From Candidatus Zixiibacteriota bacterium (GTDB taxonomy: Bacteria > Zixibacteria > MSB-5A5 > GN15 > FEB-12): a stretch of 64,000 nt of DNA. Every line of letters begins with the position of its first letter. Positions within the stretch are counted from its first letter, which is position 1. This document shows positions 1-64,000 of this stretch, in pieces. The stretch lies in the NCBI GenBank assembly GCA_024277795.1, contig JAJRUL010000152.1:2006-66005 (forward strand). The letters run 5' to 3'. The notes beneath the pieces were generated by a model. That model worked only from the letters and a program-made list of their open reading frames with translations, had not been told where the DNA came from and did no database searches. The translations under genes and the position numbers were made by a program.

Positions 1-93
1 TGAGCTGTTGCTTGCGTGAATAGCATTGCCTCACTCTTTCATATACTATATCGTCTTTATTTGGGGAAACTTCATCAGATAGCAAGGTAATCA

Positions 94-348
94 CTACGAT
101 TCTGATATATCTTGAGAATCAGACTCTTTCAGATCGGGATCCCGTACCAATATGGCTAATGGGACTAAAATACAGTATCCTATTACCAGCAGGACCGGTG
201 CTAATGAAATTGAGCCTTGATCCAGAGAAATATAGCCTGCTATGATTGTTACTATAGCGACCGCAAAAAAGATATAATTACGCTTGCCAAAGGGCCAACG
301 AAACTCGGCTTTTTCCATCTCTGTAGCTTTTGTTTTTTTGTCTGTCAT
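94..348 (-). CDS. small two-TM membrane protein, function unknown (DUF3098-like impression)
   Basis: 84-aa ORF with a basic N-terminus followed by two hydrophobic helices (IFFAVAIVTIIAGYI; LAPVLLVIGYCILVPLAIL). It is the last gene of the co-directional recX-alaS-...-ligase string. Confidence 0.55.
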   Translation of the reverse strand: MTDKKTKATEMEKAEFRWPFGKRNYIFFAVAIVTIIAGYISLDQGSISLAPVLLVIGYCILVPLAILVRDPDLKESDSQDISES

Positions 349-382
349 AGGCCTCTAATAAACTCTCTTATACACTTGTCTG

Positions 383-1648
383 TCAAGAGATTTCATGTCG
401 TTGTTCCATCTCATCCCGATATTGATTATACCGTGAACCCAATCCAATCGCCCAGATAAACATCAACATTTGTCGAACTTCTTCATCTGTAAAGGTCGCT
501 TCAGTAAAAGAGGTGGCGAAAAAGGTGATGGAGCCCAAAAAAGAGGCTAAACAGACCTGCCTTGTAGCAGGGTCAGCCTCCTGATTTTTCCATCCGCTCC
601 AGAGTATTCTCAGGACAGTTAGCCACAACAGTAGATAGATGACCATCCCGGGAAAGCCACTGACAGCGGCATAATTGAGCAGGTCATTGTGGGCGTGGGC
701 ATGTTTCCAGCGGTCTTCGGCGTCTAGAGGCAGAGATTCACGGTACACCTTGCCAAATTCTCCCTGTCCTACTCCTACGAATGGATGATTAGTGGCAATT
801 TTGAGCGATTCCTGCCAAATATAGAGCCTACTCATTCGATTTGTCCGATTGATCTCCCGATCGAAGGCGGTCATTCGTCCTGTAACAGAGGGCAAAGCTA
901 TAGATGTAATAACGATAATTGCAACAAGTGCACCTAAAAGGTAAAATCGGAGCCGTTTTGATGTCAGCATGGCGATACAGACAAGACCGAAAAGTAGGGC
1001 AAGAATAGAACCACGGCTATGGCTCAGGATGGTAGCGATCACTCCTAGCAAACCAACCGCTATCAGCCACGCTCTATGGTTCACTTGATATATCTGATCC
1101 CCTGCAATTGTATATCCGAGGATAAAGAGAGAGGCAGTTGCCCAGTAATTCCCGAATGTAAGCGGATGCGGGAAACTTCCAATGACTAAATATCCGAACA
1201 GAGGTGCATGATCAGGGGGATAATCTTTCAACCAATTGATACCTGTAAAATATTGTAGAATTCCGTATAGTGAAATAATTCCAATACCTGTTGCGAATAT
1301 TTGAATCAAGAGCGCACGATGCTTTTCTTTTGCACAGAGATAGATTCCAATTGGAATAGCAAAGAACAGCCACTCCTCTCGAATGACATTAAATGCGTTG
1401 AATGATTTGATGGCTAATAATGTTGTCAGAAGTATCCAACAGAGATATAGACCGATAACGAGGTAGAGTGTCTTAAACGGATAACCAAGCGGGTTGAATT
1501 GTCTGGTGATGACTACAACAAGAAATAAGACAGATGCGAGACCTAAGGACATCTGGGCTGTTGCTATTGAAAAGGTCGAACTAAAGACAAAGAGTGCATA
1601 GGCGACGAGGAGCCATAGCGATACAAGAGTTGTCCTCTTATCGGTCAT
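383..1648 (-). CDS. O-antigen ligase / Wzy_C family polytopic membrane protein
   Basis: 421-aa, about 10-TM ORF with Wzy_C-type motifs HSRGSILALLFGLV and HAHNDLLNYAAVSGFPG. Its start overlaps the upstream gmhA stop by 4 nt. Confidence 0.8.
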   Translation of the reverse strand: MTDKRTTLVSLWLLVAYALFVFSSTFSIATAQMSLGLASVLFLVVVITRQFNPLGYPFKTLYLVIGLYLCWILLTTLLAIKSFNAFNVIREEWLFFAIPIGIYLCAKEKHRALLIQIFATGIGIISLYGILQYFTGINWLKDYPPDHAPLFGYLVIGSFPHPLTFGNYWATASLFILGYTIAGDQIYQVNHRAWLIAVGLLGVIATILSHSRGSILALLFGLVCIAMLTSKRLRFYLLGALVAIIVITSIALPSVTGRMTAFDREINRTNRMSRLYIWQESLKIATNHPFVGVGQGEFGKVYRESLPLDAEDRWKHAHAHNDLLNYAAVSGFPGMVIYLLLWLTVLRILWSGWKNQEADPATRQVCLASFLGSITFFATSFTEATFTDEEVRQMLMFIWAIGLGSRYNQYRDEMEQRHEIS

Positions 1649-2235
1649 CCAAATAGATCGCTTTCAATCAAGGCTACTAGTTGATGGATAAGAAATATCT
1701 GTTCTTCTTGTATTCTCTGGGTTGAAGGATGTGGGACAATGACTGCACGATCAACAGTTGTCGCTAACTTTCCACCGTTACCACCGAGAAGCCCCGCAGT
1801 CAACAAACCTTGATCACGTGCTGTATGGGTGGCACGGATTAAGTTTGCAGAGTTGCCCGAGGTTGAAATGACTATCAGCATATCACCTTTTTGGCCAAGG
1901 CCTTCAACCTGTCGTGAGAATATAGATTCAAAACCGTAGTCATTAGCCGATGCTGTCATTACTGCGGGATCAACACATAGGGCAATAGCTGGTAGTGATT
2001 GGCGGTTCTTGTCCGATGAGAGGCGTACAATCATTTCCCCTGCAAAATGTGAAGCGTCGGCAGCTGAGCCACCATTACCTGCGATAAGAATCTTTCCGCC
2101 TGCCCCTATAACGCCTGAAATAACAGCGCTTAGTTCTATGACGCTCTGGCCAAGTTTTTCAATAACAGATTTGCGAAGTATCGCTGATTCGTTGGCAACC
2201 TGTCTGAGCAGGTCTAATTTTTCATCGTTGTTCAT
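1645..2235 (-). CDS. gmhA: SIS-domain phosphoheptose isomerase (D-sedoheptulose-7-phosphate isomerase)
   Basis: 196 aa with GNGGSAADASHFAGEM and VISTSGNS, typical of the GmhA/DiaA SIS fold. It overlaps both neighbours by 4 nt. Confidence 0.8.
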   Translation of the reverse strand: MNNDEKLDLLRQVANESAILRKSVIEKLGQSVIELSAVISGVIGAGGKILIAGNGGSAADASHFAGEMIVRLSSDKNRQSLPAIALCVDPAVMTASANDYGFESIFSRQVEGLGQKGDMLIVISTSGNSANLIRATHTARDQGLLTAGLLGGNGGKLATTVDRAVIVPHPSTQRIQEEQIFLIHQLVALIESDLFG

Positions 2236-3008
2236 GCTGTGACAATCTCAAGAGGGTGAACGGCTGTGGTCATCTCACGAAGCAAAGAAAAACGCTTATC
2301 TTGATTCTTTTCGAGAAGATTACCTACTACAATAAATGATGCCCCTGCTTCAATACGGGTGGCACAGTCTTCAGGTTTACGTAAACCACCGCCAGTAATT
2401 ATTGGGATATCAATATATGATGCTACTTTAGTAATCAGTTCAACAGGCACCGCATGGGTAGCTCCGCTTCCAGCTTCAAGGTAGACTAGTCGCATTCCGA
2501 GATACTGAGTGGCAAGGGCATGAGCTGTCGCAATATCCGGTTTATCACGTGGGATAGGTGATGTGTTCGAAATATACTGGACTGAAGTCAGGTTGTCGGA
2601 AGCGATAAGCAGATAGCCTGTAGGGATAGATTCAAGGTTGAATCGCTTTACCAATGGGGCACCTTTTACTTGTTCCCCTATAAGATATTCAGGGTTGCGT
2701 CCTGATAATAATGAAGTAAAGAGTATAGCATCTGCTTCGGGTCGAATCTGTGCGTAAGATCCTGGAAAAATAATCACAGGCAAAGTTGTGATCTCTTTGA
2801 TTTTTCGTACAGTAGCACCGAAATCCTGCTCAAGTAAGAATGAGGTCCCAACTAATATAGCATCAACTCCGCAATCTTCTGCAGCCTCAGCCAAAGCTAT
2901 TGCTTCATGTGTTGAAGTGCGATCGGGATCTATCAGTACAAGAAAACCGCCCCCACGCTCTTTTCGTGCAGTTAGGAGATGATTAAGTACGGAATGGTCT
3001 AACACCAT
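2232..3008 (-). CDS. geranylgeranylglyceryl-phosphate synthase family (GGGPS/PcrB) prenyltransferase
   Basis: TIM-barrel pattern LVLIDPDR ... DAILVGTS ... FPG ... SLLSGRNPEYLIGEQ ... YLEAGSGA ... ITGGGLR ... IVVGNLLE matches the polyprenylglyceryl-phosphate synthase family. The ATG at 3006-3008 overlaps the alaS TGA (sequence TGATG). Confidence 0.8.
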   Translation of the reverse strand: MVLDHSVLNHLLTARKERGGGFLVLIDPDRTSTHEAIALAEAAEDCGVDAILVGTSFLLEQDFGATVRKIKEITTLPVIIFPGSYAQIRPEADAILFTSLLSGRNPEYLIGEQVKGAPLVKRFNLESIPTGYLLIASDNLTSVQYISNTSPIPRDKPDIATAHALATQYLGMRLVYLEAGSGATHAVPVELITKVASYIDIPIITGGGLRKPEDCATRIEAGASFIVVGNLLEKNQDKRFSLLREMTTAVHPLEIVTA

Positions 3009-5614
3009 CAAACCTCACTTTGTAGAACTTCCTTTACTGTGTCAAAAAGCTGTTGTGATTTGGTCTCGCTAGCAACCCCACCTTGCGCGTAGTTCGGTTT
3101 CCCCCCACCACGACCTCCGAACTTTGGCAAAATAGCCTGAGAGAGTTTTCCGACATGCACACTATTCTCGCTCACAGCTTTGGCACTCGCTGACGCAATA
3201 TAGACCGACTTTCCGTTAACCAATCCAAGGGCAATAGCGACAACAGCATCTGTTCTCTCTTTTTGTGAGTCAACCCATGCTGACATAATGTCACGGTCGG
3301 TATCTTCAAAGTCATTTGTAATAAATGTCAAAGCACCAATCTTTTCTTCACTTCCGATTGATGGCCCTGAATGGGAAAACATCTCAGCTTTGACTTTCTT
3401 AATCTCTTTTTGCAGCTCTAACGTTTCAGTTCGAAGCTGTTTGACTGCCTTGAGTGCGTCATTCTCAGACCGACCAAGAGTTTCAGCAACTTCTCTGCGG
3501 AACTGTTTGGCTGAAAGCATAAAGTTGACTGCTTCGCTTCCCGTAATAGCTTCGATACGTCGCACACCACTTGCAATGCCTGTTTCTACTGTGACGAAAA
3601 ACGGGCCGATTTGAGCAGTATTATCAACATGGGTCCCCCCGCAAAGCTCTTTAGAGAAATTGGCTACTGATACGACTCTTACTGTCTCGCCATATTTCTC
3701 ACCAAATAACGCACGTGCACCTGTTTTACGTGCCTCATCTATATTCATTTCATCGGTAACAACCTCTGTTGCCGAGAGAATCTGTTGGTTGACGATCTCC
3801 TCGACACGCTTGATTTCCTCAACGGTCATAGGTTGGTGATGAGAAAAGTCAAAACGGAGTCGGTCAGGTCCTACGTAGGAGCCTGATTGCTTAATATGGT
3901 CACCGAGTATTTCACGAAGGGCGGCATGTGTAAGATGTGTTGCAGTATGGTTTCGCATAATCGCCCAACGTCGGTCAATGTCAACTACAGCAGTTACTGT
4001 GTCACCTGCATTGACTGACCCTTTCACCAATGTGCCGAACAGAATAATACTGTTGCCTTGCTGTCGGGATTCGTTCACATGAAATTCAAAAGAACCATCT
4101 GAGTTTGTTACCAAACCACTGTCATGAGTTTGGCCACCTGATTCAATATAAAAAGGAGATTCATCAAGAACGATATATTTGTTATCAATACTGTCATCAA
4201 GGTTCTTTGCCAGAACTTTCGCCTTGTGTCCAACAGATAACTCATGGTTGCTTTGTCGCATCCATTTCGCATCAGGGAGCTCATCACGTATAAGTTCGAC
4301 AGTCTGTGAGGTTCGACCCGATCGTGATTGCTCTTTTTGTTTGTTCATGGCCTTTTCAAAACCGACAAGATCAATCGTCATCCCCTTTTCAGTAGCCATT
4401 ATTTCTGTCAGGTCGACAGGGAAGCCATAGGTATCATAGAGCTTAAATACTTCGTCTCCAGGAATAACTGTCGATCCGGATGCACTAATTTTTTTTGCAA
4501 CACTAGAGAATAGCTCAAGACCGTTTTCAAGTGTACGTCCAAAAGAGTCTTCTTCGGCTCGAATAACTTTCACAATATGCGATTGTTTTTCAACTATCTC
4601 AGGAAATGCCGAACCCATTTCATTAACTAAAGCAGGTACGAGTTTGTAAATAAACGGTTCCTCCATTCCGAGTAATCGTCCGTGACGAGATGCCCGTCGG
4701 AGAATCCGTCTCAGTACATATCCCTGTCCTTCATTACTGATACCGGCACCATCGGCAATGGCAAAAGTAAGAGCGCGAAGATGATCGGCCACAACATGAT
4801 GCGAAGTGATATGTTCTTTATACTGTGAACCTGTAGCATCTGAGATTGCAGTAATAATATTCTGAAAAAGATCAATCTCATAGTTTGAACCGACATTTTG
4901 CATAAGTGTCGCTATTCGTTCTAACCCTGCACCAGTGTCAACAGACGGTTTGGGAAGATCGACAACAGTACCGTCTGCCAAAGTTTCAAATTGCATGAAC
5001 ACTAAGTTCCAAAACTCGACAAAACGTTCAGTTTCACCGTTGACGACATCTTGAGGGCTAGTTCCATATTGTTCGCCACGGTCAAAATGTATCTCACTGC
5101 ATGGTCCGCACGGACCAATATCACCCATAGTCCAGAAGTTATCTTTTTTACCGAATCGGGTGATACGTCCATTCTTTAGTTCAGGAGCGATCTTCTCCCA
5201 AAGATTATATGCTTCATCATCATCTTCATATACACTTACCCACAACCTGCTTTGATCCAATTGCAAGTTTTTGGTGATCCATTCCCAAGCAAAGGAAATA
5301 GCTTCCTCTTTGAAATAGTCTCCAAAGGAGAAGTTCCCAAGCATTTCAAAGAAAGTATGATGACGTGCTGTGAATCCAACATTGTCGAGATCATTATGTT
5401 TCCCACCCGCGCGAATACATTTTTGTGATGAGGTCGCACGTGAATAGGGAAGGGCACGTTGGCCTGTAAAGACATCTTTGAATTGATTCATTCCGGCGTT
5501 GGTAAAGAGCAGAGTCGGGTCATTGTACGGTATCACAGGAGATGATGGCACGACTTTATGATCTTTTCCTTTGAAGTAATCCAGGAATGATTGTCGTATA
5601 TCTGCAGTTTTGAT
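3008..5614 (-). CDS. alaS: alanine--tRNA ligase, with a probable non-canonical ATC start
   Basis: The ORF-track ORF (GTG at 5551) is a full-length AlaRS (FTNAGMNQFK, HHTFFEMLGNFSFGDY, C-terminal GGGKPNYAQGG). The conserved N-terminal sequence IKTADIRQSFLDYFKGKDHKV continues in frame upstream of 5551. There is no ATG, GTG or TTG before the in-frame TGA at 5627-5629. I extended the gene to ATC 5612-5614, which has GAGGA 9 nt upstream. Confidence 0.9.
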   Translation of the reverse strand: MKTADIRQSFLDYFKGKDHKVVPSSPVIPYNDPTLLFTNAGMNQFKDVFTGQRALPYSRATSSQKCIRAGGKHNDLDNVGFTARHHTFFEMLGNFSFGDYFKEEAISFAWEWITKNLQLDQSRLWVSVYEDDDEAYNLWEKIAPELKNGRITRFGKKDNFWTMGDIGPCGPCSEIHFDRGEQYGTSPQDVVNGETERFVEFWNLVFMQFETLADGTVVDLPKPSVDTGAGLERIATLMQNVGSNYEIDLFQNIITAISDATGSQYKEHITSHHVVADHLRALTFAIADGAGISNEGQGYVLRRILRRASRHGRLLGMEEPFIYKLVPALVNEMGSAFPEIVEKQSHIVKVIRAEEDSFGRTLENGLELFSSVAKKISASGSTVIPGDEVFKLYDTYGFPVDLTEIMATEKGMTIDLVGFEKAMNKQKEQSRSGRTSQTVELIRDELPDAKWMRQSNHELSVGHKAKVLAKNLDDSIDNKYIVLDESPFYIESGGQTHDSGLVTNSDGSFEFHVNESRQQGNSIILFGTLVKGSVNAGDTVTAVVDIDRRWAIMRNHTATHLTHAALREILGDHIKQSGSYVGPDRLRFDFSHHQPMTVEEIKRVEEIVNQQILSATEVVTDEMNIDEARKTGARALFGEKYGETVRVVSVANFSKELCGGTHVDNTAQIGPFFVTVETGIASGVRRIEAITGSEAVNFMLSAKQFRREVAETLGRSENDALKAVKQLRTETLELQKEIKKVKAEMFSHSGPSIGSEEKIGALTFITNDFEDTDRDIMSAWVDSQKERTDAVVAIALGLVNGKSVYIASASAKAVSENSVHVGKLSQAILPKFGGRGGGKPNYAQGGVASETKSQQLFDTVKEVLQSEV

Positions 5615-5619
5615 AGTCG

Positions 5620-6270
5620 CTAATCCTCAGCTTGTTGTTTTATCATCTGTTCAAATGCTTCTTTCGAGGCTTGGTATCCAAAACCTCGACGAGACAGGTA
5701 ATTATAGGCTTTACGTCGTGCTACTTCAAGTTCAAAGTGGTTGTACTGTCTCCATTTGCTCTCGAGTGCGGAAAGTGCGCGATCTGATTCAGATTGTTTA
5801 GAAAGGATCATCTCAGCAATGTTGTGCGCTATGCTTGAATTTATTCTTCTTCGTACAAGATATGCTTTCATATATGAAAGCCCGCAGGGGCGACGGTCAG
5901 CGAGTTGGGTTGCAAGCCTGTATGCGTATCGTTCGTCATCAAGCAATCCCTGTTTTTTGCAATTGCTAATGACTTCTTCAATATGCTTCTTATCAAACTG
6001 CTTTCGTTGAAGGCGAAGACGAAACTCACCGATTGAATAGTCACGCATAAGCAGAAGGCGCGCTCCCTCTTTTTCACAGAGGAGGAACATCGCTTTTTGC
6101 TGTAATTGCTCGAGTTGAGCTTCAGTAAGTATTGTACCCTCTACTAGCTTCAGTTGTACGAGAAGGGTCTCTGAAATAATGATTGGCTCACTCAATGAGG
6201 AGACTTTGATTTCAACTCTGCTCCCACGTCGCTTGATTTCTTCTATCTTAATTGACATTCCAACCTTCAC
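5620..6270 (-). CDS. recX: recombination regulator RecX
   Basis: 216 aa with helical-repeat C-terminal two-thirds (YAYRLATQL..., RKAYNYLSRRGFGYQ) typical of RecX. It has the classic position immediately upstream of alaS. An alternative ATG start lies at 6258. Confidence 0.75.
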   Translation of the reverse strand: MKVGMSIKIEEIKRRGSRVEIKVSSLSEPIIISETLLVQLKLVEGTILTEAQLEQLQQKAMFLLCEKEGARLLLMRDYSIGEFRLRLQRKQFDKKHIEEVISNCKKQGLLDDERYAYRLATQLADRRPCGLSYMKAYLVRRRINSSIAHNIAEMILSKQSESDRALSALESKWRQYNHFELEVARRKAYNYLSRRGFGYQASKEAFEQMIKQQAED

Positions 6271-6421
6271 TCTTTTGATTCGAGAATATATTCTGATTTT
6301 GTTTGTGACAAAACTTAAAAGACAGTTATTAAATAAGTAGTTGAGTAGTACGTGATAGTACGTTAAAGTACTTGTTTCTACTGAATCACGTGAAAAGATC
6401 TCAACAAGCGCAATTTCCGTA

Positions 6422-6450
6422 TTGACTTACACTCGCTTAAAGTGTATGAT
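6422..6450 (+). promoter_or_regulatory. sigma70-like promoter candidate TTGACT-N17-TATGAT for the 6605-8558 operon
   Basis: TTGACT is at 6422-6427 and TATGAT at 6445-6450, with a 17-nt spacer. A second perfect TATAAT at 6574-6579 with a weak -35 is an alternative. Confidence 0.4.
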
Positions 6451-6604
6451 TCTGATGAGATATTGAGACAGTAAGCTATTGAGTTCTGGTGGCTTGGCGA
6501 TCTAATCTTGTTGCGTTTATTGCATCTGCTTGTAGTATAGTAGGTTATGGCAACTTGTTTCGTCATACATCGGTATAATACGATTTGAGTACTTGGAGTT
6601 AAAG

Positions 6605-7465
6605 ATGGAACTGGATCTGCAGGGAAATATCGAGCGGTTTACGCTTCCTGAAATATTTCAACTTGTTGCGGCAGGTCGAAAATCTGGTACGTTGGGAATT
6701 CAGCGTGAGGATTCAATTGTAATGGTATATTTCAAGGATGGAAATATCATTTATGGTTATGGTCCTCGTCAGACTTTTCACCTCGGACAGCTACTTCAAC
6801 AAAAAGGTATTATTACTGCAGAGCAGTTACGTGAAGCGGTTGAAGCACAGGGGAAAGGTGAAAACAGTAAGCGACTTGGCGAGATTCTGATTTCCCGTCG
6901 TTTCATCGACAGGGCTGATTTGGAGGCAGTTGTCAAAGGACAGGTAGAAGAATTGTTGTATTCTTTGCTTTCATGGCAGGTCGGGTCATTCAAATTCTAT
7001 GAAGACCTGTACCCGACTGAAGAAGAGATTACGGTTTCTTTGTCTGTTGAGAATGTTATTCTTGAAGGGCTTCGACGGCTTGATGAAAAAGAGATGGTAT
7101 CTGAGACTATACCTGATTTGGATGTCGTCTTTTCACTCTCAGCCGCTCAGCAAGGACGCGGTCGTGCGGTAACGCTTGAAGCGACAGAATGGAATGTCAT
7201 GGCTTTAGTCGATGGTCGTCGATCAGTCAGAGAGATTTGTAAGATATCTCCCGTTAGTGAACAGGAGACACGGACTAAAATGGCTCAGTTGCTCTTAGCG
7301 GGGATAATCACCAAAACTGACCGCAAGCCTCAAAGTTCAGTTGACTTTGAGCGGATGGCGAATCGTTTGGCAGGGCTGTTTGAGGAATATCTTACAGAGA
7401 AGAAGACGCACAATCGTTTAAAAGATCATAATATTACACACACAATTGTGGAGGCGACCGAGTGA
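6605..7465 (+). CDS. DUF4388 (PATAN-like) protein with a tandem GspE-N/MshEN-like repeat
   Basis: N-terminus LQGNIERFTLPEIFQLVAAGRKSGTLGI is the DUF4388 signature. It is followed by HLGQLLQQKGIITAEQLREAVEAQ and RLGEILISRRFIDRADLEAVVKGQ. I prefer the ATG at 6605, which has GGAG 6 nt upstream, over the track TTG at 6593. Confidence 0.75.
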   Translation: MELDLQGNIERFTLPEIFQLVAAGRKSGTLGIQREDSIVMVYFKDGNIIYGYGPRQTFHLGQLLQQKGIITAEQLREAVEAQGKGENSKRLGEILISRRFIDRADLEAVVKGQVEELLYSLLSWQVGSFKFYEDLYPTEEEITVSLSVENVILEGLRRLDEKEMVSETIPDLDVVFSLSAAQQGRGRAVTLEATEWNVMALVDGRRSVREICKISPVSEQETRTKMAQLLLAGIITKTDRKPQSSVDFERMANRLAGLFEEYLTEKKTHNRLKDHNITHTIVEATE

Positions 7466-8157
7466 GCCAGCTGGAACAGCTAAAATCTCTCTCGTCGTTG
7501 CTTGAGACCTTCATTGAGCAGGTTGTAGCGGTCAAAGAACAACGACTGTCATTATTGGAAGGGATGAATCGTTTAGATGATATTGCTCGTGTGGCTGATG
7601 ATGGTCTGGCTGTCAGCGATCATCTTGGTGATTGGTTTGCACAACATAACAGTTGGTTAAATGAAGGAACTCTGCGGAGTGGAGATATTAACCGTATTGG
7701 AAGTATCTTAGGTGAGATCAAGAATAGGCTCGATCTGACTGATGAGCAGTCTCCAGCAGTGCAGAAAATACAATCTGAGATCAATCGTTGGCAATCAGCA
7801 ACTCCTGGCAAAAGACGTAATCGGAATAGGATAATACTCAAGCGAGATCCCGAACAGCCTGTTTTAGATCTTTCTCCACTTTCAGATACGATAGCTGAAT
7901 CTGACTCTATCTCTAAGTTTTCCAATCTGTTAGAGCGTTGCCAGAAGATATTTGCCGATGCTTCAGGGAGCAAAATACATCTGCTTTCAGCACTCAGCGA
8001 TACCCTCGATTCTGCCTTAATCCAACAGAATAAAGATGCCTTGATTTTATCAGCCTTTCTTATATATTATCTCCGGCAAAATGGCTATAAAGTACAGCCG
8101 TATGTTGCCAGGTTGAAAGAGGCCGAACGAGTACACAAGCGAGGGAATGATGCTTAA
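7462..8157 (+). CDS. hypothetical protein (231 aa), operon partner of the DUF4388 gene
   Basis: Its ORF start overlaps the upstream stop by 4 nt (GTGA). It is predicted to be helical. I recognise no motif. Confidence 0.6.
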   Translation: MSQLEQLKSLSSLLETFIEQVVAVKEQRLSLLEGMNRLDDIARVADDGLAVSDHLGDWFAQHNSWLNEGTLRSGDINRIGSILGEIKNRLDLTDEQSPAVQKIQSEINRWQSATPGKRRNRNRIILKRDPEQPVLDLSPLSDTIAESDSISKFSNLLERCQKIFADASGSKIHLLSALSDTLDSALIQQNKDALILSAFLIYYLRQNGYKVQPYVARLKEAERVHKRGNDA

Positions 8158-8380
8158 TCCCTTTGAAAAGGCGTATTGTCAGGCCTTGTTGGCACTGAAG
8201 CATAAAGATTATGTGACAGCGTCCGAATGTTTTGAAAAAGCGGTTGATGGCTTTCGGTCAGATCGAGAGTTTAATTTACTGCGAGAGACTACCAAAATGT
8301 TGGTGGCTGTTCGTCAGGAGATAACCGCGAGAGAAAATGAAGACAGGCTGGAAATAGAGGAAGAATTCTCACATGGCTAA
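8147..8380 (+). CDS. hypothetical small helical protein (77 aa)
   Basis: 11-nt overlap with the upstream ORF. It has a TPR-like helical-hairpin feel (AYCQALLALKHKDYVTASECFEKAV). Confidence 0.5.
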   Translation: MMLNPFEKAYCQALLALKHKDYVTASECFEKAVDGFRSDREFNLLRETTKMLVAVRQEITARENEDRLEIEEEFSHG

Positions 8381-8558
8381 GAAACAAACGTTTGGTGACA
8401 AGTCGTCAAAGAAAAGTTATGACGTTGTCTGTCCCGCATGTGATCAGACAAAACAGTATGTGAAGCATGTCAAAGCGGTTAAGACCGATACTGGTTGGAA
8501 GTTCCGATCACTTAATGTTGGCGTGTGTAAGTGTAACGAAAAAGAAATTTACGCTTAG
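8373..8558 (+). CDS. hypothetical small Cys-containing (zinc-ribbon-like) basic protein (61 aa)
   Basis: 8-nt overlap with the upstream ORF. It carries CPAC ... CKC cysteine pairs and a Lys-rich N-terminus. A strong terminator follows. Confidence 0.5.
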   Translation: MAKKQTFGDKSSKKSYDVVCPACDQTKQYVKHVKAVKTDTGWKFRSLNVGVCKCNEKEIYA

Positions 8559-8583
8559 TATATTTCACGAGTTCGACTTGAAG

Positions 8584-8614
8584 AGCCTTCCTGATGAATC
8601 AGGAAGGCTTTTTT
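8584..8614 (+). terminator. rho-independent terminator
   Basis: AGCCTTCCTGA-tgaa-TCAGGAAGGCT forms an 11-bp perfect stem followed by a T-run (8610-8614). It lies 26 nt after the 8558 stop. It also sits 16 nt beyond the convergent kup stop. Confidence 0.85.
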
Positions 8615-8629
8615 GTGCCCATGTGTTTT

Positions 8630-10534
8630 TTATACCGTTAGACGTATTCCGACCTCAATCACACGATCTTCAGGTATTTCAAAAAATGCTGATGCGTCGT
8701 AGGCGTTTCTTGAGAGGAAAGAAAAGAGATGTGCACGCCAACGATACATGCGATGTCCTCCATCAACTATGAGCTTTTCCCTGCCCAAGAAGAAACTGCT
8801 TGTTTCGATTGGTATATCTAATCCTTGACCTTTTGCCAAGGCTAGAAGTTTTGGTACACTTGGTGATTCCATGTATCCATAATATGCGGTAACTTGATAA
8901 AAGCCTGATCCAAGTTCATCAATTTTGAGTTTTTCCATATTCGGAACTCTAGGAATTTCCAGAAGTGAAAAATTGAGTAAAATGATATTTGAGTGTAAGG
9001 TTTTGAAGTGTTCGATATTATGAGTCAAGGCAACTGGAATGTTTTTAGGGCGTCCCGTTAGAAAAATGGCATGCCCTTTTACTCGCTGAATCTTCTCTTC
9101 AGCAATTTTGTCCCTCATCGTTTCATACGGCATTACCATTTTTGATAATTGTTCTGAAAGGTATTTGCGTCCCTGTTGCCATGTTGACATAATAATCATA
9201 GCAACAGCTCCCAATACCAACGGGAACCATGCACCATGGAATATCTTGTTCAGGTTAGCAGACAAGAATGCTATGTCTGCTATAAGAAATAGCAGGACAG
9301 GAATTCCTACTTTGAAAAATCCCCAGCTCCATCTTTCTCGTGCGATAACATAAAAGAGAATAGTTGCAATCAACATTGTGGTTGTAACGGCAACACCATA
9401 GGCGGCGGCCAGTTTACTTGACGATTGGAAACCGAGTACAAGAATCAAAGTAGCTATCATCATTAACCAGTTAATCGTTGGAATATAGATCTGTCCAAAG
9501 TGTCTTGATGATGTATGAACAATCTTTAATCTTGGTAGATAGCCCATTTGAATTGCTTGTCGTGTCAATGAAAAGACACCTGTGATGACTGCTTGTGATG
9601 CAATAATAGTTGCACAGGTTGCAAGGATTAACATTGGGATTAACGCCCATGAAGGGACCATTGCATAAAATGGATGATATGCTTCAGCGGGATTAGAGAG
9701 CAATAGGGCACCTTGTCCGAAATAGTTGATGACTAAAGCGGGCAAAACCAGACCGAACCAGACGAGGCGAATTGGTTTTTTCCCGAAATGTCCGAGGTCG
9801 GCGTAGAGAGCTTCCGCACCGGTAACAACAAGAAAAACAGCACCAAGTACAGTGAATCCATGAAGGCCGGATTGTATCAGGAAGCTTATTCCATAGGTAG
9901 GTGATAATGCCTTGAAAATCATAGGGTGACTGATTATTTCTCTGATTCCGAGAACAGCAAGAGTGAGAAACCAAATGAGTATTATCGGACCGAAGAGTGC
10001 ACCAATTTTCGCTGTCCCTCTTTTTTGAAGAAGAAACAAGACAGCAAGAATGAGTAGCGTTATTGGAATGACGAATTTTTCAAACTCAAGGGTGACAACT
10101 TTCAAACCTTCAACAGCAGAAAGAACAGAGATTGCGGGAGTGATCATGCCATCTCCATAGAGCAAGCAAGCACCAAAGATGCCCATACCGATAAGGAACA
10201 ACCTTCCTTTTGAGACAGACGGTGAATGTTTTTTCAATTGTGCAGTTAGAGCGATTACCCCACCTTCCCCTCGGTTGTCTGCTTGAAAGATATAGGCGAG
10301 GTACTTAACAGATACGATGATAATTAATGCCCAAAACATGAGGGATAAAACACCATAGATATTCTCAGGAGTTACCGGTATACCATACTCTCCGTGGAAG
10401 CATTCTCTTATCGCATAGAGGGGGCTTGTACCAATATCTCCAAAGACAACTCCTAAAGCAGCCAAGGCGAGCATTCTTAGAGAGTTCTTTTGTATTACAG
10501 GTTTGTTGCTGTTACTCTTTTCGATTTCTGACAT
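8630..10534 (-). CDS. kup: KUP/HAK/KT family potassium transporter
   Basis: VFGDIGTSPLY, GEGG and GAEALYADLGHFG motifs, 12 TM segments and a cytosolic C-terminal domain. ATG 10534 or GTG 10546 could be the start. Confidence 0.92.
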   Translation of the reverse strand: MSEIEKSNSNKPVIQKNSLRMLALAALGVVFGDIGTSPLYAIRECFHGEYGIPVTPENIYGVLSLMFWALIIIVSVKYLAYIFQADNRGEGGVIALTAQLKKHSPSVSKGRLFLIGMGIFGACLLYGDGMITPAISVLSAVEGLKVVTLEFEKFVIPITLLILAVLFLLQKRGTAKIGALFGPIILIWFLTLAVLGIREIISHPMIFKALSPTYGISFLIQSGLHGFTVLGAVFLVVTGAEALYADLGHFGKKPIRLVWFGLVLPALVINYFGQGALLLSNPAEAYHPFYAMVPSWALIPMLILATCATIIASQAVITGVFSLTRQAIQMGYLPRLKIVHTSSRHFGQIYIPTINWLMMIATLILVLGFQSSSKLAAAYGVAVTTTMLIATILFYVIARERWSWGFFKVGIPVLLFLIADIAFLSANLNKIFHGAWFPLVLGAVAMIIMSTWQQGRKYLSEQLSKMVMPYETMRDKIAEEKIQRVKGHAIFLTGRPKNIPVALTHNIEHFKTLHSNIILLNFSLLEIPRVPNMEKLKIDELGSGFYQVTAYYGYMESPSVPKLLALAKGQGLDIPIETSSFFLGREKLIVDGGHRMYRWRAHLFSFLSRNAYDASAFFEIPEDRVIEVGIRLTV

Positions 10535-10717
10535 ATAACCTATCACTCATTAGTTTGTTATGCTTATATACACCATAATTATACTATTATTCATATAATT
10601 AGAATACACCTTATGTATATCAATATATGATAGTGGTGAATGTATCTGTTTTATGAAGTGTGAGAAATACTTTATTTTATGGGACAAGATCAGCAGATTG
10701 TAAAGGTCGAAACAGAC

Positions 10718-10747
10718 AAAGGGCTGATTCAATTGAATCAGCCCTTT
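10718..10747 (-). terminator. hairpin terminator candidate after the fibre gene
   Basis: AAAGGGCTGATTC-aatt-GAATCAGCCCTTT forms a 13-bp perfect stem. On the minus strand it is followed by GTCTGTTTCG, which is only moderately U-rich. Confidence 0.5.
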
Positions 10748-10788
10748 AGGATCAACGCTTATTTTGTCTTAGTATCGTTTGAAACCAC

Positions 10789-13146
10789 TTATTTACTGGC
10801 AAGCTCATCATTTCCATCAGTACTTTTGTTTTGTGTCGCCAATATCTGGACTATTTGTGCTTCCATGCGTGCCATTTTGGTATTTACATCATTAAGTTGT
10901 TTTTTCAAATTGTCTATTTCAGCAACTTTCTTGTGTAATTCTTTGATAGCCGACAGGGCCACACCTGCAGGATCAAGCGTTGAAATGGTTTTGTCACTTT
11001 CGCCAACTCCGAAGGTAGCATAGAAGTCTTCAGCCATCGGTCCGATATGACGAGTATTGTTCTGTGAGTTGTACGTCCAATGATAGATTGGAAGAGTAGC
11101 AACTTTTTCGAGTATACTTCTGTCATTGGTTCTGACTATATTTTTCTTCATTGTTCGTGAAGATAAAGATGTCCACATCGAACCGCCTGCAGGTACAAAT
11201 ACACCGGGCTGTCCAGAACCTGGGGCAATTACAGAGTCGCATCCTGTCATAAAGTAGAAGCCGTTTGATGCACGTGCATTGAATGTTCGAGGGATGAAAG
11301 AACTAAAGTGAATAGGAACTCCCACCGTATCTACACAACAATCCGACCAGACGAATGAGCAGTCGTCATTTGCATTTGCTTTTGTCCCCGCGGCGAAGGA
11401 TTGTGATGAGATCGCTGAGTTCTGAAGTCCGCCTGGGATAGTAGAATATGAGCCCGGGCCTACACGGTTGCTTTCGCCACCACCGATTGCTCCTCCAGGA
11501 CCTACAATAGCGTTTAGCCTTCCACCAAGTATTGAGCCATATATGGCGTTGACACCGTTGAGTTGTCCGCCACCAACTGTGGCATTACTGGACCCAGCTA
11601 CATTACCCGCACCACCACCGATAAACGTAGTGTCGGCTTGTGCAAAGTTATCATATCCACCAGCAATAACACCATAGGCACCAAAGACATGGTTAAGTCC
11701 ACCACCGCTGATAACAGATGTATACCCTCCACTCACATTTTGAATACCACCACCGACCATAGAAGCATGGCCATTCGTAGTATTGTCATGTCCGCCACCG
11801 ATAAAAGTATACTCATTCACAGCCTGATTGAGGACACCACCTCCTACCGTCGCCCAAGTCGAAGCGACGTTCTCTTGTCCGCCTGAGATTGTTGCTAAGG
11901 GATCAGTAGCATGGTTACCTAAGCCACCACCAATAAACTGATGCGGGTGCAAAGTACCGAGATTGTTTTCTCCACCTGCAATAGTCGAACCTTGCCCTTC
12001 GACTCTGTTGTTCAATCCACCTCCGATGGTTGATTCTGATCCTATGATGACATTGTTACGACCACCTGCAACAGTTGAATATGAATTCAAAGATTGATTT
12101 TGTTGACCACCTGCTATTGTTGCACCGAACCCGTCAACAGTATTGAGGTAACCTCCTCCGATTGTCGAGACATGGTTGTTCGCACGGTTGCCGAAACCGC
12201 CTGCAATTGTGATTCCGGTAAAATTGAGCGCGACACTATTGAATGCGCCACCACCAATTGTTGTTACTGTTCCATAAGCATGGTTACGATATCCCCCTCC
12301 AATAACTTGGTATCGTCCCTGTACAAGAGCTTGATTGCAAAATCCTCCCCCAATAAAGGAAAAATCTCCTTCGGCATAGTTTGCCCCACCACCTACTATT
12401 GCAGAAAACCCACCCCATGCGGTATTATTACCACCGAAACCGATTCCTGAGCCGTTGCCGATTGCAGTATTACCAAAACCTCCACCAATAAAGACAGGAG
12501 TTGTGGATGGCGGATAGTTACACGGGTAAAGCGCAATATCACGACCTGCAGAATTGCCTGATGGATCAAATGAACCGAACACGGGTGCATTGAACAGACC
12601 AGTAGTATCAAATGTGCTGTCTGCGATATTTGTCAAGTCTACTAAGTTGCCGATTCCTCCTGCAATTGTACTGAAGTCTGTGAGTACAGTATTGCTGTCT
12701 CCTGCGACGAAACCATTTTGACCGGTGATTGTATTTGAACTGCCCGGAGAAAAGCCGTCAACAGAAGCTGCGCGACTTGCATATGGAGCAGCCCCTAAGC
12801 GTGTGCGAGGGGAAAGTTCGGAATCGGATCCGACAGTAACTCCTAAGTAGCGCGACCCACCATCAAAAAGAGAGGAGGTGAGTGTAACTGTGGAACCGAG
12901 TTGAACGGTGAACAATCCATTAACAACTGAGACGGCAGAATGTGATTCGTTCCACAATGGAGTTCCTCCGGTTGCAACATCATAGATGGCAAAATTCAGA
13001 TCATACGATCCAGAAAGTGGGGCTCCACTGTTGTCGGTTAGTTGTCCCTGATAAGGAAACTGGACTGATGTTTGTGCTGAGACAGACAGAGCAATCCCCG
13101 TAACAAGTAACACCAACAATAGTGTGTGACGGAGTGTTTTCAACAT
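10789..13146 (-). CDS. secreted Gly-rich repeat fibre protein with a C-terminal intramolecular-chaperone (Peptidase_S74/endosialidase-type) domain
   Basis: Signal peptide MLKTLRHTLLLVLLVTGIALSVSAQ. It has dozens of degenerate GG-x-x-N-x-A/V-x-G-x-x-S/A-T-I-GGG repeats. The C-terminus SSRTMKKNIV...ILEKVATLPIYHWTY...HIGPMAEDF...LDPAGVALSAIKELHKK plus a coiled coil matches the tail-fibre chaperone domain. Confidence 0.8.
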   Translation of the reverse strand: MLKTLRHTLLLVLLVTGIALSVSAQTSVQFPYQGQLTDNSGAPLSGSYDLNFAIYDVATGGTPLWNESHSAVSVVNGLFTVQLGSTVTLTSSLFDGGSRYLGVTVGSDSELSPRTRLGAAPYASRAASVDGFSPGSSNTITGQNGFVAGDSNTVLTDFSTIAGGIGNLVDLTNIADSTFDTTGLFNAPVFGSFDPSGNSAGRDIALYPCNYPPSTTPVFIGGGFGNTAIGNGSGIGFGGNNTAWGGFSAIVGGGANYAEGDFSFIGGGFCNQALVQGRYQVIGGGYRNHAYGTVTTIGGGAFNSVALNFTGITIAGGFGNRANNHVSTIGGGYLNTVDGFGATIAGGQQNQSLNSYSTVAGGRNNVIIGSESTIGGGLNNRVEGQGSTIAGGENNLGTLHPHQFIGGGLGNHATDPLATISGGQENVASTWATVGGGVLNQAVNEYTFIGGGHDNTTNGHASMVGGGIQNVSGGYTSVISGGGLNHVFGAYGVIAGGYDNFAQADTTFIGGGAGNVAGSSNATVGGGQLNGVNAIYGSILGGRLNAIVGPGGAIGGGESNRVGPGSYSTIPGGLQNSAISSQSFAAGTKANANDDCSFVWSDCCVDTVGVPIHFSSFIPRTFNARASNGFYFMTGCDSVIAPGSGQPGVFVPAGGSMWTSLSSRTMKKNIVRTNDRSILEKVATLPIYHWTYNSQNNTRHIGPMAEDFYATFGVGESDKTISTLDPAGVALSAIKELHKKVAEIDNLKKQLNDVNTKMARMEAQIVQILATQNKSTDGNDELASK

Positions 13147-13310
13147 GATAATTCCTCCAAAATTAATATGATTTTCATTGCTAACTATGGCTGATAGGTA
13201 TGTGGCTTTAATGTATCGTTTTAGTCCAATATGTCAAGCGGTATGTTTGCTACCGCATAGCGAGGTTGATGCGAAAAAAAGAGAGGCATTAAAAAAAGAT
13301 GGTTTTGTGC

Positions 13311-13338
13311 TTGACATGAGAGATGTAACGTGTATTTT
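13311..13338 (+). promoter_or_regulatory. sigma70-like promoter candidate TTGACA-N16-TATTTT
   Basis: TTGACA is at 13311-13316 and TATTTT at 13333-13338, about 95 nt upstream of the 13433 start. Confidence 0.35.
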
Positions 13339-13432
13339 TTTCAAATTCTAAAAAATTGAATGATTACAGATGTAAGAATGCTTCATAAGACGTTATGGGG
13401 TGTAGTCTCAAACACAAATGGGGAGGATCGAA

Positions 13433-15679
13433 ATGAGACGATTAGTAATTCTTATTGCACTGTTGTGGTTACTGCCGGTAGTGGGGTTGTGGGCACAAAT
13501 TCCTGAATTCACATTCGTTGAACCTGTTACTATGTCGGAAGTACATTTGGGGACTTGTAACTTTGATGAACAAGGTTGTTACCCTGTGCATCATACAGGT
13601 ATTGATTACATAAGTAATTCTGGTAATCCAGATGTATATGCGACGAATGCAGGGACGATCGCACTCTTGGTAACAAATGGGATTGATGATCATAACATGG
13701 GTAATGTTGTAATTATCGAACATACCTTGCTCAATGGTAGTACAGTATACAGTCTTTATGCGCATCTGAACAGCTTTGAAAATTCCTTGTATGTTGGCAA
13801 GACTGTTTGTAAAGGTGAAAAGATTGGAGTGATGGGGGCAACAGGTAATGGATCTGGTAACTCTTGGGCTGATATTCATTTACATTTTGAGATGAAAGAT
13901 TCTCCAGTTTTGCATAATCCATCGGGTTCGGGCACATATTGGGGGTACACACCAAGTTCAGCGTTAAATTATGGTTATCAAAATCCAAATAACTATTATG
14001 GAACTGATCAGGTTATTCCCTTATATCAGTGTTTTAACTGCTTTGTCGATCCAATCTCGATGGGACCTGGGGATGAACGTGATGATGAAGTTTGTGTCAA
14101 TACATTTCAGCAATATAGTTTTCCTGTAATTGCTGACGGTCGGACATATCGAATCAGTGTAATTCCAAACCCGGGAACAGATGTCGATTTGTTCTCCTCG
14201 CGTGATAAGACTGATATTGAAACATTAGATGCATTGCAGAATTGGTCTACAACTTGTGACGTTGGTTGTGCCAGTTCTGAGACATCAGGAGAGGCTACAG
14301 AAATAGTTTCATTCACTGCGCCAACAGATGGTGTTGATTATACGAATTGGTTTTCAGTATTAGGTAAAGCTGGTCCTGACGGTATGGCTGGGTATCATGT
14401 CAAAGTTGAGGTTGTTGGAGGCGGACTTGATGTTGTATTCATAATGGATCTAACAGGTAGTACTGGTGGGCTTCTACCTACTTGGCAAGCACAAATGCCA
14501 AGTGTGGTGGCTGATATTCAAGCCCGTTTTCCAGGGGCAAGGTTTGGTTTAGCGTCGCATCTCGACTACCCCTTTTCTCCATACGGTGCGAGCGGTGAAT
14601 ACGCATATCGTTTGGAGTCGCCTCTGAATGTTGATCCGGGACCGATGTTGACTTCATTAGCGAGTCTAACAAACGGATGGGGTCGTGATACCCCAGAATC
14701 TCAGTATGAGGCAATTTATCAAGCACTTACTGGCGAAGGAAGAGATTTGAATTCTGATGGTGATTTTACTGATATTGGAGAGATTCAACCCGGTGACATG
14801 GGGTATGCATCGGGAAGTAAGATAGCATTGTTCCATTTTACGTATCCACCTATTTTTCATAATTGGGATTTGAATCCGAACTATCCGTATGCAGGGGCGG
14901 CTCCAGTAGCAGGACGTATTGCGGCAATTACTGCATGTTTATCAAAACCGATGTTTTATTTTGGTTTGGTAACATCTACAGCCAGATCAGGAATTATTGA
15001 TGAACAAACAGGAGAAGTTATTAATGAAGCTGATATGTTAGCTGATGACCCGATGCAGGAATTGGCAGATACAACGGGTGGTGCAATACTCTATGTTGGT
15101 TCTGATTTATCTGGTCTTGATGTGGCGATTGAAGCCGCTTTGGAAGTTGTTGATCCTTCAGTGTTTATCACACCTGACAGTTTGGCCGTGTATCAAGCTA
15201 ACAGCGTCCAATACAATACTGTATCAATTACTATCGGGGGGACACTCTCAGAAGCATTATTGAACATTGATCCTTCGACACTAATGATCAATAATACTTT
15301 AGCACCACAATCTGCGACTTTTCTTGGTGACGAATGGTTGCTAATCGTATCTACGAGTGATTTTATTCATAGCTATCCAGCGTGGGTGGGGGTGCGTGAG
15401 CGAACTTTCTCGGTTTCAGGAAGTTTTTTAACAGGAAATACATTTGCTGTTGAAGGTAGCTTTATATCAGTTGGGCATCTTGCAGGTGATCTAGATGCCA
15501 GTGGTATTGTTGATATCAGTGACCTAACTGTTTTGATTTCATATTTGTTCAAAGGAATTGAAATTGAAACTATGGTTGGTTTGGCTGATGTAAATTATGA
15601 TGACGCAGTTAATGTCTCAGATTTAGCTTGTTTGGTCTCTCATCTGTTCAGAGGAACATCGATTCCTTGCGATGATTGA
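13433..15679 (+). CDS. secreted multidomain protein: M23 peptidase + vWA-like domain + dockerin-like twin repeat
   Basis: The start at ATG 13433 is preceded by GGGGAGGA. The signal peptide is RRLVILIALLWLLPVVGLWAQ. M23 motifs are HTGIDY and DIHLHFE. The vWA/MIDAS-like region reads VVFIMDLTGSTGG ... GWGRDTPES ... ELADTTGG. The C-terminal tail is GDLDASGIVDISDLTVLISYLFKG ... DVNYDDAVNVSDLACLVSHLFRG. Confidence 0.8.
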   Translation: MRRLVILIALLWLLPVVGLWAQIPEFTFVEPVTMSEVHLGTCNFDEQGCYPVHHTGIDYISNSGNPDVYATNAGTIALLVTNGIDDHNMGNVVIIEHTLLNGSTVYSLYAHLNSFENSLYVGKTVCKGEKIGVMGATGNGSGNSWADIHLHFEMKDSPVLHNPSGSGTYWGYTPSSALNYGYQNPNNYYGTDQVIPLYQCFNCFVDPISMGPGDERDDEVCVNTFQQYSFPVIADGRTYRISVIPNPGTDVDLFSSRDKTDIETLDALQNWSTTCDVGCASSETSGEATEIVSFTAPTDGVDYTNWFSVLGKAGPDGMAGYHVKVEVVGGGLDVVFIMDLTGSTGGLLPTWQAQMPSVVADIQARFPGARFGLASHLDYPFSPYGASGEYAYRLESPLNVDPGPMLTSLASLTNGWGRDTPESQYEAIYQALTGEGRDLNSDGDFTDIGEIQPGDMGYASGSKIALFHFTYPPIFHNWDLNPNYPYAGAAPVAGRIAAITACLSKPMFYFGLVTSTARSGIIDEQTGEVINEADMLADDPMQELADTTGGAILYVGSDLSGLDVAIEAALEVVDPSVFITPDSLAVYQANSVQYNTVSITIGGTLSEALLNIDPSTLMINNTLAPQSATFLGDEWLLIVSTSDFIHSYPAWVGVRERTFSVSGSFLTGNTFAVEGSFISVGHLAGDLDASGIVDISDLTVLISYLFKGIEIETMVGLADVNYDDAVNVSDLACLVSHLFRGTSIPCDD

Positions 15680-15695
15680 TAGCTCTTACTAAATA

Positions 15696-15737
15696 AAAGG
15701 CTGATATAAGAATGTTATATTACTTATATCAGCCTTT
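15696..15737. terminator. bidirectional rho-independent terminator
   Basis: AAAGGCTGATATAAG-(12 nt)-CTTATATCAGCCTTT forms a 15-bp perfect stem. T-rich sequence lies downstream on both strands. It sits between convergent genes. Confidence 0.8.
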
Positions 15738-15773
15738 ATCATTATTATTTAGCTCTCTGTTAGGCTACTACGA

Positions 15774-16505
15774 CTACGCTTTCTCAATCACTGCCGTATA
15801 GGTGAATTCTTGTGAGTCGAAGATATGTTTGATTTGCCAGCCAGTCGGTTTGAGCAGTTGTGACATTTCATCAATTGACACCATTAGATAATCATACCAC
15901 GGTGTGCAAAACTCATTGTACCGAATGCGAAGTTTGATCTGTCCTGACATTCGTCCACGACGTCGGTTCGATTGATGATAGAGAAGATGTGTTTTGAGGG
16001 TCGTTCTATATGGATCTGCCGAACCAACTAACAATCGAGCCGAATCTGGTGTCATTTTATGGAACCGTTTCAGTAACATTTTCGCACGCTTTGCATTTGA
16101 AAACAAACCAAAATTGTTTCCAAACATTACTATGGTATCAAATGAACCGAGGCTCTTATCAATCTCAAGGATTGACATACACTTTGTGTGTATAACACCG
16201 CGTTCTTTGCATAATTTTATTGCCAGTGGGGAGTTATCAATTGATAACGAATCATGCCCTTTCTTTTGCAGATAGAGGGCAACTCGTCCAGCACCGCATC
16301 CAATATCAAGAACTCGTCCACGGGCATACTTAATAGCTTGGCGTTCTTCCTTGTTCCATTGACGTATTGTTCCAAAATAGAGTTCTTTGCCAAATGCGCT
16401 TGTCGTGATGAATCCGTCTTCTCGCTCAACAATTTCAGCTTGTGCGAGTCCTTTGTGCATTGCTATTAGTACTTGTCCGTAGGCATCTTGTAGAGGTTTT
16501 AACAT
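15774..16505 (-). CDS. class I SAM-dependent methyltransferase
   Basis: 243 aa with motif I VLDIGCGAGR and the post-I acidic residue; substrate unknown. Confidence 0.75.
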   Translation of the reverse strand: MLKPLQDAYGQVLIAMHKGLAQAEIVEREDGFITTSAFGKELYFGTIRQWNKEERQAIKYARGRVLDIGCGAGRVALYLQKKGHDSLSIDNSPLAIKLCKERGVIHTKCMSILEIDKSLGSFDTIVMFGNNFGLFSNAKRAKMLLKRFHKMTPDSARLLVGSADPYRTTLKTHLLYHQSNRRRGRMSGQIKLRIRYNEFCTPWYDYLMVSIDEMSQLLKPTGWQIKHIFDSQEFTYTAVIEKA

Positions 16506-16525
16506 CTGCTACTCAGTTACAAAAG

Positions 16526-17554
16526 CTATGTATCTTTTTCTTCTGATTCGATCTGTTCGAGAGGAAGATATGGAAATGCATTTGCTATGAGGTTACCTGG
16601 TCCCTCTTTTTTATAACGGTAGTATCCTGCTGATGCGATCATTGCGGCATTGTCGGTACAAAGACTCATCTCAGGATAAAATAATTTCTTTCCCTTAGCT
16701 TTTAGGCGGTCACTCAGGACAGTACGAAGTCTGCTATTGGCCGCAACACCACCCGAAAGAGTTATATGAGACACTCCTAATTCATCAGCAGCACGAACGG
16801 TTTTAGAAGCCAAGACATCAACAACAGCTTCTTGAAAGGAAGCACATATATGAGGGAGCGAATCAGATTTTTCTTTTTCCGTTATTTTGTCTACATACAA
16901 TACGACAGCTGTTTTAAGACCTGAAAATGAAAATTGATAGCTCTGATCTTTTATTATTGGGCGAGGGAATTTGTAAAAGTTGGGATCTCCCTGTTTAGCC
17001 AGTTTGTCTATTTGTGCTCCGCCGGGATATCCGAGTCCAAGTAGTTTTGCAATTTTATCGAAAGCTTCACCAGCCGCATCATCTTTCGTTTGTCCAATTG
17101 TACGGTATTCTCCAAAGGCCTTTACTTCAACCAACATTGTATGTCCACCTGATACAATTAAGGTTAGATGATGTGGGTGTAGCTCAGGGTGGGATAGCAA
17201 ATTGGCCGATAGATGTCCCTCAATATGATGAACAGGGACGAACGGTTTTCCTGTGGCAAATGCCAAGCCTTTGGCAAAACTCAGACCGACAAGCAGTGCA
17301 CCAACCAAGCCGGGTCCCATTGTAGCTGAGATCAATTCAATATCTTCGAGTTGACATTGAGCTTCTTCAAGTGCCTGTTTGTAAATTGGGATGATATTTC
17401 GTACATGTGCACGACTGGCTAATTCAGGTACAACTCCGCCAAATTTGCTATGGTCGGCTTGTGAGAGAATTATATTGGATCGAATCGATTCTCCAGCATA
17501 CACAACTGAGGCCGAGGTTTCATCACATGATGTTTCAATACCGAGAGTGAGCAT
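16526..17554 (-). CDS. tsaD: tRNA N6-adenosine threonylcarbamoyltransferase
   Basis: GIETSCDETS N-terminus, the VHHIEGH metal site and GGVAAN, all typical of the Kae1/TsaD family. Confidence 0.93.
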   Translation of the reverse strand: MLTLGIETSCDETSASVVYAGESIRSNIILSQADHSKFGGVVPELASRAHVRNIIPIYKQALEEAQCQLEDIELISATMGPGLVGALLVGLSFAKGLAFATGKPFVPVHHIEGHLSANLLSHPELHPHHLTLIVSGGHTMLVEVKAFGEYRTIGQTKDDAAGEAFDKIAKLLGLGYPGGAQIDKLAKQGDPNFYKFPRPIIKDQSYQFSFSGLKTAVVLYVDKITEKEKSDSLPHICASFQEAVVDVLASKTVRAADELGVSHITLSGGVAANSRLRTVLSDRLKAKGKKLFYPEMSLCTDNAAMIASAGYYRYKKEGPGNLIANAFPYLPLEQIESEEKDT

Positions 17555-18474
17555 TATTGATGACCGATGAGTCTGATTCTTTTTGCTGAAATGTTGCGGG
17601 TTTGGAAATTAGTTGGACAATCAACTTTCAGAGGTGCTGTTGAATTGCTGTCAAGTTGGCGATAATCGACTGATGCTACTACTGCATTTCTATTTAGAAG
17701 GTCGATATCTTTTGGCGGGCCTGTTAGTTCTATAGAAACAGCAGGTGGTTCAGGACTGATGTTCGCATTTGACGGAGCGTTGAAAATCACAACGGGGATA
17801 TTTTCAAAGGTACGTGTCTTGACAGGTACTACCTCAATGTTTACTAACACACTGTCAGGTTCTACAACCAGCCCATAGATATCAGGAGCATCGACGGGAA
17901 TATGTAATGGCACACCATTTCTGAGGCCTGTTATCGTTCGTTCTTGAGTCTTGATATTCTTGAGTTTACTTACCACAGCACGAGCACCCCTCACTGTTAC
18001 ATTAGGGGGAACCGGCTGAGATATTCTGCTTACTGCGAAGCCTTCATCTGCCTCGGCAACTATGTTGGTAACTATCGGTACAGTTGCTTCTATCATTTGA
18101 TCTACCACTAGTTCAAAACCAAGCGGGAGAACAATTTCATTGAGTGTAATGATATTATTAGATCCTATCAATGTCGTATTGTCGGGTGTTAAAGAGACCG
18201 AGTGTGTTCCGATTGCGTAGTTGCTGACGTTGATACGAAGCCCAAGACGACGCCATTTGCTGCGGAGGAGTTGTTTGCCGGGACCGTTGACAATTACCGT
18301 CAAAGATTCGGGAGCGGCACTAGCAAGGGTCAAGGAATCAGGTAAGATAACTTCGTTGACAGCCAAAGTAATTTCGAAACTTGAGTCTTTCTCTGTGGCA
18401 ACATGGAGCCAAAGGAGAAATCCCATGAGGAGTGCTCCGATCTTAATCCCTATATTGTCCATAAATCTTGGCAT
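17554..18474 (-). CDS. YbbR-like (CdaR-type) repeat domain protein
   Basis: N-terminal anchor NIGIKIGALLMGFLLWLHV followed by repeated beta-rich YbbR-like modules. Its stop overlaps the tsaD ATG (TAATG). No cdaA gene is in the window. Confidence 0.6.
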   Translation of the reverse strand: MPRFMDNIGIKIGALLMGFLLWLHVATEKDSSFEITLAVNEVILPDSLTLASAAPESLTVIVNGPGKQLLRSKWRRLGLRINVSNYAIGTHSVSLTPDNTTLIGSNNIITLNEIVLPLGFELVVDQMIEATVPIVTNIVAEADEGFAVSRISQPVPPNVTVRGARAVVSKLKNIKTQERTITGLRNGVPLHIPVDAPDIYGLVVEPDSVLVNIEVVPVKTRTFENIPVVIFNAPSNANISPEPPAVSIELTGPPKDIDLLNRNAVVASVDYRQLDSNSTAPLKVDCPTNFQTRNISAKRIRLIGHQ

Positions 18475-18575
18475 ATCTCAACGTACCCGCTAGAGCGTAA
18501 TGTGTGTCTATCGTATCTCAATGATTATTCTAAGATATGCTGTTGATATAATCAACACAAATACTTACCGACGAA

Positions 18576-20051
18576 TCATTCCTTTCGATCAGGATGATTC
18601 CACCAGAAACGGGTTAGCCCCTTATCACTGCCAATCCATAAGATATCGCCGTCAAGACGCAGAGAATATACATAGTTGGAGGGGAGGCCGTCAGCCGTCG
18701 TATAATCAAAAGTAATCGGTACTGGTCGTGAATGCAATAATACGGTGATTCCTTTGTCGGAACCTACAAAAGCGGCTGTATCGTTGACTGCCAATGTTCG
18801 TGGTTCGAGTCTTTGTGTGGCCATTGGGTAGGATTGTGTCTTACCTGTTTTGAGTTCGAGTTTCATAAGTGATACATCAGTAGCAAACCAGAGTTGATCT
18901 CCGTAATGTTCTATATCATAGACATTACCGATAGTTATGAGGTCGGGGTCTTGAAATCTCTGAAGACGACCAGAATGTAACTTTAGTCTATAAGCACCAT
19001 TGCTTGTACCAATCCAAAGTGTCGAATCGACCTGTTCAAGGTCAAAAACAATACGGTCAATAAATTGATCGGGTTGAACAAACCAGCTAGTGTCAGAATT
19101 TTGTCGTAACAGAAAGAGGCCATCAGCAGTACCCGCAAAAAGAGAGTCACCGACAAGGGCAAGTGAGATGATGTTTTCATCAATCAAACCACTTCGTTTG
19201 TCAAGAGTGTATTCAATTTGTTCACTTTCACGTCCCATTACAAGTAAGCCGTAGGGAGTACCCATATATATATATGTATCATCACCATTAAGACAGTTGA
19301 TGTCGTATGCAGGGAATCTCGGGTCGATTCCTGATTCGAGATACCTGAACTCATTGTTGTCAGGGTCGAATATGGTCAAGCCTGTACGGAATTCATTGAC
19401 AATGGCACCAGATACCCAAAGTGAACCGCTATCTTCAAAAATGGCATTCACTCTGCGTTGTAACAGTCCGAACGGCATCATTTCAATCTGTTGCGAAGTA
19501 CTATTTGCATATCCGACACCATAACCGCGGGTTCCTAACCAGAATCTTCCCGCATTGTCGTCGACGATATCAGAAAGCAGAAAGAAACGACCTGTCGGAT
19601 CAACTAAACGTCCACCTGCAAAATAGTTATATCCGGGAGGAGGGTACATCATTTCAGGAGGGGGGATGTGACGACCTTGTGTTTCAAACCTAGGTAACTC
19701 GGAAATCGGAAACCAAGATTGAAAAAGGAGATCAAGTTCAAATAGTCCTTGTCCTGTTTTTGCAAAAAGCCTGTCATCAAACAAATCGACCCAGATTTGT
19801 CGAATATCTTCGTCATCGATGCCGTCTGCACCAGTCAGCGGATCTTCCCATTTTTGATCATTTTTATCATATCTGATAATCCCGGATTCTGTTGCGAAAT
19901 AGACGTGATCAATTGAAGAGGTAATATCTCTTACATATAAGAATGTACTGTAGTTCACTGCCTGACCAATCGGTAGAATAGTGGCATGGGTAGTTATAGA
20001 CGATGCGACAAAAAAGAGGACCAAAATTGTAGTGTGTCGAATGTGCTTCAT
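18576..20051 (-). CDS. secreted beta-propeller protein (two-component-regulator-propeller / Reg_prop-like repeats)
   Basis: Signal peptide plus repeated motifs LWVSGA, LWIGTSNGAYRL, LWFATDVSL and LWIGSDKGLTRF. Confidence 0.65.
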   Translation of the reverse strand: MKHIRHTTILVLFFVASSITTHATILPIGQAVNYSTFLYVRDITSSIDHVYFATESGIIRYDKNDQKWEDPLTGADGIDDEDIRQIWVDLFDDRLFAKTGQGLFELDLLFQSWFPISELPRFETQGRHIPPPEMMYPPPGYNYFAGGRLVDPTGRFFLLSDIVDDNAGRFWLGTRGYGVGYANSTSQQIEMMPFGLLQRRVNAIFEDSGSLWVSGAIVNEFRTGLTIFDPDNNEFRYLESGIDPRFPAYDINCLNGDDTYIYMGTPYGLLVMGRESEQIEYTLDKRSGLIDENIISLALVGDSLFAGTADGLFLLRQNSDTSWFVQPDQFIDRIVFDLEQVDSTLWIGTSNGAYRLKLHSGRLQRFQDPDLITIGNVYDIEHYGDQLWFATDVSLMKLELKTGKTQSYPMATQRLEPRTLAVNDTAAFVGSDKGITVLLHSRPVPITFDYTTADGLPSNYVYSLRLDGDILWIGSDKGLTRFWWNHPDRKE

Positions 20052-20053
20052 AT

Positions 20054-21253
20054 CTATTCATTCAGGAAGTTGACAACTGATGATACAATCAATGCAGTGG
20101 CATAGTGTAGTGATGCTTCATCTGCAATAAATTGCGGGTGATGCCATGATTTGTCAGCACCTATCTTCTTATTTTTAACACCAATTCGTACCATTGCTCC
20201 AGGTACATGTTCAAGATAACAGGCAAAATCCTCTCCGCCAAGTACTGGCTCTGTTTCTACAATTTTTCCTTTGCCGAATAGTGATTCATAGGTTTGTGCA
20301 AATAGCTTGTTGATCGATATACTGTTACTGAGGACAGGGTACCCGGCAATGATATTCATTTCCAGTCTTGCACCGTGAGCTTGACAGATTTTTTCAGCCA
20401 CTCGACGAATCAGTTTAGGGAGTCGCTTTTGATCCGCAGGTGAAAGTGCACGTGCAGTACCTGTAAGTTTCACACTGTCAGCAATAACATTTCTTGCTGT
20501 ACCACCTTGAATCATACCAAAAGTAATAGCTACCGATCCGATAGGATCGACCTGACGAGAAACTATAGTTTGTATAGAAGAAACAATTTCTGAAGCGATT
20601 ACAATAGCATCAACGGCTGTCTGAGGTCTGGCAGCATGCCCCCCGACTCCATGAATTATCAAATCAAAATCTGTAACCGAAGCCATTGTTACCCCGTCTC
20701 TGAGACCGATCTTACCTGTTGGAACACGAGGGTCTACGTGTAGCCCTAAGATTGCATCGACATCATCAAGCGCACCATCTGCAATCATCGGTCGTGCTCC
20801 GCCAGGAGGTTGCTCTTCAGCGGGTTGGAATATGATACGTATACTGCCTTGTATATCTTTTCGAAGTTTTGTAAGAATTTTCACTGCTCCCATAATAGTA
20901 GCCATGTGCATATCATGACCACAGGCGTGCATAGAACCTGTATTGCGGGACGCAAATGGAAGTCCTGTTTGTTCAACGATCGGGAGTGCATCAATATCGG
21001 TTCGTATTGCTATTGTCCGTCCGGGAGAATCACCAACTATTTCAACGAGCAGACCTGTTGGCATAGAAGTTGGTAGGATATTCAAGTTGAGCTTTTGGAT
21101 TTCTTTTTTAAGTAGTGCTGTGGTCTTATATTCTTGTGTTGATAGCTCAGGTTGTTGATGGAGCTTTCGTCGAAACGCAATCTGTACTTGTGATTGTTTC
21201 TTAACTAAAGAGAGGATAGTAGAAGGGGAGATAGAGTACGTTCTATTGCTCAT
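20054..21253 (-). CDS. M20/M25/M40 family amidohydrolase (N-acyl-amino-acid amidohydrolase type)
   Basis: RRKLHQQPELS, MHACGHDMH and GGEDFA motifs. The track ORF (to 21466) has an unconserved extension that runs inside nfi, so I trimmed it to ATG 21253. ATG 21268 is an alternative. Confidence 0.85.
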   Translation of the reverse strand: MSNRTYSISPSTILSLVKKQSQVQIAFRRKLHQQPELSTQEYKTTALLKKEIQKLNLNILPTSMPTGLLVEIVGDSPGRTIAIRTDIDALPIVEQTGLPFASRNTGSMHACGHDMHMATIMGAVKILTKLRKDIQGSIRIIFQPAEEQPPGGARPMIADGALDDVDAILGLHVDPRVPTGKIGLRDGVTMASVTDFDLIIHGVGGHAARPQTAVDAIVIASEIVSSIQTIVSRQVDPIGSVAITFGMIQGGTARNVIADSVKLTGTARALSPADQKRLPKLIRRVAEKICQAHGARLEMNIIAGYPVLSNSISINKLFAQTYESLFGKGKIVETEPVLGGEDFACYLEHVPGAMVRIGVKNKKIGADKSWHHPQFIADEASLHYATALIVSSVVNFLNE

Positions 21254-21971
21254 TATAGATGCTCTCATTTCGGATAGGTCTAGGGCCTCCTTTTTTTTCA
21301 ACCAGTCTTTTGAACTTGTTCGCAAATAGATGAGCCAAACGAAGTGGTTCAGGCTGACGGTAGCCACGAAGGTTTCTAACGACCAAGTCACGTGCCTGTT
21401 CAAGGTTACATCGAAAGGCGGGTGAAATAAATATAGGTTTGACTTTCTCCTTGCTACGGTACGCAACTCCAGCTTCTCGACCCCTTAATATAATTGGTTG
21501 GGCACTTCCCTTTTGTTCTGGCAGGTCTCTATGTCGTCCTGCAATAAGTTTACGGCTACAGCCGATCGCAGGGACGTCATACAGGTGTCCCAAATGACAG
21601 GCCATTCCGCACTGTTTGGGGTGAGCGATTCCTTGTCCATGAACAATCAGCAATTGGGGTGTCTCACGAAGTTTCTTGAATGCTTCAATGATGGCTGTTC
21701 CTTCACGGAAAAAAAGAAGCCCGGGAAGATATGGGAAGGTGACTGGAGAGTAATAGCTTGCACGCTCAACAATTTCTATCTCGGGAAAGGTAGTTACTAC
21801 AACAGAAGCAAAGACTAATTCTCCATTATCTCCGTAGGCCGTGTCTACTGCGGCTATAAGAGAGGGTTCTTCATATTCAGGCGTGAGGTGGATTTTTGAG
21901 GCAATTTCTGCTTGAAAGTCTATCGCTTCATTTCTCTTTCGGATTGTTGGGATGCTGTACCGAGGGTCCAA
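21243..21971 (-). CDS. nfi: endonuclease V
   Basis: VDTAY ... (catalytic Asp region) and HGQGIAHPKQCGMACHLG match the Nfi family. Confidence 0.88.
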   Translation of the reverse strand: MDPRYSIPTIRKRNEAIDFQAEIASKIHLTPEYEEPSLIAAVDTAYGDNGELVFASVVVTTFPEIEIVERASYYSPVTFPYLPGLLFFREGTAIIEAFKKLRETPQLLIVHGQGIAHPKQCGMACHLGHLYDVPAIGCSRKLIAGRHRDLPEQKGSAQPIILRGREAGVAYRSKEKVKPIFISPAFRCNLEQARDLVVRNLRGYRQPEPLRLAHLFANKFKRLVEKKGGPRPIRNESIYNEQ

Positions 21972-22083
21972 AGCTGTTTCCTTCTTCAGGTTTGTCTCAG
22001 GGTCAGTACGTTTGTACGCTAACCTGCCTTTTACTCAACCTTCTCTATCTCTAATAACGGCAATATTGTTATTTGGTGCCGTT

Positions 22084-22962
22084 TTATTTTTCAATCACCT
22101 TTCGGAAAAAACCTTTTTTGGGGAAGTCGGTGACTAATTCTTCAATTCTCCTTAAATCAATCCACGGATTTTCTCGACTTTCGTTAAATTTCGGAATATG
22201 AAAGTCGCATGCTTCTGCACAACCAGTAGCCAGGCAGTACATTCGGTCTCCATTATTATTTTCAATGACATTCATCACCATGTATACTACACCTTTCATT
22301 CCGTTACTATTATGACCTATTACAAGGTCGCCGGGAAGAAGTTCTTTCCCGCTAATCGAATCACAGTTTGAGGCGAGGCTTTGATAGTTGCTATTTTCCA
22401 TACAGACTCGCAGGAGCTTATAGAATTCTCGTTCTGACGGTTTCCTTTTTTCAGCAGGCTTAAAGAGAACAGACCGTAATGGCCCTCGTACAACTTTGCT
22501 TTCTAAAAACTTAGGATATGTCAGGGTTTCCCCTCGTATTGGGATAATAGAAAAGTTTTTCTCGATATCACGATACAGATAGTACTCAGCCCAAATCCGC
22601 ATAGGTATAGCAAAATCTTTGTTTTCTCTTCCCTTCCATGGGATATGAACAACTCGACTCACTTCGTCAGCGACAAAAGCTTTGTTTCCCTTCCAGATTC
22701 CGACATGCTTCCATCGATACCAAATAGGAAAATTGGCAATCCAGTTCTGATAATTATTCATCTTCGCGGGGTTGAGCCAATCGTATCCGTCAGGGACAGT
22801 AAATTCTGATTGAAAGGTGTAGATTGTATCTTTCATCGAAATGAAATCATATTGTTGTCGATAGGAAGCGTTAAGATAATCGCCTGCAGTAGAATCTTCC
22901 TGCGCAGTTGCAGGGAGACAGGCAAATGTGAGTAGAACTACCACAGATAGAGCTTCTTTCAT
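22084..22962 (-). CDS. hypothetical exported protein
   Basis: The signal peptide MKEALSVVVLLTFACLPATAQ comes from ATG 22962. I can name no catalytic motif, and the vague DUF4846-like impression is unverified. Confidence 0.55.
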   Translation of the reverse strand: MKEALSVVVLLTFACLPATAQEDSTAGDYLNASYRQQYDFISMKDTIYTFQSEFTVPDGYDWLNPAKMNNYQNWIANFPIWYRWKHVGIWKGNKAFVADEVSRVVHIPWKGRENKDFAIPMRIWAEYYLYRDIEKNFSIIPIRGETLTYPKFLESKVVRGPLRSVLFKPAEKRKPSEREFYKLLRVCMENSNYQSLASNCDSISGKELLPGDLVIGHNSNGMKGVVYMVMNVIENNNGDRMYCLATGCAEACDFHIPKFNESRENPWIDLRRIEELVTDFPKKGFFRKVIEK

Positions 22963-22964
22963 AC

Positions 22965-23303
22965 TTATTTTAACTCCTCCCAAAGATCAACAGCCCGTCG
23001 AATATGAGGTATCGTGATTGAACCACCGACAAGCATCCCAATCGACATAACTTCATCAAACTCAGCATCATTGACTTCAAGCTCTTTCACTTTTATAACA
23101 TGGTAACTGATACAGTCGTCACAACGTAATACTAAAGAGGCAACCAAACCAAGCAATTCCTTTGTTTTGCAGTCAAGTGCACCATCACGGTATGTGGCGT
23201 TGTCTAAGGCGAAGAATCGCTTGATTTCAAGGTTATCTCGTGAGAGAATCAACCTGTTTAGCCGTTCCCTTTCTTCGCTAAATCTTTGTACCTTTGAACT
23301 CAT
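22965..23303 (-). CDS. carboxymuconolactone decarboxylase / AhpD-like family protein
   Basis: 112 aa with the CDDCISYH (CxxC-x2-H) AhpD-core motif. Confidence 0.75.
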   Translation of the reverse strand: MSSKVQRFSEERERLNRLILSRDNLEIKRFFALDNATYRDGALDCKTKELLGLVASLVLRCDDCISYHVIKVKELEVNDAEFDEVMSIGMLVGGSITIPHIRRAVDLWEELK

Positions 23304-23455
23304 CAGTTTCTCCCAAATTTAGTAAGAATATAGGAGTGTGTATCTTAGTCATCAAATAAAATGTGCTGTTCCAAGTAGTGATTGAGCTTTGTGAGGTGCA
23401 ATAAGAATGTAGCAGGTTCGATTAATGTATCCTATCATCGGTACATAATACTGTA

Positions 23456-24031
23456 CTACAATACTTTCGGGAACCTCATCGATGAAGGTAGATCGGTTTC
23501 ATGAATCGTCAACTCCCGACCAAATGAATCATAACGGTCACAATCAACTGAAGCGAGCCCTGAAAGCTTCCAATCTTTGCTCTCGCGATGATAGAGTAGA
23601 TAGGTATATCGAATTCTGTTTTCTTGATTTGCAAACGTTAAAATATTACCCGTATAAGCAATTCTTCGATATACACCCGATTCTTGAATTTCGTAGAATT
23701 GTAGTGTATCAAGTGCGGGGAGATGTGGGTTTTGCCATTTGAAATACTGCAATGATGAACTAAAACGGCTTTTCTTTGCCTGACGTGATAGCTCTGAAGA
23801 TAACCGTGAATCAATCAGCTTTTTGAATTCCCCTGTCTGAAGGTGCAGAACAGCATCTCGGAAAAAGTGAAAACGAAGCGCCAATGAATCAACCGTTGCA
23901 AGCTCGGTTTGTGGTATGTTGTTGGCATTCTTTTCTCTCTGCTCAAGGTTGTTGCACCCGCATATATAGATCACTCCGACAATGAGGAGAGAGCAAATAT
24001 AATTCATCCACGATTGATACATATTATTCAT
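23456..24031 (-). CDS. hypothetical lipoprotein
   Basis: 191 aa with a hydrophobic N-terminus ending in ICGC (lipobox-like). I recognise no domain. Confidence 0.5.
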   Translation of the reverse strand: MNNMYQSWMNYICSLLIVGVIYICGCNNLEQREKNANNIPQTELATVDSLALRFHFFRDAVLHLQTGEFKKLIDSRLSSELSRQAKKSRFSSSLQYFKWQNPHLPALDTLQFYEIQESGVYRRIAYTGNILTFANQENRIRYTYLLYHRESKDWKLSGLASVDCDRYDSFGRELTIHETDLPSSMRFPKVL

Positions 24032-24113
24032 ATCGGCAATTATCGGATTACTCTTTCAGATTTGCTGTGCACGAATTGCACAGGTGTCTTACAACTTGTT
24101 GTCGATTACAAAC

Positions 24114-24148
24114 ACAAAAAAGCAGGTCCATTGTGAAATGAACCTGCT
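24114..24148 (-). terminator. rho-independent terminator of clpX
   Basis: On the minus strand, AGCAGGT-(14 nt)-ACCTGCT is followed by TTTTTTGTGTTTG. It lies 24 nt after the clpX stop. Confidence 0.7.
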
Positions 24149-24171
24149 TTATCAAAAAACTTTGATATTGC

Positions 24172-25449
24172 CTATCCCGCTTTTTTGGTCTCGGCATGAG
24201 TCCTTGTCTTTGGGGGAGCGCCTTTTGTAACAGTCTTTGCTGTAACAATGACTTCTGCAATCTCCGATTGCGATGGAATATCGTACATAATGTCAAGCAT
24301 CGTTTTTTCGAGGATTGAGCGTAATGCTCGTGCACCTGTTTTTCGTTTCTGTGCAAGCTCAACGATCGCTTTGAGAGCACCTTTTTCAAACTTTAGTTTG
24401 GCTCCATCAAGTTCCAACATCCGTTCATACTGCTTAATTAAAGCATTTCTCGGTTTAGTCAGGATATTCAGCAATGCTTTCTCATCGAGTTTTCTCAGTG
24501 AACTCACAACAGGTAATCGTCCAACCATTTCGGGGATTATGCCATATTCAATCAGATCGCCAGGTTGTGTATGATCGAGTATATCGTCTGATTCCGAATC
24601 AACGAACCTCTTAACTGAATCAAAACCAACTGTATTTTTACCAATACGCTTCGCAATGATTTTATCCAATCCATCAAAAGCACCACCACAAATAAACAGA
24701 ATGTTACTTGTATCGATCGAGACGAACGATTGTTCGGGATGTTTGCGCCCGCCCTTAGGAGGGATATTCGCAACCGTTCCTTCAAGGATTTTCAGAAGTC
24801 CTTGTTGAACGCCTTCTCCTGAGACATCACGAGTAATCGACGGGTTGCCATCACGACGAGAAATCTTGTCGATCTCATCAACATAAATAATCCCGCGTTC
24901 AGTCTGTTGTGCGGAAAAATCTGATGCTTGATACAAGCGGACGAGGATATTCTCAACATCCTCACCGACATAACCTGCTTCAGTCAGTACTGTAGCATCG
25001 GCAAGAGTAAATGGTACTTTAAGAAATTTAGCCAGAGTTCTGGCAATGAGAGTCTTGCCTGTTCCAGTCGGTCCTACAAGTAGAATGTTGGATTTCTCAA
25101 GTTCAACATCATCATGAGCTCTCGGTCTGCCAGACTGCTTCACTTTGAGTTGATGGTTGATCCTCTTGTAGTGGTTATAGACTGCGACTGATACAGTTTT
25201 TTTAGTCTGCTCCTGACCAATGATGTAATTGTCCAGGAAATTCTTAATTTCCGCAGGTGGTGGAATCTCAGAAATAACATCACTTGAGCCTGCGCGGGGT
25301 TCAGTCTCTAAAAGATCATGACAAAGCTCAACGCATTCATTGCAGATAAATGATTCATATCCTGAGAAGAGCCGATCGGTTTGACTGGCTGGCTTCCCGC
25401 AGAAAGAACAGTGTTGCGGTATTTTAGTACGTTTTGACATAACATCCAA
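24172..25449 (-). CDS. clpX: ATP-dependent Clp protease ATP-binding subunit ClpX
   Basis: N-terminal zinc finger CSFCGK...CNEC, Walker A GPTGTGKT, Walker [10 protein letters not shown] and a C-terminal SSD. Confidence 0.97.
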
Positions 25450-25492
25450 TGTTGTCGAACACAGATTCTTCTACCGAAGAATCTGCGTTCAG

Positions 25493-26113
25493 TTATTTTT
25501 GTTCCTCACGAGAGAATTCGTACACTTTATCGATGATACCGTACTCTTTTGCTTCACTAGCAGACATGAAGTAGTTTCGATCAGTATCTTCTTCGATTTT
25601 CTCAAGTGATTGTCCAGTATGGTGTACCAATAGGTCGTTCAGCTTTTTCTTGGTACGCATGAATTCTTCAGTCATAATGACAATGTCAGATACCTGTCCT
25701 TGAGTCCCTGCTAGGGGTTGGTGAATCATGACTCTACTGTTAGGTAGAGCCGCACGCTTTCCAGCCGTACCAGCGGCAAGAAGGAATGCACCCATTGAAG
25801 CGGCAATTCCCATACAGGTAGTGGCAATGTCCGGCTTACAGAATTGCATCGTATCATAAATGGCCATTCCTGCAGTGACAGATCCACCCGGAGAGTTGAT
25901 ATATATGAAGATATCTTTTTCCGGATCTTCAGCTTCCAAGAAGAGCATTTGTGCGATTACCAGATTTGCGATATTATCATCAATCGGTGATCCGATAAAG
26001 ATGATTCTATCTTTGAGCAAACGTGAGAAAATGTCATAGGCGCGTTCACCGCGTCCTGTCTGTTCGACCACCATTGGAACAAGGTGGTTAGCCTTTGGCA
26101 TAAAATCTTCCAT
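25493..26113 (-). CDS. clpP: ATP-dependent Clp protease proteolytic subunit
   Basis: The [12 protein letters not shown] (catalytic Ser) and IHQP (His) motifs. The start may instead be the internal Met at 26101. Confidence 0.96.
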
Positions 26114-26152
26114 AATTCTTTCTACAATCCCTCGACAATGTTTTTCGCGGTT

Positions 26153-27415
26153 CTACTTTTCTTTCTTCATAACCACTTTTGCTTTTCCCAGCAACATATC
26201 AAGCACTTTGTCTTCAAGGATTGATTCCTTGATAGAGCTGATTCTTCCCGACTGTTGCAGGGCTTCTTTGGCTTGCTGCTCAGTCATATTATAATTGGCA
26301 GCAATCCCCTTAATGACGTTGTCGGTATCAGACGGAAGAACTTCAATTTTTTCCTGCTCGGCGATTTAATGCCTCAGCAGGTTCCATCTGAGCGTACTTT
26401 CAGCAATCGTTTTATATGACTTTCTGATCTCTTCTTCTTTTGCATCAGGATTCTGCTTTTTGACATCCTCGACCATAGCAGTCAGGTATTGTTCAATCAG
26501 CCCTGGCGGTAATGAGATAGCATTTTTTTCGCAGATTTGTTCAATAATCTGATTTCTCTGCATTTTTTTTACTTCTTCATCTTTTTGACGTTTGATTTCT
26601 TCACGCATTTTTAGACGAAGTTCCAAGGCTGTTTCAGCTTGGCCTGTCTTTTTAGCCAGAGCATCATCGAATTCAGGAAGTATCCGTTCTCTCACTTCAT
26701 TTAACGTGATACCGTACGTGATTTCTGCCCCTGCAAATTTTTTGTCAGGGTAATCATCAGCGTATTTAATTGTTACTTCCCGAGTTTCTCCAACCTTCAT
26801 TCCGGGTAACTGATCTCGGAATTCAGGCAATGTGTTTTCAGATGAGAGATCGAACTCAGAGTTCGGGAAGCTGTCCTGTGCTATGGCCAGTTTTGGATCC
26901 TTCAATTTCTTGAGGTCGGCTACAATTGTATCACCAGCTTGAACTTCCCGATCAAGCGTACGGAATTCGGCATAAGCGTTTTGCAGAGATTTCGACATCT
27001 GGCTGACATCGTCATCTGTCGCCTCAGTATCTGCACCTAAAACTTCAAGGCCATCGAATACAATTGAGGAGATTTCAGGGAAAACTTCCACTCGTGCAGT
27101 ATAGGCCAAAGAACCGTCATCTGTGAAATTAGCTTCAGTAAGGGTCGGGGCGATTGCTATTTTCAGCCCTTTTTCCTGTATTGCCTGGAAGATCGTTTCC
27201 TTGATGAATTCATCCGCAACTTGTGCCTTAATCTCATCTTCAAAATTCTTACGAATCTGATCCATAGGGGCTTTCCCTTTTCGGAAGCCTTTGATTTCAG
27301 TTTCGCTTCGTTTTGTAGCAAGCTTTTGTTCGATGGCAGGGTTTACCTGATCTGCCTCAACAACTACCGATACATGGTGTACCAGTGCTTCAACTTCGTT
27401 AACTTCTACTTTCAC
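26153..27415 (-). pseudogene. tig: trigger factor interrupted by one in-frame TAA (26366-26368)
   Basis: The 349-aa ORF 26366-27415 has the TF N-terminal (GFRKGKAP) and PPIase-like parts and ends ...LRWNLLRH*. The same frame continues for 70 codons (IAEQEKIEVLPSDTDNVIKGIAANYNMTEQQAKEALQQSGRISSIKESILEDKVLDMLLGKAKVVMKKEK*). That stretch looks like the normal TF C-terminal arm and ends at TAG 26153-26155. Confidence 0.7.
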
Positions 27416-27567
27416 CTATATCCTTTCGATTCAATTCTCTATATCCTACCATTCAACATTACGAATGTCACCTTTTTTGATTGACACAGGCAATAAGTTT
27501 ATGGTCCGCCACGTTGACAAACAGAAAAAGCAGGCCATCACTACAGCCAACGATGCCTGTCATAATA

Positions 27568-27650
<83 letters not shown>

Positions 27651-27965
27651 TCGAATGAGGCCACAAGATACATCGAAAAAGCTCTGTTGCGCAATGAGCT
27701 TTTTCATCATGAGATCAACAAATTTGTAAAATTAATACTCTAAAATTGCCATTTACGGTAAAAATATTGAAATGAGATTATTTGAGTCTTTTATCAAAAT
27801 CATTATATACGCAGGAACAACCTTTGTTAACCTGTTTAATAATATTGAATTCAGGTGGTTTTAGCTGAGATCTGCATGGTTGTCGTAGATTGATAAGTCT
27901 CACTCGGAAGGAGCATTTTGGCGTATTTTATTGACTTTCGATCACTTTACCGTATATATGGCAAT

Positions 27966-29786
27966 ATGAAAGTATTTAATGAAAAAAGTTCACATAGTTT
28001 CCATATTCCCGTACTCGGTACGGGATTCAGCCTTGATACGCCTCTTCATGTTGCTCGATATGGGATTTCATCAGTTATTTCACTGGCGGATGACGTTCTT
28101 ATTGAAGATTTGCGGAAATACCATTGCAATAAGAATGGTCTTTCGTATAAGGAGATTAGTGATAGAGATGAGGACCCTCGGGCAAAGCGGGTTACAGCAT
28201 ATCTGAATATGTTGGAGTATTTAGTTGCAAAGCAACTTCAGGAATTGAAGGCATCTGAATTTTGTGAAGGAAGCGAGATCACGCGATATTTTGACCTATT
28301 GCCAGACAATTCCCCTCTGAAAAAGGAATATCAGCAGATGATGTCTGTTGAAGACCCGATTGAAAAGACAGAACGTCAAGAAATACTCAGGCAAAAACCT
28401 GTTGCGGGTTCTATTGATGTTAATATCATGACAAAACTGAACCGTGCCATTTATAAGGATGGTGAAGCACTTCCGATCGAGTTCAATGATGCTCTTTCAG
28501 CCCTGCGAGGTTTTGCCCTTAGTGATGGATATTCTTCTATCGTCTTTTCGGCTGGAATGAATCGTCATCTGTATTCATACGCCGCAGACTTCGACAGTTT
28601 TTACCCTGACTCCAGTGGGCGACTGAAGAAAAAAATAATCCTGAAGGTAAGTGACTACCGTTCAGCGATGATTCAGGGGCGTTTTTTAGCCAAAAAAGGT
28701 CTGTGGGTTTCAGAATATAGAATCGAATCAGGTCTGAACTGTGGTGGTCATGCTTTTGCTACTGAGGGAGTTCTGATGGGGACTATCCTCGAAGAGTTCA
28801 AAAACAATAAAGAAGAATTTGTTGCGATGTTGCGTAAAGCGTATATCTCTGCGCTTGAGAAGAATAAGAAAACAGTTCCTTCAACCCCACCCGAAGTTCA
28901 GATAACGATGCAGGGAGGGATAGGTACGGCAGAAGAGAATGAATTCCTGCATCAGTACTACAAAGTTGATGGGACAGGATGGGGAACGCCATTTTTATTA
29001 GTTCCCGAAGTGACCAATGTTGATGAGACTCACCTTAAGAAATTGCAGGTAGCAACTACGAACGATGTTCACTTGAGTGACCGTTCACCTTTAGGTGTAC
29101 CATTTTGGAGTTTGCGAACATCTGAGAGCGAAGCAATGCGTAAAAAACGTATTGAAAAGAAAAAACCCGGGAGTCCCTGTCCAAAAGGGTTCCTTGTTTC
29201 CAATAGTGAGTTTACGAAAGTACCAATCTGTACTGCATCACGTATTTTCCAAAAGAAGAAACTTCGTCAATTACATGAGCTTGAAACATCAGATGAACAG
29301 CGTATGGCCAAAGTGACGCAAGTTGTTCATAAAGCGTGTATCTGTAATGATCTTGGTGGTGGTGCTCAATTGAAGCTCGGTTTGCGGAAAGATGTAACAC
29401 CATCTGTTTGTTGTGGCCCCAATATAGTTAATTTCTCAAAAGTTGCGACATTAGATGAAATGGTCGGCCACATTTATGGACGATTGTCACTGCTGACAAA
29501 TCCTGAGCGATCACATATGTTCATCAATGAGTTGGCGATATATGTTGATTACTTCAAAGAGGAAATTCAGAAGGCTTCAGAGCAATTTATTGATCATTCG
29601 GTGAAGTGTTTTGATGAGTTCAAAAAGAATCTTCATGATGGTATCGAGTATTATCGTACCCTTGCGGAACAATTCAGTTCTGAACAGCAAGAAAAGTTTG
29701 TTAGTGAATTAGACAAACTGTGCGAAGAGATAAACAATATATTCCCGGGGGTAAGTGGGAAATTATCTTTAGGCACTACCAGTTGA
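27966..29786 (+). CDS. large orphan protein with a divergent NMO/FabK-like FMN TIM-barrel signature and a Cys-rich C-terminal half
   Basis: ESGLNCGGHAF and MQGGIGTAEENEFL..VDGTGWGTPFLLVPE resemble the AGGH and GGI...G.GT.F....E motifs of nitronate monooxygenase/FabK-type enzymes. The C-terminal part has PCPKG, PICTA, ACICNDLGGG and VCCGPN. I prefer the ATG at 27966 over the track TTG at 27918. Confidence 0.45.
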   Translation: MKVFNEKSSHSFHIPVLGTGFSLDTPLHVARYGISSVISLADDVLIEDLRKYHCNKNGLSYKEISDRDEDPRAKRVTAYLNMLEYLVAKQLQELKASEFCEGSEITRYFDLLPDNSPLKKEYQQMMSVEDPIEKTERQEILRQKPVAGSIDVNIMTKLNRAIYKDGEALPIEFNDALSALRGFALSDGYSSIVFSAGMNRHLYSYAADFDSFYPDSSGRLKKKIILKVSDYRSAMIQGRFLAKKGLWVSEYRIESGLNCGGHAFATEGVLMGTILEEFKNNKEEFVAMLRKAYISALEKNKKTVPSTPPEVQITMQGGIGTAEENEFLHQYYKVDGTGWGTPFLLVPEVTNVDETHLKKLQVATTNDVHLSDRSPLGVPFWSLRTSESEAMRKKRIEKKKPGSPCPKGFLVSNSEFTKVPICTASRIFQKKKLRQLHELETSDEQRMAKVTQVVHKACICNDLGGGAQLKLGLRKDVTPSVCCGPNIVNFSKVATLDEMVGHIYGRLSLLTNPERSHMFINELAIYVDYFKEEIQKASEQFIDHSVKCFDEFKKNLHDGIEYYRTLAEQFSSEQQEKFVSELDKLCEEINNIFPGVSGKLSLGTTS

Positions 29787-29869
29787 TTTTTTGTATCAGT
29801 TGGGAACAAGAAAGATTTTCTATCGATACATGTTGAACAGGGAAAACGTTATTGAGTGCTGAATATAAT

Positions 29870-29910
29870 AAAGGCCGATACAATCTATAGTCATCGGCCT
29901 TTATTTTTTA
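29870..29910. terminator. bidirectional rho-independent terminator
   Basis: AAAGGCCGAT-(13 nt)-ATCGGCCTTT is followed by ATTTTTTA on the + strand. It lies between convergent genes and 9 nt from the MCP stop. Confidence 0.75.
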
Positions 29911-29918
29911 TGTATGAT

Positions 29919-32018
29919 TTAGAGTTTGAATTCCGCAACCATTTCCTTTACACTTTCAGCTTGGCGGGTTAATTCTTCAGCGGCAGTTGCTGATTCTTCA
30001 GCCCCTTTTGCTGTTTCTAAAGTGATGGTAGATACATTCTCAAGACTTCCACTAATTTGTTCTGCGGCACTTGATTGTTCCTTGGACGCTTCAGCTATCT
30101 GCCGTATCATTCCGCCCACTTGATTTGACATCGCTACAATGTCATTCAAGCTCGCTCCAGCCTGGTCAGCCAATTTCTTGCCTTGTTCGACTTGTTGCAT
30201 GCCAGTTTCCATAGATTCAGCCGCCGTAGCAGTATCCTGTTGGATACCTTTAATCATCTTTGTGATCTCTTCAGTTGCCTTGACTGTTTTTTCAGCCAAT
30301 TTACGAACTTCATCAGCAACTACAGCAAACCCGCGTCCTTGTTCACCTGCTCTGGCTGCTTCAATCGCGGCATTGAGAGCAAGTAGATTTGTTTGATCAG
30401 CGATATCGTCGATAACTTGAATAATCTCTCCAATCTGATCTGCTGATGTTGCCAGTTTACGAATTGACTCTGTTGATTCAGATACAATATCAGCAATCAT
30501 TTGCATTCCTTCGATTGTTTCCGAGACAATCTGTCCGCCCATTGCGGCCGTTTCCGACGCTTTTTGCGATGCTTCACTGGCATCATTGGAATTTCGGGAA
30601 GCTTCAATTACTGCCGCACTCATTTCTTCAGTTGCTGAAGCAACCTGACTGACTTGGTCTGATTGGGAGCGTGCCCCTCGCGAGGCTTCTTCAGCAGATG
30701 CCGCGATTTCTGTTGAAGCGGACGACAGCTCTCGAGCATTATCTTGTAATTGAGTAACCATGACACGCAGATGCTCACTCATGCTATTAATCGAACGGCC
30801 GATTCCATCACCTGCATCCATCGTTTCATCAACTGCTTGTGCCAACTGGGCGACTTCATCTGTACCCGACAGTTTCAGGCGTGTCGTATCCTTAATGTCT
30901 ACCTGTTGAGTAAGATCTTTATTTGCCACAGCATCAAGAACAACTTGATAGCTCTTGAATGCTGATCTCATTTCATGTGTCAATGTAACGATCTTCTTTA
31001 TTGGTTCTGTAATACCCTTAATAGTATAGAAAGCGAGAATTGATACGAGTAGAATCAAGATTAACGTTGTGACAATTGACTTTGTTAAGCTTGAGCTTGC
31101 CTGTGCTTGTAGGGTATTAGCATGAGCTATTAGGTCTTCTGATAAACTGTCTTCATATTTTTTCAATAAGTTTATCTTTTTTGTAATAGTGCCAAACCAT
31201 TGAGTAGGTTCTATTCCGAATTGTCCCGTTTGAGCATTTGCAAAAGCAACTCCGCGCATACGCTCAACTTCATCGACACACGGTGCACTCATTGTCGCTG
31301 TGTATAGCTTTAGTTGGTCGTCGCTTGCCAATTGAGAAAAGGAATGTAAGTATGTCTCTTGTTCAGTAATCAACTGGACTAGTTTTTTATACATTCCTTC
31401 ACCAAATTTATCAGCCGCAAATGTATTTGCCAATACCGCCCGCTCGATCCCTGCACGTTCTTTACTAAGGAGGAAATATGCGTAGGTAAGAGCTTCACGA
31501 GTAACATCGGCATTCTTAGAGAGTTTGGATGTCTCACAGATTGAACTGAGAAGTGCTCCATTCAAATTTGTATAATATGCTATCTGCTCTTTTGCTGTTA
31601 TCGTTTGTGCGCTGACTTTTTGTCGATAGCTGTCGATTTGTGCTAACAACGAAGTTCCCTGTTTAACAGACGCTACAAAATCACCCCCAAATTCAGTTTC
31701 ATCAAAATTGCTAAGATAGGTTTGCAGGTCATTGAGCTTACTGTCTGTCGCCTGTCGTTGACGAGGCAGTTCATTGGCAAACTTTACTCCTCCACTACCG
31801 AGAAAACCTGCAGACATGCCACGTTCTTTTTGTAGTTCATGGACGAGAGCACTAGCACGGATCGAGTATTGGGACAACTCGCTGACAGCCTCCATTTCAT
31901 TGCCAAGTTGTATTTTTTCAGTGATTCCAATAACTGAATAGAACAAAATTCCAGTCATCGGTATTGCTAGCAGAGTGAGTAACTTGCTACGCAGTTTAAG
32001 ATTCAGTAGCCACTTCAT
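29919..32018 (-). CDS. methyl-accepting chemotaxis protein with a periplasmic NIT (nitrate/nitrite-sensing) domain and HAMP
   Basis: The NIT signature is [23 protein letters not shown]...L..QRQATD. There are two TM segments, and the conserved MCP signalling hairpin is [40 protein letters not shown]. Confidence 0.9.
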
Positions 32019-32309
32019 TTACTTCCTCCAACTCCTTAAGACTTATAGTTAGTTTCTTTATCTTTGTTGTGAAAAGCGGAGTTATCTGTAGGCAAACCGC
32101 TAGTAATAGCTTCGGTTCAGCAGGAAGTTTTTTTTAGCTGTTATGGTGTTCGTTGTTTTTTATCCGAATAAGGATATTTACAAAGGCTAATAATATGAGC
32201 TTTCTATCCTGTTAGTAATTAAGACGTTAAGGGTTTTTGCGGTAATGGAGGCTCTGTTTATTGATTAAAAACAGAGAGAAAAAATGGCCTTAAACGGTAC
32301 TTTTTGTTC

Positions 32310-32342
32310 AAAAAACGCCCACCTGTTTTTTCAGATGGCCGT
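32310..32342 (-). terminator. terminator candidate after the OmpA-family gene
   Basis: On the minus strand, ACGGCCATCTG-aaaaaa-CAGGTGGGCGT (one G-U pair, one mismatch) is followed by TTTTT. Confidence 0.45.
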
Positions 32343-32376
32343 TTATCTTTTTCTATTAGTGGCTATTTTGATCTTC

Positions 32377-33045
32377 TTATCCTTGGTTTACTTTTTTCTC
32401 CGCTTCACTTTTTAGTTTGTCGTTGGCGAAAATGGCAATATCTACTCGACGGTTTGCTTGTCGACCTTCCTTAGTATCATTTGACGCTATTGGTTGATCT
32501 TCACCATAACCGTTCTTATTTATTCTCGTGACAAGAACATTGTGAGCAGTTAACTGATTTGCAACTGATTGAGCACGTCTCATGGACAGATCAAGGTTAT
32601 ATTCGGCTGGTCCGTCAGAGTCTGTGTGTCCTTCGACAAGTATTTCTGTATCCTCATATTTATTAAGGATCACTGCCAATTTGGTAAGGTTTTCAACAGC
32701 CTCTGGGCGAAGGTTTGACTTGTTGACATCGAAGAGAATTCCAGAATCGAAAGTTATTTTGATACCCTCACCGATACGCTCAACTGTCGCCCCTTCAAGG
32801 TCTCGCTCAATTTCAGCAGCCTGCTTGTCCATATAGTTTCCTATATAAGCACCTACAGCACCACCGACTACCGCACCTAAGATCGCGCCTACAGCGGTAT
32901 TCCCTGCTTTGTTTCCGATTATGCCACCGATGACTGCACCTGTACCGGCTCCGATCAATGTGCCACCATCTTTTTTGTTCCAATTACAACCTGCGGTTCC
33001 TAATAACAATGATATTGCCAACAACAGAACAATAGTTTTTTTCAT
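32377..33045 (-). CDS. OmpA-family lipoprotein with a glycine-zipper N-terminal region
   Basis: Lipoprotein signal MKKTIVLLLAISLLLGTAGC from ATG 33045. The Gly-zipper is GAGTGAVIGGIIGNKAGNTAVGAILGAVVGGAVGAYIG. The OmpA_C motif is EGHTDSDG...NLDLSMRRA...NRRVD. Confidence 0.88.
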   Translation of the reverse strand: MKKTIVLLLAISLLLGTAGCNWNKKDGGTLIGAGTGAVIGGIIGNKAGNTAVGAILGAVVGGAVGAYIGNYMDKQAAEIERDLEGATVERIGEGIKITFDSGILFDVNKSNLRPEAVENLTKLAVILNKYEDTEILVEGHTDSDGPAEYNLDLSMRRAQSVANQLTAHNVLVTRINKNGYGEDQPIASNDTKEGRQANRRVDIAIFANDKLKSEAEKKVNQG

Positions 33046-33270
33046 TCTCACAACCCTTTCAAATATGCTCAGTATGTACAATGTAATACATAGTACTCTT
33101 TATCGCTCAATGTCACCTAATTTCTCGCATACGTTGGTTGTTTTGTTTCACATTGTTTGAAGAAAGGGAGGATGTGATATGAGATGGAGTGTGAGGAAGT
33201 TTTGGCTATTGAGCTTACCAAGGTTTTACTCATGGTGGGTACTATATTTCTTCAATAGCGCGGAGTCTGC

Positions 33271-33284
33271 TTGCGGACCTGCGA
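33271..33284 (+). repeat. short GC-rich intergenic repeat R3 (TTGCGGACCTGCGA), copy 1
   Basis: The exact 14-mer is shared with 53089-53102. Both copies are intergenic and have similar GC-rich flanks (GCG-N-TC(T/C)G). Confidence 0.5.
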
Positions 33285-33295
33285 CTTTACTACTA

Positions 33296-33934
33296 CTACA
33301 TAGTTCCGCGGAGACCATCAAGAATAAATGAGGCACCGAGCCAAAGTAGAAAAAGTGCACAAATAAGAATAAGAATTTTCAAACCACGACCGAGGAAAAG
33401 TTTTTTCCCTTTCCATAGAGTAATTGTCACGACAGTGTACCAGACAAAATCGGAAAGGATATGTCCAAAGTAAAAGATGACAGGACCAATAAACCCGAAT
33501 TTGACTGACTTGACAACAAAAGCGAGTCCTGTTGTTCCCCACCAGACAAACCAGTATGGGTTGGATAAGGTCGCGGTTATTCCAAGTCCTGCTAGACGGT
33601 GTTTGGAGTTTTCTTTCTTCTTTTGCACTTCATATGAGACTTTCCCCTTGATCGTGTCGTATCCCATCATCAAGCCCATAACAATCAAAGCTGTTCCACC
33701 GACGACACCAATTATTCGTGAGGCGATAGATCCTTCGGTAAGGGAGACTAATCCAAATGCAAGGATCGCGACAACTCCTATTTCAGCTATTGCATGGCCG
33801 ATCGAGATGATCGGACCAGTCTGCCAACCAGAGCGAGGTGTTTCAGCTATCCCGACTGCGAGTAGTGGGCCGGGCATCATTGCACCTGAAAAGCCAACAC
33901 CAAAAGAGAGTAAGAAGAGTGAGAGTAATTCCAT
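33296..33934 (-). CDS. LysE/RhtB family amino-acid efflux translocator
   Basis: 212 aa with 6 TM segments. The N-terminal GxxxxxxPGP motif reads FSGAMMPGPLL. Confidence 0.75.
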   Translation of the reverse strand: MELLSLFLLSFGVGFSGAMMPGPLLAVGIAETPRSGWQTGPIISIGHAIAEIGVVAILAFGLVSLTEGSIASRIIGVVGGTALIVMGLMMGYDTIKGKVSYEVQKKKENSKHRLAGLGITATLSNPYWFVWWGTTGLAFVVKSVKFGFIGPVIFYFGHILSDFVWYTVVTITLWKGKKLFLGRGLKILILICALFLLWLGASFILDGLRGTM

Positions 33935-34082
33935 TAGTTTATATAACTACCCTTTGTTAATTTTGTTCAGATTGAAATATAATACAAGGGTTTTGTCTTC
34001 CAGAAAGATATTGATCTGGTCGGGATGTATGCAATCTGTTTGAAAAATCAATATAGGTTTTCAACTATATAGGAACGGAGCT

Positions 34083-34721
34083 TTATTTTTTATATTGTTT
34101 GAGTATACCCGCGCCAACCAAACCGAAGACAAAGAGAAGAGCTGTGGCAGGTTCAGGAATAGAATCAGGAGCCATGAATGTTCTAAACGCTATATCATCA
34201 CTACCACCATCATAAACAGTACCGCCCTTTTCATACCAGATATTTCCACCTGAATAGTCTGTATTCAAATAACTGGTTACCGGGAGCGAGTAATAGCCTG
34301 TGCTTTTGAGTACTATGCTATATTGAACTCCTTGCTCCAGATGAATCTGACTCGACTGCAGGTCGATTCCTTTCCAAATATGTTCCCCGTAACGCCCTGG
34401 AATAACAAAATTATCAATAGAAGCTGTTCCGAGGAGAGTTCCGTACGGAGAACCAAATCCCATTTCTCTGATTTCGATAAGCAGTGGAGGAATTGTATTT
34501 TGAAAGAATGTTTTTTCAAATAGGATATCGATATTTGCAAGTGATCCAGTATAGCCAGAAGTGAATGACTGTGAAAGGGTTTGTGTCTCTGAGATTGGTG
34601 CAAATTTATGGTATTGGCCGACATAGTCATGCGACTGATCCAATATTGGGGATATAGGAAATGTATACCCAATAATTGGGAATAGTATTGTAAATAATAA
34701 GACTAATATGGTCTTTTTCAC
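34083..34721 (-). CDS. secreted protein with a PEP-CTERM sorting signal
   Basis: Signal peptide MKKTILVLLFTILFPIIG. The C-terminus SIPEPATALLFVFGLVGAGILKQYKK shows PEP + TM helix + basic tail. Confidence 0.75.
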   Translation of the reverse strand: MKKTILVLLFTILFPIIGYTFPISPILDQSHDYVGQYHKFAPISETQTLSQSFTSGYTGSLANIDILFEKTFFQNTIPPLLIEIREMGFGSPYGTLLGTASIDNFVIPGRYGEHIWKGIDLQSSQIHLEQGVQYSIVLKSTGYYSLPVTSYLNTDYSGGNIWYEKGGTVYDGGSDDIAFRTFMAPDSIPEPATALLFVFGLVGAGILKQYKK

Positions 34722-34828
34722 TTTTCCTCCGAATTCATATATCCCATTTGACCTGCGTTAGCTTGAATAATATAGCAGAAAATGCAGATTTGTCAAGGAG
34801 TTAGGCGTTGTCTTGGGTGGCGGGTCAT

Positions 34829-34854
34829 GTAGGTCAGGAGGGCATGGGACCTGA
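34829..34854 (+). repeat. short GC-rich hairpin repeat R2 (GTAGGTCAGGAG...CCTGA), copy 1
   Basis: GTAGGTCAGGAGGGCATGGGACCTGA. An inverted, related copy lies at 52916-52941 (revcomp GTAGGTCAGGAGCCCTGTGCTCCTGA). Confidence 0.55.
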
Positions 34855-35130
34855 TCTGCGCACTTAATAATAAGGGTTGCTTAGTTGTATGATTCGTTAC
34901 AAAAAGACTACAAGGTTTCCAAGTAGATATTGTATTTTTGGCTCAAAAATTCGCTGTAAGTAGATTGGCTATATTTGTTTACGCAAGATTGGGTTTGTTT
35001 TTTGACAATTTGCATTTTTGGAGTGTCCCTTTCTTTCTGTGAATGTAACGGACCTTTGTTTTGTAGTAATGTGCAATTGCTATAATTTGGTGAGGAGTTG
35101 TAGGGAAAGTGAGGGGGGGGCGGCAAATTC

Positions 35131-35157
35131 GAGATTGCTTCGCTTCGTTCGCAATGA
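35131..35157 (+). repeat. short hairpin repeat R1 (GAGATTGCTTCGCTTCGTTCGCAATGA), copy 1
   Basis: 26/27 identical to 52842-52868. ATTGC/GCAAT arms flank a (CTTCG)2-like loop. It is embedded between G-runs (35111-35120 and 35157-35175). Confidence 0.7.
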
Positions 35158-35318
35158 GGGGGGTGGGTGGAGGGGAACGATGAGATGTGGTATTATGGCG
35201 GGTTCGAAGGTGAATCCGCCATTTATTAACTTCACAAATCAGTAAAAGTGGTTAAAGCTATTTGAGACACTACGTATTAGTCTTCTTACTACAAATGGCA
35301 AGCACGTGTTGATAATTA

Positions 35319-36101
35319 TTAGTGTCCTGTAAACTCAGCTTTACGTTTTTCAAGGAATGCTTCGCAACCTTCATTCTTGTCACCACTTGCACAGACTTGA
35401 CCGAAATTAGCTTTTTCTAGATCACAACCTGCAGTTAGAGTAACATCAAGTCCGCGATTAACACATTCTTTGGCTAGTGCGATTGCGATAGGACCTTTTG
35501 AGCTGATCAATTCTGCCATTTCGATTGCTTTATCCATCAGTTCTTCAGGTTGATAGACTTCGTCGGCCAACCCGATACGATGTGCCTCCTCACCTGAGAT
35601 CATTTCACCTGTCAATATCAGTTGCAGAGCTTTTCCACGTCCGACCAATCGGGGGAGACGTTGTGTCCCGCCATAACCAGGTATAATACCAAGATTAACT
35701 TCTGGTTGTCCGAACTTTGCTTTTACCGACGCGAGGCGGAAGTCGCAAGCCATCGCAAGTTCGCATCCTCCTCCTAAAGCAAAACCATTTACTGCCGCAA
35801 TAACAGGTTTTGGGAAGTTTTGAATAGTTTTCATCAGGTAGAGACCATGCGCAGAAAACTCATTTCCTGAACGCACATCAAGCTCAGCAATCTCAGTAAT
35901 ATCTGCACCTGCAACAAATGCTTTTCCCGCACCAGTAATAATAACACAGCGTACTTTGTCGTCACTCCAGTAGAAGCTGAAAAGCTTTTGCATTTCGGCA
36001 ATTGTTTCACGATTGAGCGCATTTAGGGCTCGTTCACGGTTGATCGTGACGATGAGGACGTGTCCTTTTTGTTCAACGATCAGGTTCTTGTATTCACTCA
36101 T
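35319..36101 (-). CDS. enoyl-CoA hydratase/isomerase (crotonase) family
   Basis: 260 aa with ITGAGKAFVAGADI and the oxyanion/catalytic region AAVNGFALGGGCELAMACD. Confidence 0.92.
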   Translation of the reverse strand: MSEYKNLIVEQKGHVLIVTINRERALNALNRETIAEMQKLFSFYWSDDKVRCVIITGAGKAFVAGADITEIAELDVRSGNEFSAHGLYLMKTIQNFPKPVIAAVNGFALGGGCELAMACDFRLASVKAKFGQPEVNLGIIPGYGGTQRLPRLVGRGKALQLILTGEMISGEEAHRIGLADEVYQPEELMDKAIEMAELISSKGPIAIALAKECVNRGLDVTLTAGCDLEKANFGQVCASGDKNEGCEAFLEKRKAEFTGH

Positions 36102-36144
36102 TTTATTCTTTCCTATATTCTCAAGATGTTATACGTAATATCTA

Positions 36145-36714
36145 CTAGTCTACTTCTCTGTTTACTACTCTAATCATTCGTAACCCATCACCGATGGCAG
36201 TCTTACCGACAAGTTCAAAACCTGCTTTCAAATAACAACCGAGTATGATTTCATCACATCCCCGCAAGTGAAGCACTACTTTGCTGATTAGAGGTCGAGC
36301 TGCGGCGCGGTTGTACAATAGGTTGAGCATTTTTGTTCCGTATCCTTCTCCCTGTTTGAATGGATCAACGATCAGATGAGCAATTTCGACTGATCGCTCA
36401 ACATCACGAATCCAAAGTTCTCCGTATGCGATAGCCTGATTTTCCCCAAAAAGCAAATATGATTTGACATCGGGTCTTTGCCAGGTAGCGACGATATTTT
36501 CAGGGGGAGGGAAATCCTTGCCGTGGCAAATATTCAAGTAGGTTTCAGCGCTGTTTATCCATGAGCGGACAGTTTGTGCATATTCTTCGCTGTAAGGGAT
36601 CAGGTCGGCCTGGGCATGAGTCTGTTCGGTCAAAGCAGTCCTCCAGTTTTTCAGTGGGGCAATATACAACGATGAATCGGAGGTTGCAACACAACTGTTT
36701 TGGTCGATTGACAA
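36145..36714 (-). CDS. GNAT family N-acetyltransferase
   Basis: 189 aa with the acetyl-CoA motif A-like region LIVDPFKQGEGYGTKML. Confidence 0.7.
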   Translation of the reverse strand: MSIDQNSCVATSDSSLYIAPLKNWRTALTEQTHAQADLIPYSEEYAQTVRSWINSAETYLNICHGKDFPPPENIVATWQRPDVKSYLLFGENQAIAYGELWIRDVERSVEIAHLIVDPFKQGEGYGTKMLNLLYNRAAARPLISKVVLHLRGCDEIILGCYLKAGFELVGKTAIGDGLRMIRVVNREVD

Positions 36715-36781
36715 AGTTGGTTTGCCTAAGTATATAGACTCTCAAAGTTGAGATAATGCTCCAGAAAAGAGGAAATAGGCG

Positions 36782-37984
36782 ATGATCGATTTTGCATTTA
36801 CTGAAAACCAATTGGCAGTTCGTGATATGGCTCGTGAAGTTTCGGCCAAAGTTATTATTCCTGGGATCGAAGAGTTTGATCGAGCGGCAAAAATGAATCC
36901 TGCAGTTCTGCCCGCAATGAAAGAAGCAAACTTGTTAGGTTTTTGTATTCCTGAAGCATATGGTGGCTTGGGGATGGACTATATCTCGCTTGGATTAGCT
37001 TCAGAGGAGATGGAATATGGTGACACGTCCGCACGAGTTGTTTTGTCTGTGCATATCGGTTTGTTTTCGCTCCCACTTCTTGCATGGGGGAATGAAGAAC
37101 AAAAGCAGAAATACTTGATTCCTGCTGCTAAGGGAGAGAAAATCTCGACCTTCGGTTTGACCGAACCTGCGGCGGGTTCTGATGTTGTTGGATTGCAATC
37201 TACTGCGGTCAAAGATGGCGACAATTATATTCTCAATGGTGAAAAGATGTGGATCTCTTTAGCTGATGTTGCTGATCAGTTCCTCGTTTTCGCATGGACC
37301 GACTTAGACAAGAAGAAAAATCGCGATCATTCAGGGATTTCTGCCTTTATCGTTGAACGAGGATATGAAGGTCTGACGACAGGTTCGATTCATGGTAAGC
37401 TTGGTGTACGATCGGGCAATACCGGTTTTATCTCTTTCCAGGATGTGAAGGTTCCGAAAGAAAATCTGGTGTATAAAGAGGGTGCTGGTTTTAAGATTGC
37501 AATGTTCTGTCTCGATCAGGGACGTTATACTGTGGCGGCAGGTTCTTGCGGATTGATTAAAGCGTGTCGTGACGCTAGTGCTAAGTATGCCCATGAGCGA
37601 CATACATTTAAGGAGCCGATTGCAACACACCAATTGGTCAAACAGATGATTGCCAAGATGGAAGCGGGTTATGAATATAGCACTGCTCTTTGGATGAAAG
37701 CGGGATGGTTGAAGAATCAGGGAAAACGATCTACCCGTGCAACTTCTCTGGCGAAGTGGATCGCTTGTCGTGAAGCTGAAGCGGCGGCGGCCGATGCGGT
37801 TCAGGTATATGGTGCATATGGTTTTTCTGATGAGTACCCTGTCGAACGATTCTATCGGAACAGCAAAGGTGCTTCAATCTATGAAGGGACACGTGAGATT
37901 CATACATTGATGCAGGCTGACTATGTGCTCGGTTTCCGTAAGGATAAAGAGATCGACTGCGAACTCCCAGTCGTTGAGCAGTAG
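36782..37984 (+). CDS. acyl-CoA dehydrogenase (glutaryl-CoA-dehydrogenase-like)
   Basis: 400 aa with FGLTEPAAGSD, LNGEKMWIS and C-terminal YEGTREIH. It is divergent from the GNAT/crotonase pair. Confidence 0.88.
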   Translation: MIDFAFTENQLAVRDMAREVSAKVIIPGIEEFDRAAKMNPAVLPAMKEANLLGFCIPEAYGGLGMDYISLGLASEEMEYGDTSARVVLSVHIGLFSLPLLAWGNEEQKQKYLIPAAKGEKISTFGLTEPAAGSDVVGLQSTAVKDGDNYILNGEKMWISLADVADQFLVFAWTDLDKKKNRDHSGISAFIVERGYEGLTTGSIHGKLGVRSGNTGFISFQDVKVPKENLVYKEGAGFKIAMFCLDQGRYTVAAGSCGLIKACRDASAKYAHERHTFKEPIATHQLVKQMIAKMEAGYEYSTALWMKAGWLKNQGKRSTRATSLAKWIACREAEAAAADAVQVYGAYGFSDEYPVERFYRNSKGASIYEGTREIHTLMQADYVLGFRKDKEIDCELPVVEQ

Positions 37985-38009
37985 CAATTTAGATTTGATA
38001 ATTAGACAA

Positions 38010-38042
38010 ACAAGGCAGGCTCTGTTAAAGAGTCTGCCTTGT
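38010..38042. terminator. hairpin terminator between the convergent ACAD gene and glmS
   Basis: CAAGGCAGGCTC-tgttaaa-GAGTCTGCCTTG forms a 12-bp stem. Its single non-Watson-Crick pair is G-U on the + strand. Confidence 0.5.
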
Positions 38043-38053
38043 CATTATAGACC

Positions 38054-39880
38054 CTATTCGACTGTTACGCTCTTTGCGAGGTTACGAGGTTGGTCAACAT
38101 TACATCCTCGCATTACTGCAATATGATATGCTAATAACTGTAACGGTATGATCGACAACAGCGGTGTCAGCAGTCTGTACGTTTGGGGGATATAGATTAC
38201 ATGATTCACTTTATCAGCGATTTCAGTATCACCTTCAGTTGCAATCGCAATAACGCGACCGTTACGTGCACGAACCTCAGCGATATTTGACATTACTTTG
38301 TCATAGACTGAGTCTTTCAGAGCAATTACAACAACAGGCATATTTTCATCAATTAGTGCAATAGGTCCGTGTTTCATCTCTGCCGCAGGGTAGCCTTCAG
38401 CATGGATATATGAAATTTCTTTCAATTTGAGTGCACCCTCAAGGGCGACAGGGAAGTTGATTCCTCGTCCGAGGTAAAGGAAGTTGTTTGCTTTATAATA
38501 GGCCGAAGCAATTTCTTTAATCTGAGCCTCAGATTTAAGAATATGCGATACCTGATCGGGGATTCTTTCGAGGTACTCTATAATCTCAGCACCCTGTTGT
38601 ACTGAGAGGTTGTTCATCCGTGCAAGAAGAGTACCGATCAATGAGAGCGTCATCACTTGAGAGGTGAACGCTTTTGTGGATGCAACACCGATTTCTGGTC
38701 CTGCATGAATGAATACACCACCGTCAGTTTCGCGGGCAATAGTAGAACCGACAACATTGACCAGTCCGATTGTGGAGACTCCATGATTCTTCGCTTCTCT
38801 GAGAGCGGCTAGTGTGTCCGCGGTTTCGCCTGATTGACTGATAGCCGCCAACATCGATTTACGCGGGAAAATTGGTGAGCGATAGCGAAACTCGGATGCA
38901 TATTCAACTGCGACGGGGAGCCTAACCAATTCTTCGATCAGATATTCGCCGATCATTGCGGCGTGCCATGATGTGCCACAGGCTGTTATTATCAGGTTTT
39001 TCATCTCCCGCATTTCATCGTACAGATTACTCAACCCGCCGAGTACGGGGATTCCGCTCTCACGATTGAGACGACCTCGCAAAGCATTTGCGAGTGTTAC
39101 GGGTTGTTCATGAATCTCTTTGAGCATAAAGTGATCATAGCCCTCTTTTTCGATCTGATCGAGGCTCCATGATACTTCTTCAATCTGCGGAGTAATCGTA
39201 ACATTCTGAATTGTCGTTATCGTAAAATTATCTGCAGTAACCGTTGCAATTTCACCATCATCGAGGTAGACGACACGATTTGTATACTCGAGCATTGGGG
39301 CAACATCAGAGGCGACGAAGTTCTCACCATCACCTGACCCAAGAACAAGGGGGGAACCCATTCGAGCGGCAACTATTGTACCGGGGTGCATCGATGAGAC
39401 AACAGCAATGCCATATGCTCCCTCAACCTGACTTAAGGCGGAGCGAACTGCTTCGGTAAGGTTTCCTTGATAGTTGTATCGTACAAGTTGAACCAGAACT
39501 TCCGTGTCGGTCTCAGATCTGAAGGTGTAGTTGTGTCTTTCCAGAAACTTTTTCAGTGTTCTATAATTTTCTATGATACCGTTATGGACAAGAGCTATTT
39601 CACCTGCTGAATCTGTATGTGGGTGAGCATTTTTCTGGTTTGGCGCACCATGAGTTGCCCATCTGGTATGGGCAATTCCCTGTAAGCAGTCATATTCACT
39701 ACCGCTGAGAGCTTTTTCAAGTTGTGCAATTTTACCTGCTTCTTTTGTGACTACCAGTCCGTCTGTGCAGATAAGTGCCACACCTGAGGAGTCATATCCT
39801 CTGTACTCCAATCGTTTGATCCCTTTGAGTAAAAGAGGAAGAACGTCTCTCTGTCCAATATATCCAACTATTCCACACAT
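38054..39880 (-). CDS. glmS: glutamine--fructose-6-phosphate aminotransferase (isomerising)
   Basis: MCGIVGY N-terminal nucleophile, two SIS domains and the C-terminus ...NLAKSVTVE. Confidence 0.97.
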   Translation of the reverse strand: MCGIVGYIGQRDVLPLLLKGIKRLEYRGYDSSGVALICTDGLVVTKEAGKIAQLEKALSGSEYDCLQGIAHTRWATHGAPNQKNAHPHTDSAGEIALVHNGIIENYRTLKKFLERHNYTFRSETDTEVLVQLVRYNYQGNLTEAVRSALSQVEGAYGIAVVSSMHPGTIVAARMGSPLVLGSGDGENFVASDVAPMLEYTNRVVYLDDGEIATVTADNFTITTIQNVTITPQIEEVSWSLDQIEKEGYDHFMLKEIHEQPVTLANALRGRLNRESGIPVLGGLSNLYDEMREMKNLIITACGTSWHAAMIGEYLIEELVRLPVAVEYASEFRYRSPIFPRKSMLAAISQSGETADTLAALREAKNHGVSTIGLVNVVGSTIARETDGGVFIHAGPEIGVASTKAFTSQVMTLSLIGTLLARMNNLSVQQGAEIIEYLERIPDQVSHILKSEAQIKEIASAYYKANNFLYLGRGINFPVALEGALKLKEISYIHAEGYPAAEMKHGPIALIDENMPVVVIALKDSVYDKVMSNIAEVRARNGRVIAIATEGDTEIADKVNHVIYIPQTYRLLTPLLSIIPLQLLAYHIAVMRGCNVDQPRNLAKSVTVE

Positions 39881-39896
39881 ACTTTAGAATCTCCAA

Positions 39897-41261
39897 TCAG
39901 GCAAAGAACATACGAGTTTTACGAACTAGCCGGCTGGTTAATTGTTTGCTATTTGTTTCAACAATCAGTCTGTAGATTGGTTCGGTATTTGATGATCGGA
40001 TTTGCACCCAACCATTCGCAAAGTCAAATCTGAGGCCATCTCTTTTATCTACTTTAACAGTCCCTAAGAATGCAGATGCTTCCTTTCCGAAGCGGATCAA
40101 CCTTTTGTTGAAATCTGACGGCAGGGCCGCCTTTGTTTTTATAGTATAGTATATCGGCAGAGTTCCTACAAGTTGAGAGAGTGAGACTCGATTTCTTGCC
40201 AGGCATGAGAGGGTGAGAGCCGCTGCAATCAGAGAGTCCCTCCCCGCATGAAATGAAGGGAAAATCACACCACCATTTCCTTCACCACCAATAGCACATT
40301 TTTTCTTATGCATCATTGAGACAACATTTGCTTCACCAACTTTGGAGTAGAATACCTTAGCACCAAGAGCACGGGCAACATCGGCCGTAGCACTTGAGGT
40401 TGAGAGGTTTATGACAACCGTCCCCTTTTTTTTGGTGAGTACCTCTTTGACTGCAATTGTGAGGGTCAACTCTTCGCCAATCGGTTGACCAGATTCATCG
40501 ACAAGAGCCAACCTGTCAGCGTCAGGATCACAAGCCATTCCGAGATCAGCTTTATGCCTCTTTACCGCTTTGCATAGTTGAGTGAGATTCTTCGGTGATG
40601 GTTCGGGTTCATGCACAAAGTTTCCATCCCCTTTGCAATTGATTCGTATAACTGTTGCTCCGAGTTTTTCCAATAGTGTGGGTAGAGCTTCAGAACCAGC
40701 TCCGTTAATAGCATCGACAACAACTTTGAATTTGCGTTTCTTGATTGCTGTTTTAGCAAGCAGAGATTGACTAAGTGTCATTGCTATATGTTTATCAACC
40801 CAGCCATCTTGACTGCTGATTGAGCCAAGAGCGGAGTGGATATTTGTGTGGCTGTTTTTCTTCTGAATCTGGTAGAGTTTATCGAGTTTTTTGTACTGAG
40901 TTGCTGTAATGAACTCTCCTGTTGAGTTGAAGAATTTCAGCGCATTCCATTGTCCCGGATTGTGTGATGCTGTGACACAGATTAATCCATCGGCCTTTAG
41001 CTTTTTGACTGCTATTTCAACTGTTGGGGTTGGAACAATGCCGATCGAAACTACTTTGCATCCAGAAGCGACTAAACCTGCTGTGACGATATGTTCAAGC
41101 ATTTCACCTGAAGGACGACTATCTCGTCCGACAATAACTGTACCACCTTTGAGCATTTGGCCGAATGCGGTTGCATAGTGAAGTGTGATTTCAGTATTAA
41201 GTCCGTTACCGATAATTCCACGGATACCGGATGTCGATGCAATCAAAACAGGTTTACGCAT
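39897..41261 (-). CDS. phosphohexomutase (PGM/PMM family), probably phosphoglucosamine mutase
   Basis: Active-site loop TASHNPGQWNALKF, metal site CDPDADR and N-terminal TSGIRG. The glmM role is inferred from glmS adjacency. The start is ATG 41261, and the track TTG at 41273 is possible. Confidence 0.8.
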   Translation of the reverse strand: MRKPVLIASTSGIRGIIGNGLNTEITLHYATAFGQMLKGGTVIVGRDSRPSGEMLEHIVTAGLVASGCKVVSIGIVPTPTVEIAVKKLKADGLICVTASHNPGQWNALKFFNSTGEFITATQYKKLDKLYQIQKKNSHTNIHSALGSISSQDGWVDKHIAMTLSQSLLAKTAIKKRKFKVVVDAINGAGSEALPTLLEKLGATVIRINCKGDGNFVHEPEPSPKNLTQLCKAVKRHKADLGMACDPDADRLALVDESGQPIGEELTLTIAVKEVLTKKKGTVVINLSTSSATADVARALGAKVFYSKVGEANVVSMMHKKKCAIGGEGNGGVIFPSFHAGRDSLIAAALTLSCLARNRVSLSQLVGTLPIYYTIKTKAALPSDFNKRLIRFGKEASAFLGTVKVDKRDGLRFDFANGWVQIRSSNTEPIYRLIVETNSKQLTSRLVRKTRMFFA

Positions 41262-41391
41262 ATACAATCCCAATTTGTCTAAATGATTAATTCATTCTCT
41301 TTTTTTTGAGTATACAGATTTTATTGAATTGATACAAGTAGGGCTACTCTGCGAACTGATCTGATCGGGTGATATTACTGATTCGATTTTT

Positions 41392-41973
41392 TTATCCACT
41401 CAGGCGTTCTACACCAAGATTTGCCTCAACAATTCTGTCATAGATCGGCCCTTTTGGTGTTAGAGTCGATTGAAACAAGCAAATTTTGTTGAGTTTGCAT
41501 TCGATCGGTTCGATCTTGTAGTTTTGTAGTATTTGAGGGAGAGCTTTTAGTGAGGCGGGGTTTTTTATTCGTGCAAGAGTCAAATGAGGTCTGAATTTCT
41601 TTTTCTCAGGCTCAAACCCACTCTCTCTTACGCTCTGTTCAATGATCGACGCTAACTTATTGACTTGAACAGACACAAGGTCATCATGAAAACCTGCCCA
41701 TATTATTCTTGGATGTCGGATGTTTGGAAAAGCCCCAATTTTTGTGATGCGTACGGCAAATGGTTTACAGGTAGTGGTAGCATCAGTTATGATTTGTTTT
41801 AGCTCAGGTACTTGTTTCGGGTCAGTCTCACCAAGAAAACGCAAAGTTACATGGATATTGCTCGGGTTCACCCATCGGATTCGTTCATCATATTTTTTGA
41901 GGTTTTGAATAATACTTTTTAGTGCATTTTCAACTTGAACAGGTAATGGAAGGGCGATAAACAAGCGCATCAA
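41392..41973 (-). CDS. thpR: RNA 2',3'-cyclic phosphodiesterase (2H / LigT family)
   Basis: Two HxTx motifs: HVTLRFLG and HLTLAR. Confidence 0.85.
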   Translation of the reverse strand: MMRLFIALPLPVQVENALKSIIQNLKKYDERIRWVNPSNIHVTLRFLGETDPKQVPELKQIITDATTTCKPFAVRITKIGAFPNIRHPRIIWAGFHDDLVSVQVNKLASIIEQSVRESGFEPEKKKFRPHLTLARIKNPASLKALPQILQNYKIEPIECKLNKICLFQSTLTPKGPIYDRIVEANLGVERLSG

Positions 41974-43211
41974 CGAATATCCAATATGTAACGTCGTAAT
42001 GTTTCAAGAGCACTGCTTACTGCACGAGTTCGATTAATTTCTCGCAATGTTCCAAAATTGAATTGAATCGCGTATGTTTCATTTCTGGATGACAATCCGA
42101 TAAAGGTTGTACCGACAGGTTTTTCTTCGCTACCGCCTTCAGGTCCTGCAATACCTGTGATTGAGAGGGCATAGTCAGAATCAAATTTTTTCCGACAACC
42201 ATCAGCCATTGCTTTGGCACACTCTTGAGATACTGCACCATGTTTTTCGAGGAGTGATTTTGAAACAGATAAGAGATCGATCTTTGCGGAATCGGCATAG
42301 GTGATGAGACCGCCAATAAAATATTTGGATGCACCCGATACGGATGTGATAGTCTTTCCAAGTTCTCCACCAGTACAACTCTCAGCCACAGCAAGTGTCT
42401 GGTCATTGTCGATGAGCAACTGTCCTATAACTGACTCGAGTGTATCTGTGTCCTGACCATAGATATACCGTCCGACCTTTGATTCAATATGTCGAACCAA
42501 TGTATTCGATTTTTGTTTTGCTTCTTCATTGTTTTCACCAGAAGCGAGAATACGAAGATCAACTCCTCGGGCAGATGGGAGGTAGGCCAGTCGCACACCA
42601 AGCTCTGTTCTTAAATCGACTGCTAGCAGTTCTGCAAGTTTCGATTCCATTATACCTGTAGTGCGGAGCAGTTTGACCGATGTTCCTTTTCCTGTAACTA
42701 TCTTTTCAAGATATGGAATAACTTCGTCGATCATGATCTGTTCCATTTCAAACGGAACTCCGGGTAGTGCGATAAAAACTCGCCCTTTTTCCGCAAGACA
42801 GATACCGACTGCAGAACCCGACTTATTAGGAAGGAATGTTGCACCTTGTGGAAGCAATGCTTGATTTTGATTTATTGCTGGAAGCTTTATTCCTCGTTTG
42901 GCAAAGCGTTCCTGTAGGTCTTTCAGGACTTCTTCATGAAAGATAAGGTTGCGACGGAAAACTTTTACAATAGCCTTTTTGGTTATATCATCATCGGTTG
43001 GTCCAAGACCGCCTGTTGTGATAACAACTTTGGTCCGTTTCAATGCGAGCCGAAAAGCCTCTTCCATGTGTTCGATTGAGTCACCGACTGAAGAACGGTA
43101 GGTGACTTCGACTCCAATAGAACCGAGTGCTTTAGCAATGAACGCGGCATTCGTATCAATTGTGTGTCCAGTAATGATCTCATCACCTATTGTTATTATC
43201 TCAGCATTCAT
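41970..43211 (-). CDS. cinA: CinA family protein (MoCF-like domain + nicotinamide-nucleotide amidase domain)
   Basis: N-terminus MNAEIITIGDEIITG ... TTGGLGPTDDDITK and C-terminal PncC-like AVAESCTGGELG. There is a 4-nt overlap with thpR. Confidence 0.9.
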   Translation of the reverse strand: MNAEIITIGDEIITGHTIDTNAAFIAKALGSIGVEVTYRSSVGDSIEHMEEAFRLALKRTKVVITTGGLGPTDDDITKKAIVKVFRRNLIFHEEVLKDLQERFAKRGIKLPAINQNQALLPQGATFLPNKSGSAVGICLAEKGRVFIALPGVPFEMEQIMIDEVIPYLEKIVTGKGTSVKLLRTTGIMESKLAELLAVDLRTELGVRLAYLPSARGVDLRILASGENNEEAKQKSNTLVRHIESKVGRYIYGQDTDTLESVIGQLLIDNDQTLAVAESCTGGELGKTITSVSGASKYFIGGLITYADSAKIDLLSVSKSLLEKHGAVSQECAKAMADGCRKKFDSDYALSITGIAGPEGGSEEKPVGTTFIGLSSRNETYAIQFNFGTLREINRTRAVSSALETLRRYILDIR

Positions 43212-43232
43212 ACAACCGATCCATTTCTACCA

Positions 43233-43691
43233 CTAGTTACACCTTTGCGATATGTAGATAACAATCTGTGTGATGATATTTGCTTGAATTCCCGCAACGA
43301 GGTCATCCATCGTTACTCCCCAACCACGTGGCAGTTTTTCTGCTTGAGATGCCGGTGGGACTTTAATGACATCTGTGATTCGAAATACAACAAAAGCAAT
43401 AAGATAGTTGGGTATTGAGAGAGGAATCCAAATCAATGTTATAAACATCCCCGCCCATTCATCCATGACGATCTTCTTTGAGTCATGCCCAAAGAGTTTT
43501 TCAGCTTCACCTGCTGACCAGACTGAGAGAATAGTGAATACAACTGTTCCTGCGAGAAGCATGGGTTGGTTTCCTGCAACGAAATAATAAGCGAGGAGTA
43601 GAGGAGGTATTGACCCGACAGTACCTGATACGATTGGAGAGTATCCCGAGTAGAGGCCGGTAGCAACAAGTTTGACAATGCTATTTTTCAT
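43233..43691 (-). CDS. pgpA: phosphatidylglycerophosphatase A
   Basis: 152 aa with GLYSGYSPIVSGTVGS and DDLVAG PgpA motifs. Confidence 0.85.
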   Translation of the reverse strand: MKNSIVKLVATGLYSGYSPIVSGTVGSIPPLLLAYYFVAGNQPMLLAGTVVFTILSVWSAGEAEKLFGHDSKKIVMDEWAGMFITLIWIPLSIPNYLIAFVVFRITDVIKVPPASQAEKLPRGWGVTMDDLVAGIQANIITQIVIYISQRCN

Positions 43692-43699
43692 CTCTGTCC

Positions 43700-44287
43700 T
43701 TATTTCAAGGCTGTCTTAATCATGTGGTAATAACGTACAATATAGTTTACTCCAGTCCAAACAGTCACAACTGCCGTTATCCAGAGCAGTATATTAAAAA
43801 CAAAGAGATGGTCAAAACGTAACATTTCGACGATTGGTGATTCAATATGCTCTAACACCATGATAAGATTAATATATGCAAGTACTCCACCTACTACTGT
43901 CAATTGCAAAAATGTTTTAACTTTGGCTAATCCAGTTGGAGGTATAACGACCCCGCGGTACGCTGCTAAGAGCCTCAGGCCTGTTATTGAGAATTCACGG
44001 CCAACAATCAACATTACAGGCAAAGGGGAGACATAGTGTAATGCGATAAATGAAATCAATGCACATGAGACCAGAATCTTATCAGCGAGCGGATCCATGA
44101 ATTTTCCGAAGCCCGTAATAATCCCATATTTTCGAGCATAGTACCCGTCGGCCATGTCTGTAAAGGCCGCAATAATAAAGAGCCCCAATGCTGTTAGTCG
44201 CATATAGAAACTATCCAGCAGGAAGAAATACATAAATATTGGGGCGATGATAACCCGCAACAGGGTCAATTTATTGGGCGTGTTCAT
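43700..44287 (-). CDS. pgsA: CDP-diacylglycerol--glycerol-3-phosphate 3-phosphatidyltransferase
   Basis: The CDP-alcohol phosphatidyltransferase motif DMADGYYARKYG...GKFMDPLADK. Confidence 0.9.
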   Translation of the reverse strand: MNTPNKLTLLRVIIAPIFMYFFLLDSFYMRLTALGLFIIAAFTDMADGYYARKYGIITGFGKFMDPLADKILVSCALISFIALHYVSPLPVMLIVGREFSITGLRLLAAYRGVVIPPTGLAKVKTFLQLTVVGGVLAYINLIMVLEHIESPIVEMLRFDHLFVFNILLWITAVVTVWTGVNYIVRYYHMIKTALK

Positions 44288-44352
44288 GGACTGACAAAGT
44301 AAACTGCCATGAAATACGTGTCAATCTGCTTTTGGTAACAGTTTGAAAAATG

Positions 44353-44613
44353 TTAATTATTGTTTATCAAATACAGGGTGATTGATGCAATCTGTTTTTC
44401 AGTCAACTTAGCCCGTTCTCCGTATTTTTTGACCAGTTGAGGCCACTCATTGTCGCTCTTTTTTGTCGGTTTTGGCAGGCGATGGCAGGTTTTGCAGTTA
44501 GCTCGGAACGCTATTTCTCCCTCAGATCGCATAGTTCGATTCGTCTTTGGTGTGCAAGCAGATAATAATCCCAAACCAACAAGGATGGAGACAACAGCAG
44601 ATTGGCGGATCAT
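44353..44613 (-). CDS. small monohaem c-type cytochrome-like lipoprotein
   Basis: 86 aa with the lipobox LLSAC and a single CKTCH haem-binding motif. There is a 4-nt overlap with the upstream barrel gene. Confidence 0.6.
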   Translation of the reverse strand: MIRQSAVVSILVGLGLLSACTPKTNRTMRSEGEIAFRANCKTCHRLPKPTKKSDNEWPQLVKKYGERAKLTEKQIASITLYLINNN

Positions 44614-45332
44614 AAGTCAATCCCCATGAGTAGGCGAGCACGTGCATCGTTGCTTTGATCGGTAATGCCTACAGCATAACCGAAAGTGTACCAAATGGGG
44701 CCTGAAGCAAGAGATATTGTAGGACCAATATATGAATTGGTACTACTGTTGGTATTCTTGACAAACTCAATACGTGAGGAAGATTCGATACCAATCGACA
44801 CTTTGAAATTCACCTCCCATGTCAGACCAGCATCAAAACCGATTTCATGCACGGGATCACCCGGAGCCCAAAAGAATTCATAAACGGGGTTTAGTGCTAT
44901 GGTGAATTGATTAATATCTGTGCCGAGAAGAAGTTTTGCTTCAGCTTTATTCTGTTGACTGAAGTTTAGTTTGCGACGGTATTCGAGGTAAAGCACAGGA
45001 TCAAGAGGGATACGTCCTGGTTCACTCAGGCGATATCGTGTACGAAGTTGGACAGCATCCCAAAGAAAAGGCTCACCATCTTGTTGAGAAAAGATTTGAT
45101 ATATGGAGAGATCCCAACGAGGTGTAAGCCCATGTTCAACTTCTATTCGATACTCCCAACTATTGACATCGTCGAGCTTTGTTGTTTGATAGAACTCAAG
45201 CTCAGAATCATCTTCAGCCAATGTAACTGGGTGGTAGCTCCAGACAAATCTGCGACGATCAGCCATCAGATTGGGGGCAGATACTGCAAAAAGTAGCCCT
45301 GATAGTAATAATGACTTAAGAATCAGTTTCAT
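44610..45332 (-). CDS. hypothetical outer-membrane beta-barrel-like protein
   Basis: Signal peptide MKLILKSLLLSGLLFAVSA and alternating amphipathic beta-strand pattern. GGAG lies 7 nt upstream of the ATG. Confidence 0.55.
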   Translation of the reverse strand: MKLILKSLLLSGLLFAVSAPNLMADRRRFVWSYHPVTLAEDDSELEFYQTTKLDDVNSWEYRIEVEHGLTPRWDLSIYQIFSQQDGEPFLWDAVQLRTRYRLSEPGRIPLDPVLYLEYRRKLNFSQQNKAEAKLLLGTDINQFTIALNPVYEFFWAPGDPVHEIGFDAGLTWEVNFKVSIGIESSSRIEFVKNTNSSTNSYIGPTISLASGPIWYTFGYAVGITDQSNDARARLLMGIDL

Positions 45333-45360
45333 AATTGAACTCCAAATACCTTGTTCATCT

Positions 45361-45385
45361 AATGAAAATGAATTTCATTTTCATT
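45361..45385. promoter_or_regulatory. 25-bp perfect palindrome (AATGAAAATGAA-T-TTCATTTTCATT), candidate operator or 5'-UTR hairpin
   Basis: I checked every position 45361-45385 by hand for pairing around 45373. It is built from two direct AATGAA hexamers and their inverted copies. It lies at about +8 to +32 of the predicted transcript. Confidence 0.6.
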
Positions 45386-45398
45386 TAATATCGGACTG

Positions 45399-45427
45399 AT
45401 AATATCCAGATACTGGATAGTTGTCAA
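45399..45427 (-). promoter_or_regulatory. near-consensus sigma70 promoter TTGACA-N17-TATTAT with a 7-3-7 palindrome in its spacer
   Basis: On the minus strand, TTGACA is at 45427-45422 and TATTAT at 45404-45399. TATCCAG-ATA-CTGGATA (45403-45419) fills the spacer. The predicted TSS near 45392 gives a ~60-nt leader to ATG 45332. Confidence 0.6.
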
Positions 45428-45720
45428 TAGATAAATTGATGAATGAATAGGGCGGTTTGTTTTTATCTCAGGCTATTATTTGCCGGATTTATATTTCAAT
45501 GTACGTGATGATATTTGAGTATACAGAAAGATGTGAGCTATAGCTATATTGATGAGGTTTGTCTGCTGTTCTGTAGGGGGGCAAACTTTCTGTCTCTTTG
45601 TGTTTAGTCTTGATTCGTCTTAGCAGATTGTTGCCTGTCTCAAGCATCCATTAGTATTTTGTAGTATTTTGTCGGCTTAGGCTTATAGGGGGAAGGATTC
45701 CGAGCAGGACAATACCCGAT

Positions 45721-45804
45721 AAAAAAACCCAAGCAGGTTGCAAAAGACCTGCCTGGGTGGACGATATTAGGTAATCCACAGAAAGAGTAACACTTTCCGA
45801 TTGC
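45721..45804 (-). ncRNA. predicted ~84-nt small RNA (orphan promoter + three hairpins + intrinsic terminator)
   Basis: The transcript is predicted from the promoter at 45811-45839. It contains hairpins GAAAG/CTTTC and GTGGA/TCCAC. The terminator CCCAGGCAGGT-cttttgca-ACCTGCTTGGG is followed by U7 (45727-45721). The single non-Watson-Crick pair in that stem is G-U only on the minus strand. Confidence 0.5.
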
Positions 45805-45810
45805 ACACCA

Positions 45811-45839
45811 ATATTAACTGACAAGACAAGTTTTGTCAA
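45811..45839 (-). promoter_or_regulatory. near-consensus sigma70 promoter TTGACA-N17-TAATAT
   Basis: On the minus strand, TTGACA is at 45839-45834 and TAATAT at 45816-45811, with an exact 17-nt spacer. No protein gene lies downstream before the terminator. Confidence 0.55.
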
Positions 45840-46316
45840 GAGAAAAAAGCATTCCTTAAACGGTTTTTTTGGTATGGCAGATTTTGCGATTGTATTATTG
45901 TAAATTTTCTCCCAGAAGACAGGATTTTCAGCAGTTTTAGCAGTGGCGGTAATATGTAATTCTTTTAACTACAGCTTGCTCACACGAGCAGAATGTACAG
46001 AACTGTGTTGATAGTTTGTTAGTAACTTGTGGAGAACTTTCTAACTTATTGATAGTCAATGAAGAAGGGGTTGTTGTAATATATTTGTTAGTTCTTAACA
46101 GAACCCTAACAAATAAATGGCCAGTATATTGTTGTTATACAATGTATTGCAGATAATGAAAAATTATTGTATAGTGATGAAGATTGAAGGTAATCTGAGT
46201 CGACCATCATCAATTGTTGTAGCTTACTGATTATCAACAGAATACGATTTATTCATAGAAAATACCATTTTTAGTGGGTAGTGCAATATCAACCACTATA
46301 TCTTGTAGCCACTCAC

Positions 46317-46432
46317 CGCCAGCCGAGGGGGGACCCCTGGTTTGCGGAATACTAGTAAAAACAAGTTTAGGATGAGAGACTCAGGTTGACTCAAGTTGGA
46401 CATGGATGAATTACTTGAATTGACTTGTTTTT
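46317..46432 (+). promoter_or_regulatory. candidate structured 5' leader of nrdJ
   Basis: There is a GC-rich hairpin CCGCCAGCCGAGGGG-GGA-CCCCTGGTTTGCGG (46317-46347). AAAAACAAGT (46357-46366) pairs with ACTTGTTTTT (46423-46432). That helix encloses an inner TCAAGT/ACTTGA hairpin. The whole structure ends 38 nt before the TTG start. Confidence 0.3.
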
Positions 46433-46470
46433 AGTCTATTGGAGTTTCTCGCGAGATAGGGAGGTTTACT

Positions 46471-49400
46471 TTGAAGATACAGCGGTTTTTCACTCGTGAA
46501 GGGGAGTCGCCGTACAGTCGCATTAATTTTGCCAAACGGTCATCCAAGATTGTTAATCCTGACGGTTCTACTGTTTTTGAGTTGGATAATATTGAAGTAC
46601 CTGAATCGTGGTCTCAGGTAGCAGTAGATATACTTGCACAGAAGTATTTTCGTAAGGCGGGTGTTCCACAATATGATACAAACGGTCAACCTGTTATTGA
46701 TGACAAGGGAGAGCAGGTAACAGGCTCAGAAACGGATTCCCGTCAGGTTTTTAATCGTATGGCGGGTTGTTGGAAGCACTGGGGTGAGCAGAACGGGTAT
46801 TTTGATACAGATGCCGATGCTCAAGCGTTTCATGATGAGTTGTGTTATATGCTTGCGGCCCAAATCGCTGCACCTAACTCACCTCAGTGGTTCAACACTG
46901 GGCTGAACTGGGCGTATGGAATCAATGGTGTTTCTCAGGGGCATTATTATGTCGACCCTGATACTCACAGATTGGAAAAGGCTTCTAGTGCGTATGAGCG
47001 ACCTCAGCCTCATGCTTGCTTCATTCAATCAGTTTCTGACGACTTAGTGAATGAGGGTGGTATTATGGATCTGTGGGTTCGTGAAGCTCGTTTATTTAAG
47101 TATGGTTCAGGGACCGGCTCTAATTTTTCATCAATTCGTGGGGCTGGTGAGAAACTTTCTGGTGGAGGGAATTCTTCTGGGTTGATGTCATTCCTTCGTA
47201 TTGGTGATCGTGCGGCGGGAGCAATCAAGTCTGGTGGGACAACACGTCGCGCGGCAAAGATGGTGACTCTTGATCTTGATCATCCTGATATTGAAGAATT
47301 CATAGCGTGGAAGGTTGTTGAGGAGCAAAAAGTAGCTGCTATGGTTGCAGGATCGCGTATGATTCGCCAGCAATTATCTGGTTTGGTCAATTCGGCACGT
47401 ATCTCAGGGAATAATGGTGATTCTGTTTATGAGACTGATCCGAATAAGAACAAAGAATTGAAATCCGCTATTCGTACTGCCCGTTCACTTGGTGTACCGA
47501 ACGAATATATCAAAAAAATTCTCGATCTTTGTTCTCAGGGAATTGGTGAAATAGAATTTATTTCTTTGGATACAAATTGGGAAGGGGAGGCATATTCTAC
47601 CGTTTCAGGACAGAACTCTAATAATTCTATAAGAATACCAAACAAGTTTTTTGAAGTACTGCGTGAGGGTGGAAAGTGGAATCTTGTCCAGCGTACTGAC
47701 GGAGCAACATTCAAGACCATAGATGCAAGTGAGTTGTGGGATAAAGTGTGTCATGCTGCTTGGGCATGTGCTGATCCGGGAGTGCAATTTGATACGACAA
47801 TTAATGAGTGGCATACCTGTGCTGCTGATGGACGAATCAATGCTTCGAATCCTTGTTCTGAGTATATGTTTCTTGATGATACTGCATGCAACTTAGCTTC
47901 AATCAATCTTGTGCGTTTTCTTTCAGATGATGACAAATTTGATTTGGTCGGGTATAAGCATGCGATTCGTTTGTGGACTGTTGTTTTGGAGATTTCAGTT
48001 CTGATGGCTTCTTATCCGTCTCCTCCTATCGCTCAACGCAGTTATGAATATCGGACGCTCGGTTTGGGTTATGCCAATCTTGGTACCATGCTTATGCGTC
48101 TTGGTATTCCGTATGATTCTAATGAGGCGTATACATGGTGTGGAGCGTTGACATCTATTCTGACCGGGCAAGCGTATGTCACATCTGCTGAGATGGCACG
48201 TGAGCACGGCCCTTTTCCGACATATTTCCGTAATAGAGATCATATGCTGAGAGTAATGCGAAATCATCGCCGAGCGGCCTACAACGCTGACAAATCAGAG
48301 TATGAGAATTTGACAATCAAGCCGACTGGGATCAATGCGAACTATATTCCTGAAGAGGTTGTAACATCAGCTCGTAAGGTATGGGATGAAGCGGTGGAAG
48401 CTGGAGAGGTACATGGGTATCGAAATGCTCAAGTATCTGTTATTGCACCGACGGGTACAATCGGTTTAGTGATGGATTGTGATACGACAGGTATCGAGCC
48501 TGATTTTGCTTTAGTTAAGTTCAAAAAGTTAGCGGGTGGCGGATATTTCAAGATTATCAATAATTCTGTTCCTATTGCTCTGAAAAAGTTGGGATATGAT
48601 GACAAGCAGTCTGAAGAGATTATCAGATATGCAACAGGAAGTAAGACTCTGAAGAAGGCTCCTTTTATTAACCATGAATCGCTTTTAGCTAAAGGTTTCA
48701 CAGAGGAAGAGCTTAATAAGATTGAGATCGCCATTGAGAATGCGTTTGATATTACATTCGTATTTAACCGACATGTTCTTGGTGATGAATTCCTGATCGA
48801 GACACTTGGTTTTTCCAAGGTTGCTATTGATGATTGGAATTTCAATCTTTTGCGTGAGCTCGGTTTTACTAAAGATCAAATCGAAGCGGCAAATCTGTTC
48901 TGCTGTGGTACTATGACTGTTGAGGGTGCTCCTCATTTGGAAGAGAAGCATTTGTCTGTTTTCGACTGTGCGAACCGTTGCGGAAAAAGTGGTAAGCGAT
49001 TTATTCATTATGAATCACATATTAAGATGATGGGCGCGGCCCAACCGTTTATTAGTGGTGCTATTTCTAAGACAATAAATATGCCTGCTGAAGCGACAAT
49101 TGATGATGTCAAGCGTGCGTATCGTTTGGCTTGGGAGACAATGAATAAAGCGATTGCGATTTATCGCGATGGATCGAAGTTGAGTCAGCCATTGAACTCT
49201 TCATTGATTGATGATGATGAAGATGATACTTCAATGTCAGTTGAAAAAGTTGCAGAGAAAATGGCTGAGAAAGTCGTCTATCGTTACATTGCCAAGCGTC
49301 GCAAGCTTCCACATCGTCGCGGGGGGTATACACAAAAGGCTGTTGTTGGTGGTCACAAGATTTATTTACGGACGGGTGAGTACTCCGATGGCTCACTAGG

Positions 49401-50109
49401 TGAGATTTTCCTTGATATGCATCGTGAAGGTGCTGCTTTCAGGGCATTGATGAACTCGTTTGCAATTGCAATCTCACTTGGTTTGCAACATGGTGTTCCT
49501 CTTGAAGAGTATATAGAGGCATTTCTCTTTAGCCGTTTTGAGCCGAATGGCATGGTACAAGGGAACCGTGCAATCAAGCGTGCAACGTCAATTATAGATT
49601 ATATTTTCCGTGAACTGGCGATCACCTATCTCGATCGGAACGATCTTGCTCATGTGAGTGAAGAAGATCTTAGGCATGATGCGCTTGGTTCGCCTTCAGA
49701 TGAAACAGTTGAGTATGAAGAAGAAGAAGCGGTTAGTCATGGAATCAATGGCAGTCGCGGATATGATGACATTCAATCGGATCACGTCAGTCGTTTGAAG
49801 GATTCAAACATGACTGACGGCAATGGAAGCAATGGTAATCCAGGAGGAAATGGCCATGGTGGGACGATTCAGGTTGAGGCTACAAATGCGACAACTGCTC
49901 AAAAAGAGACGGTGCTTGAGTATGTCGCAACGGCAACAACAGTTGGCGAAAACCGTATTAGTGGCCAACAACTCAAGCATGAAATCCGAACGGCAAGATT
50001 GATGGGATATGAGGGAGATATGTGTGGGGAATGCGGACAGTTTACTATGGTACGCAATGGTACATGTCTCAAGTGTGATACCTGCGGAGCGACCTCAGGC
50101 TGTTCCTAG
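46471..50109 (+). CDS. nrdJ: class II (adenosylcobalamin-dependent) ribonucleoside-di/triphosphate reductase
   Basis: The TTG start is preceded by GGGAGG (46459-46464). Motifs are the N-terminus FTREGESPY...[16 protein letters not shown], the thiyl-radical loop [16 protein letters not shown], and [21 protein letters not shown]. The C-terminus has the zinc ribbon CGECGQ...CLKCDTCG and a terminal SGCS. A low-complexity Asp/Gly/Asn insert lies near the C-terminus. I saw no intein motifs. Confidence 0.95.
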
Positions 50110-50305
50110 GCGCATTACGCCTTTTATGCGCTTCCGCGCGCACGCATTGCGTGTTTTGCAAAGTGACTAAGCGGGAGTGTAAAAGTGTTAATGACACCCT
50201 GTGAGAGACGGAACTCTTGCGGGTCATCGGGATAGACGTATTGTGAAGAAAACGTGCATTGTTGTTTAGACCACGCAGTGTGCGCTTTCAAGGAAGAAAG
50301 AGGTG

Positions 50306-50336
50306 GCGGGTCGCTGATCTTTGATCGGTGATCCGC
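50306..50336 (+). terminator. strand-specific 14-bp hairpin downstream of nrdJ (possible terminator or processing site)
   Basis: GCGGGTCGCTGATC-ttt-GATCGGTGATCCGC. All three non-Watson-Crick positions are G-U only in the + strand RNA. The downstream U-tract is weak (TACTGCATTTT). Confidence 0.4.
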
Positions 50337-50636
50337 TACTGCATTTTAGGCAAGTAGTTAGTGGAGTGATAGTAATTTCGTTATCTATACAGCAGAGCAT
50401 AATACACTCCGTTTGCAATGATAAGATTCACTATTATGACGGTTCGAAGACGAAACTTTGAATTGTTGGACGATGGTAAAGCTCCCAAGTAACATTGATT
50501 CAGCACAATGAAGAGAATAAAAAGTAGATCAGTTTTCTGTCGTGACCTGTCCACTTGAGGACATGCGAATCAGGTAATCTATCAAATATAATGTAATGAA
50601 GTAATGGCGCAAAGACTCCGACAATATAGAGAAATC

Positions 50637-50664
50637 TTGACCATTTTGAGAAGTCTGGTATATT
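50637..50664 (+). promoter_or_regulatory. sigma70-like promoter TTGACC-N16-TATATT abutting the start codon (possible leaderless mRNA)
   Basis: TTGACC is at 50637-50642 and TATATT at 50659-50664. The ATGs at 50667 and 50673 lie 2 and 8 nt after the -10 element. There is no Shine-Dalgarno sequence. Confidence 0.4.
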
Positions 50665-50666
50665 AG

Positions 50667-52682
50667 ATGCATATGCGCCGATTGATTCTTTTACTCCTTC
50701 TGACAGGCGTGACCTTATCAGCTCAGGCTCAGTACATTCGTCATTTTGACCCATGGCCTGTGATCGTGAATGGGGACACACTGCAATCACCCTTTTTAGG
50801 CGGGTTCAATAGCCCGAAACCTTCATTAGTCGATTTCAACGGCGATGGACTCGTTGATCTGTTCATTGGTGAGCCAAAAGGGCGACTATGGTATTTTGAG
50901 AATACAGGAACTGCTTTTCAACCGATCTGGTCACCGAAGATAGAGAGGCTTGGTGGAGTTGATATAGGCACATGGCATAGGTTGGTAGATATTGATGCGG
51001 ATGGGGATCTTGATCTTTTTTCGGACTCGAAGTTTTCAGGTGTGAATTTTTATAGGCATGATAGTGGGGTTGGTGCCTTAGCTCAATTTTCATTAGTTGA
51101 TACAAGTTTTGGCAACTTTGCAACAGGATTCAACAATACACCTGACTTTGCTGATATTGATGGTGATGGTGATCTTGATTTCTTTTTCGGAGCAACAAGC
51201 GGTGCACTTGACTTTTATCGCAATATTGGGGACTCGGCCAATCCATTGTTTGTCTTTGAAAATGATTACTATGACAGTATCCTAGCGTTTCCAGGTGGCG
51301 GAGCGAAAACAGCAAGGCCGAATCATGGTTTTTCGTGCATCTATTTTGTCGATCTTGATAGTGATACCGATATTGATCTTTTCTACGGTGACATTTTCAA
51401 TAGCAATATCTATTATTTTGAGAATCTTGGTGATCCCTTTGTTTCTGATTTGTCATGGGTAAGTGAGACATATCTATCTCAGTCAACTTTCGGCTTCAAC
51501 CATGCAACCCTTTATGATATTGATAATGATGCTGACCCAGATATGGTTGTTGGGTCAGCTAATGCGGCAAATATCGACAATCTGTTTCTTTGGCGTAATA
51601 ATGGCACACCACAAGTACCCGATCTCGTTTTGGAAACAAACAATTTGATTAAGACAATTGATGTTGGTAGTTATTCAATGCCTGCTTTGGGTGACCTTGA
51701 TGGTGATTTTGATTTGGATTTGATTATTGGGGGGGAAGATGGACGCTTGACATATTATCAAAATGTTGGAGATCGTTTCAATCCGTCTTTCGAGTTTGTG
51801 ACAGATTTTTTTGAGTTTATCGATGTTGGGTTGAGTTCATTTCCTGTATTGGTTGATTGGGATAATGATAGTGATTCTGATTTATTGGTTGGAACAGGAA
51901 GTGGTCGTATACAGTTATGGCGCAATGATGGTACAGCAACAGCGTTTAGTTTTGTACTTGCCGATCTGCAAGTCGCAGGTATTAAAGTTGATCAATGGGT
52001 AGTTCCGAGGGTTGTCGATCTCAATGATGACGGTTTGTTTGATCTGGTTGTAGGGGAGTGGGATTTCAATTCTAAAGCGAATCTATCTTTGTATGAAAAC
52101 AACGGTACATATTCAACACCATCATTTTCATTAGTCCATTCGGCAATGCTTGAGATTATCACTCGTGAGTTTACGTTACCGCAGTTTACCGATTGGAATA
52201 ATGATGGTCGTATCGACTTAATTCTTGCAGGTCATGGTGACGGTCATAGGTTGTATTTGAATAGCACTCCGACAGGTAGTTTCCCTGATTCACTTACCCT
52301 GATCTTACAGGCCGACAGTATAGCAGGTTGGGATGACGGTGCATATTTATCTTCGCTTTTCGCTGATATTGATTCTGATAATGATAATGATCTCATTATC
52401 GGTGAGGAAAATGGCGGGCTGAATTTCTATGAGATGCCCGGTGTATGTTGTGTTGGTTTTCGTGGCAATGTTGACGCAGACAGTTTTGATGATGTGAATG
52501 TAAATGACTTAACTTTCCTTATCAATTTTCTCTTTAAGGGTGGAAATGCTCCATCTTGTTGGAGAGAGGGAAATGTTGACGGTGATCTTGACGAAGCGAT
52601 TAATGTTGTAGATGTGACTATGCTTGTCTCTTATCTATTTAAGGGATTGCCGAGCTTACCTGACTGTCCTTCTGTTTTTTGA
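50667..52682 (+). CDS. secreted FG-GAP/VCBS-repeat beta-propeller protein with a C-terminal dockerin-like twin repeat
   Basis: Signal peptide (MHM)RRLILLLLLTGVTLSAQA. It has many Ca-binding FG-GAP repeats (DFNGDGLVDLF, DIDADGDLDLF, DIDGDGDLDFFFG, DLDGDFDLDLIIG, DWDNDSDSDLLVG ...). The tail from 52446 reads CCVGFRGNVD...DLTFLINFLFKGGNAPSC...GNVDGD...VDVTMLVSYLFKG..PDC. Confidence 0.88.
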   Translation: MHMRRLILLLLLTGVTLSAQAQYIRHFDPWPVIVNGDTLQSPFLGGFNSPKPSLVDFNGDGLVDLFIGEPKGRLWYFENTGTAFQPIWSPKIERLGGVDIGTWHRLVDIDADGDLDLFSDSKFSGVNFYRHDSGVGALAQFSLVDTSFGNFATGFNNTPDFADIDGDGDLDFFFGATSGALDFYRNIGDSANPLFVFENDYYDSILAFPGGGAKTARPNHGFSCIYFVDLDSDTDIDLFYGDIFNSNIYYFENLGDPFVSDLSWVSETYLSQSTFGFNHATLYDIDNDADPDMVVGSANAANIDNLFLWRNNGTPQVPDLVLETNNLIKTIDVGSYSMPALGDLDGDFDLDLIIGGEDGRLTYYQNVGDRFNPSFEFVTDFFEFIDVGLSSFPVLVDWDNDSDSDLLVGTGSGRIQLWRNDGTATAFSFVLADLQVAGIKVDQWVVPRVVDLNDDGLFDLVVGEWDFNSKANLSLYENNGTYSTPSFSLVHSAMLEIITREFTLPQFTDWNNDGRIDLILAGHGDGHRLYLNSTPTGSFPDSLTLILQADSIAGWDDGAYLSSLFADIDSDNDNDLIIGEENGGLNFYEMPGVCCVGFRGNVDADSFDDVNVNDLTFLINFLFKGGNAPSCWREGNVDGDLDEAINVVDVTMLVSYLFKGLPSLPDCPSVF

Positions 52683-52841
52683 ACTAAGTTTGACTTTTTC
52701 AGTAGTGAATTGTTGCAGGTGCGTGAGTGGACAGGTCGTTACTGCTAACTGGCTTTTGTTGATATGAACGATAGAATATATATTTAGCAGTTTCAAAGAC
52801 TGAATAAGAGCCCACCAGTCGATCTCTTTCGATGTGAAGTA

Positions 52842-52868
52842 GAGATTGCTTCGCTTCGTTTGCAATGA
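52842..52868 (+). repeat. short hairpin repeat R1, copy 2
   Basis: GAGATTGCTTCGCTTCGTTTGCAATGA is 26/27 identical to 35131-35157. Confidence 0.7.
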
Positions 52869-52915
52869 CTCCTGTAGTTTCGACAATATGACAAGGTAAA
52901 TAAATGCCTGAAGAG

Positions 52916-52941
52916 TCAGGAGCACAGGGCTCCTGACCTAC
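52916..52941 (-). repeat. short GC-rich hairpin repeat R2, copy 2 (inverted)
   Basis: TCAGGAGC-acagg-GCTCCTGA forms a hairpin followed by CCTAC. The reverse complement shares GTAGGTCAGGAG with 34829-34840. Confidence 0.55.
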
Positions 52942-52957
52942 GAAGAATAGATAATAC

Positions 52958-52992
52958 GTCATCGGGAGGAGCGATAGCGACGTGGCGATCAC
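52958..52992 (-). repeat. degenerate inverted R1-like element
   Basis: GTCATCGGGAGGAGCGATAGCGACGTGGCGATCAC. Its reverse complement has the GA(G/T)AT(T/C)GC...GATGAC frame of R1. Confidence 0.35.
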
Positions 52993-53007
52993 GTTAGATG
53001 TACGGGA

Positions 53008-53030
53008 GAGATTGCTTTGCCTGCAATGAC
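53008..53030 (+). repeat. short R1 variant (GAGATTGCTTTGCCTGCAATGAC)
   Basis: It has the same GAGATTGC...GCAATGA arms as R1 with a shortened loop. Confidence 0.55.
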
Positions 53031-53088
53031 CAAATTACCTACGGTTGAATCTTGCTATGCTTTTGTAGTATCGCTGATCAGCGTCCGT

Positions 53089-53102
53089 TTGCGGACCTGC
53101 GA
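53089..53102 (+). repeat. short GC-rich repeat R3, copy 2
   Basis: TTGCGGACCTGCGA is identical to 33271-33284. Confidence 0.5.
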
Positions 53103-53229
53103 ATCTGTATGCGCAAAAACTGCGTTTCTCTTTGGTTGCGTTTCTCACAAAAAGAAGGATAAAATGAACTTTTTTTGTCAATATGTCGTTTATATGGAGT
53201 AGGAAGATCTCACAAGATCTCTTTAGTAA

Positions 53230-53257
53230 TTGACAAATCGATAAAACATAGTATCAT
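53230..53257 (+). promoter_or_regulatory. sigma70-like promoter TTGACA-N16-TATCAT
   Basis: TTGACA is at 53230-53235 and TATCAT at 53252-53257. It sits ~75 nt upstream of ATG 53333, which has AGAGG 7 nt upstream. Confidence 0.5.
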
Positions 53258-53332
53258 GGATTGAATAAGTTGATTATTACTCCATATTGTTCAGTAGAAA
53301 CAAATCAATAGATTATATATAGAGGCCTCTTT

Positions 53333-55201
53333 ATGACACGGAATTCGTTCGTTTTGTCTGTTCTCATGTTGTTATCAATCATGGTCATTTCGACTGCGCT
53401 TGTCGCTGTACCGCTTAGTGTACTTGAAGATCCAAATAACCCATTGAGTCAGGAAACTCCACGTATTGGAGATATTAATTTATCCACCGATTTTACCGGG
53501 CTTTCGGGTGTTGCTTACAAGCCGGGAGATACTGCACATCTTTTATGTGATGTCGCTACATTCAGCTTTGGGACGTTTGGAGGTTCTGACTGTTGGGGTT
53601 GGGAAGGGCCTGACGGGACTGAATATGCATTTATGGGAGTTGTTGATGGTATTGCTGTGGTTAATGCAACCACACTTCAATACATACAAACTATTCCTGG
53701 TCCTGAAAACGGGTGTGGTGGAGCAAGGTGGAGGGATATGATGTCATATCAGCATTATCTTTACAGCGTTTCTGAGTGTAGCGGGACTAATCAGGGGCTT
53801 ATTGTTACAGATTTGCAATACCTCCCAGATTCTGTTCATGTAGTGGGTACATTTCCAATCTCGGTACCAGGGAATTATACATCGCACAATCTCTGTGTCG
53901 ATACAGTGAATGGGTTTATTTATATTGAGGGGTACGGAGCGACAAATCTTTCAGTGCATATTCTCTCTTTAGCAAATCCAGAATCTCCTGTATACTTAAA
54001 TTCATTCGGTCCATCGAATATCCATGATGTATATGCTATACGAGACACTGTATTTTTAGCTGAAGGCACGAACCCGAGTTGGTCAATGTGGGACTTAACT
54101 ATCAAAACGAGCCCGCAGTTGCTCAAACGGGTTAACATACCTGGCTCAGGATATATGCATAATATTTGGCCGACTCCAGATTTGAATTATGTTGTGACTA
54201 CAGAAGAAACGAGCAACAAGACAGTAAAGATTTGGGATATCAACGATCTTAATAATGTTCAGTTGTTAGGTCAGTATCTTGCTTCTAGTGGTTTGGCCCA
54301 TAATGCACAACTTGTTGGTGATACTCTTTATTTGTCTCACTATGAATCCGGTATTGTCGAAGTAGATATATCTGATAAAAACAATCCTGTGGAGATAGGT
54401 TCTTTTGATACGTTTGCATCAGAGACTCCAAACTTTAATGGTGCGTGGGGGGTATTCCCGCATACATCAACGGGTCGTGTATACGGTTCCAATATGGATG
54501 GGACGTTGTTTATCCTTAACAAGATGGAGATCGCACTTGCTGATACTATGTGGATCGATGAAGTTGTCGGCGTGCCAGGCGGGTTGGTCAAGGTAACGGT
54601 TTCAGTTAGTAATACATTACCGTTGCAAAAAATCACGATACCAATTAATTGGGCTGGTCCTCTCAATATGACCTTGAATTCAGTTACCCGTTTTGGTACT
54701 CGTACAGATTACTTCCTTGAACATGATACTGTTGTATATAGTCCTGGGATTGGGAAGATGGCGTTTACTCTCTCTCCTTCTGCTGATGGCAGTCAGCCGG
54801 ATCTTCCCCCTGGGTCTGGACCTGTGATGGCGCTTTGGTTTCAGATACCACCCGGTGCACCAGATACGATAAATCCTGTGACGTTGAATACGATCATCAC
54901 ACATGATGCGGTACTGAGCCATGAATGTATTACGTACGTACCCGATACTATTTCAGGTGCTGTGATGACTGGCAGTTTCTGTTGTATTGGCAATCGTGGC
55001 AATGTTGATGATGATTCCCTTGATGATGTGAATGTTAATGATTTGACAGTCTTGGTTGAATATCTGTTTAAGGGTGGACCTACTCCCGCATGTCCTGAAG
55101 AAGCAAACATTAATGGTATCGGTAGTATACTCGTTGATGATTTGACTTACTTAGTTAACTATCTTTTCAAGAGTGGTCTGATCCCGCCAGCCTGTAACTA
55201 G
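53333..55201 (+). CDS. secreted LVIVD-repeat / choice-of-anchor-B-like beta-propeller protein with a C-terminal dockerin-like twin repeat
   Basis: It has a signal/anchor helix. SDCWGWEGPDGTEYAFMGVVDGIAVVN and the repeated G(L/I)(I/V)V(T/E)D(L/I) motifs fit the LVIVD propeller type. The tail from 54980 reads CCIGNRGNVD...DLTVLVEYLFKGGPTPAC...VDDLTYLVNYLFKSG..PPAC. Confidence 0.75.
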   Translation: MTRNSFVLSVLMLLSIMVISTALVAVPLSVLEDPNNPLSQETPRIGDINLSTDFTGLSGVAYKPGDTAHLLCDVATFSFGTFGGSDCWGWEGPDGTEYAFMGVVDGIAVVNATTLQYIQTIPGPENGCGGARWRDMMSYQHYLYSVSECSGTNQGLIVTDLQYLPDSVHVVGTFPISVPGNYTSHNLCVDTVNGFIYIEGYGATNLSVHILSLANPESPVYLNSFGPSNIHDVYAIRDTVFLAEGTNPSWSMWDLTIKTSPQLLKRVNIPGSGYMHNIWPTPDLNYVVTTEETSNKTVKIWDINDLNNVQLLGQYLASSGLAHNAQLVGDTLYLSHYESGIVEVDISDKNNPVEIGSFDTFASETPNFNGAWGVFPHTSTGRVYGSNMDGTLFILNKMEIALADTMWIDEVVGVPGGLVKVTVSVSNTLPLQKITIPINWAGPLNMTLNSVTRFGTRTDYFLEHDTVVYSPGIGKMAFTLSPSADGSQPDLPPGSGPVMALWFQIPPGAPDTINPVTLNTIITHDAVLSHECITYVPDTISGAVMTGSFCCIGNRGNVDDDSLDDVNVNDLTVLVEYLFKGGPTPACPEEANINGIGSILVDDLTYLVNYLFKSGLIPPACN

Positions 55202-55253
55202 GTATTGATATTTTATTATTGAGTGTTTTGCTCAGGTGAGTTGGTACATATAT

Positions 55254-55290
55254 AAAACCCCGATTGCTATATGAAATCGGGGTTTTTTGT
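55254..55290. terminator. bidirectional rho-independent terminator
   Basis: AAAACCCCGATT-(9 nt)-AATCGGGGTTTTTT has an A-tract upstream and a T-tract downstream. It lies between convergent genes. Confidence 0.85.
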
Positions 55291-55311
55291 ATCAGTAACA
55301 GCTTATGCTGT

Positions 55312-56826
55312 TTAGTAGCCAGATTCAGCAGTGTGACACTCAGTGCACTTCATCTCTTTCCATGCTTCATCAATATCTTCAGGATGTTGGAAATCTAATC
55401 CTGTGATATCTGATTTGAGTTCACCAAGATTTTCAGATGGACCCTGTGTAACAATCAGGTGACATGTTTTACAATCGTTTGGGAGTGTTCTGCCAGCAAC
55501 ATCCTGTTTGACACCATCATGACAGCGGAAACAACCATCATTTACAAAATGACTAAGATTGTTCGTTCTCTCACGATAGTCAGTCTTCATCTCAGGGAAA
55601 AAGTTGCGACTATAAATAACTTTTAATTCGGCCGTAGCTTCATCAATAAGTGGGAGTAAATCTTTATATCTGTCCTCGTAATTTTCTCTATAATAATCGT
55701 AGAGACCTTTTCCAATTGCCGTATTGGCTTCTTCTCTGTTTTCGTAGAATGCATTGAGGAGATCAAGTCCAACCTGCCGAATATATGGAAGATCAGTTGA
55801 TATTCGCTTCGTTGATAGAGCAAGGTTAAGCGCTTTTGCAGGAGGCATGAAAGCATGACTCGGTCGGTTGTGGCAATCCATGCAATCGAATGTACGGATT
55901 TCAGTCAGAGGATCATCGAGGTTAGGTAGTTCGGCGTCAGGATCTGTGTAGATCACCGTGTCGCTATGTTGGTTCACTATACGGATCCACGGTATTTCTT
56001 CACGCTTTGGATCAGTTGCGACGTATTCAATCTTATTGGCTGTGAGCATATGCCAATGAATTCCTTCAAGAGCACCTGTTCGTGGATTACCACCACCGAT
56101 TTTCATCAGGAGATTGATCGTCCAAGGGGAGTTTTCTTCATCAGTTCGGTAATATGTATGCGTTATGAACTTGTCTCCATAGAATTGTTGAGGCCAATGG
56201 CATCCTTCACACGTGGCTTGTGCGGGACGAAGATTACTCACCGGAGTTTCTATTGGGCGTGAATATGTGTCTAATGCAGTGGCGAACAGCTGGCGCATTC
56301 CGTCAAGTTTTGCTCTTACCCAGAATGAAGCTCCTGGCCCAATATGGCACTCTACACATGCAACCCGAGCATGTGCAGAGTTATGGTATGTAACATTTTG
56401 TGGTTCCATCACCACATGACAGGTTTCACCACAAAAACCGACTGAGTCCGTTGCCTCATGAGCACGCGTACCGATGTAGATAACAATGGTAATCAAGACA
56501 GCTGAGAAACCAAGAAACCTCCACAAGTTCTTGCGATAGTGAGGGTCAGTTGGGTCTATTGAGAGCCTGAAGGTAACCTCATCCCCTTGTTTGCGGGCTT
56601 TTCGTTTCTGGAGCATCATTGCAAGAATCATGATTCCAACACCCAAAGCCATGATCATTGGAGAAATCACAAACGTAACAAGGGAACGGTATGGGTTTTC
56701 CTGAGATGCGGTTAGATCTACCAGCATGAGTACAGAGAACAGTACAGCACCTGCAAGTAGGATCGATCCACCAACAGCCGCTAGTGGATGTCGCAGTATT
56801 GTCAATTTCTTTAATTGTTTAACCAT
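55312..56826 (-). CDS. membrane-anchored heptahaem c-type cytochrome (NapC/NirT/NrfH-like N-terminal part)
   Basis: There are two N-terminal TM helices. The seven CxxCH motifs are CGETCH, CVECH, CEGCH, CMDCH, CFRCH, CKTCH and CTECH. Confidence 0.85.
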   Translation of the reverse strand: MVKQLKKLTILRHPLAAVGGSILLAGAVLFSVLMLVDLTASQENPYRSLVTFVISPMIMALGVGIMILAMMLQKRKARKQGDEVTFRLSIDPTDPHYRKNLWRFLGFSAVLITIVIYIGTRAHEATDSVGFCGETCHVVMEPQNVTYHNSAHARVACVECHIGPGASFWVRAKLDGMRQLFATALDTYSRPIETPVSNLRPAQATCEGCHWPQQFYGDKFITHTYYRTDEENSPWTINLLMKIGGGNPRTGALEGIHWHMLTANKIEYVATDPKREEIPWIRIVNQHSDTVIYTDPDAELPNLDDPLTEIRTFDCMDCHNRPSHAFMPPAKALNLALSTKRISTDLPYIRQVGLDLLNAFYENREEANTAIGKGLYDYYRENYEDRYKDLLPLIDEATAELKVIYSRNFFPEMKTDYRERTNNLSHFVNDGCFRCHDGVKQDVAGRTLPNDCKTCHLIVTQGPSENLGELKSDITGLDFQHPEDIDEAWKEMKCTECHTAESGY

Positions 56827-57420
56827 GTAAGAATCCTACAATTTCTTAAAATTTTCCTATCCTCATCAACCTCGCAGAGACTAACCAAGTCTTTCTGCTA
56901 CGGTTTGTAGCCGTTAAGCTAACACTATAAACCTCTTTGTTGTCTGCATAGCACGTGACGAACCTACTATGAGACGAGGCTTCTGCAAATATACGACATC
57001 TACGAGAAACGCAAGTGAAAAAGTTCACTTTCTTATTTATACGTAGTTATACTCAGTTAGTCGGGTATTCCTGCCTTAATGGCTAGCTTAATCTCAAGAA
57101 TTACATACAAATTACTATGAACAAATCTATTTTCGTGAAGTTGTCTTTGCAGGTTCGAGTGAATTTTTTGTACAAAAATGTTATAAAATGTCCGTGTTTA
57201 TGATCTTATGAATACAATTATGTATATTGTAATAAAACAACAAACCTGCTATTTCATACATTGTGGTGCGTAAGTATGGGAGTAGAAACATGTTATGGTG
57301 ATTGGAGGGATACAGTATAATATAGGATGCGTATTGTCTTATATGTTTTGTCGTAGTTGAGATACTCTGGTCAGTCCCTATAATCGAGTATATTTGCTAT
57401 TGTATGATCTGAGACGTTTC

Positions 57421-60051
57421 TTACATCAGAACGACAAGTTTGCCAATACTGCTGTTGCCCTGTTCATCTTCAACGACCCAGTAATACAAACCAGAAACAA
57501 TCATCTGCATATTGCGTGTTACCATGTCCCATTCATGGTATGATGAGGTTGGGTCGGCTTCTATAACATCATGGTCTATCTCACGAATCAAATCGCCATC
57601 CAATGAGAATATGCGTATTGTACATTTCGGGGGAAGGTTTGCAAATGTGATTTTTCGTACTCTGTTTCTAGTTCGATCTTCTTCCCCTCGTCCTTCCAAG
57701 CCTAAACTTCGGTAGTTGCTATCGTTTCGATATGGATTGGGGAAAATATAGACGTTACCTACATCGTCAGGTTGCTCATCCATTTCATTGTCAGGGTATG
57801 CAGGCTGGGCATTGAATACTTTTGAAGACTCCAGAGGTTGTAAGCCTGATTCAGGTGAACCAAAGTCAAACGTTGTTACGGTAATCCAGTAGGGGACATT
57901 CGGTAGAAGGTCTGTGACTTCAAATTCATATTCGTAGTATTTAAATTTTCCGTCCTCAGTAAGTTCTGAATCAGCAGGGTTGGTGAGCGAGACAGGTTTT
58001 GTTGCAAGAGGGAATCTCTTTCGTATTGGTGTTTCAATACCTAATTCGCTTTGGTTGTAGTCATGAGCGACAAAAAAGAAAAGAGATTCGGGGAAATTCG
58101 GGTGCACTAATGGATTATGATAGCTGTAACGCAATGGATCAAAAGTCATGTCATTGCATGAATCAAGCGGGTTACCATAGAGACAGCGAAGCTCTTCTAA
58201 GCTAAACGGTTTATCCAATAATTGATAACGAGGTGGTTCATCTCTCTTTTGGCCTGTAAATGTATATTTGTCATAGTTCTCAAGATCGTAGGATGCGAGA
58301 AGAGAATAGCTCGTTTCTCTGTCGTCACGAGCGATATAGATTCTATACCCTTCAAAGTCGATGAGATTAGAAAAGATATCAGGGGTTGTTTCTGATTCCA
58401 TTCCGTTGAATCTGATCTTGAAACCGTTTCGTATTGCCGATACAGTTACTTCAGGTCGTGGGGGAGGAGATGCGGCCAACCAGTCTGGAACTCCATCACC
58501 GGAAATATAGTTTGTATCTGCTCTTCCAATTACCCATTGCCCGCCTACAAAACTCGATTCGGCGGAACAGAGAATATAATTTCCAGCAAAATCATCATCA
58601 TTTGAATCAAAACCAGGGACATCATAGACTCTCTTTGCAGTTATGGCATTTTTAATGATGTTAGAGAAATCAATATTGTCATAATATGAATCTGGTCTGT
58701 ATCGATTGTATAGATACGAACGGAAGTTTGAAGGGTTCTTGTGGAATTGTTCAGCGGCTATGAATCCCATAGGTACTAGGACACTTGCACCGGGGATCAA
58801 TTGAAATGGGCCGATTGAGATAAGGTGCTGGACATCAGCTCCTCGAGAGATAGGTCCTGATATTATCGGGCTTGCAGGAGTCCAAGTTTGATTAGCTGAG
58901 CCGATTGAATGTATGTATGCTTGATCGAAATCGATCTCTCCGTTGCTCAAGAGTGCATATTTATTTCTATCGCCAAATGGCATCCCGGCACCATTGCCCA
59001 TGAAGCGAAAGTTTTGTCTTTGTTGTGGTCCGTAATCGTATGCACTATTTCTGTTGTAGACCCACCAATTAAAACCGAAGTTTAGGTTCGGTTTGATTTT
59101 GTTCAAAAACAAGATTCCTTCGATACCATCGACTTCAAATTCACCATTGACAGGGTCACCATCATTATCAGCTATCCAAGCCATATTCAGTGTATCAATA
59201 GATTCACATCGACCGAAAGGTGATTTCGCGGCAAAAAGAAACCCACCGAGATCATCTGCACCACCTGTTATACCTTTTTGTCCAGGTTCGGGAGGTTGCA
59301 GACCGGGATTACGTCCTCCTTTATGCACGTCTGCATCCCAATAGATACCGATGTATGCGTCTTTAATAATGTGGTCGCTGATATTCTTTATTTCGTAATC
59401 GAAGAGAACAAAGTCATCAGTATGTTCGTATGACCAGCCGTATGTTCTCTGTGTTACTTGAATACCTAGCGGTTTGTGAGCACGGTTTGCGATAGGATCA
59501 AACGAAGGATTTGGTACGCCTCTTGTAAATGTATCTACAAATACAGCGATATAATCTAATTCTGAAACAGGTTCCGTTAAACCAACTAACTCAGGGTCAA
59601 CTGATGACAGTTTTTCCATTTCTGTAATAGGATGAAACTCTCGAGATTGGGAAGCGTAGTCGGCCCCTGTTGATACGAGAGTATCATTGCCCACAACACC
59701 ACCTACCCAGATCGCCCCTTTGAAAAGATATGTTGTGTTTGCACCTTTAGGATAATCGCAGAGTGGTGTGATAGCTCCCGTAAAACAGTCTGTTTGAATT
59801 GAACCGCGCGATTGCCCGATTCCTATAAGGCCGAAATTAGTAACACCAAAATCAAGTTTACCTATATCAATACGAGCCAGACAATATCGTGACGGTGAGG
59901 CAGAAATTGAACCATTTTCTGTACCTCGAATAGTACGCTGCGCTCTCGAAATGTCGGTCGATATTAGTACTAATAGAGACAGGAAGGTAACAAAGAGAGC
60001 TTTTTTCCAGATCACATTCATCGAAGTTGCAATAAACTCCTGAGTTGTCAT
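57421..60051 (-). CDS. large secreted protein of unknown function with a T9SS/FlgD-type C-terminal sorting domain
   Basis: 876 aa. The signal peptide is best read from the internal Met at 60021 (MNVIWKKALFVTFLSLLVLIS). The C-terminal ~90 aa read YIFPNPYR...CTIRIFSLDGDLIREI...SGLYYWVVEDEQGNSSIGKLVVLM, which matches the Por-secretion CTD pattern. Confidence 0.7.
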   Translation of the reverse strand: MTTQEFIATSMNVIWKKALFVTFLSLLVLISTDISRAQRTIRGTENGSISASPSRYCLARIDIGKLDFGVTNFGLIGIGQSRGSIQTDCFTGAITPLCDYPKGANTTYLFKGAIWVGGVVGNDTLVSTGADYASQSREFHPITEMEKLSSVDPELVGLTEPVSELDYIAVFVDTFTRGVPNPSFDPIANRAHKPLGIQVTQRTYGWSYEHTDDFVLFDYEIKNISDHIIKDAYIGIYWDADVHKGGRNPGLQPPEPGQKGITGGADDLGGFLFAAKSPFGRCESIDTLNMAWIADNDGDPVNGEFEVDGIEGILFLNKIKPNLNFGFNWWVYNRNSAYDYGPQQRQNFRFMGNGAGMPFGDRNKYALLSNGEIDFDQAYIHSIGSANQTWTPASPIISGPISRGADVQHLISIGPFQLIPGASVLVPMGFIAAEQFHKNPSNFRSYLYNRYRPDSYYDNIDFSNIIKNAITAKRVYDVPGFDSNDDDFAGNYILCSAESSFVGGQWVIGRADTNYISGDGVPDWLAASPPPRPEVTVSAIRNGFKIRFNGMESETTPDIFSNLIDFEGYRIYIARDDRETSYSLLASYDLENYDKYTFTGQKRDEPPRYQLLDKPFSLEELRCLYGNPLDSCNDMTFDPLRYSYHNPLVHPNFPESLFFFVAHDYNQSELGIETPIRKRFPLATKPVSLTNPADSELTEDGKFKYYEYEFEVTDLLPNVPYWITVTTFDFGSPESGLQPLESSKVFNAQPAYPDNEMDEQPDDVGNVYIFPNPYRNDSNYRSLGLEGRGEEDRTRNRVRKITFANLPPKCTIRIFSLDGDLIREIDHDVIEADPTSSYHEWDMVTRNMQMIVSGLYYWVVEDEQGNSSIGKLVVLM

Positions 60052-60274
60052 TTTATTTCAAATCAATTCCGGTCATAATAAGGGGAATAGGTGATATACA
60101 CAAGCGCAACTGTTGTACCTTTTCCGTATCTATGGAACGCACAAAGGGAATCTGATGTTCAGATATTTTACTTCGAGTTGAAGGGTATTCTGTGGTGACT
60201 GGTGTCGAGGTGCCAGAGGATATTCAATGGGAATGTTATATATATACTGACAAGGGAGTTACGGTCTGTATTCT

Positions 60275-60310
60275 ATAAAAAAATCGGAAAGGAACAAGTC
60301 CTTTCCGATT
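60275..60310 (-). terminator. rho-independent terminator after the 60335-61225 gene
   Basis: On the minus strand, AATCGGAAAGG-acttgtt-CCTTTCCGATT forms an 11-bp perfect stem followed by TTTTTTTAT. Confidence 0.8.
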
Positions 60311-60334
60311 GTAGCAAATCAATATCTGTTTCTT

Positions 60335-61225
60335 TTAATATATAGGCTGATCGGTTGAACCTGTTGTTGGTCGTGGTTTGATACCTGTCAGTTTATACAT
60401 AATTTGATTGGCCATTTCAGCAGGATCTTCTATGTCATCATTTGCTGGAGCACCAGCTACACCTGTACCGATAAAAATGCGGGTCCATTTGCTCATAGTA
60501 TTGCTGAACATTACCCCATCAATCAGATCACCGGAGATATTATCACCAACTGTACCTCCCGGCATAGGGCCGGTACCGGCAATAATATATACATCTAAGC
60601 GACCATTTTGAATCAGATCAGCCCCCGGTATTGTAAAGGCAGTGTCTTCTTGTGCCCAATAGGTACGAGAATAAACATTAGAACCAGCGGAATCATGCCA
60701 ATAACGCTGTTGAATAGCGTACCAATCGGCATGTGGACTTGAGTTGAATATAAAATTAATTGGACTGCCAAGGCTACTCGTATCTAAGTGCGTAGGGATA
60801 ATGATATTAGGTGACTGTGTATGATCGAGTAGTTTGATACGGCAGGTAGCCATTGTATTGCGGTAATACAGATTAATCTCAACCGTATCGCCAGCCTGAA
60901 AACGATGATCTGAAGTATCATTGTAAGTCAAGTAATGATAACCATCACGATAGACATTCCAATATGTTTCGGTTTGCACGTGAGTTTGGTTACCAGAAAG
61001 ATCAACTGAGTCAACATAATAACCATCAGCATTGATGCTGAAAAAATCGATATAAGATTCTAGCGAAAATACTGTATTTGAATACGATGAGTCAAGGTAT
61101 GCGACTCCCTGGGTATACAGGGCTGCCCGTACTCTTGTCGGTGCCGTTGTTTCGTCATCACCACAGCCTGCGAACAGCAAAGCCATAAGTGAAAGACCGA
61201 TGAGGATGAGTAAGAGTTTCTTCAT
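60335..61225 (-). CDS. hypothetical lipoprotein
   Basis: 296 aa with the lipoprotein signal MKKLLLILIGLSLMALLFAGC. I recognise no domain. Confidence 0.6.
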   Translation of the reverse strand: MKKLLLILIGLSLMALLFAGCGDDETTAPTRVRAALYTQGVAYLDSSYSNTVFSLESYIDFFSINADGYYVDSVDLSGNQTHVQTETYWNVYRDGYHYLTYNDTSDHRFQAGDTVEINLYYRNTMATCRIKLLDHTQSPNIIIPTHLDTSSLGSPINFIFNSSPHADWYAIQQRYWHDSAGSNVYSRTYWAQEDTAFTIPGADLIQNGRLDVYIIAGTGPMPGGTVGDNISGDLIDGVMFSNTMSKWTRIFIGTGVAGAPANDDIEDPAEMANQIMYKLTGIKPRPTTGSTDQPIY

Positions 61226-61382
61226 GCTTTCTCCTTTTTATTGTGTTTTATCCAGTTAAGTCCTTATAACTAGTGGTCAAGAACCTACCGATACCCTGTA
61301 ATTATGTCAAGAAAAAGATATGATGGGGCGACAATAGTATGTTTTCTGTCAGGAACAGTGTAAGAGATGATATTTGTTCTAT

Positions 61383-61961
61383 TCATTCGGTTGTTTCTTC
61401 TGGGAATTCTGGAGCCTTGGTCAAGGTATGATCTATCGGTATGCCTTTATTGGTATCCACAGGTTCAGCAATAAGTTCGTGACCGAGAATAGCGACTACG
61501 CACTGGGTTATGGCATCTTCCACATTGCTGATCCTAAAATTCTGTGCCCACAGAACATGACGAGCTTTAAGAACATCGTCAAACTGCCCCTGATACGTCT
61601 GTTCTACTTTTTTGTATATAGCTTTTTCAGAATCTGTCCAGTTGACGTGTGCGGTTATGATGTACTCTTTACGGTCGACTGGTGCGAGGGATTCAAGAAG
61701 TGAGATCAGGTACCTATTCGTTCGTGTGTATAATTTGAGTGCGATACGAACCCGCAACCCGGCTTTTAACTGTTTTTCTTCTTCAGTAGCAGGGTATGTA
61801 TTAATCGCATCATTCCATGATACAATCCCGGAATCTTGGGGGATATTCCAACGGTGGAGCCATCTTTCCAATGAATTACGCATTAACTTTATATCCATGA
61901 GTGGCTCTTCTGAGCGAAATTCATTAAGCAGTGTGTTTCGTATTTGTTCTTTGTTGGCCAT
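61383..61961 (-). CDS. hypothetical cytoplasmic protein
   Basis: 192 aa with no signal peptide and no motif I recognise. Confidence 0.5.
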   Translation of the reverse strand: MANKEQIRNTLLNEFRSEEPLMDIKLMRNSLERWLHRWNIPQDSGIVSWNDAINTYPATEEEKQLKAGLRVRIALKLYTRTNRYLISLLESLAPVDRKEYIITAHVNWTDSEKAIYKKVEQTYQGQFDDVLKARHVLWAQNFRISNVEDAITQCVVAILGHELIAEPVDTNKGIPIDHTLTKAPEFPEETTE

Positions 61962-62101
61962 TTCCTCTGTTTACTACTTGTAGTACTAATTGCGTAGCAT
62001 ACTAACAACTAATATTAAGTATCGGAATATTGTGCAATGAGCTGAACAGTATATATGTACGTGATTACAGATAGAAAAAACGATGGGGCAGAATGATTTT
62101 A

Positions 62102-63223
62102 CTATCTACAAATCTGTTTGAAAATCCGACGGAAATTGAGTCCAAGGATTTTTCTGATGTCTGTTTCGGTATAGTTTCGTTTTAGTAGCTCTTTTGTGAT
62201 TAGTGGGAGTTTTGAGCAGTCTGATAGATCGTCTGGGGGGAACAGCATTCCGTCAAAATCGGACCCAAGACCGACATGGTCCGAACCAACAAGTTTAACA
62301 ATATAGTCTATGTGATCTACTACGTTTTCCATAGTTACTTTGCATTTCCTTGTCGCCACGTCTATTTCATCAAGAACAGGTTTAATTGCTTTTAGGGATT
62401 TTGACCGATCTATTGAGAAAAGCATACGTGCTTCATCATAATCCTTTGTCTGGGATTTCCAGATATGTTGTACAACAGAAGCCCACGCTGCTGAAAGGAA
62501 CTCGGAGTAGAAGTTGATTCCTATCATCCCACCATTATTTGCAATTCCCTTAATCTGATTATCAGTGAGATTGCGTTCATGTGGGTTGATTGCATATACA
62601 TTTGAATGAGATGCAATAATTGGATCAGAAGTGATCTTCAATATTTTATCGACTGTTTTCTGATGTGAGTGAGAGATATCAATTATCATTCCAAGTCGGT
62701 TCATCTCCCTGATTACATCTTCACCGAACGTTGTAAGTCCATCAAAAGTGGGGTTTGTGTCTGTTGATGAAATGCACCAATCGGATGAGACAACATGGGT
62801 TAAGGTTAAGTAGCGGACAGATTTGTCATAGAAATGCTGAAGGTTACTCAGTTTGTGTTCAATTGCAATACCATTCTCAATCGCTATGAAAGCGGCGATA
62901 CGATCTGACGCTATGATCTGGTTGAGTTCTGTATCTGATGTGCAGATGGCAATATCATTTTCGTATCGACTTATCTGTTCAGTAAGTTTGTCGATTAGTG
63001 TATCAGCAGTTGCTCGATAGTTTTTGTTATCTGCTACGGAATCAATCCAACAGGCAAAAACTTGTAAACTTATACCACCCTTTTTAAGTTTCTTCAAATC
63101 GATATGTCCTGAGCTGTCAGTACTTCCAATATCAAAGCCATATACTAATCGTAAAGCCAGATCACAATGGAGGTCAGCTACGAAGGCATCATTATGCAAC
63201 TGTTGGTATTGTTCTTCATTCAT
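62102..63223 (-). CDS. membrane dipeptidase (peptidase M19, renal-dipeptidase family)
   Basis: FVADLHCD zinc site, ISHS, ASHSN and GLGSDFDG motifs. Confidence 0.88.
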   Translation of the reverse strand: MNEEQYQQLHNDAFVADLHCDLALRLVYGFDIGSTDSSGHIDLKKLKKGGISLQVFACWIDSVADNKNYRATADTLIDKLTEQISRYENDIAICTSDTELNQIIASDRIAAFIAIENGIAIEHKLSNLQHFYDKSVRYLTLTHVVSSDWCISSTDTNPTFDGLTTFGEDVIREMNRLGMIIDISHSHQKTVDKILKITSDPIIASHSNVYAINPHERNLTDNQIKGIANNGGMIGINFYSEFLSAAWASVVQHIWKSQTKDYDEARMLFSIDRSKSLKAIKPVLDEIDVATRKCKVTMENVVDHIDYIVKLVGSDHVGLGSDFDGMLFPPDDLSDCSKLPLITKELLKRNYTETDIRKILGLNFRRIFKQICR

Positions 63224-63343
63224 GTGCTGGTATTCTTTTATGTATTATAGAAGATCACTTTTTTGCTAATACGTTGAAAACCATAACGTGTAGCAACAAT
63301 AAAAAAAGGACGACTACAAAGTGATAAAGATCGTTGGAACTTC

Positions 63344-64000
63344 TCAGCACTTTGCTGTTAGTCGTGGTTTACGTGTAATCGAGATCTTACCTGCGATTGG
63401 GTCGACCTTTGCGATCGATCGAAGAAGTTCGATATTATGTGAAGTAAGAATAGAATCAGCAGCCAGGATTAACGATCCGCTCATACTGTATATGTCTCTA
63501 GCAAGTCTCATATTCGGAGAAAGCTCAGCAATAGATAGTATCAGAGAGTCATCCTGAGCACCATTCTGACGAGTTTCTTCCATATAGTCGAGAACTTCCT
63601 GAACGAGTTTACTGGGGTACTCTTTGTCTGAAGAATCGGCGATTGTCTGAAATGCATGTTGATATACATATTCAGGATTAGGGTGGGGTGATTGGAGCAG
63701 ATAGTCTAGTTTGTCAGATATCCCGAGAATGTAAGCTCCGATGGACGTATTGGCACCTTTTATCCCTTTTGGGAAGCCTGAGCCATCGTAGAGCTCATGG
63801 TGGGATCGTATTAAGTCGCATACATTTTCATAACCTTGAATATTACTGAGATTCTGTGCTCCTATGACAGGATGTTTCTTATATATTGTCAATTCACTTT
63901 CATCGTAATCAGCGATATTTCTTTCAATGAGGAATGCAGGGGTGCCGAGTTTTCCATTATCATGAAGCAAAGCGGCCAATTCTAGTTCTCTAACTTCAGT
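63344..64000 (-). CDS. HD-GYP domain protein (c-di-GMP phosphodiesterase type), 5'-truncated by the window edge
   Basis: AALLHDNGK (HD) and HHELYDGSGFPKG (HD-GYP signature). The reading frame is open to the end of the window. Confidence 0.8.
   Translation of the reverse strand, partial: TEVRELELAALLHDNGKLGTPAFLIERNIADYDESELTIYKKHPVIGAQNLSNIQGYENVCDLIRSHHELYDGSGFPKGIKGANTSIGAYILGISDKLDYLLQSPHPNPEYVYQHAFQTIADSSDKEYPSKLVQEVLDYMEETRQNGAQDDSLILSIAELSPNMRLARDIYSMSGSLILAADSILTSHNIELLRSIAKVDPIAGKISITRKPRLTAKC

What the first reader, a model, noticed from the sequence alone, without database searches (positions are those of the whole stretch)
383..3008. Archaeal-type polyprenylglyceryl-phosphate synthase (GGGPS/PcrB family) embedded in an alaS-gmhA-O-antigen-ligase operon
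Seen: alaS, the GGGPS-family gene, gmhA and a Wzy_C/O-antigen-ligase-like gene follow each other on the minus strand with 1-4 nt stop/start overlaps (TGATG at 3006-3010; overlaps at 2232-2235 and 1645-1648). This implies co-translation. Established: GGGPS makes the first ether bond of archaeal lipids, and Bacillus PcrB makes heptaprenylglyceryl phosphate. GGGPS homologues have been reported in FCB-group bacteria with unclear function. Inference: the coupling to a heptose isomerase and a glycan ligase suggests the product may be a membrane anchor or carrier for a surface glycopolymer rather than a bulk lipid. The normal bacterial pgsA and pgpA genes are present at 43233-44287.
Basis: partly seen in the sequence, partly recalled or inferred. 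Interest (0 to 1): 0.55.

Follow-up and report, generated by a model that had tools for sequence, protein, structure and literature searches.

The report
Bacterial GGGPS in housekeeping gene string
A Zixibacteria-like genome carries an intact bacterial copy of the enzyme that makes the first ether bond of archaeal-type lipids, in a conserved run of genes next to alaS and two envelope-sugar genes; the enzyme is a known kind in this bacterial group, and the gene order gives only weak evidence that it works with its neighbours.

Summary
On the minus strand, recX, alaS, a GGGPS-family gene (2232-3008), a GmhA-type SIS isomerase (1645-2235), a WaaL/Wzy_C-like membrane protein (383-1648) and a small DUF3098-like protein follow each other. 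The junctions are TGATG and two ATGA overlaps.

The GGGPS is a group II (bacterial IIb, FCB-type) enzyme. Its Mg/diphosphate, G1P-binding and catalytic residues are all conserved. Its chain-length limiter is a C20-type Ile, and a Tyr sits at the hexamer "aromatic anchor" position. The closest relatives (63-69% identity) are Candidatus Zixiibacteriota MAGs.

The gene order alaS-GGGPS-gmhA(-Wzy_C-DUF3098) recurs in about 30 related loci, including three complete Zixibacteria genomes. The adjacency erodes equally on both sides: some loci keep alaS-GGGPS without gmhA, some keep GGGPS-gmhA without alaS, and one has alaS-gmhA without GGGPS. Other FCB lineages place GGGPS among unrelated housekeeping genes.

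No G1PDH, UbiA/DGGGPS, geranylgeranyl reductase or prenyl synthase lies in the 64 kb window.

GGGPS and DGGGPS in Zixibacteria were already reported (Coleman 2019). The verdict is a new member of a known kind. The "glycopolymer anchor" idea stays speculative.

The parts
2232..3008 (-). Group II (IIb, FCB-type) geranylgeranylglyceryl phosphate synthase, 258 aa from the ATG at 3008 (alternative in-frame TTG at 3011).
   Evidence: Family scores: PF01884 at 3e-45, NF003198 at 287.6 (cut-off 247), TIGR01769 at 202.5 (cut-off 161.55). Solved structures: 4mm1 at 2.4e-51 and 4jej at 6.7e-51, against group I 2f6u at 1.2e-8 and PcrB 3vzx at 5.4e-7. Conserved residues: D27, S56, Y132, Y176, E178, S181-G182, G206-G208 and G229. 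The limiter is I88 and the anchor is Y145.
1645..2235 (-). GmhA-type SIS-domain phosphoheptose isomerase, 196 aa.
   Evidence: PF13580 at 1.5e-18. NCBIfam gmhA models give the best hits, but all fall below cut-off. Solved GmhA structures 2xbl/2x3y match at 2e-40. H63, E67, D99, S124-T125-S126, Q176 and H184 are invariant in 16 GGGPS-adjacent orthologues.
383..1648 (-). WaaL/O-antigen-ligase-like polytopic membrane protein (Wzy_C), 421 aa.
   Evidence: PF04932 at 1.1e-25, 90.5 bits (cut-off 31.7). The best solved structure is 7tpg, deposited as 'putative cell surface polysaccharide polymerase/ligase', at 1.1e-11, with an aligned HAHND motif. It sits in this position in 10 genome loci, 3 metagenome loci and 2 further complete genomes.
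94..348 (-). Small DUF3098-like membrane protein, 84 aa. It is the conserved last gene of the string.
   Evidence: Weak PF11297 hit, 23 bits against a cut-off of 25. A homologue follows Wzy_C in Zixibacteria loci.
3008..5551 (-). Alanine--tRNA ligase (alaS). Its stop codon overlaps the GGGPS start codon.
   Evidence: TIGR00344 at 891.6 bits (cut-off 457). It lies upstream of GGGPS in 20 of 68 genome loci.
5620..6270 (-). recX, the probable first gene of the co-directional string. A 68-nt gap separates it from alaS.
   Evidence: RecX_HTH3 and NCBIfam RecX models, all below cut-off. recX lies upstream of alaS in related loci.
3006..3010 (-). TGATG stop/start overlap between alaS and GGGPS.
   Evidence: Sequence read.
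2232..2235 (-). ATGA start/stop overlap between GGGPS and gmhA.
   Evidence: Sequence read. The same 4-nt overlap occurs in most Zixibacteria loci.
1645..1648 (-). ATGA start/stop overlap between gmhA and Wzy_C.
   Evidence: Sequence read.

Best explanation
The gene at 2232-3008 (minus strand) encodes a functional group II (IIb) GGGPS of a Zixibacteria-like bacterium.

What the enzyme does:
- It is a soluble TIM-barrel prenyltransferase. With Mg2+ it ionises a C20 prenyl diphosphate (GGPP) and attaches the chain by an ether bond to the C3 hydroxyl of sn-glycerol-1-phosphate, giving GGGP.
- It probably acts as a hexamer.
- This step is inferred from strong homology and intact catalytic residues. 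It was not assayed.

Why it sits here: it is expressed as part of a vertically inherited, co-directional string, recX-alaS-GGGPS-gmhA-waaL-like-DUF3098-like. The tight junctions reflect compact operon packing and constitutive co-expression. They do not reflect a shared pathway. gmhA and the WaaL-like gene serve envelope (LPS-type) glycan synthesis, and alaS serves translation.

What happens to the product (inferred): GGGP is a low-abundance ether lipid precursor. It is processed by enzymes encoded elsewhere, namely the UbiA-type DGGGPS reported for the phylum and then the ordinary CDP-alcohol machinery such as the pgsA/pgpA in this window. The source of G1P is unknown because no G1PDH is reported for Zixibacteria.
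For: Identity of the enzyme:
- Curated family cut-offs are passed.
- It is about 1e-51 to the group II structures of M. thermautotrophicus and F. johnsoniae, against about 1e-8 and 5e-7 for group I and PcrB.
- The Mg site D27, S56, the Tyr/Tyr/Glu triad Y132/Y176/E178 and the phosphate loops SG, GGG and G(N/T) are conserved in the window. They are conserved in all or nearly all of the 63 other sequences in the alignment (61 relatives from loci plus the mt and fj references). Residue roles are taken from PMC9385802.
- The limiter I88 matches FjGGGPS I90. Y145 aligns with the mtGGGPS W141 anchor (PMC7888582).

Inherited string rather than pathway:
- The same order occurs in Zixibacteria genome loci L001-L008 and L014, in metagenome loci L069-L071, and in complete genomes CP070674 and CP070824.
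- alaS-GGGPS persists without SIS in L021, L023 and L036. GGGPS-SIS persists without alaS in L018, L024 and L067, where in L018 and L067 GGGPS overlaps an upstream gcvP gene. L092 has alaS-SIS and no GGGPS. L087 has a CpsB-like gene inserted.
- 9 of 35 same-strand pairs in the window overlap, including unrelated genes.
- The SIS protein is an ordinary GmhA. Relatives of equal similarity mostly lack GGGPS (8 of 53 have it), and the two kinds are interleaved in the tree.
- Other FCB lineages put GGGPS in different housekeeping contexts.

Literature:
- All 12 FCB phyla surveyed, Zixibacteria among them, have GGGPS and DGGGPS. [quoted passage not shown]
- Bacteroidetes and Cloacimonetes enzymes make GGGP in vitro (PMC7852524).
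Against: - The GGGPS-gmhA pair is tightly overlapped and survives in at least three different flanking contexts. That is more than expected for two random neighbours.
- Membrane enzymes that use polyprenyl-phosphate-linked substrates recur next to the pair: the WaaL-like protein in the close relatives and a convergent PMT_2/ArnT-like GT-C protein in five distal loci. In L087 the gene between GGGPS and SIS is a CpsB-like phosphatase, identified by motif only.
- No DGGGPS, G1PDH, GGR or GGPP synthase was found in the 64 kb window. The proposed downstream fate therefore rests on a phylum-level literature statement, not on this genome.
- No lipid or expression data exist.
Confidence: 0.62

Rival explanations
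1. This is the reader's idea: GGGPS, GmhA and the WaaL-like ligase form a functional module. The polyprenylglyceryl phosphate made by GGGPS serves as a membrane anchor or carrier for a heptose-containing surface glycan. It would play the role undecaprenyl phosphate plays elsewhere, or the role the Bacillus heptaprenylglyceryl lipid plays for acetyl groups.
For: - 4-nt overlaps link GGGPS, gmhA and Wzy_C.
- GGGPS-SIS adjacency occurs in 21 of 68 genome loci and 8 metagenome loci. It is kept when the flanks change, in L018, L067 and L024.
- Enzymes that depend on polyprenyl-linked substrates recur downstream: Wzy_C, which is duplicated in CP070824, and PMT_2 in L010, L013, L015, L017 and L049.
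- There is a precedent: the PcrB product is a catalytic carrier lipid, not a bulk lipid (PMC12345273).
Against: - alaS is equally overlapped and equally conserved.
- Wzy_C is confined to the closest relatives.
- SIS is lost while alaS-GGGPS stays (L021, L023, L036). GGGPS is absent while alaS-SIS stays (L092).
- The SIS protein is not a specialised subfamily.
- GGGPS in Bacteroidia and WOR-3 has no glycan neighbours.
- No glycosyltransferase that would load a sugar onto GGGP is present in the string.
Confidence: 0.12
2. GGGPS feeds a substantial 'mixed' membrane. Together with a DGGGPS encoded elsewhere, CdsA, and the PgsA/PgpA in this window, the cell makes archaeal-type diether phospholipids as real membrane constituents, as proposed for Candidatus Cloacimonetes.
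For: - FCB phyla, Zixibacteria among them, carry both GGGPS and DGGGPS orthologues (PMC6431249).
- The Cloacimonetes genes gave archaeal-type lipids in E. coli (PMC7852524).
- pgsA and pgpA are present.
- A related bacterial GGGPS (L064, 50% identity) sits in a full operon of GGR, CDP-alcohol transferase, UbiA/DGGGPS, GGGPS and a radical SAM gene. Enzymes of this clade can therefore belong to lipid pathways.
Against: - No G1PDH is reported for the phylum.
- None of the partner genes lies in the 64 kb window or in the flanks of related Zixibacteria loci.
- No archaeal-type lipids have been demonstrated in these bacteria.
- A housekeeping operon position says nothing about flux.
Confidence: 0.2
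3. The enzyme is a relic, or it works in the reverse or salvage direction on environmental archaeal lipids. Coleman et al. suggested this for FCB bacteria that lack G1PDH.
For: G1PDH is absent in most FCB phyla, and the possibility is raised in PMC6431249.
Against: - The catalytic residues are almost fully conserved across 64 aligned sequences, which indicates purifying selection for the forward-type active site.
- The gene holds a conserved, translationally coupled position among essential genes.
- Related enzymes catalyse the forward reaction in vitro.
Confidence: 0.05

Closest known systems
Group IIb bacterial GGGPS of Bacteroidetes (Flavobacterium johnsoniae FjGGGPS, PDB 4jej; Peterhoff et al. 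2014, as summarised in PMC9385802 and PMC7888582)
   Same: - Same family and group: 6.7e-51 over 226 residues.
- Same catalytic and G1P-binding residues, and the same Ile at the proposed chain-length limiter (I88 against I90).
- Bacterial FCB host, and the physiological role is unknown.
   Different: - FjGGGPS has Arg at the anchor position and is a dimer. The window protein has Tyr (Y145), like hexameric group II enzymes (PMC7888582).
- The genomic context differs. In Bacteroidales the order is ssb-gldE-gldD-PPTase-GGGPS.
Methanothermobacter thermautotrophicus GGGPS (group IIa, PDB 4mm1)
   Same: - It is the best structural relative (2.4e-51).
- The active-site residues are the same.
- An aromatic residue sits at the hexamer anchor (W141 against Y145).
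   Different: It is an archaeal enzyme that supplies the bulk membrane lipid pathway, with G1PDH, DGGGPS, CarS and GGR in the same genome. None of these is found near the window gene.
Candidatus Cloacimonetes GGGPS/DGGGPS 'mixed membrane' system (Villanueva et al. 2021, PMC7852524)
   Same: An FCB-group bacterium with an archaeal-type GGGPS, no G1PDH, and the normal bacterial phospholipid genes alongside.
   Different: - For Cloacimonetes, DGGGPS co-occurrence, environmental expression and heterologous activity were shown. Here only the GGGPS is seen.
- The conserved alaS-GGGPS-gmhA arrangement was not found in the papers read or in the paper searches run here.
Bacillus subtilis PcrB (group Ib heptaprenylglyceryl phosphate synthase) with YvoF/LhaT acetyl-carrier pathway (PMC12345273)
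   Same: - A bacterial member of the same superfamily.
- Its product is a low-abundance functional lipid rather than a bulk membrane lipid. This is the precedent for a carrier role.
   Different: - The relationship is distant (3vzx, 5.4e-7; NF003197 at 30 bits against a cut-off of 260).
- The group differs, and so does the limiter architecture (C35 against C20).
- No family typical of YvoF or LhaT turned up in the window or in the neighbours that were scanned, but no direct search was made. AraM/G1PDH is reported absent from the phylum.

Membership tests
GGGPS/PcrB family (Pfam PF01884) | Match to the family profile above the curated threshold, over the full TIM barrel | tested here: met
   PF01884 at 154.9 bits against 23.9, residues 16-242 matched to profile positions 4-220 of 226. 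NF003198 at 287.6 against 247.
Group II GGGPS (as opposed to group I / PcrB) | Closer to group II than to group I representatives | tested here: met
   Group II: 4mm1 at 2.4e-51, 4jej at 6.7e-51, 6jo3 at 9.6e-45. Group I: 2f6u at 1.2e-8 and PcrB 3vzx/1viz at about 5e-7. TIGR01769 is above cut-off. The PcrB equivalog NF003197 scores 30.1 against 260. In an NJ tree rooted on mtGGGPS, it sits inside the Zixibacteria clade of bacterial group II sequences. No group I sequence was included in the tree.
Group II GGGPS | Catalytic and G1P-binding residues: the Mg/diphosphate Asp, the Tyr/Tyr/Glu triad and the standard phosphate-binding loops | tested here: met
   D27, S56, Y132, Y176, E178, S181-G182, G206-G208 and G229-N230 align with the mtGGGPS and fjGGGPS residues. 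They are invariant or nearly so in 64 aligned sequences. Roles are from PMC9385802. The review's mtGGGPS numbering differs by a few positions from the PDB chain numbering, so the match was made by motif (GYL, YLEAGSG, GGG, VGN/T).
Group II GGGPS | C20 specificity (small hydrophobic limiter on helix alpha-3') | tested here: inconclusive
   I88 aligns with fjGGGPS I90 and mtGGGPS V86. The limiter is poorly defined in group II (PMC9385802), so chain length needs an assay.
Group II GGGPS | Hexamer hallmark: an aromatic anchor in the ring interface | tested here: met
   Y145 aligns with mtGGGPS W141. At this position the 64 sequences have 36 Tyr, 20 Phe, 4 Ser, 2 Arg, 1 Trp and 1 His. The criterion is from PMC7888582. 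The oligomeric state itself was not measured.
Group II GGGPS | Enzymatic formation of GGGP from GGPP and G1P | not testable with these tools
   Needs purified protein and a product assay.
Complete archaeal-type ether lipid pathway (G1PDH, GGPPS, GGGPS, DGGGPS, CarS, GGR) | Partner genes present with GGGPS | tested here: not met
   No Fe-ADH/G1PDH, UbiA, polyprenyl synthase, CarS or GGR family appeared among 50 of the 52 called window ORFs scanned. No UbiA-motif ORF was found in the window or in Zixibacteria loci. This covers 64 kb only, and the rest of the genome could not be searched. The literature reports DGGGPS but no G1PDH for the phylum.
GmhA (D-sedoheptulose-7-phosphate isomerase) | SIS fold with the GmhA catalytic/metal residues, and a score above the equivalog cut-off | tested here: inconclusive
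   Solved GmhA structures match at 2e-40 (2xbl), better than DiaA at 2.6e-28. The H-x3-E, STSG and Q...H motifs are invariant in 16 orthologues. Assigning these motifs to metal binding and catalysis rests on my own knowledge of GmhA structures. All NCBIfam gmhA equivalogs are below cut-off, for example 173.8 against 209.45.
WaaL / O-antigen ligase family (Wzy_C) | Wzy_C domain in a polytopic membrane protein with the conserved His motif | tested here: met
   PF04932 at 90.5 bits against 31.7. 7tpg at 1.1e-11 with aligned RG and HAHND motifs. Whether it acts as a ligase, a polymerase or an O-oligosaccharyltransferase cannot be told from sequence.
PcrB/YvoF/LhaT acetyl-carrier lipid system | Group Ib PcrB together with a YvoF acetyltransferase and the LhaT membrane transferase | tested here: not met
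   The enzyme is group II, not PcrB. The Pfam scans of the string and of most conserved neighbour clusters showed no acetyltransferase family next to GGGPS. The GNAT gene at 36145-36714 is 33 kb away. No dedicated search for YvoF or LhaT was made.

The most novel reading that the evidence does not exclude
In Zixibacteria and their relatives, the conserved GGGPS-GmhA pair, with a WaaL-like or ArnT-like membrane enzyme next to it, is a real functional unit. An archaeal-type geranylgeranylglyceryl phosphate would act as a dedicated carrier or anchor lipid for a heptose-containing envelope glycan. This would give the long-unexplained bacterial group II GGGPS a physiological role parallel to the acetyl-carrier role recently found for Bacillus PcrB.
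Probability: 0.1. Interest if true: 0.75.

Novelty: new member of a known kind. Interest (0 to 1): 0.3.

Why it matters
Bacterial group II GGGPS enzymes are central to the "lipid divide" debate. Their physiological role in FCB bacteria is still unknown, and so is the source of G1P in bacteria without G1PDH (PMC6431249, PMC7888582, PMC13400652).

This locus adds a well-conserved, probably hexameric Zixibacteria enzyme. It also shows that in this lineage the gene travels with alaS and gmhA, not with lipid genes. That is useful as a negative result, because synteny here does not reveal the pathway. It also yields a cheap hypothesis to test: does any GG-glycerol lipid carry heptose or glycan?

If the module reading were right, it would assign a function to a whole class of bacterial "archaeal" enzymes. 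The more probable ordinary reading confirms what surveys have already reported.

Tried and rejected
- **Exact-sequence look-ups.** The window's GGGPS, its gmhA and the 100%-identical P0001 returned no contig. The cluster look-up gave no name or accession. The source genome could not be extended beyond the window.
- **Zixibacteria DGGGPS.** I searched the protein database with the UbiA protein of L064. Only Chloroflexi-labelled and Bacteroidia-labelled DGGGPS-like proteins came back, none labelled Zixibacteria. The word-indexed search is too insensitive to count as evidence of absence.
- **A specialised SIS subfamily.** I asked whether the GGGPS-adjacent SIS proteins form their own subfamily. 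The reverse synteny test and the NJ tree say no.
- **The SIS isomerase as the missing G1P source.** Rejected on chemistry. An aldose-ketose isomerase cannot reduce DHAP.
- **Tes/GDGT-MAS in L064.** I checked whether the radical SAM gene next to GGGPS in L064 is a tetraether synthase. The PDB and NCBIfam searches listed only peptide-maturase and heme-type radical SAM/SPASM enzymes. No tetraether synthase appeared, and every hit was below cut-off.
- **Other scans of 1-7000.** Promoter and terminator scans, repeats, Rfam and tRNA scans showed nothing that defines operon boundaries or regulatory RNAs.
- **Peterhoff et al. 2014.** The paper is not held in the library. Its content is cited through PMC9385802 and PMC7888582.


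Full report
**1. Checking the observation**

ORF listing and direct reading of the minus strand confirm six co-directional genes:
- recX, 5620-6270
- alaS, 3008-5551
- a GGGPS-family gene, 2232-3008 from the ATG
- a SIS-domain gene, 1645-2235
- a Wzy_C gene, 383-1648
- a small 84-aa gene, 94-348

TGATG lies at 3006-3010, where the alaS stop shares a base with the GGGPS start. ATGA lies at 2232-2235 and at 1645-1648.

Profile searches support the names:
- PF01884 at 154.9 bits
- NF003198 at 287.6 (cut-off 247)
- TIGR01769 "phosphoglycerol geranylgeranyltransferase" at 202.5 (cut-off 161.55)
- TIGR00344 alaS at 891.6
- PF04932 Wzy_C at 90.5
- PF13580 SIS_2

The only soft label is gmhA. Every NCBIfam gmhA equivalog scores below its cut-off (best 178.7 against 276; TIGR00441 173.8 against 209.45).

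pgpA and pgsA are at the stated coordinates.

**2. What the GGGPS gene is**

Against solved structures, the protein matches the group II enzymes far better than group I enzymes or PcrB:

| Structure | Type | E-value |
|---|---|---|
| 4mm1, M. thermautotrophicus | group II | 2.4e-51 |
| 4jej, F. johnsoniae | group II | 6.7e-51 |
| 2f6u, A. fulgidus | group I | 1.2e-8 |
| 3vzx, B. subtilis PcrB | group I (PcrB) | 5.4e-7 |

I took residue roles from the de Kok & Driessen review (PMC9385802) and mapped them through the pairwise alignments and a 64-sequence MAFFT alignment.
- The Mg/diphosphate Asp (D27) and S56 are present.
- The stereospecificity and catalysis triad (Y132 in GYL; Y176 and E178 in YLEAGSG) is present.
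- The three phosphate-binding loops (S181-G182, G206-G208, G229-N230) are present.
- All of these are invariant or nearly so across relatives.
- The proposed group II chain-length limiter is Ile (I88), as in the C20-specific FjGGGPS (I90).
- Y145 aligns with the mtGGGPS W141 "aromatic anchor", which marks hexameric group II enzymes (PMC7888582). The dimeric Flavobacteriales enzyme has Arg there.

It is not met.

**3. Whose gene it is**

The database holds one identical protein, on a 70-kb NCBI contig. The next hits are 63-69% identical and are labelled Candidatus Zixiibacteriota or FCB group. Some come from complete 3.3-3.6 Mb chromosomes. The window therefore comes from a divergent Zixibacteria-like MAG.

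Coleman et al. 2019 already list Zixibacteria among 12 FCB phyla that all have GGGPS and DGGGPS orthologues. [quoted passage not shown] Bacteroidetes and Cloacimonetes enzymes make GGGP in vitro (PMC7852524). The biological function of these bacterial lipids is described as unknown (PMC7888582).

**4. Is the gene order conserved?**

A scan of one genome per GTDB species returned 68 loci encoding relatives. I located the window's neighbours in them by tblastn, then called ORFs and clustered them.
- The full order recX-alaS-GGGPS-SIS-Wzy_C-DUF3098-like recurs in the close Zixibacteria loci L001-L008 and L014, and partly in L012.
- alaS-GGGPS-SIS recurs in 16 loci.
- GGGPS-SIS is adjacent in 21 loci, usually with 1-20-nt overlaps.
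- Independent gene calls in two further complete genomes (CP070674.1, CP070824.1) show the same order. One of them has a tandem Wzy_C duplication.

The second refutation criterion, an order unique to this genome, is also not met.

**5. Does the order mean function?**

Several controls say it mostly does not.

- *alaS as a control.* alaS has no conceivable role in a lipid or glycan pathway. Yet it is as tightly overlapped with GGGPS as gmhA is, and its adjacency is kept as deeply. It persists into Latescibacterota (L021) and into L023 and L036 at 43-48% GGGPS identity, where SIS is gone.
- *Symmetric decay.* L018, L067 and L024 keep GGGPS-SIS without alaS. In L018 and L067 GGGPS overlaps an upstream glycine-cleavage P-protein gene, and xerC/D follows SIS. 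L092 has alaS followed directly by the SIS gene with no GGGPS. In L087 a 273-aa gene sits between GGGPS and SIS. I read it as a CpsB-like PHP phosphatase from its motif only.
- *Wzy_C is shallow.* It is limited to the closest relatives. In more distant Zixibacteria-like loci the string ends after SIS, and a convergent PMT_2 (ArnT-like GT-C) gene or unrelated genes follow.
- *Overlaps are common here.* 9 of 35 same-strand neighbouring pairs in the window overlap, including tsaD/YbbR-like and LigT/CinA.
- *Reverse test.* I started from an alignment of the SIS proteins and scanned metagenome contigs, which returned 80 loci. Of these, 53 had enough upstream sequence to judge.

| SIS identity to the window | Loci with GGGPS upstream |
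|---|---|
| 55% or more | 3 of 3 |
| 45-54% | 3 of 21 |
| below 45% | 2 of 29 |

  In an NJ tree, the GGGPS-adjacent SIS proteins are interleaved with non-adjacent ones.
- *The SIS protein looks like an ordinary GmhA.* It matches Burkholderia GmhA (2xbl) at 2e-40, better than DiaA. The H-x3-E, D, STSG and Q...H motifs are invariant.
- *Other FCB lineages use other contexts.* In Bacteroidales the order is ssb-gldE-gldD-PPTase-GGGPS. In Chitinophaga-like Bacteroidia it is GGGPS-unknown-purK-purE. In WOR-3 it is nuoN-GGGPS, or GGGPS-purD-purE-Sua5.

The simplest reading is an ancestral alaS-GGGPS-gmhA block in the Zixibacteria-related clade (NJ tree). Compact co-directional packing keeps it together, and it erodes slowly.

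**6. What still speaks for a link**

- The GGGPS-gmhA pair survives three different flank contexts.
- The gene next to the pair is repeatedly a membrane enzyme that uses polyprenyl-phosphate-linked donors (WaaL-like, ArnT-like).
- The Wzy_C protein resembles the solved WaaL-type ligase 7tpg (1.1e-11, HAHND motif aligned).
- In Bacillus, the PcrB product has recently been shown to be a carrier lipid for acetyl groups, not a structural lipid (PMC12345273).

**7. The rest of the archaeal pathway**

I scanned 50 of the 52 called ORFs in the 64-kb window against Pfam. None is a UbiA prenyltransferase, Fe-ADH-type G1PDH, polyprenyl synthase, CarS or geranylgeranyl reductase. A motif-plus-hydrophobicity screen found no UbiA-like ORF in the window or in the Zixibacteria loci.

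The window does hold glmS-glmM and the LigT-CinA-pgpA-pgsA run. The remainder of the genome could not be searched with these tools, so DGGGPS presence and G1PDH absence rest on the phylum-level literature statement. Recent work states that no route to G1P other than G1PDH/AraM is known, although one must exist in E. coli (PMC13400652). The glycerol-phosphate donor for this enzyme therefore remains an open point.

**8. A contrasting relative found in passing**

L064 carries a GGGPS 50% identical to the window's. Its record is labelled Anaerolineales, and its UbiA protein's nearest named relatives are Chloroflexi MAG proteins that NCBI calls DGGGPS. In L064 the GGGPS sits in a co-directional cluster:
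- a geranylgeranyl-reductase family protein (TIGR02032 at 193 against a cut-off of 158.8)
- a CDP-alcohol phosphatidyltransferase
- a UbiA/DGGGPS-like protein
- GGGPS
- a radical SAM/SPASM protein
- an unknown protein
- an ABC-2 transporter

A true lipid operon around a bacterial group II GGGPS therefore looks very different from the window's string. The radical SAM protein gave no hit to a tetraether synthase. Its matches are SkfB-like and heme-type radical SAM/SPASM enzymes, all below cut-off.

**9. Verdict**

- The gene is an intact, probably hexameric, C20-type group IIb GGGPS.
- Its presence in Zixibacteria is already known at survey level.
- The conserved alaS-GGGPS-gmhA(-waaL-like) arrangement did not turn up in the papers I could search. 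It is best explained as inherited operon packing, not a pathway.
- Novelty: new member of a known kind.
- Interest is about 0.3. It would rise to about 0.75 only if the carrier/anchor module were demonstrated.

Noticed in passing
L064:5028-14824 (CAZIWL010000004.1); partly also L032: A MAG contig labelled Anaerolineales carries a co-directional archaeal-lipid-like operon. The order is GGR-family reductase, CDP-alcohol phosphatidyltransferase, UbiA/DGGGPS-like, group II GGGPS, radical SAM/SPASM protein, an unknown 339-aa protein, then an ABC-2 transporter. Its UbiA has 45-52% relatives named DGGGPS in Chloroflexi MAGs.
   Followed up: partly
L092:841-4327: In this metagenome contig, alaS is followed after 32 nt by the GmhA-type SIS gene, with no GGGPS between them. 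The alaS-gmhA neighbourhood therefore exists without GGGPS.
   Followed up: partly
L087:3428-5579: A 273-aa gene is inserted between GGGPS and the SIS gene. It has a DTHAHLLP...DDGA N-terminus, which I read as a CpsB/YwqE-like PHP tyrosine phosphatase from the motif only. No profile search was run.
   Followed up: no
L010:4751-6226 (also L013, L015, L017, L049): In distal Zixibacteria-like loci, the gene after GGGPS-SIS is a convergent protein of about 490-510 aa (353 aa in the contig-end locus L049) with a PMT_2 domain (GT-C, ArnT-like). It takes the place of the WaaL-like gene.
   Followed up: partly
L151:11346-13898 (CP070824.1): In this complete Zixibacteria genome the Wzy_C gene after gmhA is duplicated in tandem (420 and 423 aa).
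   Followed up: no
window:10789-15679: A 785-aa protein has a C-terminal Peptidase_S74 domain (endosialidase/tail-fibre chaperone). It lies divergent from a 753-aa protein with M23 peptidase and dockerin domains. Both look like surface or phage-like proteins.
   Followed up: no
window:46471-50109: A class II (B12-dependent) ribonucleotide reductase is unusually long at 1212 aa. Its barrel domain matches in two stretches, and it has a TSCPD domain. It may contain an insertion or an intein.
   Followed up: no
window:53333-61961: This is a run of large proteins without Pfam matches (622, 876, 296 and 192 aa) around a 504-aa protein with a cytochrome c7-like multihaem motif.
   Followed up: no
window:38054-44287: A co-directional minus-strand run holds glmS, glmM, LigT-like 2'-5' RNA ligase, CinA, pgpA and pgsA. 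It has 4-nt overlaps between unrelated genes (LigT/CinA).
   Followed up: partly
window:29919-32018: A methyl-accepting chemotaxis protein has a NIT (nitrate/nitrite-sensing) domain and a HAMP domain.
   Followed up: no

Follow-up and report, generated by a model that had tools for sequence, protein, structure and literature searches.

The sequence analysed here, referred to below as the window, is a stretch of 64,000 nucleotides from Candidatus Zixiibacteriota; the Zixibacteria are an uncultured candidate phylum. Within it, a gap of 1138 bp (45333–46470) separates a minus-strand gene for a 240-aa outer-membrane-barrel-like product (44610–45332, hereafter the barrel gene) from nrdJ (46471–50109, plus strand). 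No ORF with family support was found in this gap, in agreement with the preliminary description of the window, which had placed a putative small RNA unit in a 1.1-kb ORF-free gap before nrdJ. The gene adjoining the barrel gene (44353–44613, minus strand) codes for an 86-aa product with a lipoprotein-type signal (LLSAC) and a single CKTCH haem-binding motif; given this motif, its label of 'cytochrome' is reasonable, though the product has no Pfam match. The gap holds the small RNA (sRNA) unit, which is single copy within the window and comprises the following elements:

45843–45870, minus strand: UP-element-like A-tract (45870–45864) and T-tract (45848–45843), just 5′ of the −35 box
45834–45839, minus strand: −35 box, TTGACA
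45811–45816, minus strand: −10 box, TAATAT, with a 17-nt spacer
45804, minus strand: predicted transcription start, the G of GCAA
45755–45804, minus strand: invariant 50-nt 5′ domain, GCAAUCGGAAAGUGUUACUCUUUCUGUGGAUUACCUAAUAUCGUCC(A/G)CCC
45779–45799, minus strand: hairpin P1, 7 bp (CGGAAAG, 45799–45793, paired with CUUUCUG, 45785–45779), 7-nt loop UGUUACU
45759–45777, minus strand: hairpin P2, 4–5 bp (GGAU/GUCC, extendable with U–R), 11-nt loop UACCUAAUAUC
45721–45758, minus strand: intrinsic terminator, 11–12 bp GC-rich stem, 8-nt loop, U7 tail

The promoter elements originally read on the minus strand, namely TTGACA (45839–45834), 17 nt and TAATAT (45816–45811), are all present, and relatives keep them: among 70 distinct homologous upstream regions, 68 have TTGACA, followed after a spacer of 16–17 nt by TAnnnT in a fixed register, the −10 box always ending 6 variable nucleotides before the invariant GCAA. 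The base directly 5′ of GCAA varies (T, C or A), and invariance starts exactly at the G. Since the −10 box lies 6 nt before the first invariant base, transcription would start at about G45804, giving an RNA of about 84 nt. Further upstream in the same 70 regions, positions −20 to −14 before TTGACA are A-rich and positions −9 to −5 read A/T-TTTT in 50–69 of them, tracts that resemble UP elements as known from the rrnB P1 consensus. The sRNA's own promoter is near-consensus, with UP-like tracts, and is kept in sequence and register across homologues.

Promoter-like and terminator-like sites occur in the 4-kb region at the frequency found in shuffled sequences (7 versus 9.9 expected for promoters, 2 versus 3.0 for terminators), so that the single-sequence observation alone does not go beyond chance; the predicted 88-nt RNA folds at −29.7 kcal/mol (z = −4.5), and 0 of 200 dinucleotide shuffles fold as well. 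It is the comparative evidence across loci that makes the promoter–terminator unit significant.

Homologous loci were collected with the barrel protein, not the RNA, as the anchor. Nearly all relatives of this protein belong to Candidatus Zixiibacteriota MAGs, the more distant ones being from Calditrichota and others; the best match besides the protein itself is 68% identical, and an exact-sequence look-up of the window's own barrel protein returned no encoding contig. The intergenic DNA of 31 loci from GTDB species representatives was then compared by blastn and nhmmer with the whole intergenic region of the window. About 130 nt (window positions 45850–45719) are 80–91% identical in 14 of the 31 loci, and in a fifteenth (L013) the unit is cut by the contig end. 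The unit always lies 5′ of the barrel gene and on the same strand in these loci; the adjacent barrel protein is only 47–66% identical, and the rest of the spacer cannot be aligned. Three further loci obtained by protein look-up (L097, L099 and L101/L102) bring the protein-anchored loci to 18. A metagenome scan with a pattern in which 23 stem bases were fixed and both loops left as N gave another 65 loci; note that, because these 23 core positions are fixed by the pattern, their unbiased invariance rests on the 18 protein-anchored loci. The distinct related loci that carry the unit number 73, from Zixibacteria-type MAGs and metagenome contigs, with one copy on each contig, and the usual site of the unit is between nrdJ and the pgsA-pgpA-cinA operon.

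A covariance model of the family, R1, was run on the 18 barrel-anchored loci that have no exact match (Calditrichia, Poribacteria, Glassbacteria and some Zixibacteria-type genomes): only the truncated L013 scored, the others giving E > 0.3, and a search by eye for an analogous promoter and terminator unit in these loci found none. As R1 finds no diverged copy, the family looks all-or-none. A mobile-element origin was considered and rejected, the sRNA having no match among viral contigs or in phage and plasmid collections. We regard it as a single-copy, vertically inherited gene of the Zixibacteria-type lineage.

The 5′ domain is identical in all 18 protein-anchored loci. The 42-nt segment TCGG...GTCC was compared in 79 copies, of which 65 come from pattern-anchored loci, 13 from protein-anchored loci and one from the window. 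In 75 of them it has the same sequence, also at all 19 loop positions that the pattern left free, and the remaining four differ by one or two bases in the P2 loop. The only variants anywhere in the 50-nt domain are C35U and A38U, both in that loop, and the A/G alternative at position 47; the first 50 bases are letter-identical in about 80 distantly related Zixibacteria-type genomes, and nearly all copies share the core unchanged. As a yardstick, the pgsA gene of the same loci is 56–69% identical to that of the window at the DNA level, with a mean third-codon-position identity of 37% (range 30–44%), which means that neutral sites are saturated. Conservation of the degree seen in the 50-nt domain is normally confined to tRNA- or ribosome-class RNAs.

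Minimum-free-energy folding and RNAalifold both place two hairpins in this domain. The first, originally drawn as GAAAG/CTTTC, is present within CGGAAAG/CUUUCUG. The second had been drawn as GUGGA/UCCAC, a pairing that is possible, but the minimum-free-energy fold has GGAU/GUCC instead. The P1 and P2 pairs never vary across the family and, without any sequence variation, there is no covariation for or against these hairpins. A loop–loop kissing interaction of UGUUA with UAAUA was rejected, as it is broken by the A38U variants. Several metagenome contigs or stretches begin at the invariant core or no more than a few tens of bases from it (L081, L092, L071 and L102, the last starting 2 nt before GCAA), probably because an identical 50-mer in co-occurring species forms a branch point in the assembly graph; such contig ends call for caution in assembly and binning but say nothing about where a transcript ends.

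The unit ends in the textbook terminator of the preliminary description, with its GC-rich stem, 8-nt loop and U7: the stem spans 45758–45727 and has 12 pairs if the closing A–U is included, with seven T at 45727–45721. Across 45 distinct sequences, 98.7% of the stem cells are paired, values that 0 of 500 shuffles reach, while slid controls are 37–56% paired. The outer CCC/GGG pairs are fixed; the inner pairs and the loop vary freely, yet the stem stays paired, and RNAalifold gives the same structure. A covariation check, which had been recommended at the outset, bears out the stem, with both-sided (compensatory) changes at 6 of 10 pairs in the 45 sequences along with strand-specific G–U pairs. 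As first pointed out for the window, its only non-Watson–Crick stem pair is G45753–U45732, which would be A–C on the plus strand; in the family, G–U pairs occur at 5 stem positions (in 19 of 45 sequences at one of them). Since the plus strand would have A–C mismatches at these places, selection acts on the hairpin as a minus-strand RNA.

The conservation of the promoter, hairpin sequences and terminator in related genomes had likewise been proposed as a check, and all three are kept in the 73 distinct loci, which back the claim of a small RNA of about 84 nt made from its own promoter and terminator. We consider the anatomy of the gene and its conservation as established. Judged from sequence comparison, positions 45804–45721 of the minus strand very probably constitute a stand-alone, trans-acting non-coding RNA gene of about 84 nt, and this gene of the Zixibacteria-type lineage appears to be real, strongly selected and apparently undescribed. 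Transcription would be driven by a strong promoter of the sigma-70 type that belongs to the gene itself (UP-like A/T tracts, TTGACA, 17 nt, TAATAT), and would stop at the gene's own constitutive intrinsic terminator. The functional part would be the 50-nt 5′ domain, composed of a 5′ tail and two small hairpins and with every base under purifying selection, and the terminator would need only its shape. The RNA would act in trans and be functionally independent of nrdJ and of the pgsA-pgpA-cinA operon.

The sRNA forms a new family, in form a classical stand-alone sRNA gene. Searching the whole window with Rfam 15 (4227 models) at the gathering threshold returned only a tRNA-Leu elsewhere in the window, and the sRNA region, for which such a search had been suggested, has no match at threshold; a tRNA/tmRNA scan found nothing in this region either, and no description of a small RNA or riboswitch of Zixibacteria was found in the literature. 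When matches down to E ≤ 10 are considered, the best one in the gap is NsiR1 (RF02399), at 45778–45719 and on the correct strand, with a score of 23.5 bits against a gathering threshold of 39 (E = 0.05 for a 1.2-kb search). NsiR1 is a cyanobacterial sRNA found in tandem arrays, whereas the Zixibacteria sRNA is single copy; the likeness lies in a model of about 60 nt ending in a GC-rich terminator. Indeed, the alignment consists essentially of the terminator stem and the U-run, leaving the invariant 5′ domain unmatched, so that the hit is explained by the terminator.

Among better characterized RNAs, RybB, MicA and Spot 42 share with the Zixibacteria sRNA a sigma-70 promoter of their own, a size of about 80–110 nt and 2–3 hairpins, the last of which is a GC-rich terminator with a U tail; an AU-rich single strand before the terminator and a syntenic position are further features in common with enterobacterial-type sRNAs. 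They are not, however, related to it by sequence or through Rfam; its host lineage is a candidate phylum without described sRNA biology, and its whole 50-nt body is invariant, stems included, whereas only short seeds are invariant in enterobacterial-type trans-encoded sRNAs. Yfr1 of cyanobacteria and RsaE/RoxS of Firmicutes are likewise short, phylum-wide, independent units with hairpins flanking a conserved sequence. The strictly conserved part of Yfr1 and RsaE is an unpaired motif of about 10–16 nt and their stems covary; by contrast, the stems of the Zixibacteria sRNA show no variation, so that its conservation exceeds theirs, and it has no sequence similarity to them. With domain IV of SRP 4.5S RNA and with tRNAs, it shares base-by-base conservation over deep divergence, a strong UP-like promoter, a single copy and a fixed neighbourhood. 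Unlike these housekeeping RNAs, it matches none of the SRP, tmRNA, RNase P, 6S or tRNA models; it is also much shorter than 6S or RNase P, and no associated protein gene was found.

Several other readings of this DNA have to be weighed against that of a trans-acting RNA gene. A DNA-level element, such as a protein-binding site or a recombination target, or a chance pairing of promoter and terminator, is very improbable. Although promoter- and terminator-like matches do occur at chance frequency in the single window and invariant DNA could serve as a protein-binding site, a chance pair is excluded by the 73 distinct homologous loci; moreover, the invariant block opens precisely where a conserved promoter would place +1, gives way to a covarying hairpin with one-strand-only G–U pairs and then to a U-run, and its 50 contiguous bases far exceed typical operator or att sites. 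We also take the non-coding nature of the RNA as established, and hold it to be still more improbable that the unit is a small protein gene, be it the 62-aa ORF at 45651–45839 or an 8-codon frame (GUG-UUA-CUC-UUU-CUG-UGG-AUU-ACC-UAA). One frame is indeed open across the invariant core in all loci. On the plus strand, each of the three frames meets a stop within the core. Codon-periodic conservation, named in the preliminary description as the sign that the 62-aa ORF is the real product, is not what is seen: conservation is flat at 100%, without periodicity, and ends at the terminator. The core is devoid of any synonymous difference while pgsA third positions are saturated. The TTG start of the 62-aa ORF is the −35 box itself, 5′ of the predicted transcript start, and its C-terminal half falls in the freely varying terminator and flank. 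As for a start nearer the core, the triplet directly 5′ of GCAA could serve as one in many loci, yet in many others it is ACG, TCG, GAG or CTG; the loop variants CCTATT and CTTATT abolish the stop of the 8-codon frame, and the small protein reading has no Pfam matches.

Improbable as well, though less so than these two, is a cis-acting leader (riboswitch or attenuator) of the barrel/pgsA-pgpA-cinA operon, with the invariant domain as the sensor of a ligand or factor and the terminator as the expression platform. Like terminator-type riboswitches and attenuators, the sRNA is a promoter-proximal structured RNA, often 5′ of the same operon, and it ends in a terminator, as many riboswitches do. 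In 31 of the 43 loci with enough downstream sequence, it is followed on the same strand by the barrel gene (20 loci) or directly by pgsA (11 loci); an adjacent pgsA or barrel gene is always on its strand, as a leader would show, and pgsA starts only about 85–100 nt past the terminator in some loci. In the other 12 of the 43, however, something else lies downstream, and at least 6 loci (L034, L040, L043, L057, L070 and L090) have a convergent gene next. In addition, in 42 of 42 loci pgsA has a conserved promoter to itself, placed as for a leaderless mRNA; a separate promoter with an operator-like palindrome also serves the barrel gene, 180–840 nt further on, and no riboswitch family matches even at E ≤ 10. 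Finally, the 5′ strand of the terminator varies (CAGG, TAGG, CAGA, CGGG or ATGG) while everything upstream is invariant, so that no conserved antiterminator pairing is possible and the terminator is the end of a gene rather than a switch. The unit thus departs from terminator-type riboswitches in having no obligatory downstream gene, no antiterminator, and downstream genes with promoters of their own, and we consider its independence from its neighbours as established. On the other side, nrdJ lies just upstream in 41 of the 48 loci with enough sequence, divergent in 31 and co-directional in 10.

Granted a trans-acting RNA gene, it may act by base-pairing or by binding a macromolecular partner. 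A classical base-pairing sRNA with several seeds, in which the unpaired 5′ GCAAU, the loop UGUUACU and the loop UACCUAAUAUC would each act on several mRNAs, possibly with an Hfq-like chaperone on the AU-rich stretch and the U-tail, is a conceivable but rather unlikely mode of action. Such sRNAs typically have this anatomy (own promoter, about 84 nt, AU-rich single strand beside a terminator with a long U-tail), and multi-target sRNAs can be very conserved. Yet the stems are invariant like the loops and substitutions are confined to the largest loop, the opposite of the usual seed-only conservation; furthermore, no above-background pairing was found with the initiation regions of the neighbouring genes (33–47 distinct sequences per gene), duplexes with those of nrdJ, pgsA and pgpA across loci being no better than shuffled controls. 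Complements of 9-mers of the sRNA in about 1 Mb of related DNA showed none that recurs at a consistent place, in what is a crude count with strands pooled and a uniform expectation. A full-length RNAduplex search over the window was uninformative (mean −21.7, sd 5), its top non-self hit being antisense to a coding region. Pairing with, or mimicry of, E. coli 16S, 23S and 5S rRNA gave longest matches of 10 nt, which 2–9% of shuffles reach and which are not significant after correction for the six tests made. A CsrA-type sponge was also considered, in view of two GGA motifs 21 nt apart; both motifs lie in stems.

The pattern of constraint is informative in this respect. Seed-type sRNAs keep short unpaired seeds and riboswitches keep pocket bases, with stems that covary in both, whereas tRNAs and domain IV of SRP RNA are constrained base by base, the RNA being read by several macromolecular surfaces at once. 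In the Zixibacteria sRNA, both stem strands are as invariant as the loops and changes occur only in one loop, which points to recognition of the whole RNA by a partner rather than to a simple antisense seed; combined with a near-consensus promoter with UP-like tracts, this pattern favours a trans-acting RNA bound by a protein or RNP. Our tentative preference, going by the sequences, is therefore for an sRNA that would be read whole, and sequence-specifically, by a conserved macromolecular partner. This partner could be a protein that the RNA sequesters or scaffolds, a housekeeping RNP, or the translation or transcription machinery. It is unlikely that the sRNA, instead of regulating under particular conditions, is a hitherto unrecognised housekeeping RNA of the candidate phylum, constrained in the manner of tRNA or SRP RNA and serving a conserved protein machine of translation, transcription or RNA metabolism as its RNA subunit or obligate partner. 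Multi-seed base-pairing ranks next after the partner reading, and what probability remains falls to other readings.

With 50 nt unchanged while neutral sites are saturated, this block is among the most strongly selected non-coding sequences outside rRNA and tRNA, and selection of such strength implies an essential, sequence-specific reader. Knowing the partner could bring to light a new RNP or global regulator. The invariant 50-mer also provides a specific lineage marker or probe in metagenomes and metatranscriptomes, a ready query for transcript mapping and a known break point of metagenome assemblies, and the R1 model can seed an Rfam family.

The comparison of loci also yielded observations on the neighbouring genes. 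The promoter of pgsA, TTGAC(A/T)-17-TAnnnT (mostly TA(A/C)CTT), lies 7–9 nt, usually 8, before the ATG in the 42 distinct loci; in the window (region 44324–44285, minus strand), its −35 box is at 44324–44319 and its −10 box at 44301–44296. With a promoter abutting the ATG and no Shine-Dalgarno sequence, the pgsA mRNA is probably leaderless. In L097, L098, L099 and L101, the operon runs pgsA-pgpA-cinA-thpR/ligT, the last gene belonging to the 2′,3′-cyclic phosphodiesterase / 2′-5′ RNA ligase family; CinA carries a KH domain, and RNA-handling proteins are thus habitual neighbours of the sRNA.

The separate promoter that had been assigned to the downstream operon at 45427–45399 (minus strand) is real. 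Next to this barrel/cytochrome promoter, TTGACA-17-TATTAT, a perfect AT-rich palindrome, AATGAAAATGAA-A-TTCATTTTCATT, lies at about +5 (45386–45361); promoter and palindrome together span 45427–45361 on the minus strand. Both are kept in relatives with or without the sRNA; L008, L030 and L098 have them 5′ of the barrel gene. The palindrome resembles Fur-family boxes built of GAAAAT/ATTTTC hexamers, and in the Glassbacteria locus L105 the barrel/cytochrome pair lies beside genes for ZnuA, an ABC transporter, MntP and a TonB-dependent Plug receptor; together, these features suggest metal-regulated expression of the barrel/cytochrome genes. In three Poribacteria loci (L021, L024 and L025), the barrel promoter is followed not by the AT-rich box but by another palindrome, CTGAGACTGAGTCTCAG, suggesting a different repressor in that phylum.

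Upstream of nrdJ (46000–46037 and 46264–46310, plus strand) lie a conserved array of TGTnGA repeats with a spacing of about 11 nt and two palindromes about 30 bp apart, ACCATTTTTAGTGGGT and CCACTATATCTTGTAGCC, which are NrdR-box-like by comparison with the consensus. Since repeats and palindromes are kept in both orientations of nrdJ relative to the sRNA, divergent and co-directional, they belong to nrdJ, which in nearly all loci starts with a TTG codon after a strong AGGAGG.
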